Part shown: positions 1 through 64,000 of the stretch, piece by piece
Position numbering within the stretch: position 1 is the first letter of the stretch
Layout: each line of letters opens with the position of its first letter
Source of the DNA: Minisyncoccota bacterium
Lineage (GTDB): Bacteria > Patescibacteriota > Minisyncoccia > Phycocordibacterales > Phycocordibacteraceae
Assembly: GCA_035627595.1 (NCBI GenBank)
Contig: DASPLK010000001.1
Span: 69,619 to 133,618, forward strand
Length of the DNA: 64,000 bases
Direction of reading: 5' to 3'
Notes under the pieces: model-generated
Databases searched by the model: none
The model's input: the letters and a program-made list of their open reading frames with translations, nothing else
What the model was told of the DNA's origin: nothing
Translations under genes and position numbers: made by a program

Positions 1-112
1 GTTCGAAACACCTGCAGAAATTCGGGATTCAATAGCACACCTTTTGCGTGAGCATCAGAAAGAGATAAAGGATAATTGGGCGCGTTGAGGTTTGTGATAC
101 TCTGATTTTGAT

Positions 113-670
113 ATGGCAGGACACAGTAAATGGGCTCAGATAAAGCGCGCAAAGGCGGTAACCGACCAGGCACGCTCTAAGACGTTCGGCCGCCTCGCGC
201 GTGTTATCACCCTTGAATCCAAGAAAGCGGCGGGCAACCTCTCCTCCCCCTCCCTCCAGTCGGCAATCCAGCGCGCAAAGGAGGCAAATATGCCTAAGGA
301 CAATATCGAACGCGCGATCGCCAAGGGCACATCCAAAGAAGCCAGTGATCTTGAGACGGTTACGTACGAATGCTACGGCCCGGGCGGCAGCGCCTTAATT
401 GCGACTGCAGTGACCGACAACCGGAACCGCACTACCCAGGAGATAAAGCACCTTCTTTCTAAGAACGGGTATGAGCTCGCAGCTCCTGGTTCCGCGATGT
501 GGGCGTTCACAAAGTCACCAGACGGCTCTTTCTCTCCCAACGAACCTCTAGTCGACCTTACCAGCGAGGATGAGCAAAAGCTATTCGAGCTCCTTGACCT
601 GTTTGACGAGCACGACGATGTACAAGACACGTATACAAACGTGCGCGGTTATGAGGATTCTCGCGATTGA
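113..670 (+). CDS. yebC: YebC/PmpR-family transcriptional regulator (short form, 185 aa)
   Basis: N-terminus MAGHSKWAQIKRAKAVTDQARSKTFGRL and overall YebC family pattern; TGTGATACT extended -10 about 14 nt upstream of the ATG. Confidence 0.8.
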   Translation: MAGHSKWAQIKRAKAVTDQARSKTFGRLARVITLESKKAAGNLSSPSLQSAIQRAKEANMPKDNIERAIAKGTSKEASDLETVTYECYGPGGSALIATAVTDNRNRTTQEIKHLLSKNGYELAAPGSAMWAFTKSPDGSFSPNEPLVDLTSEDEQKLFELLDLFDEHDDVQDTYTNVRGYEDSRD

Positions 671-1127
671 CCCAGGGTTTGATCGCATGGGCGTCGCGGT
701 ACTTGAGGGTGATCCGAGTAGACCGACATATGTATGGAGCACATGTGTGACGCCGCCAAAAGGCGAACCGTCTGAGCGTCTCGCAGTTGTGCAAAGTGCG
801 GTTGAAGCAGCGATCGTAGAATACGCCCCTGATGCGCTCGCAATTGAATCTCTATTCTTTAGCGTGAATAAGAAGTCAGCGCTTGGCGTTGCAGAAGCTC
901 GCGGCGCGGTCCTTGCCGCAGCGGGAAAGGCATCACTTCTTGTGCGAGAGTATTCCCCGCAGCAAGTGAAGTTAGCAGTCACTGGGTATGGCGCGGCGGA
1001 TAAGAGCGCGGTTATGCAAATGGTTCCGCGACTCCTCACTCTCCCACCAGGCCCCAGACTTGATGACGAGCTTGATGCCATTGCGCTTGGGATAGCCGCA
1101 CTTGCCGGACGCTATCCCCAAGGTTAG
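651..1127 (+). CDS. ruvC: Holliday junction resolvase RuvC
   Basis: MRILAIDPGFDRMGVAVLEG... with RuvC catalytic-acid context; ATG at 651 overlaps the yebC end; the track ORF at 570 is an upstream extension. Confidence 0.8.
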   Translation: MRILAIDPGFDRMGVAVLEGDPSRPTYVWSTCVTPPKGEPSERLAVVQSAVEAAIVEYAPDALAIESLFFSVNKKSALGVAEARGAVLAAAGKASLLVREYSPQQVKLAVTGYGAADKSAVMQMVPRLLTLPPGPRLDDELDAIALGIAALAGRYPQG

Positions 1128-1219
1128 CTATCCACTATTGCAAAGAGGATGCCATCTGCTCAAATAGAGGAGCTCAGAGCCTGCGGCCGCGAGTATGAAT
1201 AAGCTTATTTTCTTGGTTC

Positions 1220-1366
1220 ATGATCTACGACGACATGGATATTCGTGATGAAGAGGTGGGCGTTTCCGCCGATGATGAGATGGACGAGGAGGACACTGCA
1301 GATGACGAGACTGAGGCAGAAGATGTTCTCTTCCCTGTTGAGGACGACGAGGAAGAGACCCTCTAG
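1220..1366 (+). CDS. small, highly acidic hypothetical protein (48 aa, about 50% D/E)
   Basis: ATG at 1220, ORF MIYDDMDIRDEEVGVSADDEMDEEDTADDETEAEDVLFPVEDDEEETL, stop at 1364-1366; absent from the ORF track (<60 aa); followed by a hairpin at 1377-1398. Confidence 0.25.
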   Translation: MIYDDMDIRDEEVGVSADDEMDEEDTADDETEAEDVLFPVEDDEEETL

Positions 1367-1376
1367 ATAATGAAGC

Positions 1377-1398
1377 GGCCCGCATCTGCGGGCCGCTT
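1377..1398 (+). terminator. GC-rich hairpin GCGGCCCGCA-tctg-CGGGCCGC followed by TTTCGTG
   Basis: perfect 9-10 bp inverted repeat directly after the small acidic ORF; it sits inside the 5' extension of the track PBP ORF, which argues for the PBP start at 1409 or 1427. Confidence 0.4.
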
Positions 1399-1408
1399 TC
1401 GTGATACG

Positions 1409-3670
1409 ATGTCTATAAAGCACCCTATGCCTCGTAAGAAGAAGCTATTTAAGGACCTTTCGGTGTTTCTGAACGACCCGCATCCGCTCATGCGTGCGGG
1501 CTACATTCTCGGCGGCATCGGCCTTCTCTTCGTTGGCCTCACCATCCTGTGGATCGCGTTCGCACCGGCACCCGATTTTGAATCCTTCCTAAATCGAAAG
1601 ATCGCACTTTCGACAAAGATTTACGATAGTACCGGAGAAGTTGTCCTATACGACCTCAATACTGACATTCGTCGCACGACCGTTCCCCTTTCCAGCATCT
1701 CTCCCTATATTCAGAAGGCGGCGATAGCTATTGAGGATGATAAGTTCTACGAGCACAGCGGAGTGCGTCCAATCTCCCTTATTCGCGCGATGCTTGCAAA
1801 CATACAGGCTGGCGAATTCGCGCAAGGCGGCTCAACCATCACCCAACAGGTAGTGAAGTTGACCGTGCTCACCGGCGAGAAGAGCATCGTAAGAAAGGTG
1901 CACGAGTGGTTCCTCGCGTGGAAACTTGAGAGTAAGTACACCAAGGATCAGATTTTGGAGATGTACCTCAACGACGCACCGTACGGCGGCACACTTTATG
2001 GCGCTGAAGCGGCTTCCCGTGCCTTCTTCGGCACCTCTGCAAGCGAACTTACTTTGGCAGAAGCCGCGTACCTTGCAGCTATTCCCCAGCGCCCAACGTA
2101 CTTCTCTCCATACGGCAACAATCGCGAGGATCTTGATGCGCGCAAAAACCTTGTTCTCGATCGCATGCTCGCGCTTGGCTACATTACGAACGAGCAGTAT
2201 GAGGAGGCGAAGAATGAAGTGGTTGCTTTCAATCCAATGCAAAACGGCTCTATTATCGCGCCACACTTCGTGTTCTATATCCGCCAGCAGCTTGAGGAAA
2301 AGTATGGTGCGGATGTGGTCACACAAGGACTTAAAGTTGTGACCACTCTTGATGCAGAGCTGCAGCACACTGCGGAATCTATTGTGTATCAGTACGCGCT
2401 TGAGAATGAGAGGCGCTTCAATGCATCGAACGCTGCTCTGGTTGCGATAGACCCGAAGACCGGATACATCCGCGCCATGGTGGGCTCACGTAATTATTTT
2501 GACCCAAACATACAAGGCAACTTCAATGTTGCGGTTGCCGCTCGTCAGCCTGGCTCAGCGTTTAAGCCGTTCGTATACGCAGCTGCGCTTGAGAAGGGCT
2601 TTACGCCGCAGACCATCATCTTTGATACACCGACCCAGTTCTCTACCGCGTGTGCACCATCGGACGTCTTTAATCACTCCACGCCGTGCTACGCACCAGG
2701 TAACTACGACGATAGGTTCCGTGGTCCGATGACGTTCACGACCGCGCTCGCGCAGTCGATCAACGTCCCCGCAGTGAAGACGATGTACCTCGCGGGTATC
2801 GATAATGTGCTCAATCTCGCGCAGCGTGCTGGTATTACTACACTTAACTTGCGTGAGGATGAGAAATCCTTAGCACTAGCGCTTGGTGCAGGCGAGGTGC
2901 GCCTTCTTGATCTTACGAACGCGTTCGCGACATTCGCAAACGATGGTGTATATAACAAAGCGACCGGTATCCTTCGCGTCGAGGATGTGAAGGGTAAGGT
3001 GCTTGAGGAGTATGAGGCTGACCCTCAACAGGCGCTTGATGCTGGCGTTGCTCGTGATGTTTCCTGGATGCTTTCCAATAATGAGGCACGTCAGCCGCAG
3101 TACCCCCCTAATAACCCGTTCTACTTCCCTGGTTATGATGTTGCTGCTAAGACGGGTACTACCAATGAGTACCGCGATGTGTGGACTGTAGGGTACACGC
3201 CCTCAATCGCAATTGGCGTCTGGGCCGGCAATAACGACAACAGTGCAATGGTCCGCGAGACTGCCGGGTACGTGGTCGCCCCAATGTGGAACGCGATCAT
3301 GCAGCAAGCGCTTGCCACATACCCACAGGAATTCTTCGGAGAGCCGCGCGGCATCCCGGAGAATGCTCCCCCTGCCCTTCGCGGGCAGCATTATGACGCG
3401 AGCGGTGCTCATGACATCCTCCACTACGTAAATAAAGACAATCCACTTGGAGGCGGCACCTCGCAGGGTGATGGACAGTATCCATATTGGGAGTACTCCG
3501 TACGCTCCTGGGGCGCGCCACAACCAACAGCAACTACTACTCCAGGTCTCATCTACGAAATCATTCCACCAGAGATTCTACGCACCCTTCCTGGATACGA
3601 AGACGGATTCCAGACCCCTCCCTCTGAGGACGATTCCGAAGAGAACACTAACGAATCTCGCGAAGAGTAA
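1409..3670 (+). CDS. mrcA: bifunctional class A penicillin-binding protein (transglycosylase GT51 plus transpeptidase), PBP1A-like
   Basis: GT51 motifs EDDKFYEHSGV and QGGSTITQQ; transpeptidase SAFKPF and KTGTT; N-terminal TM helix; ATG at 1409 (alternative 1427). Confidence 0.85.
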   Translation: MSIKHPMPRKKKLFKDLSVFLNDPHPLMRAGYILGGIGLLFVGLTILWIAFAPAPDFESFLNRKIALSTKIYDSTGEVVLYDLNTDIRRTTVPLSSISPYIQKAAIAIEDDKFYEHSGVRPISLIRAMLANIQAGEFAQGGSTITQQVVKLTVLTGEKSIVRKVHEWFLAWKLESKYTKDQILEMYLNDAPYGGTLYGAEAASRAFFGTSASELTLAEAAYLAAIPQRPTYFSPYGNNREDLDARKNLVLDRMLALGYITNEQYEEAKNEVVAFNPMQNGSIIAPHFVFYIRQQLEEKYGADVVTQGLKVVTTLDAELQHTAESIVYQYALENERRFNASNAALVAIDPKTGYIRAMVGSRNYFDPNIQGNFNVAVAARQPGSAFKPFVYAAALEKGFTPQTIIFDTPTQFSTACAPSDVFNHSTPCYAPGNYDDRFRGPMTFTTALAQSINVPAVKTMYLAGIDNVLNLAQRAGITTLNLREDEKSLALALGAGEVRLLDLTNAFATFANDGVYNKATGILRVEDVKGKVLEEYEADPQQALDAGVARDVSWMLSNNEARQPQYPPNNPFYFPGYDVAAKTGTTNEYRDVWTVGYTPSIAIGVWAGNNDNSAMVRETAGYVVAPMWNAIMQQALATYPQEFFGEPRGIPENAPPALRGQHYDASGAHDILHYVNKDNPLGGGTSQGDGQYPYWEYSVRSWGAPQPTATTTPGLIYEIIPPEILRTLPGYEDGFQTPPSEDDSEENTNESREE

Positions 3671-3899
3671 TACCCTCCCTTTCCAGGAGGGTTTTTGCTT
3701 CCTCAAACTTTATTACGAGAGCTGATTTCATTACTGGCGGCACAGCGAGCGATATCGCTCCATCTGTATAGCGAACCTGCTTAGAGGTTATTGGCACTCC
3801 GAGTACGCGTGTGAGAGCCTCCGCACATGCCCTACGCACCTCCGCCTCTTTAACGCCTGGTATTCGATGTGTTTTGAGTAGTTCGCTGAGAGATTTCAT
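3648..3899 (-). CDS. DUF721/DciA-like small protein downstream of dnaN (candidate helicase-loader antecedent)
   Basis: 83 aa, pattern ...VLGVPITSKQVRYTDGAISLAVPPVMKSALVIKFEEAKTLLE typical of DUF721; position immediately 3' of dnaN. Confidence 0.45.
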   Translation of the reverse strand: MKSLSELLKTHRIPGVKEAEVRRACAEALTRVLGVPITSKQVRYTDGAISLAVPPVMKSALVIKFEEAKTLLEREGITLREIR

Positions 3900-3902
3900 G
3901 CG

Positions 3903-5003
3903 CTACTGATTCATTGGCATCACAAGATATAGGAAGGACGCGTCTCCAGATCCGCGCATGACCAAAGGGCGGCCGATACCTGACGCTGAGAGAGTAAGAC
4001 TCTCGGCAGTAATCAGCGGGAGAGGAGCTGAGAGGTATCGATGGTTAAAGGAGAGCTCGATAGTGTCTCCGACAACTGACGCGGGGATAGATTCTGAAGT
4101 CTCACCAATATCATTGTTGCGTGCAGTAAGTGCTACCTGCTTCTCTTTAGAAGAAACTGAGAGGCGCACTTTTTGAAAAGTATCGGAGAAGATGGCAGTA
4201 CGGCGGAGTGCTGATTCAAGATCCTTACGGAGAAGTGTTGCCTCTGAAACGAATGCTTTAGGGATGATTTGTGCGTAATCAGGGTATGAGAGCGTAACAA
4301 GACGGGTTGTCACCATGCCAGAAGCCCAAGAAAACGCACATTGGTGCTCATCAACAAGCACTTCTACCGCATCATCTGGAAGCGTCTGAATGATGTCTAT
4401 AGCGTTCTTTGCTGGAATGAGTATGGAGAACGGATCCATCTTGCCGGAAACGGACAACTTTTTCTCCGCGAGGCGGAAGGAGTCGGTCGCGACCGCCTTA
4501 AGCGTACCCCCTTCAAATGAGAGCAGAATACTCGCGAGCTCAGGTCGAACAGTTGATGGAGATGCGCAGGACGCGACTGAGGTTACGAGAGATACCAGAG
4601 ATGCTCCTGGAAGCGAGAATTTGGCCTTAGGAGACTCAGGAAACGGGAGGGTGGGAAAATCCTCGAATGGAAGGGTCTTCATTTGGCTACGGCCCATCTG
4701 GGAGGTAATGACGACTGTCTCTCCCCCATACTCAAGAGACACAGTGCCTCCCCCAGTAAACGAGGAGGTCATCTCCCGAAGCGTGGCGGCTGGAAGCACA
4801 ACGACACCAGGCGCTTTGATATCGCCTGCGACTTTATAGTCGATACCAGTCTCAAGGTTAGTTGCACGTAGCTTTATACCGTCGTCGCCTGCGACTATGG
4901 CGATGCCGGAGAGAACTGGGAGTGTTGCTGAACGCCGTTCTGCGAACCTGGCGACTGCGCCCACGGCTTGGGCTAGTTCTTTCTTATCTACAGTTATGAT
5001 CAT
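3903..5003 (-). CDS. dnaN: DNA polymerase III beta sliding clamp
   Basis: 366 aa; N-terminus MIITVDKKELAQAVGAVARFAERRSATLPVLSGIAIVAGDDGIKLRATNLETGI; classic dnaA-dnaN synteny. Confidence 0.9.
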   Translation of the reverse strand: MIITVDKKELAQAVGAVARFAERRSATLPVLSGIAIVAGDDGIKLRATNLETGIDYKVAGDIKAPGVVVLPAATLREMTSSFTGGGTVSLEYGGETVVITSQMGRSQMKTLPFEDFPTLPFPESPKAKFSLPGASLVSLVTSVASCASPSTVRPELASILLSFEGGTLKAVATDSFRLAEKKLSVSGKMDPFSILIPAKNAIDIIQTLPDDAVEVLVDEHQCAFSWASGMVTTRLVTLSYPDYAQIIPKAFVSEATLLRKDLESALRRTAIFSDTFQKVRLSVSSKEKQVALTARNNDIGETSESIPASVVGDTIELSFNHRYLSAPLPLITAESLTLSASGIGRPLVMRGSGDASFLYLVMPMNQ

Positions 5004-5019
5004 ATGCCGCTCATTATTA

Positions 5020-5220
5020 TTAGCCGTGTGGATAGGGGGATAAGTCCCGTATACCTACAGTATACGCCCTTTTTGGAAGTCTGCCTGAAAGTAGAAGGTG
5101 TGGGGTACTGGCGGTGGAAATACCCTTGAAACGGGGATAGCTTTAAGGCCGTATATGGAGATGGGGAGAACTTAGATAGTTCTCCCCATGTTCCTATACC
5201 TGGTTTCCCACACCTATCCA
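5020..5220. promoter_or_regulatory. dnaN-dnaA intergenic region with DnaA-box-like 9-mers and a 9-bp-stem hairpin (candidate oriC part)
   Basis: TGTGGATAG at about 5026-5034; GGGATAAGT (rc TTATCC-) at about 5036-5044; CTATCCACA at about 5207-5216; hairpin GGGGAGAAC-ttagata-GTTCTCCCC at 5163-5187. Confidence 0.4.
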
Positions 5221-5223
5221 CAG

Positions 5224-6570
5224 CTATACCAACAAGCTACGGATATCTTGGATCTCTTTTGCAAGCTCCGCGTCGCTCACTATCTCACGCTTCACCTTCT
5301 CACAAGAGTGAATGACGGTTGTGTGGTCGCGGCCACCAAGCTTCGTGCCGATTGTTGGATAAGAGACAGAGAAATCCTCGCGGAGAATATACATAATCAC
5401 CTGCCGCGGCCTGACCACTTCCCTTCTGCGAGTCTTCTCATAGATACTTTCCTCATCAATGCCGTAGAACTCTGCGACTTTAGACACCACATGTTTTACC
5501 GAAACAGTCTTCGTTGGGCGTGAGAATGAGCGTAAGGACTGCTTCACCTCCGCAATATCCGGTGGCACTCCCTTTACCTGCGTGTGACAGACAATGGAGT
5601 TGATAACTCCCTCGAGCTCACGGATGTTGCCTGAAATAGAAGTCGCCACGAACTCCACCACCTCGTCAGAGAGCGTCACTCCGTTAGCCGCAGCCTTTTT
5701 ACGCACTATGGCCATACGGCTTTCAGTATCTGGCTCACTAATATCAACCGTCATGCCGGCCAAGAATCGGCCTTTGAGACGTTCAGCGATATCTGGAATA
5801 GATGCGGGCGCGCGGTCAGAGGAGAAGATGATCTGCTTATTGTTGTCGTGGAGTGTGTTGAATAGGTGGAATACCTCCTCTTGGGTCTTCTCCCGCTTAG
5901 CGAAGAACTGCACATCATCCATGATCAAAAGGTCGTAGTGCCTATACTTCTCTTTGAATCTGTTTGCGGTGCCGTTTTGAATAGCGTCCGTGTACTCATT
6001 ACCAAACTGCTCTGAGGAGAGATAGTAGACCTTACGGGTCGGGTACATCTTCTTAAACTGGTTCCCTATCGCCTGGATGAGGTGTGTTTTACCGCGTCCG
6101 GTCTCGCCGTAGATAAAGAGTGGATTGTAGAGAATGCCAGGATTCTTTATAGCTGCTTGTGCCGCTGCGTGCGCAAGCTCATTGAAGGATCCCACCACAA
6201 ACGTGTCGAAGGTGTAGCGAGGATTGAGATTGTCACTCTTATTCTTATAGAAATCGTTCAAAGGGAGCTCCACGGTAGGCTGCGGACGCTTCACCTCCTT
6301 AGGCTTCCGGGCGATATCCTTAACGATGTCGTACTCAACGTTGCGGTACTCATAAGAAACACCGCGGACTATCTTCAAAAGGAGTGTATGGAACTTCTTA
6401 AGGTACCAATCGCGATAGAATTGGCTCGGAACACCAATATGCACGACATTGTCCTCTATCTTTACGATCGAGCTGTCGCGGAACCAGGTATTGAAGTTAG
6501 CGGGAGAAATGGAAAGCTCGACCTGCGATAGAACATATTCCCAAAGTTCATGCGGATCTGACTTATTCAT
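5224..6570 (-). CDS. dnaA: chromosomal replication initiator DnaA
   Basis: 448 aa; Walker A GETGRGKTHL, AAA+ box, C-terminal DNA-binding domain (VIMYILREDF..., KLGGRDHTTVIH). Confidence 0.95.
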   Translation of the reverse strand: MNKSDPHELWEYVLSQVELSISPANFNTWFRDSSIVKIEDNVVHIGVPSQFYRDWYLKKFHTLLLKIVRGVSYEYRNVEYDIVKDIARKPKEVKRPQPTVELPLNDFYKNKSDNLNPRYTFDTFVVGSFNELAHAAAQAAIKNPGILYNPLFIYGETGRGKTHLIQAIGNQFKKMYPTRKVYYLSSEQFGNEYTDAIQNGTANRFKEKYRHYDLLIMDDVQFFAKREKTQEEVFHLFNTLHDNNKQIIFSSDRAPASIPDIAERLKGRFLAGMTVDISEPDTESRMAIVRKKAAANGVTLSDEVVEFVATSISGNIRELEGVINSIVCHTQVKGVPPDIAEVKQSLRSFSRPTKTVSVKHVVSKVAEFYGIDEESIYEKTRRREVVRPRQVIMYILREDFSVSYPTIGTKLGGRDHTTVIHSCEKVKREIVSDAELAKEIQDIRSLLV

Positions 6571-6660
6571 CGTTGCCGTATTATACGCGCCCAGGGAAAA
6601 GGCGGAAGCGCCTAAAATCTTGCGTTTGGCAGGTCACCCTGGTACTATCCTGTGGACAAC
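6571..6660. promoter_or_regulatory. divergent dnaA/rpmH promoter region with a DnaA-box-like site
   Basis: CTTGCG-17 bp-TACTAT promoter-like hexamers on the + strand at about 6619-6647, then TGTGGACAA (rc TTGTCCACA, 8/9 DnaA box) at about 6649-6657 overlapping the rpmH leader. Confidence 0.4.
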
Positions 6661-6798
6661 ATGCCTAAGCGCACCTATCAACCAAAGAAACGCAAGCGCG
6701 CGAAGACCCACGGGTTCCGCGCACGCTCCGCTACGCCATCCGGCCGCGCGGTCTTGCTGCGCCGCCGCCGAAAGGGCCGCGCAGAGCTCGCGGTATAA
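6661..6798 (+). CDS. rpmH: 50S ribosomal protein L34
   Basis: [45 protein letters not shown]; not in the ORF track (46 aa). Confidence 0.85.
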
Positions 6799-6799
6799 C

Positions 6800-7126
6800 A
6801 TGATCCCACGCCGTCTGCGTCTCTCCAGGAAGGATTTCGAGAGTGTCGTAAGCGGAAAGGAGCTGATGCGGGCTGTGAGCCCGCATTTCTCCATTTCCTA
6901 TGGCTCCTCCCCTGCCAAAGGCGGGTGTGGGGTCGTAGTATCCAAGAAGGTGGAGCGCAGCTCCGTAAAGCGGCATTTATTGAAGCGTCGCATCCGTGAA
7001 GTGTTGAGGGAGTACTGCTCCACAGACCACATCTTCATTGTTTATGCGCGCCCAGGTGCCGAGACCCTCTCGTTTGCTGACCTTTCAGCAGAGCTCTCCG
7101 CTGAGTTAGAGCGCATACGCGCATAA
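6800..7126 (+). CDS. rnpA: RNase P protein component
   Basis: MIPRRLRLSRKDFESV... basic RnpA pattern directly after rpmH; the track ORF 6449..7126 is a composite 5' extension. Confidence 0.8.
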   Translation: MIPRRLRLSRKDFESVVSGKELMRAVSPHFSISYGSSPAKGGCGVVVSKKVERSSVKRHLLKRRIREVLREYCSTDHIFIVYARPGAETLSFADLSAELSAELERIRA

Positions 7127-7147
7127 TCTGGTACTCTTTTGAGCACT

Positions 7148-7894
7148 ATGCTCGACTTCTTCCACCAGATTCTATACGTACCGATCTATAACCTCCTTAT
7201 CTACCTTGTTGGCGTCCTACCAGGCGCCGATGTCGGTCTTGCGGTCGTTATTGTGACGCTCATCGTGAAAGCCGTAACCTTTCCCCTTTCTCTCTCTGCG
7301 GTTAAGACCCAGGCAGCAATGCGAAAGATAGAGCCAGAGCTTAAAGCGCTCCGTGAGGCCCATAAAGACGACAAACAGAAGCAGGCAGAGGAAATGTTCG
7401 CGCTCTATAAGAAGTACGGTATACGCCCATTTTCGAGCATTCTTCTTATGCTCATTCAAATTCCTGTCTTGATCACCCTCTTCCTCGTATTCCAGCGTGA
7501 ATCGATGGATGCAGTTAATCCTGAGATCCTCTATCCATTCGTTTCTGACCCAGGAGTGTTCTCCGCGCTCTTCCTCGGATTCTTCGTAATTGCAGGCCAC
7601 AACCTTATTCTTGCCGGCCTTGCTGCCATCACGCAATTCATTCAAGCCCGCTATGCTATTCCTCTCCCAGAGAAGAAGGTTCGTGATTACAGCAAGGGGC
7701 CTACAAAGGAGGAGATGGGTGCTGAGTTTGGACGCGCAATGGCTATACAAGCCCGCTTTGTGCTCCCTATTGTGGTTGGATTCGTGGCCTTCACCTCAGG
7801 CGCAGTCGCTCTCTACTTGATAACGAGTAACTTGGTAGCGCTACTGCAAGAGTTCATCGTTAGAACGTCAGGACTCAAAACAAAGACTGTATAA
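7148..7894 (+). CDS. yidC: membrane protein insertase YidC (short form)
   Basis: YidC/Oxa1 core TM pattern (IYNLLIYLVG..., KYGIRPFSSILLMLIQIPVLITLFLVF); the track start 7139 is TTG, the first ATG is at 7148; rpmH-rnpA-yidC synteny. Confidence 0.8.
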   Translation: MLDFFHQILYVPIYNLLIYLVGVLPGADVGLAVVIVTLIVKAVTFPLSLSAVKTQAAMRKIEPELKALREAHKDDKQKQAEEMFALYKKYGIRPFSSILLMLIQIPVLITLFLVFQRESMDAVNPEILYPFVSDPGVFSALFLGFFVIAGHNLILAGLAAITQFIQARYAIPLPEKKVRDYSKGPTKEEMGAEFGRAMAIQARFVLPIVVGFVAFTSGAVALYLITSNLVALLQEFIVRTSGLKTKTV

Positions 7895-7895
7895 C

Positions 7896-7921
7896 AAAAC
7901 GGCCCCAAACGGGGCCGTTTT
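7896..7921. terminator. bidirectional rho-independent terminator AAAACGGCCCC-aaac-GGGGCCGTTTT
   Basis: perfect 11 bp palindrome with flanking A/T runs between convergent yidC (+) and the 7923..9143 (-) gene. Confidence 0.6.
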
Positions 7922-7922
7922 G

Positions 7923-9143
7923 TTATAGATCGTATGCCCACAGAGAGCCGTCGAGGCGGTTTCTGAAAGTGAGCACATCATTCCTGCCGTCTGTCTTGAG
8001 GCCGGTCATATCTATCGTCGCTTCTCCTGAGGACGTCGGATCGATGAGGAGCGTTGCTACACGTCCATCCATATCAATACGCCAGAGGCGATCAGAGAAC
8101 GCCACAACTCCCTGGTACCATTCATCCGGGAGAGATCCTGTAATACCACGTGGTATGCCGCAGAAGATGGCGCGGCTGTCTGAGGACCAAGTACACTTCT
8201 CTGCAAGAGTCGCGATCGGGAGCGCTGTACTGTCCCCTGTCGCTCTATCAAGCACTGACATACGCAATGTGCGCCCATCCATGTGGGTATAAAGTACAAG
8301 GCTACCCGATGGACTCGGGAGTATGGAAAGACCGCGCAACGGACCGAGTATTCTTGTGAATGCACCGTTCGCACCCACTGTAAACGCATATCCATCTAAT
8401 GAGGCGGACGCTTTCGTATGTGCCATGTACGGGCCATCGGAAAGATGTACGGTGAGGCTCGCAAGCGGTGAGGAGAAGAGTGTGCGAGAGTTTGTGCCAT
8501 CTGCATTTGATACAGTCCCTACAGATCCTGAAGTCGATGGCATCAGAGTGAAGAGGGTCGTCGTTCCAATAACACTCGCCTGGGAAAGGCCGCGTTCGAG
8601 GAAATATCCTCCTTCCCCAGCAGCAGGAAGTGCATACGTCTCTACGCGGTCCTCCCCATCACTACCAGAAAGGAACCGTGCGTACGCGAGCGAGCCATCT
8701 GAAAGCCAAGATGCTTCCTGTATGCCTGGCAGAGTACGGTTGGCGATACGCTCTAGGGTTCGGTCGTAGAAGCGGTATGCATAGATGTTTCCACTTGCAC
8801 GGTCGATGTAACGGATCTCAACATCCCCTGGCAACGTTTCAGGTGTGCCACTAGCTGTTTCGGCTGGCACTACCTGAGACGGTAGGTCATATATAGCCAT
8901 GCCAAGTGCGACCGGGCTCTCCGTAATGCGAATGAGACGCGGTGCGACTTCCTCCCCTGCTGGAACAGGACCGGTAGCGCCCTCGGTAGGGTCTGACGGA
9001 AGCGGAACATCATCTGCTTCATCGAATGAGACCCCATCTGAAGTTGAAAGAGAAGGCTCCTTAGGGCCAAAGATCATGTAGACACCAAACCCGATACCAG
9101 CCAGGAAGATGATACTTGCGACGATAATTAGTGCGCGCTTCAT
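7923..9143 (-). CDS. membrane-anchored secreted protein, TolB/PD40-like beta-propeller repeats (hypothetical; last gene of the T4SS-like operon)
   Basis: N-terminal TM MKRALIIVASIIFLAGIGFGVYMIF; repeated W/SxDG...LAY/LVLY motifs; 3 bp from the upstream gene. Confidence 0.4.
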   Translation of the reverse strand: MKRALIIVASIIFLAGIGFGVYMIFGPKEPSLSTSDGVSFDEADDVPLPSDPTEGATGPVPAGEEVAPRLIRITESPVALGMAIYDLPSQVVPAETASGTPETLPGDVEIRYIDRASGNIYAYRFYDRTLERIANRTLPGIQEASWLSDGSLAYARFLSGSDGEDRVETYALPAAGEGGYFLERGLSQASVIGTTTLFTLMPSTSGSVGTVSNADGTNSRTLFSSPLASLTVHLSDGPYMAHTKASASLDGYAFTVGANGAFTRILGPLRGLSILPSPSGSLVLYTHMDGRTLRMSVLDRATGDSTALPIATLAEKCTWSSDSRAIFCGIPRGITGSLPDEWYQGVVAFSDRLWRIDMDGRVATLLIDPTSSGEATIDMTGLKTDGRNDVLTFRNRLDGSLWAYDL

Positions 9144-9146
9144 ACG

Positions 9147-10034
9147 TTATTCTCTGGGGCACACTGGCTTATCACTCATCTGCGCCCATGTAGCAGATGG
9201 CTCGGGTGGCGTTACAGAACTACCGTTACAACGCTTCGTGAGAACGGTGCCGCTATACGTTCCGGCCAAAACGCGTGCTTCCTGCGCCTCACACTGCTGA
9301 AGCGTGTCGAAAGATTGGTAACTTGTAAGTCGGCATTGGTCCCCGCTCTCTTCGCTTGCTAAGTTCAGGTCGAGCTTCTGGGTGCTGATATTGAACTCTG
9401 CGCCACTTGGGGGCGGTGTAGGTGGTGTGTAGTACTTGCCATGCCCACAACATACCTGGCCCTCTCCACGCGTCCCGGAGCAACAGACTGCAGTCGCATC
9501 ACCAAGCGTGACCCATCCGCCGCCAAGTACGTCGTTGCACTGCCCTCCTTGTGGAACAGTCGCGTATTGGTACTGATCATGCGTATCGTTGGTGCAGATA
9601 GGGTTTTGCGAGGGGTCGCTATTTCCTGTTCCTCCTGATGGCGCCGGCGCAGTCTCAAGAAGGTCTGCACTGAAATTAAGCTCTAGAATCTTCGGATTGA
9701 TAATACCGAAAACGATTACGGGCGAGAGTACAAGGATGAGACCGAAGACGGCGCCCTGAAGGAGTGAACGTGCCTGTTCATTCTCAGAAACGCTTCCCTT
9801 GTTGGTCATAAATAGAATGCCGGCACGGATAATCTGGAGGACTGCGATAGCGGCTGCAACGCCAATACAAATCTTATACAACTGGTTGAGAAATGATGTG
9901 ATATTCGGCGCCTCCCCTGCAGTCTCGAGGCCAGGGATGCTGGTAAGTGGTGCGAATGAGTTGTCCGTCTGGCCAAACGCAGTAGCAGGAATCAAGATGA
10001 GTGCGAGTGCGAAGAAATGGATGAGGAGTGTCAT
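9147..10034 (-). CDS. VirB2/TrbC-like T4SS pilin candidate with a Cys-rich C-terminal extension
   Basis: signal peptide MTLLIHFFALALILIPATAFGQ, then two hydrophobic helices (LYKICIGVAAAIAVLQIIRAGILF; LLQGAVFGLILVLSPVIVFGII), the pilin-type topology; about 150 aa C-terminus with more than 12 Cys (CTND..CND..CCSG..CCGHG...). Confidence 0.4.
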   Translation of the reverse strand: MTLLIHFFALALILIPATAFGQTDNSFAPLTSIPGLETAGEAPNITSFLNQLYKICIGVAAAIAVLQIIRAGILFMTNKGSVSENEQARSLLQGAVFGLILVLSPVIVFGIINPKILELNFSADLLETAPAPSGGTGNSDPSQNPICTNDTHDQYQYATVPQGGQCNDVLGGGWVTLGDATAVCCSGTRGEGQVCCGHGKYYTPPTPPPSGAEFNISTQKLDLNLASEESGDQCRLTSYQSFDTLQQCEAQEARVLAGTYSGTVLTKRCNGSSVTPPEPSATWAQMSDKPVCPRE

Positions 10035-10036
10035 AG

Positions 10037-11011
10037 CTATAGTCCGAATATACCAAGAGCGCGGTCTTCACCGAAACGAACACTGAGCGACGTATCGGCT
10101 GACTGAAAATTCTCCTCATGCCGCGCCGTTGCTGATAGGAGTGCAGAACCCCGGCCGGAGCCAGTCGCGCGGACTGTTATATCGTCGTCTCCCCCACTCG
10201 CAACTGCGTTTACAGTCCAGGAGAGTATAGGACGCGCTGCGAAGTAGTATGGAACCATACGGAAGGAATCCTCCTCACCATTCATAGCAAACGTCCCACT
10301 GAACGCTCTATCAAATATCGGTCCTAGGAGTGGGTCGTTCCTATATATACGTACCAGCGGGTCTACGGGCGCAATAGCTGCAGTCGCCTGTGCCACGACT
10401 GCACTATCTTGCGTGGATACGGTCACCGAGACATTTGCGTCGCGGTATCTGACCGGCGCAGTCGCAGTGAGTGTTGAGCGTCCAATGCCGGAGGCGCTCT
10501 CAAGGATCTGATTTCCGAGCCGCCACGTGTAGACAAGATTCTCTGCTGCGACCGCGCCATTTGCAGTGCGGATATCGGGGATAGCGATGAGCCTGACCCT
10601 GCCCTCAGACGCTACGAGACTGCCGCCCTTATAAAATGGATGCGCGGTCGAGATGGGCTCGACGATGAGCGATACGTCGGCAGGCCGAACAGCGGTCTCC
10701 GCAGTATAGGTCTGACCGTTAGAGGTTACTGATACACGTATAGTTGAACGCTCCCCTGCCGCTCCAACCTGCGTGTATGCGGTGAGGACGCCTGTGCCCT
10801 CTTCTATAACGGTCCCATTGACCGAAACAGTCACTGTGCTCGCTGCCAGATTGAGTTGGGTGCTTCTCGGGGTGATTGCAATCGTCTGGTACGGCCGCGG
10901 GTACTGCGGCGAGATAGAAATAGTTATAGGAGCCGCTCCCACTTGAGCGTGCGCGGGAATGGCACCCGCTAATGCGGAGAGGAAAAGGACACTGAGAAGC
11001 ACGCGGAACAT
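10037..11011 (-). CDS. secreted hypothetical protein (signal peptide, beta-rich)
   Basis: MFRVLLSVLFLSALAGAIPAHAQV signal; no recognised motifs; embedded in the T4SS-like operon. Confidence 0.55.
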   Translation of the reverse strand: MFRVLLSVLFLSALAGAIPAHAQVGAAPITISISPQYPRPYQTIAITPRSTQLNLAASTVTVSVNGTVIEEGTGVLTAYTQVGAAGERSTIRVSVTSNGQTYTAETAVRPADVSLIVEPISTAHPFYKGGSLVASEGRVRLIAIPDIRTANGAVAAENLVYTWRLGNQILESASGIGRSTLTATAPVRYRDANVSVTVSTQDSAVVAQATAAIAPVDPLVRIYRNDPLLGPIFDRAFSGTFAMNGEEDSFRMVPYYFAARPILSWTVNAVASGGDDDITVRATGSGRGSALLSATARHEENFQSADTSLSVRFGEDRALGIFGL

Positions 11012-11062
11012 ATGCCTAGTATAGCTTGCATGTGAGCCACTGCAGAGAGTGGGCGTGGGTAT

Positions 11063-11488
11063 CTACGCAGCTTCCTCTTGCCTGCGGGTAGTGTAATTAT
11101 CATTAGCTGCTCTCAAACGGTTGTCATTCGCTGCCTGTCGCGCTGCTTTGTTCTTAGCTGCAAGCTTCTGCGCCTTCTCTTTGTCCTCTTTGCGGGTTAG
11201 GTAGACTACCCATATCACCGCCAGAAGTTGCGTAGGAAACATATTTATTAAGGGAAACGACTCGATAATACCTGCGCCTCCCATCGCCCCAAATTTCTTG
11301 AGCGCATTTTTCCCTGACATGAACCGCACTCCGAGTATGGCAAGCCATAGCCACATAACAAATATGCCGAACCATTCCCAAATGGTGCCCAGTATCGGCA
11401 CCATGCCAGCAAAGAAGCCTATGCCCTGGAACGTGGCTGAAGTGGCTATAAGGAAGAACGCGGTCCCGCGACTAATGCGCTCGTGCAT
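11063..11488 (-). CDS. small polytopic membrane protein with a basic C-terminus (hypothetical, T4SS-associated)
   Basis: 3-4 predicted TM helices, then a K/R-rich tail; operon context. Confidence 0.45.
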   Translation of the reverse strand: MHERISRGTAFFLIATSATFQGIGFFAGMVPILGTIWEWFGIFVMWLWLAILGVRFMSGKNALKKFGAMGGAGIIESFPLINMFPTQLLAVIWVVYLTRKEDKEKAQKLAAKNKAARQAANDNRLRAANDNYTTRRQEEAA

Positions 11489-11497
11489 ACTCCCCTA

Positions 11498-13309
11498 CTA
11501 TACTCCTTCCATTCGTTCCTTCTCCTTTCGAATCGCAAGAAGCTGCGACGGATCCGAGGTAATGATCTGATCCTCGGTATAGGAGGCAACAATCTTTATG
11601 GCGACGTGCTTCATACCCGCAAAGAAGAGTCCTTCTCCGACACCAGACTCGAGGAGGAGGTACTTCTCTTCATCGGTAAGATTGAAAGTCTCTTTGAGAA
11701 TGTCGATCGTTGTTGGCGACTGCTTTAGGAGGAGCTGTATGGATGAGTTTGTAAGTATTGGCCGGCCATACGGAGAGCGGAGGAAGTCCTCTACATCTTG
11801 GGTAATTGTGGCGAGTCCCAAATAGTACTTACGCCCACGCTTAGCCATAGAGTAGAGGAAGGATGCGGTATCATCCGATTTCATCATCCACCAAGCCTCG
11901 TCGATAACGAGGAGGCGCCTCTTCAACTCTTGGCGGACTGCGTTCCAGATGTAGTGCGTAATGATATACATTGCGACCGGCTTCAGGTCGTCCTCCATAT
12001 CACGCACAGAAAAAACGATGAGCTGTTTGTTGATATCGACGTTCGTCGGGCGGTTGAGGAATCCTGACCAAGTGCCCCTCGTGTACTTTGAAAGGCGCTG
12101 TACCAATGACTCGCTTCCTTCCATACCAGACAGCACACTTTCAAAATCAGACAGCAGGGGCGGCTCCATGCCAGTGAAGTCCGCGTCACCGGTTATATCC
12201 TTGAGTGCGTATGTCTCTGTTATCGCGCGGTCGACGATGGCATCCTCTTCAGGGCTAAGGCCGCCAAGCATGATGCGGAAAAGACCAACGAGGTTAATGA
12301 TGTTCGAGCGAAGTATGTCAGAGGGCTCCTCGTCGTCCTTGACTGCTGGCAGATCAAACGGATTGATATGGTGCTCGGAAGAGAGCGAGATATTAAATGT
12401 GCGGCCACCTGTCGCCTGCGCGAGGTACTCGTATTCTCGCTCCGGATCGATGACTATGACGTCCGTCTCAAACATGAGTGAGCGCAATACTTCGAGCTTC
12501 ACGGCGTAGCTCTTTCCAGAGCCGGACTTTGCGAACACGACCGAGTTGTAGTTCTCAAGCGAGAATCGATCGAAGAGCACCAGGGAGGCATTGTGGCGGT
12601 TGATGCCGTAGAGAATTCCCCTATCTGAGGTAAGGTCGAATGAGACGAATGGGAAGAGCGAGGATAGAGGCGAGGAATTGAGCTTCGAGTGCGAATTCAA
12701 TTCATCAACAGCGAGCGGAAGCGTAGAGCGGTAACCCTGCTCCTGCTGGAACAGAGCCGGCTTTGTATAGACGAGCTTCGCATCAAGAATGCCGCGTATC
12801 TCTGCCTCCACCTTATCGAGATCTTCCTTCGTACTTCCGTACACAGTTATATAAAGACCCACCTCAAAGAGACGCTCCTGTGCTTGCTGGAGCTGGTCGC
12901 GCAACTCTTCGAGATCTCGGTATGCGGTATCAAGCATAGGGTCGCGCACAAAGCCCTTCTCTTCCCTTTCAGCAATCTGGCTCTGCACTTCCGCAACCTT
13001 CTTTTGAAAGTTTCGCATTACAAGACTCGTATCAAGTGGATGTATATGGATGGATACATCAAGTTGCTTGGAGAGATTGATGATGGGGGTAAACCAGCTA
13101 TCGGACAGGAAGCGCGGATACGAAATCGTATAAAAGGTACGCGAGAACTTCTCTCCTATCTCAAGTTCCCGTGAGCCGACCTTAAGCGCTGCAGGTGCGA
13201 TGGTGTCTGCGAGGTCGAGCTCGCCTGCGGCATAGATATCAGCTGGCAGGACCGGTGTTATTTCCGGTCCATCTTGATTTTTCTTGCTAAAGAAGTCGAG
13301 TAGGGCCAT
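11498..13309 (-). CDS. virB4: VirB4/TrbE/CagE-family T4SS ATPase (C-terminal 603 aa including the NTPase domain)
   Basis: Walker A VVFAKSGSGKSYAV, Walker B LLVIDEAWWMM, VirB4 N-domain-like pattern near MALLDFF...; same frame as the upstream ORF, separated only by TAA. Confidence 0.85.
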   Translation of the reverse strand: MALLDFFSKKNQDGPEITPVLPADIYAAGELDLADTIAPAALKVGSRELEIGEKFSRTFYTISYPRFLSDSWFTPIINLSKQLDVSIHIHPLDTSLVMRNFQKKVAEVQSQIAEREEKGFVRDPMLDTAYRDLEELRDQLQQAQERLFEVGLYITVYGSTKEDLDKVEAEIRGILDAKLVYTKPALFQQEQGYRSTLPLAVDELNSHSKLNSSPLSSLFPFVSFDLTSDRGILYGINRHNASLVLFDRFSLENYNSVVFAKSGSGKSYAVKLEVLRSLMFETDVIVIDPEREYEYLAQATGGRTFNISLSSEHHINPFDLPAVKDDEEPSDILRSNIINLVGLFRIMLGGLSPEEDAIVDRAITETYALKDITGDADFTGMEPPLLSDFESVLSGMEGSESLVQRLSKYTRGTWSGFLNRPTNVDINKQLIVFSVRDMEDDLKPVAMYIITHYIWNAVRQELKRRLLVIDEAWWMMKSDDTASFLYSMAKRGRKYYLGLATITQDVEDFLRSPYGRPILTNSSIQLLLKQSPTTIDILKETFNLTDEEKYLLLESGVGEGLFFAGMKHVAIKIVASYTEDQIITSDPSQLLAIRKEKERMEGV

Positions 13310-13312
13310 ATG

Positions 13313-13945
13313 TTATGCGAAACGGATAGGGTTTTCATGCTCGCTCGGATTGAAAGAGCGGTATAGAAGCTCGATGATCTCCTCGGTACCAAGCGGCACG
13401 GCACGGACGCCGCTTCCCTGAAGCGCGCTTCCTACGAGCGCCATGCGCTGCTCAAGCTGCACACGAAATTGCACGAACTCATCCGTTCCTTCGCCAGTAG
13501 GCGCTGCACCGGCCTCCTTCTTTATGAACGGCAGTGCGCCAGAGACGGCAGTAACAGCAGCTGGGCTGTAGGGTACGACGACATAGAAGAGCTTCGTCAT
13601 AATGTCTGTTCCTTCTATGAATGAACTAATGAACTGCATGTACTCTCGAAGCTGGATGCGCATAAGCTCGGAGGACTGCTTGTCTGCGCGTTCCTCAAGA
13701 AGTGCGAGGTAAGGACGGATATCTATCTTTCTAGACTGTACGACTATTTCGACCGAGAAATCGAGCGTGTTGAGGAAGTTTTGGAAACCGCCTATGATAG
13801 CGCGCTGCTCATCCTCAGACTTAAGTGCGAAGTTCACTGATGAGCACATGAGAATACCGCGGTATCCTCCATCCTTAAGGATTACTACGCCGTTACGTAT
13901 TTCCTTAACCGGTACGAACTCTTGAGCTGCGCGTGCTGCGGGCAT
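13313..13945 (-). CDS. VirB4 N-terminal-like fragment (210 aa), separated from the ATPase ORF by a single in-frame TAA
   Basis: VPVKEIRNGVVILKDGGYRGILMCSSVNFALKSEDEQRAIIGGFQNFLNTLDFSVEIVVQS resembles the VirB4/TraC N-terminus; stop TAA at 13313-13315, then CAT, then ATG 13307-13309 in frame; combined about 813 aa, a typical VirB4 length. Confidence 0.5.
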   Translation of the reverse strand: MPAARAAQEFVPVKEIRNGVVILKDGGYRGILMCSSVNFALKSEDEQRAIIGGFQNFLNTLDFSVEIVVQSRKIDIRPYLALLEERADKQSSELMRIQLREYMQFISSFIEGTDIMTKLFYVVVPYSPAAVTAVSGALPFIKKEAGAAPTGEGTDEFVQFRVQLEQRMALVGSALQGSGVRAVPLGTEEIIELLYRSFNPSEHENPIRFA

Positions 13946-13947
13946 GA

Positions 13948-14361
13948 TTAAGAGGCGTTACTATCCTTAATATCCAAGGACCATGCGAGCTCATGGAGCT
14001 TGTTCTGCGAAAGCCCAAGCTTCTGTCTCGTTTCGACCGCAGGCGTAGGCGGGACAGGCATAGTCTGCACCTGAGTCTTCTTCTCTACCCTTTTCCAGAG
14101 GTATAGGCGGCTTCCAAGGTAATAATTAAAACCCGACTCGAGCACGTCGAGGAACGGTCGATTGTTTACCTTGTAAAACGCGAGCGCAAGCGTGAAAATC
14201 GCGAGCGGAATAGCAAGCGCGATGCCAATGATACGTGGGAGATAGAGTACGAGCACGGCGCAGAGACCAAAACCGCCAGCAACGTAAACAAACTGCTTGA
14301 TAGAAAGCGGGCCGAATACTTTCTCTTCGACCTCAATGAACTGTGGTACTTGGTACTCCAT
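13948..14361 (-). CDS. PrgI/VirB3-like small membrane protein
   Basis: 137 aa, two TM helices (FVYVAGGFGLCAVLVLYL; IGIALAIPLAIFTLALAFY), directly upstream of VirB4 as in Gram-positive-type T4SS. Confidence 0.5.
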   Translation of the reverse strand: MEYQVPQFIEVEEKVFGPLSIKQFVYVAGGFGLCAVLVLYLPRIIGIALAIPLAIFTLALAFYKVNNRPFLDVLESGFNYYLGSRLYLWKRVEKKTQVQTMPVPPTPAVETRQKLGLSQNKLHELAWSLDIKDSNAS

Positions 14362-14407
14362 TGCCTACATAGTATAGCAACACCCCGCAAGAAAGCGGGG
14401 TGTGCGT

Positions 14408-15127
14408 TTAAAATGGTTCGCGATACGGATCTGCCGCGTAGTCTTTCGTGAGCGGTGTGCGCTGCCCTTCTTCAGTCGGTAGGTTTGGCGGTGGCGGTGG
14501 CGGTTCCCACGCGGTGACTGGAGGAGGCGCTGGACGTTCGATCACCGGCTCCGGAACAGGCGGTGGCGGTGGCGGTGGCGCGGGAGGCTGTTGTGGAGCT
14601 TGGTACTGCAGCGGTGGCTGGGTGGTCATGTATGGCTGCGGCACAGCGGTAATTGATACCGGAACCCAGTATGTCTGTTGCTGAGCGCCTGGAATTGGTG
14701 GCGTATATACAGGCTGCGGCTGTTGCGGGACCTGATACTGAGGTGGTGCCTCTATTTGGGAAGGTGGAGAAACAGGACGTGGTGGTTCGGGGCGTCTCTC
14801 CGATTGCTCCTGCTCTTTTCGACGCAAGGGCTTGAATACCATCTCATTCACATCAGTAGTGAGTCCATTGATTGAAGGCTCAGGGATACCGGCTTCACGT
14901 AGAGAATCTCTAAACTCATCTGGTGTCTTTACTCCAAGCAGCATTTGAAGATACGCGCGTTCGAAATCCCCAGCCTGGTCAGCATGAAGACCGTATTTCT
15001 GCATGAGTTCGAGCGCAACACGGTCGCGCTCAGGGCTCATAACGAATTCCCGGATCGGTTCAGGTATCCGCAGCAGCGCCGTGGCAACTGCGTCATCGAC
15101 ATTGCTAAGCTGCTGAGGTTCATCCAT
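14408..15127 (-). CDS. proline-rich hypothetical protein (helical N-domain plus about 130 aa of P/Q-rich low-complexity sequence)
   Basis: ...APPPPPPPVPEPVIERPAPPPVTAWEPPPPPP; no TM segment; operon member. Confidence 0.5.
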   Translation of the reverse strand: MDEPQQLSNVDDAVATALLRIPEPIREFVMSPERDRVALELMQKYGLHADQAGDFERAYLQMLLGVKTPDEFRDSLREAGIPEPSINGLTTDVNEMVFKPLRRKEQEQSERRPEPPRPVSPPSQIEAPPQYQVPQQPQPVYTPPIPGAQQQTYWVPVSITAVPQPYMTTQPPLQYQAPQQPPAPPPPPPPVPEPVIERPAPPPVTAWEPPPPPPNLPTEEGQRTPLTKDYAADPYREPF

Positions 15128-15154
15128 ACCTCTATTGTATACGATGTGTGATCA

Positions 15155-17608
15155 CTAGTGACCACCACCGTGCCCATCGTCCTTCTTTGCGGCACCATGA
15201 CTGTCACCCGACGCCCCGTTCTTCTGCTGAGCCTTGAGTGCGTCCGCAAGTTTCTCTATCTCCCCCTTATTAATATTCTTAATAATCTTCTCCTTCGCAT
15301 GATGGTCGGCGTCCGGGCCTATGGTCTGACCGTAGGCAAATTTCGCTGTCGCATTAACGAGCCCGCCCTCTTTGCCCGGCATTTCACCCATTCGCTCAGC
15401 GTATACGCGCTGCGGCGCTGACTTGAGATCTTTCTTCGCAGCCTCCTGACCTGCGATCCACTGCTTCTGGCGTGCTTCCTCTGCAGCGCGCTCCTTATTC
15501 TGCTCTTCAGTCAGGCGCTTATACTTCTCGTTTAGATTGCTGATAGCAGTCTCAGCGGCGCTCACCGCAGCTTGATTGCCACGCGCTCGCGCATCCGCAG
15601 CTTCCTTCTCGCGCTCCTTAATTTCATCCCGTATTGGTGTGCGCTCGCTCCGATGGCGTACATCCATATCATTAAGAACCTCGGCGTCCTTTTGCTTCTT
15701 TGTAGCTATCTGCGTGTCAATTTCCTTTATTATTGTAGTCTCCTCCGCCGTGTTCTTTAGGTCCTTAGAGTACTTTTCGCGTTCCTCTTCAGCATGATGA
15801 ACGATTCCTGCGTATCCACCCTTCTTCGCGTCGCCAAGTTTTAGGTGCGCAGCACCAGCAGCGCCACTCACAATCTTAGAGGCGCGAGGATCAAAGCTTG
15901 ATTTAGCACCTGAATCAAGACCGCCAACAACCATCTTGCCAAGACCGCTACGGCCGAATTCGGTATGCCTGAGTTTGTCAGCCTGTTTGTACATGGCACG
16001 CCCGGCTGTTCTCCTACCTACAAACCCCATACCGCCCATTACCACGCCACTCGCTTTACTGGTCGCGAAGCTCGCGCCCATAGCTCCAAGGCTACTTGCG
16101 ATCATTAAAGAACCAACCATAAACCCGATTATGAGGAAGAAGAGAATGAATATGCCGCCCGTACCAGCACCTCCAGCAGCAAACGCCTGAACAAGGGATG
16201 CGCCTGTAGTATTAAATGTACTTTGAGCCCCCTCCATTATCTTCAGTCCAACAAAAAGCATAAGAAGGAATAATGGAGCAAAGAACGCTTGGGAGATGAG
16301 CTTGTTCCACCACATCTTGGAATACTCTTCGAACTGCGGGATTGCTGTTGCGGCGAACCCAAGAGGAGATATCACCAAAAGGAACATAAGGGTTACTGCA
16401 CGGATAATGAGCATGATGGAGGCGGCAATAAATACCACCATCATGACAATGATGAGTATGAGAAGGCCTGTGTAGGTTAGGAGCATCCCAAGTCCGTCGG
16501 TAGCAGTCCAAATGGCGCCCAGGCTTCTGAACCCTTCAAATGAGAATATGCTGCCCATCCCAGCAGCCGCAAGAATCTTTCCTGAGATACCATCACCAAC
16601 GCACTCTGCCGGCGTGCCGCCGCTTGCAATAGTTCCTGCATCCCCACCGCAGTTCACATTTCCAGCTTCTGTATAGAACGCTGCGCTAAAAACGTTTGCA
16701 ACATCCACAATTGCAGACGACACAAGAAGGCTGAAGTTGATAAGAATGGCAAAGATAAGGAGGCGTGGCAGTGCCTTTCCGACACTGAAGTGTCCAACGT
16801 TAAGAATGGTCTGAATACCGATGAATATAAATCCAAAGAGAAGAAGTATGTTGCCAAGATCTCGAAGCACGCTCCATGCGACGAGAAGACCAGGAGAGTT
16901 ACCGAAGTAAGTGCTGTATTGGAAGACTGTGACAAGCACAATCCAGTTGAACAGCATGCCAAACACACCAAGGAGTGCGCCAAGTACTGAGACAAGAATC
17001 CAAAGTACAGATGCGCCAAGCTTACCTATGATGCTGCCGAGACAATCAGACAAGTTTCCCCCGATTAAACTACAACTGTCAGTTCCCGCAGCGCCATCTA
17101 CCTGTTGAACAGATTGAGTGCCACCATTCCCATCTGGAACTTCCGTGACGGTTACATTTGCAATATCAGACTGCCGACCAATCTCAGTGCCATCGGGTAG
17201 TACAACCTCTGCAACAATTTTCTGGGAAGCGAGATCATCCTCAAACCAAAGCGTATATCGATTATCACTAAATGTGACCCTACAATTCTCTAGCGAGTCT
17301 CGATTCGTGACTCGATAGGTACAGATAGAGGTAATGGTGACCGCCGGATTAGTCCCTAGCTCTAAGCCTTGATGAGTACAATTAGGCTCATCGTTCGGGG
17401 TGTTACAAAGGACAGCTTCAAACTGCTGCTGGGTAAAACCTACAGCATTGGGTCTTGCCTGTTCTTTAGGGAAAGAGGGCCACGTGGGTAGCGCAGTCTG
17501 CGCCTGAGACGCGCTTGGAAGGAACGCAAACCCACTAACGAGAACCGCAGCGGTCGCGAACGCGACCCCTGCTTTTCCTAGCCAACCTTTGAAGCGCGAT
17601 ACCCGCAT
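15155..17608 (-). CDS. VirB6/TrbL-like polytopic membrane protein with N-terminal extracellular domain and long charged/coiled-coil C-terminus
   Basis: signal peptide, about 200 aa ectodomain, at least 6 TM helices (LGASVLWILVSVLGALLGVFGMLF...), then a K/E/A-rich tail of about 300 aa ending GGGH. Confidence 0.55.
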   Translation of the reverse strand: MRVSRFKGWLGKAGVAFATAAVLVSGFAFLPSASQAQTALPTWPSFPKEQARPNAVGFTQQQFEAVLCNTPNDEPNCTHQGLELGTNPAVTITSICTYRVTNRDSLENCRVTFSDNRYTLWFEDDLASQKIVAEVVLPDGTEIGRQSDIANVTVTEVPDGNGGTQSVQQVDGAAGTDSCSLIGGNLSDCLGSIIGKLGASVLWILVSVLGALLGVFGMLFNWIVLVTVFQYSTYFGNSPGLLVAWSVLRDLGNILLLFGFIFIGIQTILNVGHFSVGKALPRLLIFAILINFSLLVSSAIVDVANVFSAAFYTEAGNVNCGGDAGTIASGGTPAECVGDGISGKILAAAGMGSIFSFEGFRSLGAIWTATDGLGMLLTYTGLLILIIVMMVVFIAASIMLIIRAVTLMFLLVISPLGFAATAIPQFEEYSKMWWNKLISQAFFAPLFLLMLFVGLKIMEGAQSTFNTTGASLVQAFAAGGAGTGGIFILFFLIIGFMVGSLMIASSLGAMGASFATSKASGVVMGGMGFVGRRTAGRAMYKQADKLRHTEFGRSGLGKMVVGGLDSGAKSSFDPRASKIVSGAAGAAHLKLGDAKKGGYAGIVHHAEEEREKYSKDLKNTAEETTIIKEIDTQIATKKQKDAEVLNDMDVRHRSERTPIRDEIKEREKEAADARARGNQAAVSAAETAISNLNEKYKRLTEEQNKERAAEEARQKQWIAGQEAAKKDLKSAPQRVYAERMGEMPGKEGGLVNATAKFAYGQTIGPDADHHAKEKIIKNINKGEIEKLADALKAQQKNGASGDSHGAAKKDDGHGGGH

Positions 17609-17612
17609 AGCG

Positions 17613-19001
17613 CTATGTCCTACCGCACAGTTTTGCCTTTTCCGTCATCTGCATATATAGAGAGTCTCCTCCCTCACCGCTTGTGCGGCTTTCAGTTTGT
17701 GAGCGTGCAAGGTCGCTCGCAGTCGGCATCGTATTAGCCATGAGTTGCTGGTACTCAGTTGAGACCTCCTCAAGTGCTGCGATCTGGTTGCCGCCTGCGG
17801 CATTATTTGCCGCAGCAAGCTTGGTGGTGAGAGAGTCGATGCCTGCAACCGCTGCGTCGGCGCGTGCAATCGCTGCGGCCGACTCGGTAAGTACAGCTTG
17901 AACTTCGGAGTCGTTGGTACAACTTGCCGCGGCCTGCGCTGCGCCCTGAATCTTCTGCCAATTAGACTTATGCGTCTCCACTTGGCCGCGCTGGTTGCGT
18001 AGGGTCTGCGTGAAGGTTGCGTTCGCCCCCTGCGCGTTTGTCTGGTCAGAACTTGATGCGCGATCAATGTATGAAGAGCCGCCGCCGGAACTAGGCTGCG
18101 TAAGTCCGCCAAGTCCGCTGCCGCCAAGAATGTTCGAAGTAAGCTGTGCAAGAAGTGCGCCGACGATCTCATTGAACTCATCAGCAAGACCGAGCTGGTC
18201 AAGCTGGGATCCGAGGGTCTTCTCGAGTTGGCCCTCAATGACGGCGCCCGGGGTCTGAATCTCTCCGCCCGCACACTCACTTTCTGCGCCAGAGAGATCT
18301 ACAGTTTCATCGCCTGCTGATGAACTGGTAGTACACTCACCGCGCCAGGAAAGGAATCCCCTACCCCATTCAAGCTCGGTGCGACGTTGATCCTCTGCAC
18401 TTGAGACACGGCTGCCAAGCTCATGCTGTGCTTCATGGAGCGCACCAATAGGATTGTTCTGTGGATTTCTCCATGCCTCAATCCAAGCGTCCCATCCGCC
18501 CTTAGAGAAATCACCCGCAAGAAATGCGTTCGGATCTTCTGACACCTCATTAAGAGTGAAGCGGTTTGTGTTGAAATAAGAGCCTGAGCCGGTCGAGCGG
18601 AAGTAATCATCACGCACTGCCTGCACAATATCGTCCCTGAATGGTGAATCTATCTCGTTCCGGTCGCGCAACTCCTCAAAGAAATCGTCGGCAACACGGT
18701 CCCCTACCCTAAGCAAGTTACGGTTGAGGTCAGTTACATATGCAGGAGAGCCGTCAAAGCCTGAATTGATCCAGTTAACAGTGCTCTTGGTGACGGATTG
18801 GAGCGCAGACCGTGCCATGGTCCACGCGATCGCATCGAGACCACCTTCCTTTAGCATGTCCCAGCCCTGAGATGCCGCTGTTATGGTGTTCTGGATGAGG
18901 TTTATCGGGTCTTGAACGATAAACTGCGCATGCGTCGTGCGCGGTACGCTCGTAAAGAGAAGCGCTGCTACAAGAAGAAGTGCAAGTGGTGTGCGGATCA
19001 T
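17613..19001 (-). CDS. secreted hypothetical protein (462 aa), T4SS-associated
   Basis: signal peptide MIRTPLALLLVAALLFTSVPRTTHAQ; Gly/Ser-rich linker; C-terminal A/Q-rich helical region; 4 nt from the VirB6-like gene. Confidence 0.55.
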   Translation of the reverse strand: MIRTPLALLLVAALLFTSVPRTTHAQFIVQDPINLIQNTITAASQGWDMLKEGGLDAIAWTMARSALQSVTKSTVNWINSGFDGSPAYVTDLNRNLLRVGDRVADDFFEELRDRNEIDSPFRDDIVQAVRDDYFRSTGSGSYFNTNRFTLNEVSEDPNAFLAGDFSKGGWDAWIEAWRNPQNNPIGALHEAQHELGSRVSSAEDQRRTELEWGRGFLSWRGECTTSSSAGDETVDLSGAESECAGGEIQTPGAVIEGQLEKTLGSQLDQLGLADEFNEIVGALLAQLTSNILGGSGLGGLTQPSSGGGSSYIDRASSSDQTNAQGANATFTQTLRNQRGQVETHKSNWQKIQGAAQAAASCTNDSEVQAVLTESAAAIARADAAVAGIDSLTTKLAAANNAAGGNQIAALEEVSTEYQQLMANTMPTASDLARSQTESRTSGEGGDSLYMQMTEKAKLCGRT

Positions 19002-20026
19002 AGGCTTGGTACGGCAGCCGCCGCATCTTTAGCGCCCTTTACGAAGAAGTATCCGGTCGCACCCTGACCGATAGAGATGCCGTTGCCAGAGAAAAGTGTA
19101 TTAAGTTCTGCATACGCGCGCACCATCTGATCTGCTGCGCTTTTGTACTCGCTCATACCGAGCATGCCACGAAGTGGATCATTTTCTACGCTTGTCATGT
19201 TCTCGACGACAGTGCCCATGTATGCGATTGCATTTACAAAATTGAGGTGTGCCGACTGCGCTTCGTTTGGTACAGATATTTGAATGAGTGCAGCTGCAAT
19301 ATTTGTGTACGCACGAGAAATAGCACGCACTTGATTCATCGCACCCTCGTCTCCCTTCTGAACTGCTTCGGTGAAGTAGAAAAGTTCATTCTGGTCAGTG
19401 TCGACCGTGTTTTGTGTAAATGCTTCTTCCGCAGCGATAGCATATGCGCGGAGTGCCTCCTGTCCTGAACCTGAGACACGCACGCTTCCAAGTGAGTATG
19501 CCTTTACTGCTCGCTGCTTCGCGGCAAGGTCTGCGAGCGCATCCTGCATGAACGCATCTATCTCCTCTGCGGTCGGCGGGACGCCGCTTCGTGAGTTCAT
19601 GTAGTTTGTGAACAGGTCACGCGCAAATGCTCCGGTAACGGTATTGGCATCTGCATCAACGCCAGGGACGGTCACTTCGCCAGCAAGACCTGAAAGGTCG
19701 GTGCGGAACTTCGGCTCAAGGAGCCCTTGAGAGGAAGCTTCCCCATCGGTCATCTCAAGGCTGAACGAGTGCGCGTTATCAGGATCGGTTCCGTACAGTG
19801 ATTCCTGCCAATCCGGCAAGCCATCACTATCTGTGTCGCGCGAAGAGAACGCACGGAGAAGTTCCTCGGTTGACTCAGCGCCTGCGAGCTTTGAGGAAAA
19901 AATGGAAGGGCCCGAGAGCGCGTACGCGAGCGTCATCAATGCTCCCGTTATCACGAGCGAGCCGATGATGCGCAGGGTCCGCGTAGAAAGTGGAAGAGTA
20001 GGCACTATATATATGGTATCACGCAC
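18998..20026 (-). CDS. bitopic membrane protein (N-in TM plus about 290 aa ectodomain), possible VirB8-like component
   Basis: TM LRIIGSLVITGALMTLAYAL; the start at 20026 is GTG and the exact start is unsure; overlaps the next gene by ATGA. Confidence 0.45.
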   Translation of the reverse strand: MRDTIYIVPTLPLSTRTLRIIGSLVITGALMTLAYALSGPSIFSSKLAGAESTEELLRAFSSRDTDSDGLPDWQESLYGTDPDNAHSFSLEMTDGEASSQGLLEPKFRTDLSGLAGEVTVPGVDADANTVTGAFARDLFTNYMNSRSGVPPTAEEIDAFMQDALADLAAKQRAVKAYSLGSVRVSGSGQEALRAYAIAAEEAFTQNTVDTDQNELFYFTEAVQKGDEGAMNQVRAISRAYTNIAAALIQISVPNEAQSAHLNFVNAIAYMGTVVENMTSVENDPLRGMLGMSEYKSAADQMVRAYAELNTLFSGNGISIGQGATGYFFVKGAKDAAAAVPSL

Positions 20027-20062
20027 AAGTTGTGCGCTTCACTACTTGTACATGTGTATTAC

Positions 20063-20848
20063 TCAATCCTTGAGCGACTCCGCAAGTGCGGTCCATCCAG
20101 CAAGCGGTACATCTTCTGGACGGATATCCTCGTGAAGCAGGGCTGCGGCAAAGGCTTCCTGAATATCCCCTTTCTCCGCGACTGCCTCGAGGTTCTTCAT
20201 AAGCCGCTTCCTTTTATGTGCGAATCCAGCGCGGAGAATAGCAAAAAAGCGTGCTTCCTGGTTGGGGCTTTGAAACGTCGCAGTGATATCTCGTACCGAA
20301 AGTACGGCAGAATCTACCTTTGGTGCAGGCACAAAGGCGCCTTTCGGGACGGTGAACTCATACTTAGGCGTGCCATATGCCTTCACGGATAGAGATAAAA
20401 GGCTCTCTTTCTCGCTTCTCGCGACCCGCTCGGCAACCTCCTTCTGAACGAGGAGTGTCATGGATGAGGGTTTATGGGTGGTTGTTAAGAACTGGCGGAC
20501 GATCTCACCAGTGATGTAGTACGGGATATTGGCGACCAGTAGATAGGGGCCGTCTATAGTACTTGGGTCAAACTTCCGTACGTCTATATGTATAAGGACC
20601 AGCTTTCCGCTAGCTATCTCTTCCGCAAAGGTAGCTTCTAACCGCGGGATGAGTTCAGCATCGGTCTCAACCGCATATACCTTCCCTGCCTTTGCTAGGA
20701 GCTCACGTGTCAGTACGCCAGTGCCTGGTCCGATCTCGAGCACGGTATCTCTTTCAGTTACATTTGCCGCAAGCACAATACGCTCACTCGTCTGGCGGTG
20801 CATTAGAAAATGTTGACCGAGCCCTTTCTTTGCAGAGAGATGCATCAT
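20063..20848 (-). CDS. rsmA: 16S rRNA (adenine1518/1519-N6)-dimethyltransferase RsmA/KsgA
   Basis: GQHFL motif, SAM-binding EIGPGTGVLT, NIPY motif. Confidence 0.85.
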   Translation of the reverse strand: MMHLSAKKGLGQHFLMHRQTSERIVLAANVTERDTVLEIGPGTGVLTRELLAKAGKVYAVETDAELIPRLEATFAEEIASGKLVLIHIDVRKFDPSTIDGPYLLVANIPYYITGEIVRQFLTTTHKPSSMTLLVQKEVAERVARSEKESLLSLSVKAYGTPKYEFTVPKGAFVPAPKVDSAVLSVRDITATFQSPNQEARFFAILRAGFAHKRKRLMKNLEAVAEKGDIQEAFAAALLHEDIRPEDVPLAGWTALAESLKD

Positions 20849-22761
20849 GCCTCTATGATAAAGCCATCATCATCACCGTATGCATTGGTATGTTCCATAA
20901 GGGACGCATCTATGTCATGGAGGAATTGCGATGGCTCTTGCAGATAATCAGTGCCGTAGATGCGACGTACGCGTGCCATGGAGAGTATGAGGCACTTACG
21001 TGCGCGTGTAACCGCAACGTAGAACAGTCGGCGCTCCTCTTCCTCGTCTCGATCTTCATCCCCGCCCATACCCTCGTGTGGAAAGAGTCCTTCCTCAAGT
21101 CCTGCAACGAATACGATATCGAACTCAAGGCCCTTGGCAGCGTGCACCGTCATTAATGTAACGCCCGACTTACCTGGCCGATCCATCTCGTCCTGATCTC
21201 CCGCGAGCGCAGCATCTGCAAGAAACGCGGCAATACCCTCTTCGCCAGTTAGGTAGTCGTAACGTGCCGCGAGCGTCGCAAGTTCTTTTGCATTCTCAAG
21301 CCGCTCCTTGTCCTCCTCGCTCCCCTTCGCAAGCGTATCCTCGATGCCGCTTCTTTGAATGACTGTTCGCACAAATACGGAGGGCGTCGCGCCTGGAAGA
21401 AACGCGTTCAATCCGTATACGATTTCCTCGAACGCCTCAACTTTCGTTTTCTCCCCAGCTCGTAGTTCGGAGCGCTTTCCGGCCGTAAGCTTGCCCAGTG
21501 TTACTTTGCCAATGCCACGCGAGGGAAACTGCACGGCACGCATGCGGTCTGCTTCACGTGCAGGATCGAGCGCGAGCCTAACCCAGCTCAGCACATCCTT
21601 CACCTCCTTACGATCAAAGAAGCGCGTACCTAGGAGGCGGTATGGTACCTGTTCATGTAGGAATGCTTCTTCGATTGCGCGCGACTGGAAGTTTGTGCGG
21701 AATAGCACCGCGACCTCTTCAGGTGCGACACCAGCGCGTATGCGGCGCTTCGTTTCTTTTGCAATCCACAGTGCTTCGCGCTCCGAGGTATCTGCCATGT
21801 GGAGCATGATGCGATCACCATAATCGTTGCCGGTTACAGATACCTTCTCCTTGCGGTTGCGGTTCTTCTCTATGATCTGATTTGCTGCTTCAACAATTGT
21901 TTTGGTTGAGCGGTAGTTGTGCTCGAGAATAATTGTCTTCGCATTTGGGTATGCGTGATCAAACGAGAGAAGGTTGTCGATAGTCGCACCGCGCCATGTG
22001 TAGATAGTCTGGTCGATATCACCTACGACAAACAGATTCTTTCGCTCACCGCACAAAAGTGCCGCAAGTCTTCCCTGCAGTTCGTTCGTGTCCTGAAACT
22101 CATCGATATGTATGAAATGGAATCGCTCTTGCACCTCTTTGCGCACATCTGCATGCTCTTCTAAGAGTCGCACAGGCAAGCAGATGAGATCATCAAAATC
22201 GAGTGCTTTCTCCTTCTTCAGAGTGCTCTCGTATCTGGCCCATGCTTCCGCAGCGATACGACTCTTGAAACTCTCTCGAGAATGCTTCTCGCGGAACGAT
22301 GAGAGCGTGTACCCTTCGCTTTTCGCTTTAGAGATGCGGCTTAGGATGGAACGCGGCGGCACTTCCTTTGGATCCACATCAAGTGCCTTCAAGGCTTCCT
22401 TTATCGCACGCTCCGAATCATCGCGGTCGAAGATGGTGAAATAACGAGGCACATCCAAGGGGCGACCGTACTTCTCAAGGATCTCGCGGCCAAGCCCGTG
22501 AAAAGTGGCGACAAATGGAAGAGATGCACCTTCAAGTCTATGGGAGAGGCGCTCTTTCATCTCGCGAGCGGCCTTATTAGTGAAAGTAACCGCAAGGATG
22601 TTTTCCGGAAGCACGCCCTCACGGATAAGATGGTAGATGCGAGTGGTCAGCACCTTTGTTTTGCCAGATCCAGCGCCGGCGAGCACGGAAACCGGGCCGT
22701 GGGTAGCGAGGACAGCTTCCTTCTGTCGATCGTTCAATCCTTCGAGGTACGTCACCAGCAC
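20845..22761 (-). CDS. pcrA: ATP-dependent DNA helicase UvrD/PcrA family
   Basis: LAGAGSGKTKVLTTRI Walker A, DEFQDTN, YRST, VTLMTVHAAKGLEF motifs. Confidence 0.9.
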   Translation of the reverse strand: MLVTYLEGLNDRQKEAVLATHGPVSVLAGAGSGKTKVLTTRIYHLIREGVLPENILAVTFTNKAAREMKERLSHRLEGASLPFVATFHGLGREILEKYGRPLDVPRYFTIFDRDDSERAIKEALKALDVDPKEVPPRSILSRISKAKSEGYTLSSFREKHSRESFKSRIAAEAWARYESTLKKEKALDFDDLICLPVRLLEEHADVRKEVQERFHFIHIDEFQDTNELQGRLAALLCGERKNLFVVGDIDQTIYTWRGATIDNLLSFDHAYPNAKTIILEHNYRSTKTIVEAANQIIEKNRNRKEKVSVTGNDYGDRIMLHMADTSEREALWIAKETKRRIRAGVAPEEVAVLFRTNFQSRAIEEAFLHEQVPYRLLGTRFFDRKEVKDVLSWVRLALDPAREADRMRAVQFPSRGIGKVTLGKLTAGKRSELRAGEKTKVEAFEEIVYGLNAFLPGATPSVFVRTVIQRSGIEDTLAKGSEEDKERLENAKELATLAARYDYLTGEEGIAAFLADAALAGDQDEMDRPGKSGVTLMTVHAAKGLEFDIVFVAGLEEGLFPHEGMGGDEDRDEEEERRLFYVAVTRARKCLILSMARVRRIYGTDYLQEPSQFLHDIDASLMEHTNAYGDDDGFIIEA

Positions 22762-22885
22762 ACTATACTCGCTGACCCCGTTATCCCCCTAGTTTTGATA
22801 CTGGCATCCCTTCACATATCCCCGAAAGTGGGTCGTAGCTCGTTTTCAACATCTCTTCATACAAACCGTTGACCCGACACTTGAG

Positions 22886-22915
22886 CACGGTATACTTCCC
22901 TAGTCGTCTGATACG
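22886..22915 (+). promoter_or_regulatory. candidate sigma70-like promoter TTGACC-16 bp-TATACT
   Basis: hexamers in the divergent uvrD/M23 intergenic region; followed by a short hairpin AATGGCTTA-gg-TAAGCCATT plus TTTTG at 22925-22952. Confidence 0.3.
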
Positions 22916-23023
22916 GTTGATTGAAAGAATGGCTTAGGTAAGCCATTTTGTATTCTGAAGAAACGCTGAAGTGCCTACTCCCGACTTATAACGTCTTTCA
23001 ATAAAACTTCCGATTCCACCCTT

Positions 23024-24064
23024 GTGCGCAGTAATCGGAACGCATACTGGGCCCTGAGCCTCGTTGCTGTAGTTACTACCGCAACCGGCGTCATTTACCT
23101 CTCGCTTGCGCCTACGGCCGGCGCGTTCTGGCCTTTCTCTGTAAGCCGCGCTGCTGGCGATACCGCTATGATCCACAACCCGGGACAGGTGGAGCTTCTT
23201 TCCTCTACCCTCTCGAATGCCCAGGGCGGCGCAGATATTGCCGTTTCCGGTGGTTCGGCCCTTATGGCCAATACCGGACCTGGCGGAAGCGTCTCCTATG
23301 TTGAGAGTCGTCCGGCAAAGGGCGCAATTACTACCTATGCTGTTAAGGAGGGCGATTCCCTCTCTGAGATTGCCTCATCCCACGGCGTATCTACCAATAC
23401 TGTCCTTTGGGCCAACGATATCAGTGACGCCTCCCTCATAAAGCCGGGCATGGAGCTTATTATCCTTCCGGTTTCAGGTATTCAGTACAAGGTGAAGTCA
23501 GGCGATACTTTGGGCAGCATCGCCAAGAAGTACTCGGGCGAGGCTGGCGATATCGCCTCCTATAACGGCCTTTCAGTAGGCGCTGCCCTTACCGAGGGCA
23601 CGGTACTCATCATTCCGGGCGGTGAGCTTGCGGAGGCACCTGCTAAGAAGGCTGCTGTGTCCTCTTCATCCTCAAAGAAAGCATCTCCAAAGGCAGCACG
23701 CGCCCTTCCAGCTCTCTCCGGCTACTTTGGTAATCCGCTCCCCGGCGGAAAGCTCTCCCAGGGCATCCATGGCTATAACGGTGTTGATATCGCAGCCCCG
23801 TCCGGTACACCGATATACGCAGCAGCAGCAGGCTCTGTTATTGTCGCGAAGAACGGTGGATACAATGGCGGCTACGGCAGCTATGTGGTCATCAGTCACG
23901 GCAACGGTACCCAGACCCTGTATGCGCACATGTCCTCAGTTGCTGCAGGCGGAGGTGCTGTCGAGAAGGGCGCCCTGATTGGTTATGTGGGTAACACAGG
24001 TAAATCAACCGGTAACCATCTCCACTTCGAGGTCCGCGGCGCAAAGAACCCGTACGCAAACTAA
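23024..24064 (+). CDS. LysM-domain (x2) M23-family peptidoglycan endopeptidase
   Basis: two LysM repeats (YAVKEGDSLSEIASSHGVS..., YKVKSGDTLGSIAKKY...), M23 motif HMSSV...GNTGKSTGNHLHFEV; GTG start at 23024 with N-terminal TM anchor. Confidence 0.85.
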   Translation: MRSNRNAYWALSLVAVVTTATGVIYLSLAPTAGAFWPFSVSRAAGDTAMIHNPGQVELLSSTLSNAQGGADIAVSGGSALMANTGPGGSVSYVESRPAKGAITTYAVKEGDSLSEIASSHGVSTNTVLWANDISDASLIKPGMELIILPVSGIQYKVKSGDTLGSIAKKYSGEAGDIASYNGLSVGAALTEGTVLIIPGGELAEAPAKKAAVSSSSSKKASPKAARALPALSGYFGNPLPGGKLSQGIHGYNGVDIAAPSGTPIYAAAAGSVIVAKNGGYNGGYGSYVVISHGNGTQTLYAHMSSVAAGGGAVEKGALIGYVGNTGKSTGNHLHFEVRGAKNPYAN

Positions 24065-24091
24065 AAACGCCTCCTTAAAGGAGGCGTTTTT
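24064..24091. terminator. bidirectional terminator AAAAACGCCTCC-ttaa-AGGAGGCGTTTTT
   Basis: perfect 12 bp palindrome flanked by A5/T5. Confidence 0.65.
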
Positions 24092-24189
24092 AGTTCCTCA
24101 TTACCGGTTCAGGTAAAGAGAGTATGATATGAACGGAGCAGGGACCGCCACTTCTGGCGGTCCCTGCGTTTTTCACATGAGATAGCTAG

Positions 24190-24540
24190 TTACACCATGT
24201 GCGCCTTGCAGGTTTTTGCTGCAGGGTCCGCATTCAAACGGTCCTCCTCGATCTCCTCTCCTCCTACTGTACAGGTGCCATACGTGTCGTCCTCGACGCG
24301 CTTTAGTGCTGCAAGGACATCGTTATAGCGGTTTTCTAGGTCGGCAAGGATGGCTGCGTTCTCACTGTATCCTTCCATCTGGTCTGCAGCATCATTTGGG
24401 TCTGCGGCATGCTCGCCTTCCGGTGGGACTGCTTCCCAGTCAGCTGGGTTACTTGGGTTCCTGCGGCCGAGCGTTTGAAGCTCAGCCTCAAGCCTCTCCT
24501 TCTCTTCGGTGAGGCGGGTCGAAAATGCGGTGGTATCCAT
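24190..24540 (-). CDS. DksA/TraR-family protein (degenerate zinc finger)
   Basis: N-terminal coiled coil, C-terminus CTVGGEEIEEDRLNADPAAKTCKAH fits the DksA CxxC-(17)-CxxC spacing with only 2 Cys plus His; ATG verified at 24540. Confidence 0.55.
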   Translation of the reverse strand: MDTTAFSTRLTEEKERLEAELQTLGRRNPSNPADWEAVPPEGEHAADPNDAADQMEGYSENAAILADLENRYNDVLAALKRVEDDTYGTCTVGGEEIEEDRLNADPAAKTCKAHMV

Positions 24541-24574
24541 GAGCGGAACTGTACCACACAGAGACGCTTCCCTT

Positions 24575-26140
24575 CTACTGTCCGCTCGTGTTGAGGCGCG
24601 ATACCAGTTCGAGGAACGCCGCTTCGTCACGGGCAATAATTAGCGTTTCCTTATCCTTGTATCCGTAAAGCATGAGGCTCCTGCCATCTGCATCTCTCAA
24701 AATGCGTACGTCGTAGTTGCGGACGACTGCATCAGCGAACGAGGCAGGTGCTCTACGTACTGGCGGCGGTTCGACAGCTGTGGTGGTCGTCGCGGTCGTA
24801 GTCTCAATTGGCGCCTCAACCGGCGCATTTGGGTATGACGGATACAGAAGTGAGAGTGACGAGCGCATTCCAGGCTCCCAGGCGAGCATGCCAGCGAACG
24901 TACGCTCGAACGAAGAAACCTTAAGTATAAAGAACGGGCGCGTTTCCGCTCCTGCGTGAATGACACCTACCGTGCTCTCTGGGCGTATGTTACGCATGAG
25001 AATATCAGGCGCGTTGAGTGCGAGCGCTTTCACGAGTGCACCTCCCGGCTGCGGCAGTTCAATTGGCAAACCCTTTGTGGTTGAGGACGCGGAGGTGGTG
25101 TAAGTGACGAGTACATTGCCCGATACGAGCGGCTCCTCAGCAACAGAACGAAGCGCAAGTATAAGCTCCGTGCCAGTTACCCCCTCAAGCTTTACGGTCT
25201 CATCCGCCTCGATCAGAGACGGCACACCCTGAGTCACAACAACCGCTTCTGGGCGTGTGAGGTAGTAGAAGACGCCGAAAGAAAGCGTACCAACACCAGC
25301 AACCACAAACAGCACAGCGATTATTGCCGTCGGCTTCACCTGACGTCGATATGTTTTGGTGCTGCGAACGACTGAGCGCGGCTGCGCATCAGCTTGTGCC
25401 GCAAGTACGGAGAACGTGGATGCCCCCTTGCTATCAATGCGATCTGCAAAGTCTGTCGTATAGCTATGAAACGGCTCTGCCTTCTTTGGAGCTGGTGGTG
25501 GAGGCGGTGGCGGAGGCGGTGGCGGTGGCGGGGCGGGCTCAAATACAGGCGTGACAGCTGGAGCCTGCTCGCGTTCCTGTGCCCGCGTTTTCAAGCGTGC
25601 AAGTATTGATTCGCGTGTGGCGTCGGCAGCAGGTGCCATAGACATCGTGGAGATCGGTGCTGGTGTCGGCTTGGCTGCCGGGGGCATCGATACAGGCGCT
25701 GTACCCTGCTCTCGCATCATCGCCTGTTGCTTTAAGCGTGCAAGTATTGATTCGCGTGTGGCGTCGGCAGCAGGTGCCATAGACATCGTCGAGACAGATG
25801 CTGGCACGGGTACAGACGCCGGTACTGGTCCTTGCTTTTCTTGTTCGAATACAGAGACCGAGCCCATGCTCTGGTCGTCAGAGAGATCGAGCGGCTCGTC
25901 GCCGGTCTTTATGAGACGGTCCTGAGTTATGAGTGACTCGTCGACTTCTGGAAGAGTGACACCGTCAGTAGTCTGCGCTGCAGGTGTCATCGACATCGTC
26001 GAGACCGGCGCAGATGATACTGCTGGTTGAGCCGGTTGAGTACCCTGCGCTTGTGAAAGCGCAGCCATATCTTTCGCATACGTACGCATGTACTTCGATG
26101 CGTCTATGGTCTCTTCAGGCTGATCCGGTGGTGTACTCAT
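24575..26140 (-). CDS. repeat-containing single-pass membrane protein (anti-sigma-like topology), hypothetical
   Basis: cytoplasmic N-region with tandem peptide repeats STMSMAPAADATRESILARLK, P13 tract, central TM TAIIAVLFVVAGVGTLSFGVFYYL, about 250 aa ectodomain. Confidence 0.55.
   Translation of the reverse strand: MSTPPDQPEETIDASKYMRTYAKDMAALSQAQGTQPAQPAVSSAPVSTMSMTPAAQTTDGVTLPEVDESLITQDRLIKTGDEPLDLSDDQSMGSVSVFEQEKQGPVPASVPVPASVSTMSMAPAADATRESILARLKQQAMMREQGTAPVSMPPAAKPTPAPISTMSMAPAADATRESILARLKTRAQEREQAPAVTPVFEPAPPPPPPPPPPPPPAPKKAEPFHSYTTDFADRIDSKGASTFSVLAAQADAQPRSVVRSTKTYRRQVKPTAIIAVLFVVAGVGTLSFGVFYYLTRPEAVVVTQGVPSLIEADETVKLEGVTGTELILALRSVAEEPLVSGNVLVTYTTSASSTTKGLPIELPQPGGALVKALALNAPDILMRNIRPESTVGVIHAGAETRPFFILKVSSFERTFAGMLAWEPGMRSSLSLLYPSYPNAPVEAPIETTTATTTTAVEPPPVRRAPASFADAVVRNYDVRILRDADGRSLMLYGYKDKETLIIARDEAAFLELVSRLNTSGQ
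25593..25791. repeat. intragenic direct repeat, two about 58 bp copies about 140 bp apart (plus a degenerate third copy near 25975-26010)
   Basis: AAGCGTGCAAGTATTGATTCGCGTGTGGCGTCGGCAGCAGGTGCCATAGACATCGT present at about 25593-25651 and about 25733-25791. Confidence 0.6.
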
Positions 26141-26209
26141 GCAATATGCAATCCGTGTATACGGATTATACCTGCTCTAGGCAGATGAACGGTGCGTTGA
26201 CCTTAACTT

Positions 26210-26725
26210 CTATCCGCGACCACCGATGAGGTATCGCTTCGGATCCTCGCACATGTCCGTGAAAGCATGTGCGGCCTCCTTCAATTTCTGAGAAGATGAG
26301 CGGCCGAACGAAATTACCTCAACCTGACAACCTTCGTTCATATCGAGGTACTCAATTAGAGGCACGAAGTCACCGTCACCGGTTGCAAGGATAACGGTGT
26401 CCAGTTTTGGTGCGAGCTTCACTGCGTCGATCGCAAGACCGACATCCCAGTCAGCTTTCTTTGCGCCATCAGAAAATACCTGAAGGCCCTTAACCTTGGT
26501 CTCGATGCCAATCTTGGTGAGGGCGTCGAAAAAGTTCGACTCTTCCCCGCTCTCGGTCGAGATGACGTAGGCGATGGCGCGCACGAGAGTGCGGCCCCCT
26601 ACGGCCTCGTTGAGGACGTTGGCGAAGTTAACGCGCGTCTTATAAAGATGCTTGGCGCTGTGGTAGAGGTTCTGAGTGTCTATGAAAACCCCAACACGCT
26701 GCGCCGGGTGCTTGATTACCGGCAT
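26210..26725 (-). CDS. NYN/LabA-like domain protein
   Basis: VGVFIDTQNLYHSAK...VRAIAYV...ATGDGDFVPLIEYL, NYN nuclease-fold signature. Confidence 0.7.
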   Translation of the reverse strand: MPVIKHPAQRVGVFIDTQNLYHSAKHLYKTRVNFANVLNEAVGGRTLVRAIAYVISTESGEESNFFDALTKIGIETKVKGLQVFSDGAKKADWDVGLAIDAVKLAPKLDTVILATGDGDFVPLIEYLDMNEGCQVEVISFGRSSSQKLKEAAHAFTDMCEDPKRYLIGGRG

Positions 26726-26805
26726 ATGGGTGTGATGAATGTGTATTAAAACTGTGCGAGAGGCGCACGTATATATGGTAGCACCTGCTTACTGAGGAAA
26801 AGGCG

Positions 26806-26830
26806 AAAAGCAGCTCATGGCTGCTTTTCG
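26806..26830 (-). terminator. rpsO terminator GAAAAGCAGC-tcatg-GCTGCTTTTC
   Basis: 10 bp inverted repeat immediately 3' of the rpsO stop, T-rich on both sides. Confidence 0.6.
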
Positions 26831-26831
26831 A

Positions 26832-27098
26832 TTACTTCTTGAGACCGGTCTTCTTCAAAACCGCGTTGTAGCGGCGCTTGTCGTTCCTCTCGAGGTAACG
26901 AAGATGCGCCCTACGATCTGCGACCATCTGGAGAAGGCCGCGACGTGAGTGGAAATCCTTAGGATTCTTCTTGAGGTGTTTGGTAAGATCCTCAATCTGA
27001 CGGCTAAGGACAGCCACCTGCACCTCGGCAGAGCCGTTATCGGTCTCATGACGTGCCGCGTTCTTAATAACGGCTGTCTTCACTCGTTTCGTAAGCAT
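26832..27098 (-). CDS. rpsO: 30S ribosomal protein S15
   Basis: 88 aa; LSRQIEDLTKHLKKNPKDFHSRRGLLQMVADRRAHLRYL, S15 signature. Confidence 0.9.
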   Translation of the reverse strand: MLTKRVKTAVIKNAARHETDNGSAEVQVAVLSRQIEDLTKHLKKNPKDFHSRRGLLQMVADRRAHLRYLERNDKRRYNAVLKKTGLKK

Positions 27099-27159
27099 TG
27101 ACGTAACCTTACCACACCTTGATTAAAAGCGCAAGTGTGTTCCCGTAGGAGCCGCCGCC

Positions 27160-27930
27160 TTACTCACCTCCCCCGGAACGACGCCCAAAGCCCTCAAGAG
27201 CCTTCAAGATCTCCATAGGTACCGCAAAAACAACCGTATTGGACTGATCTGAGGATATATCGTTAATGGATTGCAGGGTTCTTAAGTGCAATGCTCCCGG
27301 AACATTCGATAGAACCTGTGCCGCTTGAGCCATATTCTGAGATGCTGCCAGCTCGCCTTCAGAGGTAATGATGACCGCGCGCTTCTCACGCTCGGCTTCC
27401 GCCTGTTTCGCGATGGTGCGTTCCATATTCTCGGGCAAGGAAACATCCTTCAATTCCACGTTTTGCACTTTGAGCCCCCAGGCATCGGTCTCAAGATCGA
27501 CGATCTCCCGAATACGGTCAGCGATACGGTCGCGGCTGGAGAGGAGCTCATCGAGCGTTACCTCACCAACGATATTACGCATGGTGGTCTGTGCGTATTG
27601 GCTGATTGCATAGCGGAAGTCCTCCACCACGACGATGGCTTTCTCAGCATCCGAAACGTTGTAGTAGATGACCGCGTTCACTCGTACCGGAACGTTGTCC
27701 TTAGTAATTGCGTTCTGATCCGGCACATCAACTGCTTTCGTGCGAATATCCACCTTCTGAAAGGTCTGAAAGACGGGGATGATAATGCGCCAACCCGGCT
27801 CCATGATTCCTGAGAACCGGCCCATAGTGAATCGCACGCCGCGTTCGTACTGATTTATCTGCTTGATGAGTGCGATAAGAACAACAATAGCTATTGGTAT
27901 TAGGATGGGAAGCGAGAATAGGAATTCCAT
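27160..27930 (-). CDS. SPFH/band-7 (stomatin/HflC-like) membrane protein
   Basis: N-terminal TM, SPFH core (RTKAVDVPDQNAITKDNVPVRVNAVIYYNV...), coiled-coil AEAEREKRAV. Confidence 0.85.
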   Translation of the reverse strand: MEFLFSLPILIPIAIVVLIALIKQINQYERGVRFTMGRFSGIMEPGWRIIIPVFQTFQKVDIRTKAVDVPDQNAITKDNVPVRVNAVIYYNVSDAEKAIVVVEDFRYAISQYAQTTMRNIVGEVTLDELLSSRDRIADRIREIVDLETDAWGLKVQNVELKDVSLPENMERTIAKQAEAEREKRAVIITSEGELAASQNMAQAAQVLSNVPGALHLRTLQSINDISSDQSNTVVFAVPMEILKALEGFGRRSGGGE

Positions 27931-28001
27931 ATGCTTCCATACTATCAGGGAAGCGTGTCACACGGGTGAAGCAATATTGTGCGAAATGCTAAGATTTACG
28001 T

Positions 28002-28919
28002 ATGGAAATAGAGAGCGCAAAGCGCCAGTTTCTCGAACACACGGAGATCGAGCGCGGCCGCGCGGTTAAAACGATCGAAAACTACGACCGATACCTCACC
28101 CGCTTCTTTCACTGGGGAGAAATAAAGGATACGAACCAAATAACGGAAGAGAAGGTGCGCGAGTTCCGGCTTTGGCTCAACCGGCAGCCAGGCGCTGGAA
28201 AGGACTCGATGAAGCGCAAAACCCAAAACTACTATCTCATTGCACTCCGCTCGTTCTTGAAGTTCCTCCGGAAGCGCGGTATCGATGGCATGTCTCCTGA
28301 GCGTATTGAACTTGCTAAGGTTCCTGAACGATCTCTCGACATCCTCACCTCCCAGGAGCTCGAACGACTCATGAGCGCGCCGATGGAGGCGTTCGCAAAG
28401 GAGGAAGATGAGTATAAACGGCTTACTTGCTTGCGTGATCGGGCAATCTTCGAACTTCTCTTCTCCACCGGACTTCGTGTTTCGGAGCTCTGTGCCCTAA
28501 ACTCCGACATCGATCTTTCACGAGACGAACTTTCGGTGCGCGGAAAGGGAGATAAAGTGCGTGTGGTATTCCTCTCCCCTGCTGCTAAAGATGCTGTACG
28601 CGCATACCTAAAGGAGCGTAAGGATATGGACGAGGCGCTATTCATGCATGGCAGACCAGCGAGCCTCCATCGCATCATTCCACGCGATATCCAGTTGCTG
28701 ATTAAGCGCTACGCTGCCCTTGCCGGCATCACGAGCAAAGTAACGCCGCATACCATACGCCACGCGTTCGCTACGGACCTTCTCTCAAACGGCGCTGATA
28801 TCAGGAGCGTGCAGGTTCTTTTGGGTCATGCCTCAATCAATACGACGCAGATCTACACTCACGTGACGGATGCGCACCTCAGAGAAGTGCATAAACGGTT
28901 CCATTCACGGCAGAAGTAA
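28002..28919 (+). CDS. xerC: tyrosine site-specific recombinase XerC/XerD family
   Basis: R...HxxR...Y catalytic pattern: HTIRHAFATDLL, LLGHASINTTQIYTHV. Confidence 0.85.
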   Translation: MEIESAKRQFLEHTEIERGRAVKTIENYDRYLTRFFHWGEIKDTNQITEEKVREFRLWLNRQPGAGKDSMKRKTQNYYLIALRSFLKFLRKRGIDGMSPERIELAKVPERSLDILTSQELERLMSAPMEAFAKEEDEYKRLTCLRDRAIFELLFSTGLRVSELCALNSDIDLSRDELSVRGKGDKVRVVFLSPAAKDAVRAYLKERKDMDEALFMHGRPASLHRIIPRDIQLLIKRYAALAGITSKVTPHTIRHAFATDLLSNGADIRSVQVLLGHASINTTQIYTHVTDAHLREVHKRFHSRQK

Positions 28920-29480
28920 CTAGTTGCCACCCACGCACGCGCTCGCACTACTCCAGTAGTTCCAGCTCCCGTTTGTGCCTGAATACTTGTTCTTGCAATA
29001 CCCCGGCAATTCCCCAGTCTCATACATGCCTTCGTAGTATCCGCCGTCATTAACACCAGGACCTGTACTTGATTCAAGAGTTACGCCAAGCGCATACATC
29101 TGCTTCGTTCCAACCGACTTGTATAGGTATCTACGATTAGCAGGAGGTGTTCCTGTGTCGCGTGGCAATGATGACATGTACGGGCTTAGCGCCTCTTCAA
29201 GATCGCACCAACCATTGCTGTAGCCGCAATGGTTGAACGTTCCTGACGATTCGTGTGGAGTCATCGCGTAGTAGTAGACCTCGGGGGTGCCCGGGTACAC
29301 ACCATGGTCACTATAGTAGAGCGCAAGTGCTTTCTGCATCTGCTGTATCTCTTGAACTCGAGCTGCATCACGTGCCTTCGCGCGAGCAGAGTTTAAGGAC
29401 ACGAGTACGGTAGCTGAAAGTATGCCGATGATCGCAATGACAACGAGTAGCTCAATCAGAGTAAAGCCTCTGGATCTCAT
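28920..29480 (-). CDS. type IV pilin (prepilin with class III signal peptide)
   Basis: MRSRG|FTLIELLVVIAIIGILSATVLVSL N-methylation/cleavage motif; ATG verified at 29480; the track ORF start 29630 is a spurious extension. Confidence 0.7.
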   Translation of the reverse strand: MRSRGFTLIELLVVIAIIGILSATVLVSLNSARAKARDAARVQEIQQMQKALALYYSDHGVYPGTPEVYYYAMTPHESSGTFNHCGYSNGWCDLEEALSPYMSSLPRDTGTPPANRRYLYKSVGTKQMYALGVTLESSTGPGVNDGGYYEGMYETGELPGYCKNKYSGTNGSWNYWSSASACVGGN

Positions 29481-29535
29481 TGAACCACTATAGCAATAGC
29501 GTACGGCAGTAATAGTCGTGCGATAGAATAAACAC

Positions 29536-30327
29536 ATGCGCATCGTCTCTTGGAATGTTAACGGCATCCGCGCCGTACACCGCAAAGGTCTGTTCCTCCC
29601 TTTCCTTAAGGAATTAAAGCCTGACATCATTTGCCTTCAGGAAACAAAGGCCGAGCAGCACCAATCGGAAGTAGATCTCATGGGATATGAGGAATACTGG
29701 CACTCTGCCAAGAAAAAGGGCTACAGCGGCACAGCCATCTTCACGAAACAGGTCCCGGAGGACGTGCTGTTCGGCATGCCTGTGGACATAGCAGAAAAAT
29801 ATTCCCTTTCAGACGATAGCTATGGAGATCCAAATGAGGAGGGCCGCGTTATTGCCGCAGATATGGGCGATTTTTATGTCGTCAGCGTGTACACGCCTAA
29901 CGCCAAAGATGACCTCTCTCGCCTATCACTTCGCCACAAGCAGTGGGATCCGGCCTTCCTTGAGTACATGAAGAGGCTCGAGGCTGAAAAACCCGTTATT
30001 TTCTGCGGTGATTTGAATGTTGCACATACTGAGGACGATCTCGCGCGACCCAAGGAGAACAAGGGTAAGAAGGGATTTACCGATGAAGAGCGAGTAGGAA
30101 TCAATACTATTATCGATTCCGGCTTTGTTGACTCATACCGCCTATTTACTAAAGGAAACGGCCACTATACGTGGTGGAGCCATTTTGCACAGGCGCGAGC
30201 CCGCAATGTCGGCTGGCGTATCGATTATATTTTTGTATCGAAAAAGTTATCCACAAAGGTAAAGAAAGCAGAGATACACGATGACATTCTCGGGTCAGAT
30301 CACTGCCCCGTCTCAATTACTCTTTAA
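29536..30327 (+). CDS. xth: exodeoxyribonuclease III (AP endonuclease, EEP fold)
   Basis: MRIVSWNVNGIRA..., LQETK, ...GWRIDYIFVS...SDHCPV. Confidence 0.9.
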   Translation: MRIVSWNVNGIRAVHRKGLFLPFLKELKPDIICLQETKAEQHQSEVDLMGYEEYWHSAKKKGYSGTAIFTKQVPEDVLFGMPVDIAEKYSLSDDSYGDPNEEGRVIAADMGDFYVVSVYTPNAKDDLSRLSLRHKQWDPAFLEYMKRLEAEKPVIFCGDLNVAHTEDDLARPKENKGKKGFTDEERVGINTIIDSGFVDSYRLFTKGNGHYTWWSHFAQARARNVGWRIDYIFVSKKLSTKVKKAEIHDDILGSDHCPVSITL

Positions 30328-30479
30328 GGACATAAAGGACATTATCCCCATGTATGTCCTTTACTATGTCCGATAGAGGATTAGTATGGTCTATAGGCCG
30401 TTCGGCAGGAAGGACTCGCGAGAGAACAACCTGCCTTACGGGGCGTGTTGATCTTTGAGAGCTCTTTCCTATCAGGTGC

Positions 30480-30775
30480 ACGTTTCATGTGTAACCAGCC
30501 GACCACGACCTTCGGGGCGTATCCCCTAAAACAAAAGAGGCTCTGGCTACGTTCCATGTGTAACAGCACAATTCATACAAAGCCGCCCGGGTATGCACTC
30601 TCGGGATGACCGCCAATCAATTTGCCCTCGCTCCAACTTTTGGTCATCTCACGCACAAATGCCTATGGCGGCTTTTGTTATATAGGGTTTTCACATGAAA
30701 CAAGAGAAAAACGGCCTAGTTAGGCCGTTTTCTATGTTCCACGTGAAAGATTCCTGCTCTGTTACACGTGAAAAC
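30480..30775. repeat. cluster of near-palindromic TTYCAYRTGRAA motifs (CACGTG core) in a convergent intergenic region
   Basis: sites at about 30486, 30553, 30689 (CACATG), 30740 (CACGTG) and 30765 (CACGTG); further copies inside cca at 31284, 31323 and 31540. Confidence 0.5.
30707..30733. terminator. bidirectional terminator AAAAACGGCC-tagtta-GGCCGTTTT
   Basis: about 45 nt 3' of the cca stop (minus strand) and about 380 nt 3' of the xth stop (plus strand). Confidence 0.6.
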
Positions 30776-32238
30776 TAGGATACGTGGTGCTTTTCTAAGA
30801 TCTTGCTCACCTCTTCCTCTTCTGCCAGCTCGCGCTTACGCTTTCCCGAGTCCCCTAACTCTTTAAGTTCGGTGTCAGGAAGTGCAAGAAGTTCCTTTGT
30901 TCTAGAGTCAAGATAATCCTCAGTATTATGCTTAGGGTCCTCAAGTACTTCTTCAAGAAGAGCGTTTAAGGTCCACCCGATGCGGGGACCCGGTTCCACA
31001 TGGAACATCTGCATGAGTCTTGAGCCGTCAGTCTTAAGCATGGTGACTGAAATGGGGTCGCGTAACGCCTGCTCGACCATAGCTTTGTACTTTCTGAACC
31101 TGAACGGCTGCTCCTTAGGCCTACCTGTGCCAATACGATCGCAAATGCGAAGGTTAAGTAGATCCCATATATTCTCCTCACCGACATTGCGGACCATGCG
31201 ACGAACGGCTGAAAGGGTAATTTGGTCCGGGTCTGAGAAGAACATGTGCCAACGGACCAGTTTTACTACCTTATCTATGGTTTCACGTGGAAACTTAAGG
31301 TCCTCAAGCACCTTCTTTGTTACACGTGAACCAACTACCTCATGCCCGTAGAAGGTCCAATCGCGCTTCTCATCTGACCAACGTCGCGTTTCTGGCTTGG
31401 ATACGTCGTGAAATAGGGCAGCGAGCCGTACTTCAAATGGCCAATCCTTGTCAGCGGCATGTTGTACGGCGCGCATGAGGTGTCCAAACACGTCGTAGCT
31501 ATGTGCCTGGTTCTGATCAATACCTATTCCACGTGAAAGATCCGGAGCTATGTGCTCAAGTAGTCCGAGCTGCTGGCATAGAATAAGCGCCATCATGGGC
31601 TGCTTTGAGTTAAGTATGCGTATAAACTCATCCCTAATGCGCTCTTTGGATATATGGCCTAGATTTGCTGCTTTCCCCTGTATGGCCGCTGCGGTGTCCG
31701 CATCCAACGCAAAGCCAAGCTCTGCGACCAGGCGCACAGCACGCATTAGGCGGAGAGCGTCTTCCTCAAAGCGCTCCTGGGGGTCTCCTACGGTCCGTAA
31801 TACCTGCGTCTCGATGTCCTTTTGTCCTTTATACGGGTCTATAATCTGTCCTTTAGCTTCGTCATAAGCTATGGCATTTATAGTGAAATCACGCCGAGCG
31901 AGATCATCCTCAAGATTGTCACCAAAACTAACTGAATCAGGACGGCGCTTGTCTGAATAACCTGTTTCAGTACGGTACGGGGTAACTTCTATGACTTTCA
32001 GACTTTCTTCTTCTGTTTCATGTAGAACACCCACCGTTCCGAAATCGTTTGTGTAGAAAGAGTCTGGAAATACTTCCTGTATCTGCTCAGGCGTGGCATT
32101 CGTGGTGACGTCCCAGTCCTTGGGTTTCCTGCCGAGGAAGATGTCACGGACGCAGCCGCCAACAAGGTATGCCTCAAAACCGGCTGTACGCAGCCGCTCG
32201 GTCACATCACGCACCTCATCAGGGACTTGTACGGTCAT
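30775..32238 (-). CDS. cca: CCA-adding tRNA nucleotidyltransferase (PolyA_pol head plus HD domain)
   Basis: LVGGCVRDIFLGRKPKDWDVTT..., RRDFTINA, HD motif HDVSKP; ATG verified at 32238; the track start 32502 is a spurious extension overlapping a tRNA. Confidence 0.85.
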   Translation of the reverse strand: MTVQVPDEVRDVTERLRTAGFEAYLVGGCVRDIFLGRKPKDWDVTTNATPEQIQEVFPDSFYTNDFGTVGVLHETEEESLKVIEVTPYRTETGYSDKRRPDSVSFGDNLEDDLARRDFTINAIAYDEAKGQIIDPYKGQKDIETQVLRTVGDPQERFEEDALRLMRAVRLVAELGFALDADTAAAIQGKAANLGHISKERIRDEFIRILNSKQPMMALILCQQLGLLEHIAPDLSRGIGIDQNQAHSYDVFGHLMRAVQHAADKDWPFEVRLAALFHDVSKPETRRWSDEKRDWTFYGHEVVGSRVTKKVLEDLKFPRETIDKVVKLVRWHMFFSDPDQITLSAVRRMVRNVGEENIWDLLNLRICDRIGTGRPKEQPFRFRKYKAMVEQALRDPISVTMLKTDGSRLMQMFHVEPGPRIGWTLNALLEEVLEDPKHNTEDYLDSRTKELLALPDTELKELGDSGKRKRELAEEEEVSKILEKHHVS

Positions 32239-32300
32239 TACAAAAAATACTAGTACGCAGGTGGCTATTCTCCTAGCTCTCCCGTAGTATTGGGAGTATT

Positions 32301-32372
32301 GCTCCTGTGGTGAAATGGATATCACAACTGTCTTCGGAACAGTCGTTCCAGGTTCGAGTCCTGGCGGGAGCA
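32301..32372 (+). tRNA. tRNA-Arg (anticodon TCG), no encoded CCA
   Basis: manual cloverleaf: acceptor GCTCCTG/CGGGAGC, D-arm GTGA-AATGGATA-TCAC, anticodon arm ACTGT-CTTCGGA-ACAGT, T-arm CCAGG-TTCGAGT-CCTGG, discriminator A. Confidence 0.75.
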
Positions 32373-32374
32373 CT

Positions 32375-33565
32375 ATGATGCGTGCGATAGGCGGAGTAGT
32401 GGGGGAGGAGCTCCGGAAGCGGTTCGGTACGCCTTTATACGTATATGACGCTTCTGTCGTATCGAAGCGAAGCAGAGAGCTCCTAGAGGCGTTTCCAGGC
32501 ATGCTGGTCCACTATGCAGTGAAAGCCAACGCCAATCCTGCGCTCCTTAAGATTATCAAAGAGGAAGGACTCGGTGCAGAAGCGGTAAGTCCGGGAGAGT
32601 TGCTTGTCGCAGAACATGCAGGATTCAAGAAGAAGGACATCAGCTTTACCGGCCCGAGTCTTACTGAGGCAGAATTGCGCTTCGTCGCGAATCGCGCAGG
32701 GCGAGTCCATTTGGATTCGCTTACGCAGCTGGAGACTTGGGGAAGGCTTAAGTTAGGGAGCACAGTATCCCTGCGCCTCAACCTCGGCATAGGTGCCGGA
32801 CACCATGCTCATGTGAAGACGGGAGGAGACGGTAGCAAGTTCGGCATAGTGCCGCGCGATATACCACATGCAAAGGAGAGGGCGGCGCGACACGGTCTAG
32901 CGATAACTGGCCTCCAGCAGCATATTGGCTCGCATGTGCCGGACGGCAGCGACTACATAGAGGGGGCGGCAGCGCTTCTCAAAGCTGCTCGAGAGTTCCC
33001 CGATGTCGTGCATGTAGATTTCGGCGGTGGGTTTGGTGTTCCATACCGCAGCGGAGAGAAGCAACTAAACCTGAAGAGGATCGGCAGGGAAGTGCTGCGG
33101 CTCGTACGGAACTTTGAGAGGCAGACGGGACGATCTGCGAGCTATGCGCTTGAGCCTGGGCGCTTTCCGATTGCTGAAGCGGGATACCTTCTCGTATCCG
33201 TGACTGATCGTAAGGAAACTGCCGCACATACATTCATTGGTGTAGATTCCGGGTTCAATCACCTCATCCGTCCCGCGCTCTATGGCGCGCACCATGAGAT
33301 AGAGAACATGAGCCGAATGAGTTATAGGAGGGAGAGCGTGACCATTGCAGGGAATATCTGCGAATCTGGCGACGTGTTCGCATGGAATCGAGGTATGCCT
33401 GTTCCCAAGATTGGAGATATCCTCGCTATAAAAAACGCAGGAGCATACGGGATTAGCATGGCCTCAACCTACAACCTCCGTGCGCTGCCGCAGGAGATTC
33501 TTATCAAGAACGGTAAGGTTAAGGACATTACCTTCGATCGATTCCCGTTCCTGGTCCGGCTCTAG
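32375..33565 (+). CDS. lysA: PLP-dependent (fold III) decarboxylase, diaminopimelate decarboxylase-like
   Basis: HYAVKANANPALLKII, EAVSPGELL, GGGFGVPY, CESGDVF; ATG at 32375 directly after the tRNA. Confidence 0.7.
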   Translation: MMRAIGGVVGEELRKRFGTPLYVYDASVVSKRSRELLEAFPGMLVHYAVKANANPALLKIIKEEGLGAEAVSPGELLVAEHAGFKKKDISFTGPSLTEAELRFVANRAGRVHLDSLTQLETWGRLKLGSTVSLRLNLGIGAGHHAHVKTGGDGSKFGIVPRDIPHAKERAARHGLAITGLQQHIGSHVPDGSDYIEGAAALLKAAREFPDVVHVDFGGGFGVPYRSGEKQLNLKRIGREVLRLVRNFERQTGRSASYALEPGRFPIAEAGYLLVSVTDRKETAAHTFIGVDSGFNHLIRPALYGAHHEIENMSRMSYRRESVTIAGNICESGDVFAWNRGMPVPKIGDILAIKNAGAYGISMASTYNLRALPQEILIKNGKVKDITFDRFPFLVRL

Positions 33566-33608
33566 CTCTGGAATTCTTTACAGGCTGTGTGCTATGATGC
33601 CTCTCGAA

Positions 33609-33679
33609 GCGGATATGGTTTAGTGGTAAAACGGGTCCTTGCCAAGGACCAGTCGGGAGTTCGATTCTCCCTATCCGCA
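33609..33679 (+). tRNA. tRNA-Gly (GCC), no encoded CCA
   Basis: acceptor GCGGATA/TATCCGC, anticodon loop TTGCCAA, T-loop TTCGATT; TGCTATGAT extended -10 upstream. Confidence 0.85.
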
Positions 33680-33686
33680 CCGGTAG

Positions 33687-33712
33687 CAAAAGCGCCCCTA
33701 CGGGCGCTTTTG
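33687..33712 (+). terminator. terminator AAAAGCGCCC-ctac-GGGCGCTTTT
   Basis: 10 bp inverted repeat plus T-run after tRNA-Gly. Confidence 0.6.
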
Positions 33713-33975
33713 CGTTATGCAGTAATTAGCACATAGAATTCAGGTTAGCTTCACCTAAAATAGCAAAATATGGCCTAGATAAGCCTTTTTATGCTTAAAG
33801 ACGCTTGGGGACAAGTCTGTTAATACTGGGGATAAAGGACATAGGACAACCCTGTGGATTTTGTGGATAGTCTCAAAGATAGGGCGCAGTTCTGCTACAT
33901 TTCAAAAGCACGACCGTATTGGACGAGCGTCATGCACTCCCGTTTCGGCCATAAACCTGATAGGATGAGCGGACT

Positions 33976-34046
33976 CGGGGCGTAGTGTAGTGGTAGCACG
34001 AGTCCTTTGGGAGGATTTAGCTCGAGTTCGAATCTCGGCGCCCCGA
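33976..34046 (+). tRNA. tRNA-Pro (TGG), no encoded CCA
   Basis: acceptor CGGGGCG/CGCCCCG, anticodon arm AGTCC-TTTGGGA-GGATT, T-loop TTCGAAT. Confidence 0.8.
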
Positions 34047-34095
34047 CAAGTACCACGTCACCCAGGCTTTAGCGTTGGTTGTGTATACCCGAAGT

Positions 34096-34869
34096 ATGAA
34101 GGTCTACTCCTGGAATGTGTATTGCTATAACCGCAAGCTACAAGCGGTATGTGATTTCATAGAGCGACTTGAGTTCGATGTCTTGTGTCTGCAGGAGGTG
34201 ACGCCAGAACTTCTCGAATGCCTTAAGGCGATGCCATACGAGATGGCATACCATACGGACGTCATTCGTCTTTACTCACCACGTAGAGAGGAGCTGAACT
34301 ACGTAGTTATTCTTTCCCGCCACCCCATGTCCTATAGGGGCACGCTCCAGTTTCCGGACTTCCCGTTCCCGAAGCATACGCGGTATTTCATCGCGCTCAT
34401 GACCGGACTCGGGTGGACACTCATAACGGAGCGCGGCTCGGTGTATGCGGATATTGAGATAGCAGGGAAGACGATACGCATCTTCTCGGCGCACCTCACG
34501 CTTTGGGGACCAAGCAACCGAAGCGAGGAGTTCCTTGAGCTCATGAAGCACGTAAAGAAAGACATGCCGACTATCATTGCGGGAGACTTCAACGTGATTG
34601 AGCACCCGCCCATGAAGATCATCAACTGGCTCCTCGGCGCACCGATCCAGGAAGCGCTGCCATGGTATCCGGAGCGCGCATTGTTTGAGGAGCGCTTCCT
34701 CCGCTACGGATTCAAGAATCCGCACCGCAGGAAGGTGACGCATGGGTTCTCAAAATCACAACTTGATCACATACTGCTCTCAAATGATCTTGTCGCAAAG
34801 AGCGCATGGGTCCTACCAGATCTCCATGGCTCGGACCACTATCCGGTCGGAGTGGAGATCGGGAAGTGA
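34096..34869 (+). CDS. endonuclease/exonuclease/phosphatase (EEP) family protein
   Basis: MKVYSWNVYCYN...LCLQEV...SDHYPV; the track start 34075 is TTG, the first ATG is at 34096. Confidence 0.7.
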   Translation: MKVYSWNVYCYNRKLQAVCDFIERLEFDVLCLQEVTPELLECLKAMPYEMAYHTDVIRLYSPRREELNYVVILSRHPMSYRGTLQFPDFPFPKHTRYFIALMTGLGWTLITERGSVYADIEIAGKTIRIFSAHLTLWGPSNRSEEFLELMKHVKKDMPTIIAGDFNVIEHPPMKIINWLLGAPIQEALPWYPERALFEERFLRYGFKNPHRRKVTHGFSKSQLDHILLSNDLVAKSAWVLPDLHGSDHYPVGVEIGK

Positions 34870-34908
34870 GTGCAGGAGGGAAGGGGGTGTGGTATTCTCG
34901 CCCTATCG

Positions 34909-34979
34909 CGGGATTAGTTTAATGGTAGAACAACAGTTTTCCAAACTGTGAGCAGGAGTTCGATTCTCCTATCCCGCAC
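34909..34979 (+). tRNA. tRNA-Gly (TCC), no encoded CCA
   Basis: acceptor GCGGGAT/ATCCCGC, anticodon loop TTTCCAA, T-loop TTCGATT; TGGTATTCT extended -10 upstream. Confidence 0.85.
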
Positions 34980-35072
34980 AACAACATCTAGCATCTTCAT
35001 CAAGATGCGCATGCTATCGTAAAGACATAAGCTGCTCGCGCGGCGCCGTTATTGTCCTCTAGTTTCATTCCT

Positions 35073-35957
35073 ATGAATCGAACACTGTACCTCATACCCA
35101 TTGTGCTTCTTGCAGGCATTCTTATTAGCGCCCCGGAGAGCGCGCATGCAGAGACTTGCTCCTTTACAGGAAATCTCGAACTTGGATACCAGGGTGAAGA
35201 GGTGCGCTGCCTTCAGCGGTACTTGAACTCGACCGGCTTCGTAGTCGCGACAGAGGGCGTTGGCTCCTCAGGCCAAGAGACGAGCTTGTACCGCGAGAAG
35301 ACAGTGGACGCTGTGCGTCGCTGGCAGACTGCATATGGGGTCTCACCAGCAACAGGCACGTTTGGCCCACTTTCTCAGGCTAAGTACCTCTCATTGGTAG
35401 GTACAACCGCACCCACCACTCCAACCACACCTACCCCTGTTCCGACGACCTCTTCAAGCGCGCAGGCAAAGGCACGTACTGCAATACAGTCCGCCATTAG
35501 CTCCATCGAAGATGTTGAGGACAAGGTTGAACAGGCAGACGATGCTGGATGGGATATCGACGAGGCTGAAGACTTTCTTCGAGATGCAGATGGAGACCTC
35601 CTAAACGCACTGTACGCGTTTATTGATGAGGACTATAGCGATGCGCTCGTGAGCGGCCAAAGCGCCCGAGATTTCGCCCGTAAGGCGCTCGATTCGCTTA
35701 CTACGGGCAATGACAGCGAGAACGCTGAAGATGCGCTTGAGAACGCTGAGGAGGCCATTGAGGACGCATGGGACGATGTAATCGAGGCAGAGAACGACGA
35801 TAAAGATGTCGATGAGGCAGAGGACCTCCTTGAGGAAGCGGAAGATCTCCTCGAAGAGGCCGAAGAGGCACTCGATGACGAAGACTACGACGATGTGGTT
35901 GAACTAGCGAACGATATCGATGACTTGGTAGAAGAGGCACTCGACAGTATCGATTAA
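35073..35957 (+). CDS. secreted protein with a peptidoglycan-binding (PG_binding_1-like) domain and acidic repeat C-terminus
   Basis: signal peptide MNRTLYLIPIVLLAGILISAPESAHA; LELGYQGEEVRCLQRYLN...AVRRWQ; C-terminal DEAEDLLEEAEDLLEEAEEALDDEDYDD repeats. Confidence 0.6.
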   Translation: MNRTLYLIPIVLLAGILISAPESAHAETCSFTGNLELGYQGEEVRCLQRYLNSTGFVVATEGVGSSGQETSLYREKTVDAVRRWQTAYGVSPATGTFGPLSQAKYLSLVGTTAPTTPTTPTPVPTTSSSAQAKARTAIQSAISSIEDVEDKVEQADDAGWDIDEAEDFLRDADGDLLNALYAFIDEDYSDALVSGQSARDFARKALDSLTTGNDSENAEDALENAEEAIEDAWDDVIEAENDDKDVDEAEDLLEEAEDLLEEAEEALDDEDYDDVVELANDIDDLVEEALDSID

Positions 35958-35977
35958 GAAGGACATATACGAACAGC

Positions 35978-36003
35978 AAAAGGCCCCGCATGGGGCCTTT
36001 TGC
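35978..36003 (+). terminator. terminator AAAAGGCCCC-gcat-GGGGCCTTTT
   Basis: perfect 10 bp stem flanked by A/T runs. Confidence 0.65.
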
Positions 36004-36044
36004 TGTTCGATTGCTTTTCACACTGAGAAGCGTACGCTTTTTAC

Positions 36045-37184
36045 ATGGAACCGCTCGCATCTCGTATACGTCCAAAGACACTTGATGAGTTCGTTGGGCA
36101 AGAGCATTTGGTAGGGGAGGGAAAGCCCTTGCGGGTTGCTATCGAGAAGAAGCATCGCTTTTCCTTCATCTTGTGGGGACCGCCTGGAACTGGGAAGACA
36201 ACGCTCGCGCGTATCTACGCGAACGCACTTGATGCAGAGCTACATGAACTATCCGCAGTGTCAGCGGGGAAGGAAGATATACGAAAGATCATCTCCAAGA
36301 GAGATGGGCTCTTTGGACGACCCCAGGTGCTTTTCCTCGATGAGATACATAGGTTCAACAAGAGTCAGCAGGACTTCCTCCTGCCGTACGTAGAAAGCGG
36401 CGCGCTCACCCTTATCGGCGCCACCACTGAGAACCCGTCCTTCGAGGTAATCCCAGCGCTCCTCTCTCGCGCCCGAGTGTTCGTGCTGGAGCCTATATCA
36501 GAGGAGTCCCTCAAAGCAATCGTAAAGCGTACGAAGCTAAAGCTAAATAGGGATGCCTTTGAGTGGCTAATGGGATATGCAAACGGTGACGCAAGGAAGG
36601 CACTTACCCTCCTTGAGGGTGTGGAGAGTCTCTACGGGAAAGTAACTGTTGAGAACCTCAACAAAGCGCTTGAATCGCCACACTTGCGGTACGACAAAAA
36701 GGGCGACGAACACTACGACACCATTAGCGCGTTCATTAAGAGCATGCGTGCCTCGCAACCTGATGCCGCTGTGTACTACCTAGCCCGCATGGTGGAGGCA
36801 GGAGAGGATCCCCTCTTCATTGCTCGCCGCATGGTCATATTTGCCTCGGAAGATATTGGGCTCGCACAGCCAACTGCGCTCGTGGTCGCAAATGCGGTCT
36901 TTAGGGCGTGCGAAACCATTGGATACCCTGAATGTGCAATAAATCTCGCACATGGCGTAGCGTATCTAGCAAACGCGCCAAAGACGAAGTCCTCATATGA
37001 TGCGCTACGTGCGGCCCAGGCTGACATCATGAAGCACGGTAATCTGCCTATTCCGAAGAAGATACGCAATGCGCCGACGAAGTTAATGAAAGAACTTGAG
37101 TACGGCAAGGGATACGAGAAGTACGACGAGGAGAGTTACCTTCCAGAGAAGCTAAAAAATAAGAAATACTTTAAGAACAAATAG
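36045..37184 (+). CDS. rarA: replication-associated recombination protein A (AAA+ ATPase RarA/MgsA)
   Basis: RPKTLDEFVGQEHL, Walker A GPPGTGKTTLA, LFLDEIHRFNK, C-terminal MgsA helical domain. Confidence 0.9.
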   Translation: MEPLASRIRPKTLDEFVGQEHLVGEGKPLRVAIEKKHRFSFILWGPPGTGKTTLARIYANALDAELHELSAVSAGKEDIRKIISKRDGLFGRPQVLFLDEIHRFNKSQQDFLLPYVESGALTLIGATTENPSFEVIPALLSRARVFVLEPISEESLKAIVKRTKLKLNRDAFEWLMGYANGDARKALTLLEGVESLYGKVTVENLNKALESPHLRYDKKGDEHYDTISAFIKSMRASQPDAAVYYLARMVEAGEDPLFIARRMVIFASEDIGLAQPTALVVANAVFRACETIGYPECAINLAHGVAYLANAPKTKSSYDALRAAQADIMKHGNLPIPKKIRNAPTKLMKELEYGKGYEKYDEESYLPEKLKNKKYFKNK

Positions 37185-37214
37185 AAAACACGTCGCAGTA
37201 CTGCGACGTGTTTT
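37185..37214. terminator. bidirectional terminator AAAACACGTCGCAG-ta-CTGCGACGTGTTTT
   Basis: 14 bp palindrome between convergent rarA and hup. Confidence 0.65.
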
Positions 37215-37228
37215 CTAAGAATTGAATA

Positions 37229-37501
37229 CTACTTAACTGCGTCCTTGAGCGCCTTTGCTGCGCGGAACTTCGGGGTGCGAGTTGCAGCGATCTTGATGGT
37301 TTCACCAGTGCGCGGGTTGCGGCCAGTGCGAGCCGGACGTGCCTTTGCACTGAAAATACCAAGACCTGCGATAGAAACCTCATCACCAGAGCTAAGGCCG
37401 GAAGTGATGGCGTCGATAACGGTCTCGACTGCACGGTCTGCGTCAGCGCGAGTGCCGCCGAGGACCTCCTGCACCTTTGCTACGATATCTGCTTTGTTCA
37501 T
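37229..37501 (-). CDS. hup: DNA-binding protein HU
   Basis: MNKADIVAKV...GFGTFE-like core, arm RNPRTGETIKIAATRTPKFRAAKALKDAV. Confidence 0.9.
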   Translation of the reverse strand: MNKADIVAKVQEVLGGTRADADRAVETVIDAITSGLSSGDEVSIAGLGIFSAKARPARTGRNPRTGETIKIAATRTPKFRAAKALKDAVK

Positions 37502-37652
37502 AGGGAGCGTTTAGGGTTAAAGAGTCACCCTTCTTGAGGGTATGCTAAAAAGTATAGGAAATGCGCCATTTTACGCAATACCTAGAAAAATGGGTGGGGA
37601 TAGCAAGAAAATAGGCCCCTGACACTTGCCAGGGGCCTATTTTCGTTTCGTA

Positions 37653-39161
37653 CTATCGCGCGTACTCCACCACGCGGTTCTCCCTAATGATGTTCACTTT
37701 GATCTCTCCTGGGTACTTAAGCTCTTCCTGCACGCGGGAAGCTATTTCCTTAGCCATTTTGTGCATCTGCAGGTCGGTGACCTTGCCCGGGTTCACAAAT
37801 ATGCGAATCTCGCGCCCCGCGGAGATGGCGTAGCTCTTTTCAACGCCTGGGAATCCGGATGCAATGCGCTCCAAATCGTTTAGGCGCTCAAGATAACGCT
37901 CGACGGTGTCGCGGCGCGCGCCTGGGCGCCCCGCGGAGATAGCATCCGCGACCTGCACAATGACAGACTCAGGCGTTTCATACGGATGCTCTTCGTGATG
38001 TGACTGCATTGCCTGGATAATACGTGTATCTACAGCGTATTTCTCAAGGATACGGCGACCGATCTCTACATGCGTACCCTGTACCTCATGGTCGACGGCT
38101 TTGCCGATATCATGGAGGAGCGCACCCGCCTTTGCGATTTCAGGATCTGCGCCTAGTTCCTCAGCAAGCATGCCAGCAATGTGTGCCATCTCGATTGAAT
38201 GCTGGAGTACGCTCTGACCGTAGCTGGTACGGAAGTGGAGGCGGCCGATAAGGGGAATAAGTCGCGGATCAAGACCAACAATGCCGACCTCATATGCTGC
38301 TTCCTCTCCCTTTTGCTTGATTATATCGTTCACGTCCTGACGGGTCTTCTCGACGGTCTCCTCTATCTTTGCTGGCTGGATGCGTCCATCCTCAATAAGC
38401 GTTTCAAGTGCAAGTTTTGCGATGTGCCGCCTCAAAGGGTCAAAGGATGAGAGTGTTATACGGTCCGGTGCATCATCGATAATGACATCGACGCCCGTAG
38501 CCTTCTCGAAAGTCTTAATATTGCGACCTTCCTTGCCGATGATTTTACCTTTCAATTCCTCCGAAGGAATGTTTACGGTGAGCGTCATGACTTCTGCATT
38601 CACCGGATTAGCCATGCGGTGAATGACCGAAAGAAGAATAGAGCGCGCTTTAGACTCAAGCTGCTTCTTGCCATGCGTGTCGAGCTTCTGCATACGGGAA
38701 AGAAGTGAGGTCTCATGCGCTTTCTCTACTTCGCGAAGAAGAATGGCACGCGCCTCCTCTTCAGTGAGGTTGGCTAGGTTCGCAAGCTCCGCACGGCGAT
38801 CTCTGAGGAGATTCTCCGCCTCCTTTCTAAGATTCGCTGCTTCAGTCTCGCGATTCTTCACGTCATCCGCTTCTTCGGTAATGTTGCGCTCGCGCTCATC
38901 AAGGAACGCTTCACGCTTCGCGAGACGCTCTTCGCGCTCGCGCAAAGGATCAAGGCGCTCCTCCTCAATCATTTCTGCCTCGTTGCGCGCTTCGTCGATG
39001 ATGCGGTCCGCCCGCTCCTTGGCCTCAAGAAGTTTGCGCTTCACCTCAAGCTCCAAAGAGCCGCGCTGGCCGAGCGCAATGAGGAGTCGCAAGACATAGC
39101 CGAGTGCAATCCCTGCCATACCAGATACGGCAAGCAGGATGAGAACTAGTTTTATAGACAT
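37653..39161 (-). CDS. rny: ribonuclease Y (TM, coiled coil, KH, HD)
   Basis: N-terminal TM, KH region (VNIPSEELKGKIIGKEGRNIKTFEKATGVDVII), HD domain LLHDIGKAVDHE. Confidence 0.9.
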   Translation of the reverse strand: MSIKLVLILLAVSGMAGIALGYVLRLLIALGQRGSLELEVKRKLLEAKERADRIIDEARNEAEMIEEERLDPLREREERLAKREAFLDERERNITEEADDVKNRETEAANLRKEAENLLRDRRAELANLANLTEEEARAILLREVEKAHETSLLSRMQKLDTHGKKQLESKARSILLSVIHRMANPVNAEVMTLTVNIPSEELKGKIIGKEGRNIKTFEKATGVDVIIDDAPDRITLSSFDPLRRHIAKLALETLIEDGRIQPAKIEETVEKTRQDVNDIIKQKGEEAAYEVGIVGLDPRLIPLIGRLHFRTSYGQSVLQHSIEMAHIAGMLAEELGADPEIAKAGALLHDIGKAVDHEVQGTHVEIGRRILEKYAVDTRIIQAMQSHHEEHPYETPESVIVQVADAISAGRPGARRDTVERYLERLNDLERIASGFPGVEKSYAISAGREIRIFVNPGKVTDLQMHKMAKEIASRVQEELKYPGEIKVNIIRENRVVEYAR

Positions 39162-39323
39162 AACACGGTTTCAGTCCTTTCCCGGGCGCGGGCTCGAGAA
39201 AGGCTCGATAAAATCAAAGTAATAAGCCCAGCACAAATTCACCATACGCCAAAAGGATGGCAGAGCCAAGTTTCGCAGAATCCTCATGTGATTTAGGTGT
39301 GCTGCCTGGTACCATGCGGGTAT

Positions 39324-40103
39324 ATGGGGGAGAAAATGCCGCAATCAGCTGCAAAGGTCGAGTCTATGGAAGCGACGCTCAGTCAGGCGGAGAAAGCTGC
39401 CATTAGTGAGCTCGCGTTTCCTATCCAGCGCATCCTAAGCCAGATCGAGCCAGAGCTCGAGGAAGGAGCGTACCGCGTTATTATCGGTGACGACGTGTCT
39501 GGCCGCATCCCAGCGATAATTATGAACGAGGCGGTCGCGAAGATATATAAAGCATATGGGCACCCTGCGCCCATGCTCCGATTCGTTGCAGGAGGGCGCC
39601 GCCCTGGCGAGCATGGATTGGATAGTAGAGATAGATCGAACGATATGAAGGAGCGCGTGCGAGGATTCAGTGGTGAACTATTGCAGAAGGAGGATAATCC
39701 TCGTGCGCTATTGGTAACTGAGGCGGTGGCGACAGGTGCTGCCATGCAAATGGTGACTGGTGCCTTGCAGAATGAGCGTATTAAGACGGATATTGCTGCA
39801 CTCGGTTTCATTGGTAAGCATGTTGAGAATGGAATTGAGGACCTTGAGCAAGTTAAGGCAAAGTTACATGGTGCTCGGCTTATTATAGGTACCGAGAATC
39901 TTCCGAGCTTATATGGAGACAGAAACCTGCGTTTGTTGCAGGGAGTCGCAAAGGAACATGGTTCCTCGACCTCGACGCGTCTCACAGACTACGAAATCCA
40001 CCGAGACGACGTCCCCTATATACAAGGAAAGATTAATGCCGCGCGAGTACTTGCAACCAAAGTCGGAAGCGATGTCGCGGACGTATATCTTGCGGGTAAA
40101 TAA
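39324..40103 (+). CDS. hypothetical protein with a degenerate phosphoribosyltransferase-like PRPP motif
   Basis: ALLVTEAVATGAAM resembles the type-I PRTase motif hhhhVDDvxxTGxT; start uncertain (track GTG 39297; ATGs at 39324 and 39336). Confidence 0.35.
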   Translation: MGEKMPQSAAKVESMEATLSQAEKAAISELAFPIQRILSQIEPELEEGAYRVIIGDDVSGRIPAIIMNEAVAKIYKAYGHPAPMLRFVAGGRRPGEHGLDSRDRSNDMKERVRGFSGELLQKEDNPRALLVTEAVATGAAMQMVTGALQNERIKTDIAALGFIGKHVENGIEDLEQVKAKLHGARLIIGTENLPSLYGDRNLRLLQGVAKEHGSSTSTRLTDYEIHRDDVPYIQGKINAARVLATKVGSDVADVYLAGK

Positions 40104-40135
40104 GAAACGAGCCGCATAGGAGCGGCTCGTTTCTT
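40104..40135 (+). terminator. terminator GAAACGAGCCGC-atagg-GCGGCTCGTTTC
   Basis: inverted repeat immediately after the stop at 40101-40103. Confidence 0.55.
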
Positions 40136-40146
40136 AGGAACATTAA

Positions 40147-40725
40147 CTACTTGCTCTTGTATACCTGATCGATGATGCCGTACTTCTTGGCTTCGTCTGC
40201 GGTCAGGAAGAAGTCACGGTCCACATCGCGTTCGATCTTCTCCAAAGGCTGACCGCTCTGCTTGGCCAGAATCTTGTTCAAACGGTCGCGAAGGGAAAGG
40301 ATGCGCTTAGCGCTGATCTCGATATCGGATGCCTGACCCTCAGCGCCGCCATGAGGCTGATGGATCATGATGTCGGCGTTCGGGAGCGCAAAGCGTTTGC
40401 CCTTTGCGCCGCTGGCGAGGATGATAGAGCCCATTGATGCCGCCATACCGACTGCAACAGTCGCGACGTCAGGCTTTACATGGTTCATCGCATCCACGAT
40501 AGCGAGTCCCGAGTGTACGTGTCCGCCCGGAGAGTTCACATAAAGGAAGATGTCCTTCTTGGGATCCTCAGCTTCAAGGAATAGAAGCTGTGAGATGATG
40601 AGGTTCGCCACTTCATCATTGATGCCGCCGCCAAGGAACACGATGCGCTCTCGGAGGAGGCGGGAATAGATGTCGTATGCCCGTTCACCAAACTGCGACT
40701 TCTCGATGACCATAGGCACGAGCAT
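40147..40725 (-). CDS. clpP: ATP-dependent Clp protease proteolytic subunit
   Basis: [33 protein letters not shown]...NSPGG..., Ser-His-Asp context ([15 protein letters not shown]); ATG at 40725 by alignment to canonical ClpP N-termini (alternative 40755); the 107-codon track extension is spurious. Confidence 0.85.
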
Positions 40726-40780
40726 ATTTGCGGAGGGGATAGCGGTGTTTCTCATAGATACGCATAGTACCAAAATTGAG

Positions 40781-40804
40781 AGGGATAGGAAAAAACCGCG
40801 GTTT
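40781..40804 (-). terminator. minus-strand terminator CCGCGG-aaaa-CCGCGG plus T5
   Basis: self-complementary CCGCGG pair; lies between the small membrane ORF and clpP. Confidence 0.45.
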
Positions 40805-40817
40805 TCCGCGGCCTCTC

Positions 40818-41012
40818 CTAGTATCGTTGGCTCTCGATAAGCTCCAGGTACGCTCTCTCCTCCGCGATACGCTTGCCCCAGGCATAGAAGGCACCAGTGA
40901 CGATCATCGCCAAGAGCACGATGATGACGAAGACGGTGCCCCAGGACGCGTTCTTGCTCGCTGCTTCCTGGACCTGGCGTACATGTTCCTGTAGTTCGGG
41001 ACTTTGTTCCAT
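40818..41012 (-). CDS. small single-TM protein (64 aa), hypothetical
   Basis: [53 protein letters not shown]...; bracketed by terminator-like hairpins on both sides. Confidence 0.4.
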
Positions 41013-41050
41013 GGTGAGTAGTATACAACCGTGTTGGAAGTTCCATAACG

Positions 41051-41080
41051 CAAAGCGCCCCGATTGCTCGGGGCGCTTTG
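41051..41080 (-). terminator. hairpin CAAAGCGCCCCG-attgct-CGGGGCGCTTTG 3' of ppa
   Basis: 12 bp inverted repeat; weak U-tract. Confidence 0.45.
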
Positions 41081-41093
41081 CTAAGAGTAAGTG

Positions 41094-41612
41094 TTACTTC
41101 TTGTCCTGGTACATCTGTACCGCACGGATGAATGCTGCTTCCGCAGCGTTCTTTCCCTCAAACTCACCAACCTCTACCTCCTTCTTCTGGATCTGCTTGT
41201 AGGTTGCGAAGAAGTGGGCAATTTCCTTTACCGTGTGCTTGTTGATGTCCTGGAGATCCTGTACATCACTGAAGCGTGGGTCATCTACTGGAACTGCAAT
41301 GACCTTCTCATCAGCTTCGCCGCCATCGATCATGTGCATGATCGCGACCGGGCGCGCACGCACAAGGATGCCGGGGAGCAGCGGGTATGTGGTGAGCAGC
41401 ACCACATCGAGCGCATCGCCATCGTCCCATAGGGTCTGCGGCACAAAGCCGTAGTCAAAGGGATAATCCTGTGCGCTGTGCATCACACGATCTAGTGCGA
41501 TGATGCCGGTCTTTTTGTCGATTTCGTACTTGTTCTTCGAGCCGCGGTTGATCTCGACGATGACGTTCATCTCGCCTGAAGAACCGGGAGCGATGTCGTG
41601 AAGTAGGTTCAT
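41094..41612 (-). CDS. ppa: inorganic pyrophosphatase (family I)
   Basis: [14 protein letters not shown]..., [10 protein letters not shown], ...[11 protein letters not shown]. Confidence 0.9.
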
Positions 41613-41624
41613 ACGACAATAATA

Positions 41625-43055
41625 CTATGCCTGATTCTCTGCCTGGCTCTCGGTGGTGACGTCGCGGTCTTCCATGTTGACCGGCGTACCATCGTCAGAG
41701 AGCGTAGTCTCCTCTTCCATAGTAAGTGTAGTCTGAGACTCATTCTCCTCAGAGGTGATGACCGACTCAGTTTCACCAGAGTCGACACCCGCCTCCTTTG
41801 CAGGGTCATTCTCTGCATCTTCCTCAGCCTCTTCAAGTGCAATCTCAGCGTCAGCGACGCGCACTTCGCCCGGGCGTGGCGCATCCTGATTCACAGACAC
41901 CTCCTCTCCGTTACTTTCCGCGACATTCTCGCCGGCTACCGACTTGATGTCGATGTTCCAACCAGTGAGCTTTGCTGCTAAGCGTACGTTCTGTCCTCCG
42001 CGACCAATAGCAAGGGACTGCTGATCCTCAGAGACGGTGACAGTTGCGCGGTGATCAGCCTCGTCGAGTTCTACGTCGATGACGGTAGCAGGGGAGAGCG
42101 CCTCCTTAATGAATGCGGACTGATCTTCAGACCACTCGATGATGTCGATGCGCTCGCCACCTAGTGCACCCATGACGGTTGAAACGCGGACACCCCTCTG
42201 TCCCACAAGGGAACCGACCGGGTCGACATGCGGATCAAGGGATGCAATTGCGATCTTTGTGCGGGAACCTGGTTCACGCGCGAGTCCCTTCACTTCAATA
42301 GCGCCTGACGCGAGCTCAGGTGCCTCCATTTCAAACAGCTTCACGAGGAACTTCGGGTGGGAACGGGAAAGGCGAAGGTATACGCCGCGGAATCCTTCGT
42401 CTACCGCGTAGAGGTACGCCTGGATGCGCTCACCATTACGATAGCGCTCGCCCGGAATCTGCTCCTCGTACGGAATGATGCCGGTTGCACGGCCGAGGTC
42501 GATAAAGATAGCGCCGCGCTCAACGCGCTGCACGATACCAGAAACGATCTCACCCTTTTTGTGGCCGAATTCGTCGAGAATAGAAAGCTTCTCAGCCTCC
42601 CTGATTTTCTGGATAACGACCTGCTTTGCGGTCTGGGCTGCGATGCGGCCGAAATCGTCCTGGGGCTCAAGCGGGAAGACAATTTCACTACCAAGAACCG
42701 CGTCGCGCTTGATGCGCTTCGCGTCCTCAAGGAGCATGTGCTTCTCGCTATCGTAGCGGGGAAGCTCACCCTCAAGCACTTCCTCGTGCTCCTGGTGTGG
42801 GTGCGCCTCCTCGATGACCTCATCAGGCTCGGGGAAACGGACCATAGTTTCATCAACGATGGTCTTTACCTGCTCAAAGGACACCGTACCGGTGTTCATA
42901 TCAAGCTTGGCATGCACGACTTGGCCGCGCTTTCCGTATTCCTTCTTGTACGCAGTCGCCATCGCAGACTCGATCGCTTCGATCATCGTCTCTTTGGAGA
43001 TGCCCCGCTCTTCGAACTCGCCCAGAACCAGATTGATTGTCTTTAGGTCCAACAT
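41625..43055 (-). CDS. nusA: transcription termination/antitermination factor NusA with acidic C-terminal extension
   Basis: NusA N-domain, S1 and 2xKH pattern (GEIVSGIVQRVERGAIFIDLGRA..., IGRGGQNVRLAAKLTGWNIDI), acidic tail. Confidence 0.9.
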   Translation of the reverse strand: MLDLKTINLVLGEFEERGISKETMIEAIESAMATAYKKEYGKRGQVVHAKLDMNTGTVSFEQVKTIVDETMVRFPEPDEVIEEAHPHQEHEEVLEGELPRYDSEKHMLLEDAKRIKRDAVLGSEIVFPLEPQDDFGRIAAQTAKQVVIQKIREAEKLSILDEFGHKKGEIVSGIVQRVERGAIFIDLGRATGIIPYEEQIPGERYRNGERIQAYLYAVDEGFRGVYLRLSRSHPKFLVKLFEMEAPELASGAIEVKGLAREPGSRTKIAIASLDPHVDPVGSLVGQRGVRVSTVMGALGGERIDIIEWSEDQSAFIKEALSPATVIDVELDEADHRATVTVSEDQQSLAIGRGGQNVRLAAKLTGWNIDIKSVAGENVAESNGEEVSVNQDAPRPGEVRVADAEIALEEAEEDAENDPAKEAGVDSGETESVITSEENESQTTLTMEEETTLSDDGTPVNMEDRDVTTESQAENQA

Positions 43056-43164
43056 ACTTCCGATATTTAGTTGTATCGCCCGGGTTTCTTAAAAAGAAAG
43101 GCCCGCGGGAGCGGACATTTCAGATATTGGAAGGATACCATTCCTATATATAGTGTCAATGAAG

Positions 43165-43199
43165 AAATATTGACATATATAGGATGTAAGTCATTATAT
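43165..43199 (+). promoter_or_regulatory. candidate sigma70 promoter TTGACA-17-ATTATA overlapped by an inverted repeat GTCAAT-N8-ATTGAC
   Basis: in the AT-rich 450 bp nusA/pil intergenic region; the inverted repeat spans the -35 element. Confidence 0.4.
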
Positions 43200-43281
43200 A
43201 GACACTGCTTATGGGATAACACCCAGTCATCGAAACGATGGCGAAGCATAGCTCTTTGCCATCCTTGGGGGAAATATCATC

Positions 43282-43467
43282 ATGCAACGTTCCAATGACC
43301 GCGCGTCGGCTGAGGCTGATGATCATCGGGCCATCAACGGCGAGGTGCAGGCTGAAGGAAAGACCTCGAGCTTCTTTCCGATCCTCGGCATCGTTTTTCT
43401 CGGCGTCATCGCAATGACCGTGATGATCCTCGCGGGTCACCAACATCCGCAGCCTTTTCTCGGGTGA
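43282..43467 (+). CDS. small single-TM protein (61 aa), hypothetical
   Basis: SD GGGGGA 9 nt upstream of the ATG; TM FFPILGIVFLGVIAMTVMILAG; higher GC than neighbours. Confidence 0.45.
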   Translation: MQRSNDRASAEADDHRAINGEVQAEGKTSSFFPILGIVFLGVIAMTVMILAGHQHPQPFLG

Positions 43468-43588
43468 ACGATAGATCAAGACTCCAAGGAAACGCGCCCC
43501 AATGCTTCGGCAGCGGAGCGTGTTTTCTGTTTCATACACATATATAGGTACGAACGAAGTTCATGCGCTGCGTTATACTTTGTTGAGC

Positions 43589-45340
43589 ATGCAAGTTTCA
43601 GAGCGAGAGCTGAAGGAGTTCATCATCGATTCGGGACTTGTTGCCCGAAAGGACGTCGATGCTGCAGAGCAGGAAGCAAAGGCGCGGAAGCAATCCGTGG
43701 GCGACGTACTTGTTTCTCAGGGCTCCCTTTCTGAAGATGCGCTCCGCCGCATCAAAGCGTACGTACTCGGCATCCCATTTGTGAACCTGAAGGATAAAAA
43801 GATACCCTTCGAAGTGCTCTCTCTTATTCCTGAGCCGATTGCACGCACGCACAACATTGTCGCGTTCAGAAAAGATGGCGACACGCTTGAGGTCGCGATG
43901 CTTGATACTGAGGACCTTGTATCAATCGATTCGGTAAAGAAGAAGACACGGCTCAAGATTATGCCGCGCCTAACTGACGACGATTCGCTCAGAAACGTGC
44001 TTCTGCAGTATCAGAAGTCCCTAAAGGAAGAGTTCGGCGATCTTATTTCTACTGAAGCAGGGAAGCTCTCCTTGGTAAAAGACGGGGCAACCGACGAGGT
44101 ATCAGAGAAAGATCTTAAGAAGCTGGCGGAGGATCTGCCGATCGTCCGCATTATCGATACGCTCTTGCGGCACGCAATTATCCAAAACGCATCTGACATT
44201 CATATTGAGCCAGCTGAGCACGAAGTCATTGTGCGGTACCGCATTGACGGCATATTGCATGATGCGATGACACTCCCTAAAAATGCTGCGTCCGGTATCG
44301 TCGCGCGTATCAAAGTGCTCTCCAACTTGAAGTTGGATGAGAAGCGACTTCCGCAAGACGGACGCTTCAAGATGGAGACCGAGCGCGACAAGGTGTCGTT
44401 CCGCGTATCCCTGCTGCCGGTATATTTTGGCGAGAAAGTTGTCATGCGCCTCCTTAGGGAGAGCGGCGAAGGGTTTACACTCGAGGGTCTTGGCTTCCAT
44501 GGCGAGAATCTAGAGCGCATACATCATGCAACCAAGCAGACAACCGGCATCATTCTTGTATCAGGCCCAACCGGCTCCGGAAAGACGACAACCCTCTATA
44601 CGATTCTCGATATTCTCAATACGCCTGACGTAAACATCTCCACCATTGAGGATCCGATCGAGTACCAGATGAAGCGGGTGAACCAAACGCAGGTGAATCC
44701 GGCGATCGGCTTCTCGTTCGCCAATGGACTCCGTGCGCTTCTTAGACAGGACCCGAACATCATCATGGTCGGCGAGATTCGTGATAGCGAGACGGCAGCG
44801 CTTGCGATTAACGCGGCACTCACCGGACACATCGTGCTCTCAACTATTCACACGAACTCAGCGACCGGCGCAATTCCGCGTCTCATGGATATGGGCGTTG
44901 AGCCGTTTCTTCTAGTTTCCACGCTTCGCGCGGTTGTGGGCCAGCGACTTGTTCGCCGTCTTTGCGATGATAAGGAGGAGTATGCGCTCGATAAGATTGA
45001 ACGAGAGAAGGTCGCATCCCCAGAGCATTTTGATGCAGCATTGAAAGCCCTTACCGACGAGAAGCTTGTAAAGGCAGGAACTAAGATTGATGCACTGCCG
45101 TTCTATAAGCCAAAGGAGGGGGGTGATTGCGAAGAGGGATACAAGGGCCGTATGGGTATCCATGAGGTGCTCGCCGTTTCTCCTTCTATTCGCGAACTCA
45201 TCCTTCACGGAGCGTCTGGTGATCAGATTGAAGCGCAAGCAAGAAAAGAAGGAATGCTTACCATGCTCGAAGATGGCATTTATAAGGCATCGAGAGGCAT
45301 CACCTCACTAGAGGAGGTATTGCGCGCTGTTTCTGAATAA
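43589..45340 (+). CDS. pilB: type IV pilus assembly ATPase PilB/GspE family
   Basis: GSPII_E N-domain, Walker A GPTGSGKTTTLY, Asp box, Walker B IMVGEIRD, His box, tetracysteine-like CDDKEEYALD...C; ATG at 43589. Confidence 0.9.
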   Translation: MQVSERELKEFIIDSGLVARKDVDAAEQEAKARKQSVGDVLVSQGSLSEDALRRIKAYVLGIPFVNLKDKKIPFEVLSLIPEPIARTHNIVAFRKDGDTLEVAMLDTEDLVSIDSVKKKTRLKIMPRLTDDDSLRNVLLQYQKSLKEEFGDLISTEAGKLSLVKDGATDEVSEKDLKKLAEDLPIVRIIDTLLRHAIIQNASDIHIEPAEHEVIVRYRIDGILHDAMTLPKNAASGIVARIKVLSNLKLDEKRLPQDGRFKMETERDKVSFRVSLLPVYFGEKVVMRLLRESGEGFTLEGLGFHGENLERIHHATKQTTGIILVSGPTGSGKTTTLYTILDILNTPDVNISTIEDPIEYQMKRVNQTQVNPAIGFSFANGLRALLRQDPNIIMVGEIRDSETAALAINAALTGHIVLSTIHTNSATGAIPRLMDMGVEPFLLVSTLRAVVGQRLVRRLCDDKEEYALDKIEREKVASPEHFDAALKALTDEKLVKAGTKIDALPFYKPKEGGDCEEGYKGRMGIHEVLAVSPSIRELILHGASGDQIEAQARKEGMLTMLEDGIYKASRGITSLEEVLRAVSE

Positions 45341-45427
45341 TTTGATTTGCGCGGTTTGCGTTGTATAGTCATTTTGGGTTGTATCCCGTGTGTAGGCTGT
45401 TCTATGCGCGTATAAGGGGAATTAAGC

Positions 45428-45793
45428 ATGAAAGGTGTAACTCTTGAAAGTGTGGTGACTGCAATGGTCGCCGCTGGGCTTCTGGGCTGGGTCGCTTCTG
45501 ACATCGTGGGCCTGACCAACATCTGGCACCTGTTGCCGGATGTTTGGGACAACGCATTCATCGCGAGTCTGCTGGCGTCCGTCGTTGCTTTGGGCGGCCC
45601 GAGAGTTTTCGACAAGCTCTTGGCCTGGTGGGCGATCATCATCGTTCCGCCCGTTACGGCGGCCGTCGCCGTGATCAACGGCATTGCTGTGCCGTCAGGC
45701 GTCTTGATCACGATCGTCATGACCTTCGCGGTTTGCGCCGGCGTCCTCGTGGCCAACCACTGGTTTGGCCGAAAGGAAGCCATTGCGGCCTGA
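45428..45793 (+). CDS. polytopic small membrane protein (121 aa), hypothetical, between pilB and pilC
   Basis: SD AAGGGGA 7 nt upstream; 3-4 TM helices; about 60% GC with strong GC3 bias; hairpin GGCCGGG...CCGGCC plus T-rich run at 45814-45846 downstream. Confidence 0.55.
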   Translation: MKGVTLESVVTAMVAAGLLGWVASDIVGLTNIWHLLPDVWDNAFIASLLASVVALGGPRVFDKLLAWWAIIIVPPVTAAVAVINGIAVPSGVLITIVMTFAVCAGVLVANHWFGRKEAIAA

Positions 45794-45870
45794 CTTCTCG
45801 TCACTGCGCTCAAGGCCGGGTCTCATTGGGATCCGGCCTTTCGCTTTGTCTGCGTGCTAAGATTTTCGTA

Positions 45871-47085
45871 ATGAAGTTCCGCGTAATCCTTAAGAGAGAA
45901 GACGGCAGTGAAGAAAAGCGTGTCATGGATGCTGCTTCGAAGTTCGTGGTGTACGAAACTGCGGAAAGAGAGCGTGCGACCGTAATCTCTATAGAGGAGG
46001 ATGCAAGTGGAAGTATTTTTGAGAAGCTCTCGAGCGTGTCCTTTGGGGTTGGCATAAATACGATGCAGCGCATTACGTTCACAAAGAACCTCGCTGCAAT
46101 GCTTTCTGCGGGGCTTACGCTCTCGCGTGCGCTCTCTGTCATTAACCGTCAGTCCACCAATCCTTCCTTAAAGAAAATAGTCATCGACCTTGAGGGAAAG
46201 GTAAAAGAGGGTAGTGGATTCCATGAGGCGCTTGCCGCACATCCAAAGGTTTTCTCTAAACTTTTTATTGCCATGACCAAGGCAGGTGAAGAGTCGGGCA
46301 CCTTGTCTGAATCATTGACGAACGTTGCGCGTCAGATGGACCGCTCATACACGCTACAGAAGAAGATCCAGGGCGCGATGATCTATCCCGCAGTCATTCT
46401 AGTCGCGATCGTCGTCATTGGTGTCCTCATGATGATGTTCGTTGTGCCGACCCTATCTGCCACCTTTACCTCGATGAATGTGGAGCTTCCAACCTCGACC
46501 AAGATCATCATCGCGGTCTCGGACTTTATGAAAGAGCACATGGTCGTAACGCTTGTCCTGCTCGTCGCATCATTTGTCGGGCTCTTCCTTTTTATGCGCT
46601 CGAAGCTTGGAAGTGCACTTATCCTCTGGGGAGCGCTCCGTACGCCGGTCATTGGCGAACTGGTCAAGGAGACGATGAGCGCCCGCGCTGCACGCGCGCT
46701 TTCCTCGCTCCTCTCTTCTGGTGTTGAGATGCTTACCGCTATCTCTATCGCACGTGAAGTTGTGGGCACTAAGATGTTTGCGGACGTACTTGTAGAGGCA
46801 GAGGCGCGTGTGAAAAAGGGAGAACAGCTTTCTGCCGCGTTTGCGGACCATCCGAAGCTCTACCCGGTGTTCGTCGCCGATATGATCGCGGTGGGTGAGG
46901 AGACGGGAAAAGTCTCCGACATGCTCGCGCAGGTTGCGACCTACTATGAAGTGGACGTTGAAGACCGCACCAAGGATCTCTCAACAATTATCGAGCCAAT
47001 CCTGATGCTCTTGATCGGTCTCTTCGTCGGCATCTTCGCAGTCTCCATGATGGCGCCGATCTACTCGCTCTCGTCTCAAATCTAA
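45871..47085 (+). CDS. pilC: type IV pilus platform protein PilC/GspF (two T2SF domains)
   Basis: duplicated GspF pattern (FTKNLAAMLSAGLTLSRAL...; SARAARALSSLLSSGVEMLTAI...), 3 TM; ATG at 45871; the track ORF 45544 is a spurious extension. Confidence 0.85.
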   Translation: MKFRVILKREDGSEEKRVMDAASKFVVYETAERERATVISIEEDASGSIFEKLSSVSFGVGINTMQRITFTKNLAAMLSAGLTLSRALSVINRQSTNPSLKKIVIDLEGKVKEGSGFHEALAAHPKVFSKLFIAMTKAGEESGTLSESLTNVARQMDRSYTLQKKIQGAMIYPAVILVAIVVIGVLMMMFVVPTLSATFTSMNVELPTSTKIIIAVSDFMKEHMVVTLVLLVASFVGLFLFMRSKLGSALILWGALRTPVIGELVKETMSARAARALSSLLSSGVEMLTAISIAREVVGTKMFADVLVEAEARVKKGEQLSAAFADHPKLYPVFVADMIAVGEETGKVSDMLAQVATYYEVDVEDRTKDLSTIIEPILMLLIGLFVGIFAVSMMAPIYSLSSQI

Positions 47086-47112
47086 AACGCGCGTGCGCTA
47101 TCATAGGAAGGT

Positions 47113-48828
47113 ATGCACCGTCCGATGCGCGGAGTCTCACTCGTCGACGTGGTCGTCGGCACCTTCCTTGTACTCGTCGTGTTCCTCGCGCTCTTTGGTC
47201 TCTTGCGTGCTTCCATACTTGTATCATCGGTCGCTAAGTCACGCGCGACCGCAACCTCTATTGCGAGCAGTCAGATCGAGTATGTGCACTCGCTCTCTTA
47301 TGATTCCGTCGGCACTGTTGGCGGCATCCCGCCGGGCGTGGTGCCACAGTATGCGACCACGACGCATAATGGCATCGACTTCGTTACGCGCACGACTATT
47401 CAGTATGTCGATGACCCTGCAGATGGCACGGACGCCTCTGATGTGACCGGCATCACCACCGACTACAAGCGGGTGCGCGTTGCTGTTACGTACACTGTGA
47501 ACTATCGGAGTCGGGAGGTGGCGCTCATTACAAATGTCGTGCCACCAGGACTTGAGACCTCAACCGGCGGTGGAACACTAAAGATTGATGTCGTGAGCGC
47601 GACCGGCATGCCAGTCGCAGGTGCGTCAGTCCGTATTGAGAACGATGACGTATCGCCCGCGGTCGACGTGACCACATTCTCCAATGCGCTTGGTGTCGTG
47701 TATCTTCCGGGAGCAGCAACTTCCACTGCGTACCGCGTATCGGTTCTCAAGACCGGTTACTCGAGCGCGCAGACATATGCACGCGATGCGATCAACCAGA
47801 ATCCGACGCCAGGCTACCTCACTGTTGCCAAGGATCAGACGACGACCGGCACATTCGCAATCGATACACTTGCAACGCTCGTCCTCCGTACGTTCTCACC
47901 TATCGAGCGTGCAACCACTACCGATGCGTTCGATGATGCATCTGGGATTGCGCAGAGTACAAATGTTTCCGTTGGTTCCGGCGCGCTCGAGCTATCAGGA
48001 ACGGTAGGCACCTATCCAAGCACAGGAAGTGCGCGAGGTACGGCGGTTTCACCCGAGCACTTGGCAGCATGGGGAGACATCTCTGCGCAAATCTCTGTGC
48101 CTACGAACACGACTGCGCGCGTGCAAGTTACCGATAGTGCAGGAACACCCCTTCCGGATGCAGTTCTCCCTGGGAACGGAACCGGTTTCACCAACTTTCC
48201 GGTATCGCTCTCGAATGTTTCCACGACCACGTACCCGACACTCGCGCTACTTGCGTCGCTTACTTCAAGCGACGCAAGTACGACACCTGCGGTATTAGCT
48301 TGGTCGCTATCGTACGACGAAGGGCCGCTCCCGCTTCCAGACGTTGGCTTCTCTCTTGTGGGCACTAAGACTATCGGTTCCACGGGAGCGGGTGAGCCGC
48401 TTCATAAGAGCGAAGTATCAGACGTAACCGGTGCGGATGGTACTTGGAATGGAGAGCTTGAATGGGACGTGTACACGCTTTCAATCGAAGGATACGACGT
48501 GGTTGATGCGTGCGGCGCGCCGCCGTTCACCCTTCCGCCGGGCACCACGAGCGACAATCGGCTCATGCTTGGTGACGAAAGCGCGCACATGATTCTCATA
48601 TCTGTGCGTGACACATCGGGCGCGGCTATTGAAGGAGCATCAGTCACGCTCTCGCAAAGCGGTTATGCCTCGACAAAGGTGACCGGAGCATGCGGCACTG
48701 CGTACTTCGGGGACCTCATCAGTTCCACGGCGTATACCGTTGAGGTTGTCAAAAGCGGATACGCCTTGTCGACGCATACGCCGGTCTCGGTATCGGGGAA
48801 GACGTTCTATGCCGCAACACTTGAGTAG
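47113..48828 (+). CDS. large pilin-like protein (571 aa) with a prepilin-type N-terminus and beta-sandwich (CarboxypepD_reg-like) repeats
   Basis: MRG|VSLVDVVVGTFLVLVVFLALFGLL (G then hydrophobic helix, D at +5); repeated ...GASVRIENDDVS...VYLPG...YRVSVLKTGY... modules. Confidence 0.5.
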   Translation: MHRPMRGVSLVDVVVGTFLVLVVFLALFGLLRASILVSSVAKSRATATSIASSQIEYVHSLSYDSVGTVGGIPPGVVPQYATTTHNGIDFVTRTTIQYVDDPADGTDASDVTGITTDYKRVRVAVTYTVNYRSREVALITNVVPPGLETSTGGGTLKIDVVSATGMPVAGASVRIENDDVSPAVDVTTFSNALGVVYLPGAATSTAYRVSVLKTGYSSAQTYARDAINQNPTPGYLTVAKDQTTTGTFAIDTLATLVLRTFSPIERATTTDAFDDASGIAQSTNVSVGSGALELSGTVGTYPSTGSARGTAVSPEHLAAWGDISAQISVPTNTTARVQVTDSAGTPLPDAVLPGNGTGFTNFPVSLSNVSTTTYPTLALLASLTSSDASTTPAVLAWSLSYDEGPLPLPDVGFSLVGTKTIGSTGAGEPLHKSEVSDVTGADGTWNGELEWDVYTLSIEGYDVVDACGAPPFTLPPGTTSDNRLMLGDESAHMILISVRDTSGAAIEGASVTLSQSGYASTKVTGACGTAYFGDLISSTAYTVEVVKSGYALSTHTPVSVSGKTFYAATLE

Positions 48829-48832
48829 CTAT

Positions 48833-49420
48833 ATGACCCACCGCGCTTTTACGCTCATTGAGACCCTGGTCGTTGTCGCTGTTGTGGCAATCGTTGGACT
48901 CGCGCTGCATGCGATCATCCTTCGTTTCTATCAAGCGAACACGTATGTGTTACAGGGAACGGCTGCGGTCAATAGTGCGCGTAACGGTGTCACGACCCTA
49001 TCCTCAAATATTCGTGAGGTGACCTATAGTGACGATGGAGCATACCCGCTGAGCCAGGCAGCGACCTCCTCGGTCACGTTTTATGCAGACGTCGACAAGG
49101 ATGGTGGCGTGGAACGTGTGCGCATGTACCTCATCGAGGGCACCTTTTATCGCGTCGTTACAAACGCAGCAGGTAGCCCGCCAACCTACATGGGCCAGGC
49201 ACCCGCGACGACGACAATTGCGACCTATGTCGCAAACGGTACCTCAACGCCGCTCTTTAGATACTTCAACGCAAGTGGTACAGAGCTAACCGGCTCGGTC
49301 GATACGACAGAAGTCGCATCCATACTTACGACTCTTATGGTCGACATCAACCCGCATCGCGCGCCAGACATCTACACCCTAACCCAGAGCGCGACACTCC
49401 GTAACTTGCGGAACGAGTAA
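48833..49420 (+). CDS. type IV (pseudo)pilin
   Basis: MTHRA|FTLIETLVVVAVVAIVGLAL canonical prepilin N-terminus; ATG at 48833, 5 nt after the upstream stop. Confidence 0.7.
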   Translation: MTHRAFTLIETLVVVAVVAIVGLALHAIILRFYQANTYVLQGTAAVNSARNGVTTLSSNIREVTYSDDGAYPLSQAATSSVTFYADVDKDGGVERVRMYLIEGTFYRVVTNAAGSPPTYMGQAPATTTIATYVANGTSTPLFRYFNASGTELTGSVDTTEVASILTTLMVDINPHRAPDIYTLTQSATLRNLRNE

Positions 49421-49421
49421 T

Positions 49422-50849
49422 ATGAAACCTATGACCCCTCAGCCGCGCGGCTACCTCATGCTCCTTACAATCGTCTTCGGCGCGATCTTCCTCGGCGTTC
49501 TCGGTTCGCTTTCAGGGTACGTACTCTCGCAAAACGAAGCGCAGGTGCGCGCAACAGGGGATGCCAAAGCGTTCTCCATGGCGGAAGCCGGACTCGAGTA
49601 CTACCACTGGTACCTCGCGCACAACCCGGGCGACATTACGCACGGCACCGGGCAGCCCGGGCCCTATGTCATTCCATACAACGACCCGGAAGGCGGAGAG
49701 GCTGGAGAGATAGCGCTTGAGGTGACCGGCAATCTTTCATGCGGGCAGACCACTTCGATTGATATACGCTCGACCGGTATACCAAGTGATGGATCAGGTG
49801 CAGAAAAGACTGTTGTCGGCCGCTACGCGCAGCCGACAGTCGCACAATTCTCGTATGTGCTTAACGACAGTGTCTGGGCAGGTGAGGACCGTGTCATCAA
49901 TGGTCCCTACCATAGCAATGGAGGCATTCGCATGGACGGCACCGCGAATGCGCCGGTCACAAGCTCACTCTCTACATGGCTGTGTACGTCATCATTCGGC
50001 TGTTCACCGAACCAGACGAAAAATGGTGTGTGGGGAAATGGTTCCAATCAGGAGCTCTGGAGCTACCCGGTGCCGCAGGTTGACTTCAGCGGCATCGCTG
50101 CAGACTTCTCAACTCTAAAGACGTACGCGCAGGCCGACGGCATATACCTTCCGCGCTACAGTTCGGGTAATAGTAATGGAGCAGCGTACTGGAGGGGTTA
50201 TCACCTCATCTTTAACGCGAACAATACGGTAACGGTGCGTCGTGTCTCTTCGACCGTCTCTATGGATGTCGTGCCGGTCAACTCCGCGGACCCGGACTGG
50301 GATCGTGCACGGATACAGAACGAAACCAACTACGCGACGTACTCCATACCAGAGGACTGCGGACTCATCTATGTCGAAGACAATGTCTGGGTAGAGGGAA
50401 CGATATCGGACAAGGTAACTGTGGTCGCGGCTAATGTAATCAATACGGGTGTTGAGCCGAGCGCATACCTCAAAGGAAACATCACTTACTCCACCACCAA
50501 CGGCACGGCCGGCCTTGCGCTCATTGCTGAGAAGAATGTGCTTATAGTGCCCGACTCGCCACACAACATGACTCTCAACGGCATCTTCATCGCACAGGGC
50601 GGAGCGTTTGGAAGAAACCTCTACGGATGCCCGAGTTCGTACGAACCGCGTGGCACTCTCACAATTCTTGGTACGACAGTGTCGAACAAGCGCACCGGTA
50701 CTAAATGGGAGAACGGGTGTGGTTGGAGAGGAGACGCTGGATACCAGACGCGCGTGGATGCGTATGACAGAAAGCTCGCGACCGACCCGCCACCGTTTAC
50801 ACCCACTGTCTCTTCCGACTACACCTTCGTCGACTGGCGAGAAGAATAG
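49422..50849 (+). CDS. PilX-like minor pilin or pilus tip-associated protein (475 aa)
   Basis: N-terminus MKPMTPQPRG|YLMLLTIVFGAIFLGVLGSL, a pilin-like hydrophobic segment without E5; beta-rich remainder; start 2 nt after the previous stop. Confidence 0.45.
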   Translation: MKPMTPQPRGYLMLLTIVFGAIFLGVLGSLSGYVLSQNEAQVRATGDAKAFSMAEAGLEYYHWYLAHNPGDITHGTGQPGPYVIPYNDPEGGEAGEIALEVTGNLSCGQTTSIDIRSTGIPSDGSGAEKTVVGRYAQPTVAQFSYVLNDSVWAGEDRVINGPYHSNGGIRMDGTANAPVTSSLSTWLCTSSFGCSPNQTKNGVWGNGSNQELWSYPVPQVDFSGIAADFSTLKTYAQADGIYLPRYSSGNSNGAAYWRGYHLIFNANNTVTVRRVSSTVSMDVVPVNSADPDWDRARIQNETNYATYSIPEDCGLIYVEDNVWVEGTISDKVTVVAANVINTGVEPSAYLKGNITYSTTNGTAGLALIAEKNVLIVPDSPHNMTLNGIFIAQGGAFGRNLYGCPSSYEPRGTLTILGTTVSNKRTGTKWENGCGWRGDAGYQTRVDAYDRKLATDPPPFTPTVSSDYTFVDWREE

Positions 50850-50871
50850 GCGTCCGTGCTAGCATGGACGT

Positions 50872-51609
50872 ATGATCATCGTCGCTAATTGGAAGGCATA
50901 CGTCGATACAACGGAAAAGGCGAAGAAGCTCTTCACTTCTGCGAAGCGCCTTACACAGTATGCGGATATCGTGCTCGCAATGCCGCATCCATATATAGGT
51001 ATGTGTGGAGGTAGCGCTAAGTCTAAGGTCGCACTTGCTGCCCAGGACGTTTCTATAAGTACGGGCGGGGCGGACACGGGAGAGGTGACAGCAGGTACGC
51101 TCGCGTCTCTCGGGGTTTCGTATGCGATCGTCGGCCATTCGGAGCGTCGCGCAAAGGGAGAGACAGATGAAATGGTCCTCGAGAAAGTGAAGCGTGCGCT
51201 CGCACATAACATCACACCAATTCTGTGCGTAGGGGAGCAGGAGCGTGACCCGGATGCTAAGTACCTGAACACGGTACGCGCGCAACTCTCAGCGGTCTTC
51301 TCCCAGCTTTCACAGAAGGAGCGCTTGGCGGTGGTTGTCGCCTATGAGCCTATTTGGGCTATCGGTAAGACCGCAGCAGAATCCATCCAGCCAGTCGATC
51401 TTGAGGAGATGGTTCTGTACATTCGTAAGGTGCTCGGCGAATACCTTCCTGGGAAGAGTCCTTTGAAGGTGCGCGTTATTTATGGAGGTTCCGCTGAGCC
51501 AGGAAACGCACGAGCGCTTGCTGGCGGGAGCGGAATCGACGGCTTCCTCGTAGGGCATGCGAGTGTCGATGTACCTACTTTCTCAGCGCTCGTAAGAGCG
51601 GTCTCATAA
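50872..51609 (+). CDS. tpiA: triosephosphate isomerase
   Basis: MIIVANWKAY..., AYEPIWAIGKT, GGS... Confidence 0.9.
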   Translation: MIIVANWKAYVDTTEKAKKLFTSAKRLTQYADIVLAMPHPYIGMCGGSAKSKVALAAQDVSISTGGADTGEVTAGTLASLGVSYAIVGHSERRAKGETDEMVLEKVKRALAHNITPILCVGEQERDPDAKYLNTVRAQLSAVFSQLSQKERLAVVVAYEPIWAIGKTAAESIQPVDLEEMVLYIRKVLGEYLPGKSPLKVRVIYGGSAEPGNARALAGGSGIDGFLVGHASVDVPTFSALVRAVS

Positions 51610-51612
51610 CTC

Positions 51613-52746
51613 ATGCGGAGCGTCCGCAACATTCCGCACCTTGAAAACGCACCAGTACTAGTGCGCGCCGCACTTAATGTACCGATCGCGGACGGCAAGG
51701 TCGCTAATACATTTCGACTACGTCAAGCATTGCCTACGATTGAGTATCTTCAAAAGAAGCACGCGCGAGTGATACTCATCGGCCATATTGGCGATAAAGG
51801 CACGGAGACTCTGCTGCCGGTAGCTCAGGCATTGCGTGAGTTCATACCACGCCTTTCGTTCTGCCCGTACACCACAGGGGCACAGGCTCGCGCCGCAGTC
51901 CGTGCACTTGTGCCGGGCGAAGTTCTGATGCTTGAGAATTTGCGCAGACACGCGGGTGAGAAGGCGAATGACCCAGAATTTGTCGCAGACCTTGCAGAGC
52001 TCGCGGACGTTTTCGTGCAGGACTCATTTGATGTGTGTCATAGAAAGCACGCATCCGTTATTGGTGTGCCGGAGCTCCTCCCGAGCTACGCGGGCCTTTT
52101 GCTAGAGACAGAGGTGAAGGAGCTGAAGAAGGCGCTAACACCTAAGCGTCCATCGCTCGCGGTGATCGGCGGCGCAAAGTTCAGCACCAAGGAACCAGTC
52201 ATTAAGACGCTCCTCGAGCGGTACGATCGCGTGTTTGTCGGCGGCGCGCTCTCAAACGATTTCTTGCGCGCTAAAGGATATCCGCTTGAAGCGTCTCTGG
52301 TCTCTGAGACTGATCACGATGCAATCAAAAAACTTCTTACGCATCCACGTCTGGTGATTCCTTCGGATGAGATATACGCCGTTCCTGGCGCGCCAGTGTC
52401 TGAAAGTAAGGAGGGTATGCTCGACGGCAAGGCACCGTTCGAGGCCGTCTTAGATAATGGGCCGCGAACTTTAGCGCAGCTTGAATCGATGGTACAGAGC
52501 GCAAAGACCATTCTCTGGAACGGTCCGTTGGGAAACTATGAGAGAGGATATGTAGCAGGGACCGAACGGCTCGCCAAGGCAATCGCAAAGAGTGGCGCGT
52601 ACTCGATACTTGGGGGCGGTGATACGATTGCCGCGGTAGAGAAGCTCGGACTTTCCGGCAGGTTCTCATTCATCTCGACCGGCGGCGGCGCGATGCTCGA
52701 TTTCATCGCTACCGGCACGCTGCCTGGTATTGACGCGCTCTCTTAG
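51613..52746 (+). CDS. pgk: phosphoglycerate kinase
   Basis: VLVRAALNVP, ILIGHIGDKG, GGGDT...GGGA motifs. Confidence 0.9.
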   Translation: MRSVRNIPHLENAPVLVRAALNVPIADGKVANTFRLRQALPTIEYLQKKHARVILIGHIGDKGTETLLPVAQALREFIPRLSFCPYTTGAQARAAVRALVPGEVLMLENLRRHAGEKANDPEFVADLAELADVFVQDSFDVCHRKHASVIGVPELLPSYAGLLLETEVKELKKALTPKRPSLAVIGGAKFSTKEPVIKTLLERYDRVFVGGALSNDFLRAKGYPLEASLVSETDHDAIKKLLTHPRLVIPSDEIYAVPGAPVSESKEGMLDGKAPFEAVLDNGPRTLAQLESMVQSAKTILWNGPLGNYERGYVAGTERLAKAIAKSGAYSILGGGDTIAAVEKLGLSGRFSFISTGGGAMLDFIATGTLPGIDALS

Positions 52747-53156
52747 CAGGCCTTGCGGATCTTCTCCGCGTAATCGTCCATCTCGGTCGCGTTGTAAGTG
52801 CCGACGCCGAACCACTCCCTGAACCCATCGCCGATGTGGCGCGGGATGACATGAAGGTGTACGTGGTCGGTGACCATCTGCCCTGCAGCCGGGTCGTTGT
52901 TCATAATGATGTTTATACCGTCGGCTTTGACGGCTTTTTTAATAGCGGTCGCGAGCTTCTTCGCGACAATCATCATCTTTGCCAATGTGTCTTCCGGCGT
53001 ATCGTAGATGGTTCGGTACTGCTTCTTCGGTACCACAAGCACATGGCCCTTATTGATAGGGTGGATATCGAGAAACGCGACGACATCATCATCCTCATAG
53101 ACCTTGGATGAAGGAATCTTGTCTTTGATGATCTGAGTGAAAATACTGTCGGACAT
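52743..53156 (-). CDS. HIT-family nucleotide hydrolase/transferase
   Basis: MSDSIFTQIIKDKIPSSKVYEDDDVVAFLDIHPINKGHVLVVPK..., histidine triad HVHLHVIP; ATG at 53156; the track extension to 53582 is a shadow of recJ. Confidence 0.8.
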   Translation of the reverse strand: MSDSIFTQIIKDKIPSSKVYEDDDVVAFLDIHPINKGHVLVVPKKQYRTIYDTPEDTLAKMMIVAKKLATAIKKAVKADGINIIMNNDPAAGQMVTDHVHLHVIPRHIGDGFREWFGVGTYNATEMDDYAEKIRKAC

Positions 53157-53201
53157 ATACGTAAAGGATACCGCAGACCTGTTCTGATACAATCCACCCA
53201 C

Positions 53202-54908
53202 ATGACGTCCTTCCCAGAAGCTATTCCCGAGTCCGTACGAGAGGCACTTTCTGGATACGACGACTTCACTGCAGGGCTTCTTGCGCGTAGAGGCATAACA
53301 ACCGCTCCTGAGGCAGAAGCGTTCCTGTCGCCCTCCTATGACGAGCATATTGGGAATCCGATGCGAATACTTAATATGCCAAAAGCAGCAGCGCGTGTGG
53401 CGCGCGCGATAGACGCGCACGAGCGCATTGGCGTCTGGAGCGATTACGACTGTGATGGCATACCGGGAGGTGTGCTGTTTCATGACTTTCTGAAAAAGAC
53501 GGGAGCGAACTTTGTTAACTACATACCGCACCGGCACAAGGAGGGTTTTGGACTGAATGAGAATGGCATCGATAAGCTTCATGCAGATGGTGTCACACTC
53601 CTCATCACTATCGATTGCGGCATAGCAGATGTGGACGCTGTCGCCTATGCGTCTTCACTTGGTATTGATGTCATCATTACTGACCACCACCTCCCAGGTG
53701 TGCTTCCTGACGCATATGCGATTGTGGATCCAAAGCAAGACGGTGAAACAAATGCGTACACAGACTTCTGCGGAGCAGGGCTCGCGTGGAAACTGGTTTG
53801 CGCCGTTCTTCAGCACGGTTTTGCGGGGAGGGAGAAGATACCGGAAGGGTGGGAGAAGTGGCTTCTCGATATGGCAGGTATGGCGACGATTGCCGATATG
53901 GTTCCCCTTACTGGCGAGAACCGTGTTATTGCCCGCTACGGGCTGCTGGTGATGCGCAAGTCGCGCAGACTTGGGCTACAGAAGTTGTGCAAAGTCGCAC
54001 GCGTAAACCAGAGGAGTATTACGGAGGATGATGTAGGTTTCATGCTCGCACCTAGGATCAATGCCGCAAGCCGCATGGGAAACCCAACCGATGCATTCCA
54101 TCTTCTTACAACTAGCGATGAGATCGAAGCAGATACTCTTGCTAAAGAACTCGAACGCATCAATAGAAGTAGAAGAGCTGCCGCAGCTGCAATCACACGC
54201 TCAGTGCATGAGCGACTTGCTGCGCGAACTGATGTGCCTGCAGTTATCGCGATGGGTGACCCTGAGTGGCGCCCGGGGCTCTTGGGGCTTGTAGCGAACT
54301 CAGTTGCAGAGGAGTACGAACGGCCCGTGTTCCTCTGGGGACGCGAGGCAAGTATGCGCGCGAAGGGATCCTGTCGCGCAGGGAAGAAAGGCATGCACGT
54401 CGTCCGCATCATGGAAGCCGCGAAGGACGTGTTCAAGGAGTACGGCGGACACGCAGCATCTGGCGGTTTCACTGTCCATGATGACCAGGTGTTTTTTCTT
54501 GAAGAGAAATTAAATGAGGCTCTATCCTCGCTTGAGGAAATGGGAGAGACAGTAACGCTCCACGAGGCGGATGCATCCGTCGCACCGCATGAGGCTAACA
54601 TCAGACTTCTCTCGTCGTTGGAGAAGTTCGCACCCTTTGGCATGGGAAACCCAAAGCCCGTGTTTCTCCTGAAGGATGTCTTGGTGCGCGAGGTGTCATG
54701 GTTCGGAAAGTCTGAAGAGCACCTGCGCGTCAAAATTGCGCATGAGTCAGGCCAGGTAGAAGCAATCTCTTTCTTTGCAAAGCGCGAACTAGGGAAGGAA
54801 GTCGAACGGGTTACACCGGGCGGGCGGGCGGATTTATTAGCGAACTTGGAACGCGAGCAGTTCACACGCGGTATGCCGGTGCGTCTGAGGATAGTTGCCA
54901 TACGGTAG
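53202..54908 (+). CDS. recJ: single-stranded-DNA-specific exonuclease RecJ (DHH plus DHHA1)
   Basis: SDYDCDGI, ITDHH, DHHA1 region GGHAASGG. Confidence 0.85.
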   Translation: MTSFPEAIPESVREALSGYDDFTAGLLARRGITTAPEAEAFLSPSYDEHIGNPMRILNMPKAAARVARAIDAHERIGVWSDYDCDGIPGGVLFHDFLKKTGANFVNYIPHRHKEGFGLNENGIDKLHADGVTLLITIDCGIADVDAVAYASSLGIDVIITDHHLPGVLPDAYAIVDPKQDGETNAYTDFCGAGLAWKLVCAVLQHGFAGREKIPEGWEKWLLDMAGMATIADMVPLTGENRVIARYGLLVMRKSRRLGLQKLCKVARVNQRSITEDDVGFMLAPRINAASRMGNPTDAFHLLTTSDEIEADTLAKELERINRSRRAAAAAITRSVHERLAARTDVPAVIAMGDPEWRPGLLGLVANSVAEEYERPVFLWGREASMRAKGSCRAGKKGMHVVRIMEAAKDVFKEYGGHAASGGFTVHDDQVFFLEEKLNEALSSLEEMGETVTLHEADASVAPHEANIRLLSSLEKFAPFGMGNPKPVFLLKDVLVREVSWFGKSEEHLRVKIAHESGQVEAISFFAKRELGKEVERVTPGGRADLLANLEREQFTRGMPVRLRIVAIR

Positions 54909-54954
54909 AGTAGTGGTAGGGTAGAGTCTTCCAATAGAAACGGGAGGAAAGAAA

Positions 54955-55353
54955 TTGGAAATAGAAACTAGTTCTTCCGAGGACGAGGACGACATTCAGC
55001 TCAGGCTCGAGTTTGATCCGTGCCGTTGGGTGGAGGTGAAGTTGCGACGTGCTAAGCCGATCGACTTTTCTCTGCTTCCTGACCGGGCATCTGGATTTAA
55101 ACCAACCGGTGAGGTGGCAACACCGCGCATGCTGCTTTTGCTCGGCGAGATTCGCCGGCGTGAACAGCGGCGTAAGCAGCTCGTTGATGCGCGCAAGGTC
55201 GTGAACAACGAGAGTGCGATTGTGATCATGCAGGAGTTCCTTGCAATCGCGATACGCCAAGTTGTGAGTCCCAAATACGCACGATGTGAGTTCCGGATCG
55301 TCCATCCCAATGGCGAGCCGATCATCGTCGCGAGGGGACGTCTCACTCGCTAA
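54955..55353 (+). CDS. hypothetical protein (132 aa)
   Basis: TTG start preceded by SD GGGAGG with a 7 nt spacer; hairpin terminator downstream (55394-55420). Confidence 0.4.
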   Translation: MEIETSSSEDEDDIQLRLEFDPCRWVEVKLRRAKPIDFSLLPDRASGFKPTGEVATPRMLLLLGEIRRREQRRKQLVDARKVVNNESAIVIMQEFLAIAIRQVVSPKYARCEFRIVHPNGEPIIVARGRLTR

Positions 55354-55393
55354 CTGCCGCAAAACGCGTCAGTCCTCAAATCGAAGCAAACAC

Positions 55394-55420
55394 CGGGCCG
55401 ACGCTAAGCGTCGGCCTTTG
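55394..55420 (+). terminator. terminator GGCCGACGC-taag-CGTCGGCC plus TTTGG
   Basis: 9 bp inverted repeat between the hypothetical gene and rnhA. Confidence 0.5.
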
Positions 55421-55438
55421 GCTTGCTATACTCCCTCT

Positions 55439-55861
55439 ATGCATTTCACACTCTATGCCGATGGCGGATCGCGTGGAAACCCAGGACCTGCAGGGGCCGG
55501 CGCGGTTGTGTTTGATCAGGGTGGCAAACGCGTCGTCGAGGTAGCGGATTTTCTCGGAGTTGCGACGAATAACATAGCTGAGTACGAGGCGGTCTTGCGT
55601 GGGCTTGTCGCACTTAAGGATGCGTACCCTGAGGGTTTCTTTATGCATGCAACGGTCACCGTGAAGATGGATAGTAAGCTTGTCATTGAGCAGATGAAAG
55701 GCGCATATCGCGTGAAGCATCCAAACCTCATTCCGCGGCACCTGGAGATTAAGAATCTTATTGCCCGATACTTCTCAACAGTGGAGTTCGTACATGTGCC
55801 TAGAGCGCAGAACGCGGATGCAGATGCGCTTGCCAATAAAGCGATGGACGCTGGCAGATGA
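55439..55861 (+). CDS. rnhA: ribonuclease HI
   Basis: MHFTLYADGGSRGNPGPAGAGAV..., TNNIAEYEA, ...DSKLVIEQM..., RAQNADADALAN; TATACT 9 nt upstream of the ATG. Confidence 0.8.
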   Translation: MHFTLYADGGSRGNPGPAGAGAVVFDQGGKRVVEVADFLGVATNNIAEYEAVLRGLVALKDAYPEGFFMHATVTVKMDSKLVIEQMKGAYRVKHPNLIPRHLEIKNLIARYFSTVEFVHVPRAQNADADALANKAMDAGR

Positions 55862-56676
55862 GCGTAAGGCGCGCTTTTATGAGGAAATTTCACTACCTTA
55901 CCGCAAGCGCCGCAATCTTAATAGGTATTGCACTCATATTTAGTTGGATAATTGAATCCTTTCCATCCCCCGAACAGAAGGCACATGATTTAATTGTCGA
56001 TTTAAATGCAAAAGCCGGTCTTAAATCACAAATAGAAATATCTGCTGACGGAAATTCCAAAGAGACATATCGCGTTCAAAGAGTTGTGGATGGCGATACT
56101 CTTGTAGTTGATATAAGCGGCTCCGAAATAACGTTGCGGTTGATTGGTGTGAATACACCCGAAACAGTCGATCCTAGGAAGCCAGTGGAGTGTTTTGGAA
56201 AGGAAGCATCTGCACAAACTACTTCGTTGCTCGCAGGTCAGAATGTTCTACTAGGATTCGATAGTTCTCAAGGCAATTGGGATAAATATAATCGCCTGCT
56301 TACATATGTGTACCGCGAGGATGGTCTGTTCATCAACAAGTATCTAATCGAAAACGGGTATGGACACGAATACACATACAACACGCCATATAAGTTTCAA
56401 GAGGAATTTGATGAGGCAGAGGAATATGCTCGCGAAAATAAAAAAGGTTTATGGGCACCTGAAGCGTGTAAGGAGTTCGTAGAAACGCAAAACACAGGCA
56501 AAAGGACAGAGCCTATCGAAACAGACGGTCTTAGTTATACTTGCGCGGTAAATTCTTACAACTGCTCAGACTTTGAGAACAAAGCACAAGCTCAGAATAT
56601 TTATCTAGCGTGTGGCGGCTTGCAAGCTGATGTGCACAAATTAGATGCAGATAGAGATGGTGAAGCGTGCGAATAG
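55858..56676 (+). CDS. membrane-anchored thermonuclease (SNase) with a C-terminal Excalibur Ca-binding domain
   Basis: N-terminal TM; SNase core VVDGDTLVV...RLIGVNTPE...; Excalibur DADRDGEACE; AT-rich relative to neighbours. Confidence 0.8.
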   Translation: MSVRRAFMRKFHYLTASAAILIGIALIFSWIIESFPSPEQKAHDLIVDLNAKAGLKSQIEISADGNSKETYRVQRVVDGDTLVVDISGSEITLRLIGVNTPETVDPRKPVECFGKEASAQTTSLLAGQNVLLGFDSSQGNWDKYNRLLTYVYREDGLFINKYLIENGYGHEYTYNTPYKFQEEFDEAEEYARENKKGLWAPEACKEFVETQNTGKRTEPIETDGLSYTCAVNSYNCSDFENKAQAQNIYLACGGLQADVHKLDADRDGEACE

Positions 56677-56692
56677 TTGTATGCATCTAACT

Positions 56693-57283
56693 TCACGCAA
56701 TTTCTTCGAGCATTCGCTTCTCGACAACGTTCCAGTTAACATTCTGTAAAAAGGCATCTACATACGACATTTTTTCTGCAGGAACATAGTCGACCATGTA
56801 TGCATGCTCCCATAGGTCGACGGCAAGAACGATGGGAAGGCCTGCAAGCTGGCCAAGCTCATGATCGCCAACAAAAACCGTGTGGAGTGTTCGACCTGCC
56901 GGGTCGTAGTAGACAACGACCCATCCAATGCCACGGGTACCCGCTACTTCTTTCACGTGCGAGATAAACGCACTCCAATCTCCGTACTTATCGGTAATGG
57001 CGCTGGCTAGTGCGCCATCTTTTGGATACGCCTGGGCACCGCCTTCGAATTGTTCAAAATAGTATTCGTGCATGCGCATTCCATCGAACTCAAACGCAAA
57101 ACGCCGTCTCAATTCGCTAATGACGTACGCATTAGTTTCTGAGTCCTTTAATTCCTTAATTTGGGAGCGGATAAGGTTCACATGCTTCACATATCCTTCG
57201 TACAGGCCGAGGTGAACCTCCATCTGCTTCTGCGAGAGACCATCAAGCTGTGGGATGGTGAACGGGCGGGCAACGTATTCCAT
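56693..57283 (-). CDS. sodA: Fe/Mn superoxide dismutase
   Basis: HLGLYEGYVKHVN..., DLWEHAYMVDY metal-ligand motif. Confidence 0.85.
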   Translation of the reverse strand: MEYVARPFTIPQLDGLSQKQMEVHLGLYEGYVKHVNLIRSQIKELKDSETNAYVISELRRRFAFEFDGMRMHEYYFEQFEGGAQAYPKDGALASAITDKYGDWSAFISHVKEVAGTRGIGWVVVYYDPAGRTLHTVFVGDHELGQLAGLPIVLAVDLWEHAYMVDYVPAEKMSYVDAFLQNVNWNVVEKRMLEEIA

Positions 57284-57379
57284 ATAGGAAAATCATAGCA
57301 TTTCACTTATCCAGAAGTCGGGTTGCAATGCTCTGCACGAGTGGGAGAATATAAATACTTACTGTAATCGAACAGCTAT

Positions 57380-57796
57380 ATGAAGTTTGGTTTTGAAAGT
57401 TTTGGATTTGGAAAGAAGCCGGCAGCTGAGACTAATGAGATGGAACCGCAGGTGACTGATGAAGCTACCCGCACCCTCTTGGAGGGTAAGGTCCGCTCGA
57501 TGGTTTCGCAGACGCCCGAGCTCGCAGGTATTCTCGATGATTACGACATGCACCGCATCGCGAACTACGTTGCTATACAACAGGAGAAGACAGGTACTCC
57601 ATACACGGTTCAGATGATAGAAGAGGCCGGCTCGGAATTCGATGAGAATGTTCTTGCATCGATCCAAAATCGTGCCGCAGCAAAGCCTGGCTCAGGACCT
57701 GCCTACCGTGTCGTGGGTCCGGACGGGTTTGTCGCTGGACAGACTGATCACAAGAGCGATATCGGAAGGATGGCAGAAGAAGAACGCGCGCACTAG
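57380..57796 (+). CDS. hypothetical protein (138 aa)
   Basis: ATG at 57380; no recognised motifs; strong terminator downstream. Confidence 0.4.
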   Translation: MKFGFESFGFGKKPAAETNEMEPQVTDEATRTLLEGKVRSMVSQTPELAGILDDYDMHRIANYVAIQQEKTGTPYTVQMIEEAGSEFDENVLASIQNRAAAKPGSGPAYRVVGPDGFVAGQTDHKSDIGRMAEEERAH

Positions 57797-57814
57797 AAAT
57801 TGTATAGATAAGAA

Positions 57815-57852
57815 GAAGGGGCGCTTGCGAGCAATCGCAAGCGCCCCTTTTT
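57815..57852. terminator. bidirectional terminator GGGGCGCTTGCGA-gcaa-TCGCAAGCGCCCC plus T5
   Basis: 13 bp stem. Confidence 0.65.
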
Positions 57853-57866
57853 GCGCCCTGCCGTAC

Positions 57867-58115
57867 TTAGGCGAGGCGCGCGACGACTGGCCTAGATCGT
57901 TCGGCTTCTGCGAGAGCGAACCCAAGCATCACCCGCCGGTAGGCAGCGACCTTGTCAGGGCGGTCGATCCTTCTGGTCATGTCGTCCTCGATGTCTTGGC
58001 CCGGAAAGAACCCATCGTCGAGCTCTTTCAGTTGCCGTTTAGCATCGGCCTTGTGTCGACGGGGCGATGTCGCCCCCGGGACCTTCTTGCGGTTCAGTCC
58101 TCGTTTCAGCGCCAT
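57867..58115 (-). CDS. hypothetical basic/acidic 82 aa protein (high GC)
   Basis: ORF with about 60% GC; possible SD GGTGGTGGAAAG upstream; no homology recognised. Confidence 0.3.
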   Translation of the reverse strand: MALKRGLNRKKVPGATSPRRHKADAKRQLKELDDGFFPGQDIEDDMTRRIDRPDKVAAYRRVMLGFALAEAERSRPVVARLA

Positions 58116-58239
58116 CTTTCCACCACCACTTTTTGTTCAGGCGAACTGCAGTATGACACAATGTAAGGAATGTGCAAGTAGTGCGGCTCGCGGACGCTAA
58201 TATGGCCGCATAAATTATGAAAATTAACTACATAAAGCA

Positions 58240-58263
58240 AAAAGCCCCGTTTCCGGGGCCTTT
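58240..58263 (-). terminator. rpmB terminator AAAGGCCCCGG-aaac-GGGGCTTTTT (minus strand)
   Basis: hairpin plus T-run immediately 3' of the rpmB stop. Confidence 0.55.
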
Positions 58264-58265
58264 AC

Positions 58266-58511
58266 TTATTTTAGGATGCCTACTTTCTTGAGGGTAGCGA
58301 ATGCACCGTTCTTCTTGATGGTGCGAAGTCCCTTGGTGGAGACATCTACAAGAACGGTCTTGGCGAGCTCGGGGACGAAAATGCGGCGCTTTTGAAGATT
58401 GGCCTGGCGGCGTACCTTACCCGTCGGATTAAACTGGGTAGCACGCGTCCGGTTCGAGTACCGTCCGCCAATCTGGGTGGTCTTTCCTGTAACTGCGCAG
58501 CTTCGTGCCAT
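58266..58511 (-). CDS. rpmB: 50S ribosomal protein L28
   Basis: MARSCAVTGKTTQIGGRYSNRTRATQFNPTGKVRRQANLQKRRIFVPE... Confidence 0.85.
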   Translation of the reverse strand: MARSCAVTGKTTQIGGRYSNRTRATQFNPTGKVRRQANLQKRRIFVPELAKTVLVDVSTKGLRTIKKNGAFATLKKVGILK

Positions 58512-58542
58512 AGTTCCAGGATGTTACCATAGCCGTATCCTT

Positions 58543-59184
58543 ATGCAACCTGAACTCGCCTTGATGGTTTTCACCATCGTCATCCTTATTTTCTCAGTCA
58601 TCCTCCACGAGGTGGCCCACGGTTACGCCGCTAATTGGCTCGGTGACAAGACCGCAAAGCTAGCTGGCCGCCTTACCCTAAACCCGCTTCCTCATATCGA
58701 CCCGATTGGATCCGTCTTTATTCCAGCCCTTCTGGTACTTACAAATGCTGGTTTTATGTTCGGTTGGGCGAAACCAGTACCTTACAATCCATACAATCTG
58801 CGTAACCAACGCTGGGGAGAGGCATTCGTCGCTGCCGCTGGCGTTCTCACGAACTTGTTCATTGCAGTCCTGTTCGCTGTTATCTTCCGCATTGCGGACG
58901 CGCAGGGCGCAGATATGTTCGGAATGCTTGCGGCACTCGTCTGTATGGTCAACCTGTTCCTCGGCCTTTTCAACCTTATCCCGATACCACCTCTAGATGG
59001 CTTTGGTGTACTCCGCGGCCTAGCTCCTGTGCGTATGGGCATGTGGCTTCGTGATATAGAGGAAAAAGTACACCGCATGGGCATCCTGTCGCTCTTTCTA
59101 GTGCTATTCCTATTTATGTATGTCTTGTCTACGCCTTTCTACTGGCTTGTACAGTTAGTGGCGGGGATTCTCTTGGGGCAATAG
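58543..59184 (+). CDS. site-2 protease-like zinc metalloprotease (peptidase M50 family)
   Basis: HExxH: LHEVAHGY, LNPLPHIDPIG, polytopic; ATG at 58543; the track start 58399 overlaps rpmB on the other strand and is spurious. Confidence 0.75.
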   Translation: MQPELALMVFTIVILIFSVILHEVAHGYAANWLGDKTAKLAGRLTLNPLPHIDPIGSVFIPALLVLTNAGFMFGWAKPVPYNPYNLRNQRWGEAFVAAAGVLTNLFIAVLFAVIFRIADAQGADMFGMLAALVCMVNLFLGLFNLIPIPPLDGFGVLRGLAPVRMGMWLRDIEEKVHRMGILSLFLVLFLFMYVLSTPFYWLVQLVAGILLGQ

Positions 59185-59198
59185 CTGAGTTCCGGGCT

Positions 59199-59459
59199 AT
59201 GATGGATCTTATGAAGCCTCGAACTAATGTATTCATAGAGTATCTCGGTTGGTATGGCGCAATTGCGATAGTTACTGCCTATGGGCTCTATGCATTTGGC
59301 GTATGGGAAGCGGATAACATCTGGTACCACCTACTCAACCTCACGGGCGCAACTGGAATTATCGTAGTCTCAATCTATAAGAAGGCATGGCAGCCTGCTG
59401 TTGTGAATGTGATGTGGGTGGCACTCGCTGCGTACGCACTGTACGTATATCTGATATAG
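59199..59459 (+). CDS. small 2-3 TM membrane protein (86 aa), hypothetical
   Basis: W/Y-rich TM segments (GWYGAIAIVTAYGLYAFGVW; GATGIIVVSIY; VMWVALAAYALYVYLI). Confidence 0.45.
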   Translation: MMDLMKPRTNVFIEYLGWYGAIAIVTAYGLYAFGVWEADNIWYHLLNLTGATGIIVVSIYKKAWQPAVVNVMWVALAAYALYVYLI

Positions 59460-59486
59460 GTCGGTCCTAACTAAAGATTTGCATTT

Positions 59487-59543
59487 ATTTACTAGCTCCT
59501 ATATATTGCTGAGGACTCCCACGGGGGAGTTTTCATTTACGAA
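59487..59543 (+). promoter_or_regulatory. rpsL promoter TTGCAT-17-TATATT plus leader hairpin ACTCCC-acg-GGGAGT
   Basis: hexamers at 59487-59515; hairpin plus TTTT at about 59502-59525 in the 5' UTR. Confidence 0.4.
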
Positions 59544-59954
59544 ATGGCCACAATCAACCAGCTATCCAAGAAGCCTCGCTCAAGCAAGGCCCGCAAGACC
59601 AAGGTAGTCGCCCTGGGTCGCGGCTTTAACACACTTAAGAACCGCCCGACCTTCTATCCGGCGCCGTTCAAGCGTGGCGTGTGCACCAAGGTGACCACCA
59701 AGACCCCCCGTAAGCCTAACTCCGCTATCCGTAAGATTGCCCGTGTCCGCCTCACCAACGGCATGGAAGTAACCGCCTACATCCCGGGCGAGGGCCACAA
59801 CCTCCAGGAGCACTCCGTCGTGCTTCTGCGCGGTGGCCGCGTGAAGGATATCGGTGTCCAGTACACTGTTGTGCGCGGTAAGCTCGATGCTGCTGGCGTA
59901 GACAAGCGCCGCCGTGGCCGCTCCCGTTACGGTGCTAAGAAGCCTAAGGCCTAA
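59544..59954 (+). CDS. rpsL: 30S ribosomal protein S12
   Basis: MATINQL...PKKPNSA(I)RK...canonical S12. Confidence 0.95.
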
Positions 59955-59959
59955 TATTT

Positions 59960-60430
59960 ATGCGCCACCCTATCAAGAACAAGCCTGTCCGCCGCCCGGA
60001 CATTCAGTACAAGTCGGAGGCTATCTCCCGCTTTATAAATACCGTAATGCTCGATGGTAAGAAGGACACTGCCCGCAAGGTTGTCTACGATGCCCTCGAT
60101 CTCATTGCTGCGCAGGAAGGTAACCCGGATCCGCTTGAGACCTTCGAGACTGCTATTCGCAACGTCGCTCCTTTGATGGAAGTCCGTTCTCGCCGCGTCG
60201 GTGGTGCAAACTACCAGGTGCCGCGCGAGGTTCCTCAGCAGCGCCGTGTATCGCTCGCATACCGTTGGCTCATCAATGCCGCTCGCGCAAAGAAGGGCAA
60301 GCCGATGGCGCAGAAACTCGCTGATGAGATCATGCTCGCCGTTAAGAACGAAGGCTCCGCTATCAAGAAGAAGGACGACATGCACCGCATGGCCGAGGCC
60401 AACAAGGCATTCGCCCACTTCGCCTGGTAA
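59960..60430 (+). CDS. rpsG: 30S ribosomal protein S7
   Basis: 156 aa, S7 signature ...VMLDGKK..., ...VEVRSRRVGGANYQVP... Confidence 0.95.
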   Translation: MRHPIKNKPVRRPDIQYKSEAISRFINTVMLDGKKDTARKVVYDALDLIAAQEGNPDPLETFETAIRNVAPLMEVRSRRVGGANYQVPREVPQQRRVSLAYRWLINAARAKKGKPMAQKLADEIMLAVKNEGSAIKKKDDMHRMAEANKAFAHFAW

Positions 60431-60435
60431 GAAGG

Positions 60436-60458
60436 ACCGCCCGAAAGGGCGGTTTTTC
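60436..60458 (+). terminator. terminator GACCGCCC-gaaa-GGGCGGT plus T5 after rpsG
   Basis: hairpin plus T-run; unusual because fusA normally follows rpsG co-transcribed. Confidence 0.6.
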
Positions 60459-60473
60459 GTTATACTGTCTGTA

Positions 60474-61082
60474 ATGAAGCACCCACGTCTTTGGATAGGT
60501 TGCCTCGTTCTTCTAATCGCCACAGGAAGCGCTATGTATCTCCACATGGCACGCGAAGTAGAGGTCGAGGTGCAGCCAACTCCAATTGCGCCTGAAGCCG
60601 TAGAGCAAGGGGCTATGCAGGTAGGGCAAGCTCCAGTGCAGGCTGTATCGCTTGCTGAGATGACCCCGCAGCATGTGACCGTCACCGGCAATACCGTACG
60701 CGTAGAGAAAGACAATCTCGAATTCGTCATCCCAGAAGGATTTAAGGTGACGCGTCTGTCTGGCTCGGATGATAGAACCCCACCGATGGTCGTGATTGAC
60801 CTAGAGAAGGATGGCAAGGAGATATCAGTGTTGGTTAACTATCCGGGCGAGTTCTACGGCGACATAGAAGAAATTGAATTGTCCGTAGAAAGCGAGGAAA
60901 AGACTGCCTGGCAACGTCCGAGCGTCCATCATCAAGCAGCAGGGCCATTTGATGTGTCATGGGGTAACGTGCGTGTCGTAGAGGATACATCGCGGTATCT
61001 CACCGTTATGTTCAAAGGCTACGCGCCAGAAGATAGGACGGCGTTTGAAGCGCTCATAGATTCGTTACGCTACGCGCCATAG
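60474..61082 (+). CDS. membrane-anchored or lipoprotein-like hypothetical protein (202 aa)
   Basis: TATACT 8 nt upstream of the ATG; signal-anchor LWIGCLVLLIATGSAMYL; the track ORF 60201 is an extension. Confidence 0.5.
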   Translation: MKHPRLWIGCLVLLIATGSAMYLHMAREVEVEVQPTPIAPEAVEQGAMQVGQAPVQAVSLAEMTPQHVTVTGNTVRVEKDNLEFVIPEGFKVTRLSGSDDRTPPMVVIDLEKDGKEISVLVNYPGEFYGDIEEIELSVESEEKTAWQRPSVHHQAAGPFDVSWGNVRVVEDTSRYLTVMFKGYAPEDRTAFEALIDSLRYAP

Positions 61083-61134
61083 GCACAAAGAAAGCGCCGC
61101 TGGGGAAACCGAGCGGCGTTTTCATTGGTCCGGG

Positions 61135-61467
61135 TCAGTGAGGCAGTATTTCCTGAGTAACATCACGAAACCCAAAGCGGGAAAGATCAATATCTCTGTA
61201 CGCAACCCAGACAACATCTGAGTGCGGGACATACGCGAACGTTGCTTCCATGCGCAGCTTAGATGCCCGGCAGAATACGGGTGTTTCATCTCCGCGCCTA
61301 CTCGCTTCTCTCAGTCGGCGCAATGAATGCTTTAGTTCGTACGACTCAAAATGTTCATCCCGTAAGACTTCCTCGGGATCAGGCATTGCGGCATGTCCCA
61401 TGGGGAGCTCCTCTTCTTCCATATAAATAGACGATGCAGGCGAGCATGGGTTACCTTTTTCTTTCAA
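61135..61467 (-). CDS. hypothetical protein (up to 110 aa; start uncertain)
   Basis: ORF only; no motifs. Confidence 0.25.
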   Translation of the reverse strand: MKEKGNPCSPASSIYMEEEELPMGHAAMPDPEEVLRDEHFESYELKHSLRRLREASRRGDETPVFCRASKLRMEATFAYVPHSDVVWVAYRDIDLSRFGFRDVTQEILPH

Positions 61468-61509
61468 TTGGGGTTATGGTATGCGGGACCTAGGGCGAAC
61501 GTGCCCGGG

Positions 61510-62412
61510 ATGGTCTTTGGAGACTCAGTTATGGAAACCCTTCGACTTGGCCTGCATAGGCCGTCGGGGGAGATCCCCGGCGGCCAGACGATCAAGAAGT
61601 ACGTGCGCATTCGCGTCGCGAATGCGCAGTGCTACGGATACCTCGGTGAGGAGCTCAAGAACGCGAGCTTCCTGCTGTTCGGCGAGACAGTGCCTCTGCT
61701 GGATGATACGGGATCCCTGTTCAAGATCCTCGTGTTCGGAAAGTATGAGGAGCTCATTCCTCCCGCCTGCGTTACCGATGAACTTATCGAATCCACGCAC
61801 TACATATCCGTGCCCTACGCCCGCGTGGTGGAGAGTGAGGACGTGAAGTCATCGCGTGAGATCAAGAAGCTCGGCAGCGAATACCTCCGCTTCACCTCGC
61901 CGGTACGCGTGGTGAAGGAAGCAGACCGCGGCACCGGCAGGCACGTGCTTGTCGAGGGTGCGGGGTGGATACCGGCGAACGCTGTTCGAGAGATCGGCGA
62001 CCACTTCCCGGACTTCGTCGAGGTCGTGGGCATGCTTATGCCTTCAAGCGTCTATGGTCATGGCGAGCGCGGCGGTTTGGCAGGCGATTGCTCGTCCGTC
62101 ATCCAGTCAGCGTGCTTGGTCTGCGGCATACCCTGCCCGCGCATTGCGGGAGACATCGCCAAGGAGTTCGGCATCCCTGTGTCGCTTTCGGCGCTTGATG
62201 GCGACCTTCGTTGCGGCGATATAGTCTGCTGGTCAGGGCACGTTGGCGTCATGCTAGACGCCACGACCATACGCCACTCGTCCGAATGGACGATGGGTCT
62301 CGCGGAGGAACCTCTCCGCGACCTCATCGCCCGCAGGCGGGAGCACGAGCCTCCCGGCAAGAGGGAAGTCACCGCCATCAGGCGTTGGCCCTTCTACAAA
62401 CCACTCCCTTAA
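61510..62412 (+). CDS. NlpC/P60 (C40) family cell-wall peptidase with N-terminal SH3b-like region
   Basis: catalytic Cys context LAGDCSSVIQSAC, His GHVGVML; about 62% GC with GC3 bias, distinct from flanks; ATG at 61510. Confidence 0.6.
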   Translation: MVFGDSVMETLRLGLHRPSGEIPGGQTIKKYVRIRVANAQCYGYLGEELKNASFLLFGETVPLLDDTGSLFKILVFGKYEELIPPACVTDELIESTHYISVPYARVVESEDVKSSREIKKLGSEYLRFTSPVRVVKEADRGTGRHVLVEGAGWIPANAVREIGDHFPDFVEVVGMLMPSSVYGHGERGGLAGDCSSVIQSACLVCGIPCPRIAGDIAKEFGIPVSLSALDGDLRCGDIVCWSGHVGVMLDATTIRHSSEWTMGLAEEPLRDLIARRREHEPPGKREVTAIRRWPFYKPLP

Positions 62413-62535
62413 GCGGGGAAAGGGCGCGGACCATTCGTTCCGCGCCCTTTTTGCACATTGCAGAGGGCGCAACTGCATGATTAAGTACGTCCTTGTGCCT
62501 GGCGAATGGTCGCTCGGGCACATGGGGAGGTCGAA

Positions 62536-62760
62536 ATGAAACGGCAAACGATCAAATTGCTCACCTGGATCTTCCTGGGCCTCGGGGCCGTCCTCGCAGG
62601 CTCGGGCATTCTCGGCTGGAATCTGCCCGATGTGATGGGTGCGAACGGCGATTGGGTGCCCGGTGTGTCAGCTGGCTACACGGCCATCGGCATCTTCCTG
62701 TTCGGCATGGCGGTGATGGGCATCCTGCTCCTCGCTTTCAACAAGGTTCCGCGAACCTGA
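62536..62760 (+). CDS. small 2-TM membrane protein (74 aa), hypothetical
   Basis: strong SD GGGGAGG 5 nt upstream of ATG 62536; TM helices LLTWIFLGLGAVLAGSGILGW and AIGIFLFGMAVMGILLLAF. Confidence 0.5.
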   Translation: MKRQTIKLLTWIFLGLGAVLAGSGILGWNLPDVMGANGDWVPGVSAGYTAIGIFLFGMAVMGILLLAFNKVPRT

Positions 62761-62780
62761 GGATTCGAATGTTTTCTCAA

Positions 62781-62816
62781 GGCCCGCCGTTGCGTGATGC
62801 GCGGCGGGCCTTTCTG
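62781..62816 (+). terminator. terminator GGCCCGCCG-N12-CGGCGGGCC plus TTTCTG
   Basis: 9 bp GC stem followed by a T-rich stretch, upstream of the fusA promoter region. Confidence 0.55.
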
Positions 62817-62894
62817 TATATTCTTGCGTTTTTCACCCCAAAACCGTATCGTATCGGTAACGCCTCCGCGGCTTTTATTTTTATTCCAAGCTAT

Positions 62895-64000
62895 ATGCAA
62901 CGCGATTATCCTCTTGAGAAAGTGCGCAACTTCGGCATCGTCGCCCACGTCGACGCCGGAAAGACCACCACGTCTGAGCGAGTGCTCTACTACACAGGCT
63001 CCCAGCATAAGATCGGCGAGGTCCATGAGGGCGAGACCACGACCGACTGGATGGAACAGGAGCGCGAGCGCGGCATCACCATTACTGCAGCTGCCATTAC
63101 CTGTTTTTGGTCTAAGACCAAGGAGGAGGACAAGAAGGATGCTTCCAAGAAGTACCGCTTCAATGTTATCGATACCCCAGGGCACATCGACTTCACAGCG
63201 GAGGTGAAGCGTTCGATGCGTGTGCTCGACGGTGCAGTCGTCGTCTTTGACGGCGTTGCCGGCGTTGAGCCGCAGTCAGAGACTAACTGGCGTCTTGCCG
63301 ACGAGGCAGGTGTGCCGCGTATTTGTTTCATTAACAAGCTCGATCGTACCGGCGCATCCTTCGAGAACTCGTATAAGTCTATTCTCGAACGCTTGTCCAA
63401 GAATGCCGTACGCATGCAGATCCCGATCGGTGCAGAGGGCGACTTCGAGGGTGTCGTCGACCTTCTCGAGAGGAAGGCGTATCGCTTCGAGGGCAAGATG
63501 GGTGATGAGGTGATTCCGGGTGATTACCCAGAGAGCATGAAGGATGATGTCGAGACCTATCGTGCTGAGCTCGTCGAGCGCATTGTCGAGCATGATGAGG
63601 CGCAGATGGCAGCCTTCTTCGAGGGCAACGAGCCTTCAGTAGAGGAACTTAAGGCAACGCTCCGCAAGGCAGTCATTGCTAACCAGATCTTCCCGGTCTA
63701 CACCGGTTCTGCACTTAAGAACAAGGGTGTGCAGCTCGTTCTGGACGCGGTCGTTGACTACCTCCCCTCTCCTGTGGATTTGCCTCCAGTTAAGGGTATT
63801 AACCCAAAGACCGGAGAAGAGGTTGAGCGCGCAGCATCTGATTCAGAGCCGTTTACCGCGCTCGCTTTCAAGCTCCAGACCGACCCGTTCGTCGGAGCAC
63901 TTACCTTCTTCCGCGTATACGCGGGCTCTGTTACAGCAGGCTCGTACGTCTACAACGCGAACACCGGTAACAAGGAGCGCGTGGGCCGTATCGTGCGCCT
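62895..64000 (+). CDS. fusA: elongation factor G (5' part; continues beyond the window)
   Basis: MQRDYPLEKVRNFGIVAHVDAGKTTTSERVLYYTG...DWMEQERERGITI... G-domain motifs; no stop in-window. Confidence 0.9.
   Translation, partial: MQRDYPLEKVRNFGIVAHVDAGKTTTSERVLYYTGSQHKIGEVHEGETTTDWMEQERERGITITAAAITCFWSKTKEEDKKDASKKYRFNVIDTPGHIDFTAEVKRSMRVLDGAVVVFDGVAGVEPQSETNWRLADEAGVPRICFINKLDRTGASFENSYKSILERLSKNAVRMQIPIGAEGDFEGVVDLLERKAYRFEGKMGDEVIPGDYPESMKDDVETYRAELVERIVEHDEAQMAAFFEGNEPSVEELKATLRKAVIANQIFPVYTGSALKNKGVQLVLDAVVDYLPSPVDLPPVKGINPKTGEEVERAASDSEPFTALAFKLQTDPFVGALTFFRVYAGSVTAGSYVYNANTGNKERVGRIVR

Follow-up and report, generated by a model that had tools for sequence, protein, structure and literature searches.

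The plus-strand genes rpsL (59544–59954) and rpsG (59960–60430), taken from the ORF list, form the upstream half of a str cluster in the window, which is the whole 64-kb stretch of DNA analyzed here. Their products are 62–100% identical to S12 and S7 of 80+ Paceibacteria loci, and a promoter-like site is predicted from sequence ahead of rpsL (59478–59507, plus strand). fusA, encoding EF-G, starts at 62895 on the same strand and runs off the end of the window at 64000; its translation is 80–94% identical to EF-G of related loci. The spacer between rpsG and fusA is 2,464 bp long and contains four genes with their own terminators, here called ORF1 to ORF4. A sequence-only reading of this DNA had described rpsL-rpsG followed by a strong terminator, four genes and then fusA, and the ORFs and hairpins bear out this layout.

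Four terminator-like hairpins with a T-run were found in the spacer, with folding z-scores of −4.2 to −5.3 against shuffled sequences; a consensus terminator scanner listed only one of them. The first hairpin (60431–60458, plus strand; −21.7 kcal/mol, z −5.1, then TTTTT) resembles an intrinsic terminator closing the rpsL-rpsG unit, and it is identical in locus L085 and near-identical in L087. The second (61086–61127) lies between the convergent ORF1 and ORF2 and, from its predicted fold and T-runs, would terminate on both strands (−29.3 kcal/mol and z −5.3 on the plus strand, −20.7 kcal/mol and z −3.5 on the minus strand). The third is located 3′ of ORF3 (62417–62452, plus strand; −27.6 kcal/mol, z −5.0, then TTTTT) and is kept in L087, and the fourth, the one listed by the scanner, is located 3′ of ORF4 (62780–62811, plus strand; z −4.2 for the whole folded stretch). 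A strong hairpin 3′ of rpsG was also observed in 37 of 70 related loci, compared with 6 of 140 control windows within fusA. Upstream of fusA, a promoter-like site (TTGCGT-17 nt-TATCGT, 62823–62851, plus strand) is predicted, with a leader that extends to 62894. The approximately 85 nt 5′ of fusA are conserved in seven genomes regardless of the spacer content, and the window and L085 differ there at about one position.

The E. coli str operon, rpsL-rpsG-fusA-tufA, is co-transcribed. The order rpsL, rpsG, fusA of this canonical operon is retained here, and in relatives tuf and S10 genes come after fusA. The window differs from it in that a terminator follows rpsG, 2,464 bp with four independently terminated genes precede fusA, and fusA has a conserved promoter-like leader of its own. 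On these predicted signals, namely the spacer, the four terminators and the fusA leader, rpsG and fusA would not lie on one contiguous transcript. We infer that the str cluster here consists of two separately transcribed halves, as predicted from the terminators and the fusA leader; all terminators and promoters named here are sequence predictions.

ORF1 (60474–61082, plus strand) encodes 202 aa, or 182 aa from an alternative start at 60534 that other gene callers prefer (P0009). It matched only itself among 5.8 billion proteins, and gave no Pfam, PHROG, PADLOC or NCBIfam match. Its AlphaFold model, built from a single sequence, is unreliable (pLDDT 50). The product had been taken for lipoprotein-like, an idea that we rejected. 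A lipoprotein has a hydrophobic region and then the lipobox L-[AS]-[GA]-C; in ORF1, the N-terminus MKHPRLWIGC puts Cys10 ahead of the hydrophobic stretch with Trp at position −3, and translation from 60534 removes the stretch altogether. The stretch is at best an N-terminal membrane anchor. ORF1 is thus described as an orphan gene whose product possibly has an N-terminal membrane helix and then a beta-rich domain. Weak similarity was seen between ORF1 and a 197-aa gene located 3′ of fusA in L092 (pairwise E 5e-4). ORF2 (61135–61401, minus strand) encodes 88 aa behind the Shine-Dalgarno sequence GAGGAG. A search of the big database returned only ORF2 itself, and its sole homolog, also 88 aa long and on the minus strand, comes from the matching position of L085 (55% identity; dN 0.43, dS saturated). 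ORF2 is a lineage-restricted protein, otherwise an orphan by its sequence. blastn showed that ORF1 and ORF2 lie in a lineage-specific 988-bp block (60462–61449) that is present in the window and absent from L087, L081 and L084: window 60326–60461 aligns with L087 3–138, and window 61450–62529 with L087 140–1205. No target-site duplication and no terminal repeats were found for this block.

ORF4 (62536–62760, plus strand) encodes 74 aa and is preceded by GGGGAGG. Its sequence has two hydrophobic segments, predicted to be transmembrane, in agreement with the earlier description of a membrane protein with a Shine-Dalgarno sequence. In L087, the corresponding position carries a gene of 75 aa with 36% identity to it. 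The ORF4 leader contains a hairpin (62495–62521, plus strand), in whose stem two bases are changed between the window and L087, both preserving pairing. The homologs of ORF2, ORF3 and ORF4 evolve with dN/dS below 1.

ORF3 (61531–62412, plus strand; 293 aa) encodes a cysteine peptidase of YkfC/DPP VI type with SH3b-SH3b-NlpC/P60 architecture. A profile of ORF3 matched the PDB sequences 3npf, 3pvq and 3h41 at E 1e-20 to 1e-22. Its AlphaFold model, built with an eight-sequence alignment, has a pLDDT of 80 and matches 3h41, 3npf and 4r0k over their full length (TM 0.64–0.65); sequence identity to the solved YkfC/DPP VI structures is 12–16%. The model has two beta-barrel domains ahead of the catalytic domain, and homologs carry SH3_16 and SH3_3 Pfam domains; this is the architecture of the YkfC subfamily (PMC2954226). 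YkfC/DPP VI enzymes share with ORF3 the two N-terminal SH3b domains, the C-terminal NlpC/P60 domain and the Cys-His-His triad. D186-C187-S188, H237 and H249 of ORF3 are invariant across 12 homologs, and C187, H237 and H249 align with the catalytic Cys238, His291 and His303 of BcYkfC. ORF3 itself scores 15.4 bits against Pfam PF00877 (NlpC/P60), below the cutoff of 23, and its homologs P0003 (27.7 bits) and L012 (54.6 bits) pass. The NlpC/P60 name given in the sequence-only reading therefore holds only through homologs and structure, and not through the gene's own Pfam score.

In the substrate pocket of YkfC, Asp256 pairs with Tyr118, and gamma-D-Glu is read by Tyr226, Trp228, Asp237, Ser239 and Ser257 (PMC2954226). 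ORF3 shares with YkfC equivalents of Tyr226, Asp237, Ser239, Arg255 and the SH3b Tyr118. Y72, which aligns with Tyr118 (index 96 of the 3h41 chain), is nearly invariant, and Y175, D186 and S188 are present among the gamma-D-Glu recognition residues. Trp228 is replaced by His177 and Ser257 by Ala206. The Asp256 position (PRDSGP in BcYkfC) is occupied by Ile205 (PRIAGD). Among the 129 top family members readable at this position, 97 have Asp and 22 have Asn, and Ile is found only in P0001–P0005; Asp256 is kept in the distant same-site homologs L012, L011, L004 and L005. The ORF3 subfamily of the window, with its motifs PRIAGD and YGHGERGG at the altered pocket, has by alignment lost YkfC pocket residues (Asp256 to Ile, Ser257 to Ala and Trp228 to His). 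Given this loss, the substrate of ORF3 may differ from that of YkfC.

No N-terminal hydrophobic signal was found in ORF3 or in about 40 top homologs with printed N-termini. ORF3 is most likely cytoplasmic, judging only from the absent signal peptide. B. subtilis YkfC likewise has no signal peptide, and the recycling of peptidoglycan peptides by this cytoplasmic enzyme has been documented (PMC2954226). The ORF3 gene differs from ykfC in lying inside the str cluster, away from ykfB or dpp genes. A similar case has been described (PMC9928106) in Chlamydia, a reduced-genome bacterium that has kept an NlpC/P60 homolog of Bacillus YkfC; this cytoplasmic enzyme recycles peptidoglycan peptides. Chlamydial YkfC acts on peptidoglycan-derived peptides, an activity that for ORF3 is predicted, and the pocket residues, lineage and gene context of ORF3 are all unlike those of the chlamydial enzyme. 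ORF3 could instead be a cell-wall hydrolase that is exported, either for autolysis or, if the organism is the episymbiont it is presumed to be, to attack its host bacterium. Extracellular peptidoglycan hydrolases are common among SH3b-NlpC/P60 proteins, as seen from PDB matches and from PMC4600125; B. cereus YkfC has a signal peptide, and without the Asp256 gate the pocket might conceivably admit glycan-attached peptides. However, neither ORF3 nor its family has a signal peptide or a transmembrane segment, no secretion-system or holin gene is adjacent, and the best full-length structural matches are YkfC/DPP VI enzymes. Export is thus an improbable reading of ORF3.

The region ahead of ORF3 (61450–61530, plus strand) stands out by conservation. 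It contains a −10-like TATGGT (61475–61480), a short, hairpin-containing 5′ leader and the Shine-Dalgarno sequence GGAGA; the −35 element is weak. The block differs from that of L085 by one indel over about 85 nt and is also conserved in L087, L081 and L084. Furthermore, an equivalent GGGTATACT/TATGGT element is found 5′ of distant ORF3 homologs. A structured RNA or riboswitch was considered for this block and rejected. Every Rfam match over the spacer was far below the gathering score, the covariation term of RNAalifold over five ORF3 leaders was about zero, and the leader hairpin was no more stable than shuffled sequences. Because these tests were negative, we read the conserved block as a predicted promoter and 5′ leader.

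The distribution and composition of ORF3 bear on where it came from. In 13 other assemblies, a gene of the ORF3 family was found 3′ of rpsG, from which no more than two small genes separate it (L081, L084, L085, L087, L088, L089, L090, L091, L092, L004, L005, L011 and L012), at identities from 79% to about 28%. The distant homolog P0026 is located elsewhere, and a metagenome scan for further close ORF3 loci recovered only the L085 contig again. ORF3 has a GC of 0.61 and a GC3 of 0.75; the corresponding values are 0.61 and 0.74 for rpsL, 0.57 and 0.70 for rpsG, and 0.56 and 0.68 for fusA. The GC of ORF3 homologs follows each host genome (0.45–0.64). ORF3 is not a recent foreign acquisition, because its GC3 equals that of the str genes, the GC of its homologs tracks the host, and homologs occupy the same site in 13 assemblies. 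The sequence-only reading had pointed to a GC contrast with the flanks and took it to suggest horizontal acquisition. The high GC of ORF3 was correct, but the contrast was overstated, and the acquisition does not agree with these data. That reading had named relatives with the same genes here and matching composition as evidence against itself, and for ORF3 the 13 assemblies are such relatives. What stands of its insert in a conserved operon is the interruption and the accessory genes, not the recent foreign origin.

It is very unlikely that the whole 2.4-kb block was recently acquired from a foreign lineage or a phage. It is true that no gene in the window exceeds ORF3 in GC3 (z about +2.7; gene mean 0.57, sd 0.065), that ORF1 and ORF2 are orphans and that the site is variable among relatives. 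Against this stand, besides the composition and the synteny, which reaches down to about 30% identity, several searches. In 50,697 phage records, tblastn found no match to ORF3; PHROGs gave only a marginal match, to an NlpC-like region within a tail protein (E 0.0025), and a PADLOC defence search gave none. The spacer contains neither an integrase nor a tRNA and is not flanked by meaningful repeats, direct or inverted; it therefore lacks the integrase or transposase, the tRNA or repeat borders and the phage-like genes that mark a mobile island or prophage remnant. The closest relatives of the ORF3 protein, which might have pointed to a phage or a foreign lineage, all come from the same Paceibacteria str context. 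A chimeric contig, in which assembly or binning joined rpsG and fusA via unrelated DNA, is exceedingly unlikely. The source is a Candidatus Paceibacterota (CPR) MAG, but assemblies made independently from samples in ENA, JGI, Logan and NCBI show the same gene order, and at the junctions the sequence agrees with L085 and L087 base for base.

We compared the rpsG-fusA loci of 73 related genomes, all of them MAGs or metagenome contigs. The spacing, a comparison that the earlier reading had proposed, varies between 39 and 5,918 bp, and the contents are mostly unrelated genes. In 18 of the 19 loci whose rpsG identity is at least 82%, the spacer is at least 396 bp and carries ORFs. Singletons account for 67 of the 101 spacer ORFs, and the ORF3 family is the largest family. 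Other contents among relatives include PIN, SocA/Panacea, PaaX-like, GlmM, IspG, PEBP and pilin-LamG genes. The same core-gene interval thus holds different accessory genes over 73 loci and across species, and it is a gene-turnover hotspot across the clade. Hotspots of this kind flanked by core genes have been described (Oliveira et al. 2017, PMC5635113); they share with the present one an interval whose place between two conserved core genes does not change, differing and mostly unrelated accessory genes including toxin-antitoxin modules (here PIN and SocA/Panacea), and no integrase. They differ in that the pattern here spans species and genera of MAGs rather than the pan-genome of one species, lies inside a ribosomal-protein/elongation-factor cluster, and includes one tenant family, ORF3, kept for a long term. 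A literature search on rpsG-fusA insertions returned nothing specific to CPR.

The ORF3 tree disagrees with the tree of its flanks. In the rpsG+fusA tree, the window groups with L088 (100% bootstrap), whereas in the ORF3 tree it groups with L081 and L084 (100%), and L088 groups with L090 (91%); these are neighbor-joining trees of short alignments, in which unequal rates could mimic some conflict and either ORF3 or the flanks could be the mover. L088 is 0.96 identical to the window in rpsG and 0.89 in fusA, and 0.46 in ORF3; for L081 the values are 0.81, 0.86 and 0.71. Pairwise ORF3 identity was correlated neither with that of rpsG (Spearman −0.14) nor with that of fusA (0.03), and the allele classes formed by leader and ORF3 are distributed discordantly with the flank clades. 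A conflict supported by 100% bootstrap in each of the two trees suggests that ORF3 alleles have been exchanged among related lineages within the clade, rather than imported from a foreign lineage. A purely vertical history would place ORF3 between rpsG and fusA since the clade ancestor, with fast and uneven evolution; the spacer differences would come only from lineage-specific deletions and the gain of orphan or de novo genes, without recombination. The deep synteny of ORF3 fits such a history, as do the sister pairs that agree in both trees (L081/L084, L004/L005 and L091/L012), the pairwise dN/dS of ORF3, which spreads from 0.09 to 0.31, and the ORF1 remnant in L085, a frame-shifted deletion leaving the start codon and the last 17 codons, which is local decay. 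The bootstrap conflict, the uncorrelated identities and the discordant allele classes argue against it, and we regard purely vertical descent as rather unlikely, though by no means far-fetched.

Thus, it can be said that the 2.46-kb stretch is probably an old, permissive slot for accessory genes that splits the str cluster, with ORF3 as a long-term tenant whose alleles appear to have been exchanged between related lineages. In this model, rpsL-rpsG would end at its intrinsic terminator, and transcription would start anew for fusA at the conserved promoter and leader of that gene. Genes lying between the rpsG terminator and the fusA promoter would for that reason leave expression of the translation genes undisturbed, and they could come and go. 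The likely route of ORF3 exchange would be homologous recombination with the conserved rpsG and fusA as arms. ORF4, ORF1 and ORF2 would be small, lineage-specific genes of fast turnover, each its own transcription unit. ORF3, as expected from its fold, its catalytic triad and its characterized homologs, would be a cytoplasmic peptidase that most likely cuts the gamma-D-Glu-diamino-acid bond of peptidoglycan-derived peptides, with a role in recycling or salvage of these peptides; in the subfamily of the window, the pocket for recognition of the free L-Ala amine appears remodelled. A further-reaching version of this model is possible, if doubtful: the Paceibacteria interval might be a recombination-driven cassette site that swaps YkfC-like alleles without a signal peptide, together with small genes, between diverged lineages, the near-invariant translation genes on its two sides acting as homology arms, and the window class, with its re-engineered free-L-Ala-amine pocket, might have a new substrate range. 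If so, an organism with minimal biosynthesis could salvage peptidoglycan peptides over a new range of substrates.

The str cluster often serves as a landmark that is assumed to be fixed and co-transcribed; in this CPR lineage it is split into two predicted transcription units. Turnover in the str gap is relevant to operon-based annotation and to assumptions on marker-gene synteny in MAGs. Overall, these are lineage-specific variations on known things, and current understanding stands. The ORF3 subfamily whose pocket is altered offers biochemists a concrete target. Neither an M15 peptidase nor a GlmM partner was found within the 64-kb window. Peptidase_M15_4 is a second type of peptidoglycan-peptide hydrolase, and a gene for it also occupies the slot of L004, L005, L012 and L013. 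The YkfC-like tenant, together with the M15 peptidase in these relatives, hints at the importance of peptidoglycan-peptide salvage in these reduced genomes, similar to what was recently shown for Chlamydia.

The source of the window is a MAG of Candidatus Paceibacterota (CPR/Patescibacteria): NCBI locus VEA92_00815 shares 100% identity with its ORF3, and the closest 80 S7 loci all belong to Paceibacteria, Kaiserbacteria or Parcubacteria MAGs. Four genes lie between rpsG (59960-60430, plus strand, preceded by rpsL at 59544-59954, plus strand) and fusA (plus strand, from 62895 and extending past the window end). These are ORF1 (60474-61082, plus strand, 202 aa; start at 60534 according to other callers), ORF2 (61135-61401, minus strand, 88 aa, Shine-Dalgarno GAGGAG), ORF3 (61531-62412, plus strand, 293 aa, Shine-Dalgarno GGAGA) and ORF4 (62536-62760, plus strand, 74 aa, with two hydrophobic segments). 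GC-rich hairpins with T-runs stand at four points, after rpsL-rpsG, between the convergent ORF1 and ORF2, after ORF3 and after ORF4, and their folding energies are 4 to 5 sd under shuffled controls. A consensus terminator scanner run over 59300-63100 listed only one of the four, the last, after ORF4, and its total count was not above shuffles; the remaining three were visible only by direct folding. With four genes and four folded hairpins, the gene and terminator anatomy proposed in the sequence-only reading was borne out. A further hairpin (62495-62521, GTGCCTG...CGGGCAC) lies just 5' of the ORF4 Shine-Dalgarno; in the related locus L087 it reads GTGTCTG...CAGACAC, two base changes that keep the pairing, and it may be a small regulatory leader.

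The rpsG-fusA spacing was compared in 73 distinct related loci, each with both genes. The spacer ranges from 39 to 5,918 bp; it is no longer than 250 bp in 24 loci and exceeds that in 49, and where S7 is at least 82% identical to that of the window, 18 of 19 loci have an ORF-bearing spacer of at least 396 bp. Contents are mostly unrelated between loci (67 of 101 spacer ORFs are singletons). Among the contents that were scanned are GlmM, IspG, a PaaX-like regulator, a PIN toxin paired with a SocA/Panacea antitoxin, and PEBP and pilin-LamG proteins. GlmM (phosphoglucosamine mutase) was found in the L074 spacer, with a homolog in L077 by blastp clustering, and IspG in the L050 spacer; genes of this housekeeping type indicate that the site holds more than dispensable genes.

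The largest family among the spacer ORFs is that of ORF3. Homologs 79%, 69% and 66% identical to the window's ORF3 lie between rpsG and fusA in L087 (order rpsG, ORF3, ORF4 homolog, fusA), in L084 and in L081/L082/L083, respectively, and a 60% identical one lies downstream of rpsG in L085, whose contig reaches the fusA start. More diverged members occupy the spacers of L012, L004 and L005 (32%, 29% and 28% identity), and one in the spacer of L011 was joined by blastp clustering. An HMM search across all 1.84 billion representatives added P0011, P0012, P0013, P0014 and P0017, which are found close behind rpsL-rpsG, separated from it by no more than two small genes, and upstream of fusA in every contig extending that far. 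P0026, a more distant homolog, has an unrelated gene context.

It had been proposed that the insert was horizontally acquired, as judged by the high GC of its 61.5-62.8 kb part. Syntenic homologs of ORF3, however, hold the same site across related loci, the very result named beforehand as refuting the proposal. ORF3 does have a GC of 0.61, but the contrast with the flanks was overstated: its GC3 of 0.75 is close to that of rpsL, rpsG and fusA (GC/GC3 0.61/0.74, 0.57/0.70 and 0.56/0.68), against a mean of 0.57 (sd 0.065) over 63 window genes. ORF3 thus shares a codon-position bias common to the highly expressed str genes and does not stand apart. Moreover, the GC of its homologs tracks that of each host locus, from 0.45 to 0.64, and searches of the window block for an integrase, tRNA, terminal repeat, or phage or defence signature found none. 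Recent acquisition of ORF3 from a foreign lineage is therefore not supported. The idea survives only in modified form, as a turnover hotspot with a lineage-specific ORF1+ORF2 block and probable allele exchange within the clade. The window's real compositional outlier is a gene for a 272-aa protein with SNase and Excalibur domains (55858-56676, plus strand; GC 0.42, window mean 0.53; GC3 0.38, window mean 0.57), and horizontal acquisition is more plausible for this gene than for the str spacer.

A profile of 12 homologs matches PDB 3npf, 3pvq/4r0k (dipeptidyl-peptidase VI) and 3h41 (B. cereus YkfC) with E values of 1e-20 to 1e-22. The AlphaFold model of ORF3 (pLDDT 80, pTM 0.80) matches YkfC/DPP VI structures over its full length (TM 0.64-0.65), with a predicted order of two SH3b-like barrels followed by an NlpC/P60 domain. 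The NlpC/P60 assignment made earlier thus holds through homologs and structure only; the window protein alone scores 15.4 bits against a Pfam threshold of 23. Cys187, His237 and His249 are invariant and align to the YkfC triad Cys238, His291 and His303. Two residues define the YkfC subfamily (PMC2954226): Tyr118, located in SH3b1, and Asp256, located in the catalytic domain. ORF3 keeps Tyr118 (as Y72) and the equivalents of Tyr226, Asp237, Ser239 and Arg255, whereas Asp256, Ser257 and Trp228 are replaced by Ile205, Ala206 and His177. Among 129 top family members with a readable motif, 97 have D at the Asp256 position and 22 have N, and Ile is confined to the window's five-member subfamily; distant homologs at the same rpsG-fusA site retain PRD(S/A/T). 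No N-terminal hydrophobic signal was seen in ORF3 or in about 40 top homologs whose N-termini were inspected, and ORF3 is under purifying selection (dN/dS 0.09-0.31). From sequence and model, we read ORF3 as probably a YkfC-type amidase that acts on peptidoglycan peptides in the cytoplasm and has a remodelled S2 pocket; it would work like YkfC yet departs from the subfamily in one defining feature, Asp256. In the reduced-genome Chlamydia, recycling of peptidoglycan peptides by a Bacillus-type YkfC has been described (PMC9928106). Overall, the locus varies on what is already known: a YkfC-like peptidase of diverged sequence occupies an unusual, conserved place and thereby divides the str cluster. 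It should moderately interest specialists in CPR and cell walls, without being categorically new.

In L004 (~11100-11850), L005 (~7350-7920) and L012 (~5660-6210), the YkfC-like gene has as its neighbour a gene for a Peptidase_M15_4 protein (LAS-type metallopeptidase) that lacks a signal peptide, and the L013 spacer holds it without a YkfC-like partner. Its presence in these slots fits the peptidoglycan-peptide theme and suggests a two-enzyme module that was lost from the window's lineage.

Similarity in ORF3 does not track similarity in its flanks. L088 is 0.96 and 0.89 identical to the window in rpsG and fusA and 0.46 in ORF3, L081 is 0.81, 0.86 and 0.71, and across all pairs the rank correlation of ORF3 and flank identity is about 0. 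In neighbour-joining trees of 9 taxa (200 bootstrap replicates; distance-based, from short alignments), rpsG+fusA grouped the window with L088 (100%), L004 with L005 and L090 (100%), and L081 with L084 (99%), whereas ORF3 grouped the window with L081 and L084 (100%), L088 with L090 (91%), and L004 with L005 (100%). L085 is a mosaic relative to the window: rpsL-rpsG DNA is 92% identical (rpsG dS 0.70), ORF2 and ORF3 proteins only 55-60%, and the leaders of ORF3 (window 61450-61530, L085 5919-6000) and fusA (62810-62894, 7270-7345) each differ at about one position. Such leaders reflect either very strong selection on non-coding blocks or recombination breakpoints. Unequal rates are a possible source of the tree conflict; taken with the mosaic similarity, the conflict suggests recombination at the locus, of ORF3 or of its flanks. 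The conserved translation genes would be obvious homology arms for such recombination, which is the logic of core-gene-flanked hotspots (PMC5635113).

Predicted transcription signals are consistent with turnover at this site. Of 73 loci, 51 have a terminator-like hairpin behind rpsG. Strong hairpins (dG at or below -13) were seen in 37 of 70 loci versus 6 of 140 control windows inside fusA, and many short-spacer genomes have them as well. About 85 nt 5' of fusA are conserved in seven genomes whatever the spacer content, with TTGCGT and TATCGT/TATCTT set 17 nt apart and, after them, a small hairpin bearing a U-run. The conserved block upstream of ORF3 has a -10-like TATGGT or TATACT, a short leader and a Shine-Dalgarno. 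These terminators and the fusA leader suggest that this lineage transcribes fusA separately from rpsL-rpsG; the DNA from the rpsG terminator to the fusA promoter would then be expression-neutral, which would explain the turnover.

Relative to L087, the window has an extra 988 bp (60462-61449), exactly ORF1+ORF2, which separates the rpsG terminator from the block upstream of ORF3. By S12 and S7 (100% and 98.7% aa), L085 is the closest relative; its spacer holds ORF3 and an ORF2 homolog (55% identity). At L085 4825-4935, the ORF1 start codon (ATGAAGC) runs out of frame into the final 17 codons of ORF1 (EDKAALESLIDSLRYVP*), a clean internal deletion scar, and a 171-aa multi-pass membrane protein differing from ORF1 is encoded downstream. 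The remnant and the ORF2 homolog indicate that ORF1+ORF2 is older than the window/L085 split and is decaying in L085. Among 5.8 billion proteins, ORF1 and ORF2 each match only themselves. The description of ORF1 as lipoprotein-like did not hold: the sole cysteine of its N-terminal region (WIGC, Cys10) precedes the hydrophobic stretch, and the start at 60534 deletes that stretch. A 197-aa gene immediately after fusA in L092 (7487-8080) is weakly similar to ORF1 (29% over 86 aa, pairwise E 5e-4), a hint that small anchored proteins encoded around the str cluster form a family that evolves fast. ORF4 has a homolog in L087 (36% identity), and its place in L084 and L088 is taken by a KGG-repeat stress protein.

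Directly upstream of rpsL, four relatives carry a minus-strand LCAT-domain (lipase-like) gene of 900-1045 aa (L081 1682-4852, L084 1653-4927, L085 304-3844, L092 1-2184), adjoined by a 127-140-aa gene in L081, L084 and L085. The window has a CBU_0592-family membrane protein there instead of both; the str cluster may be bordered here by a second variable site.
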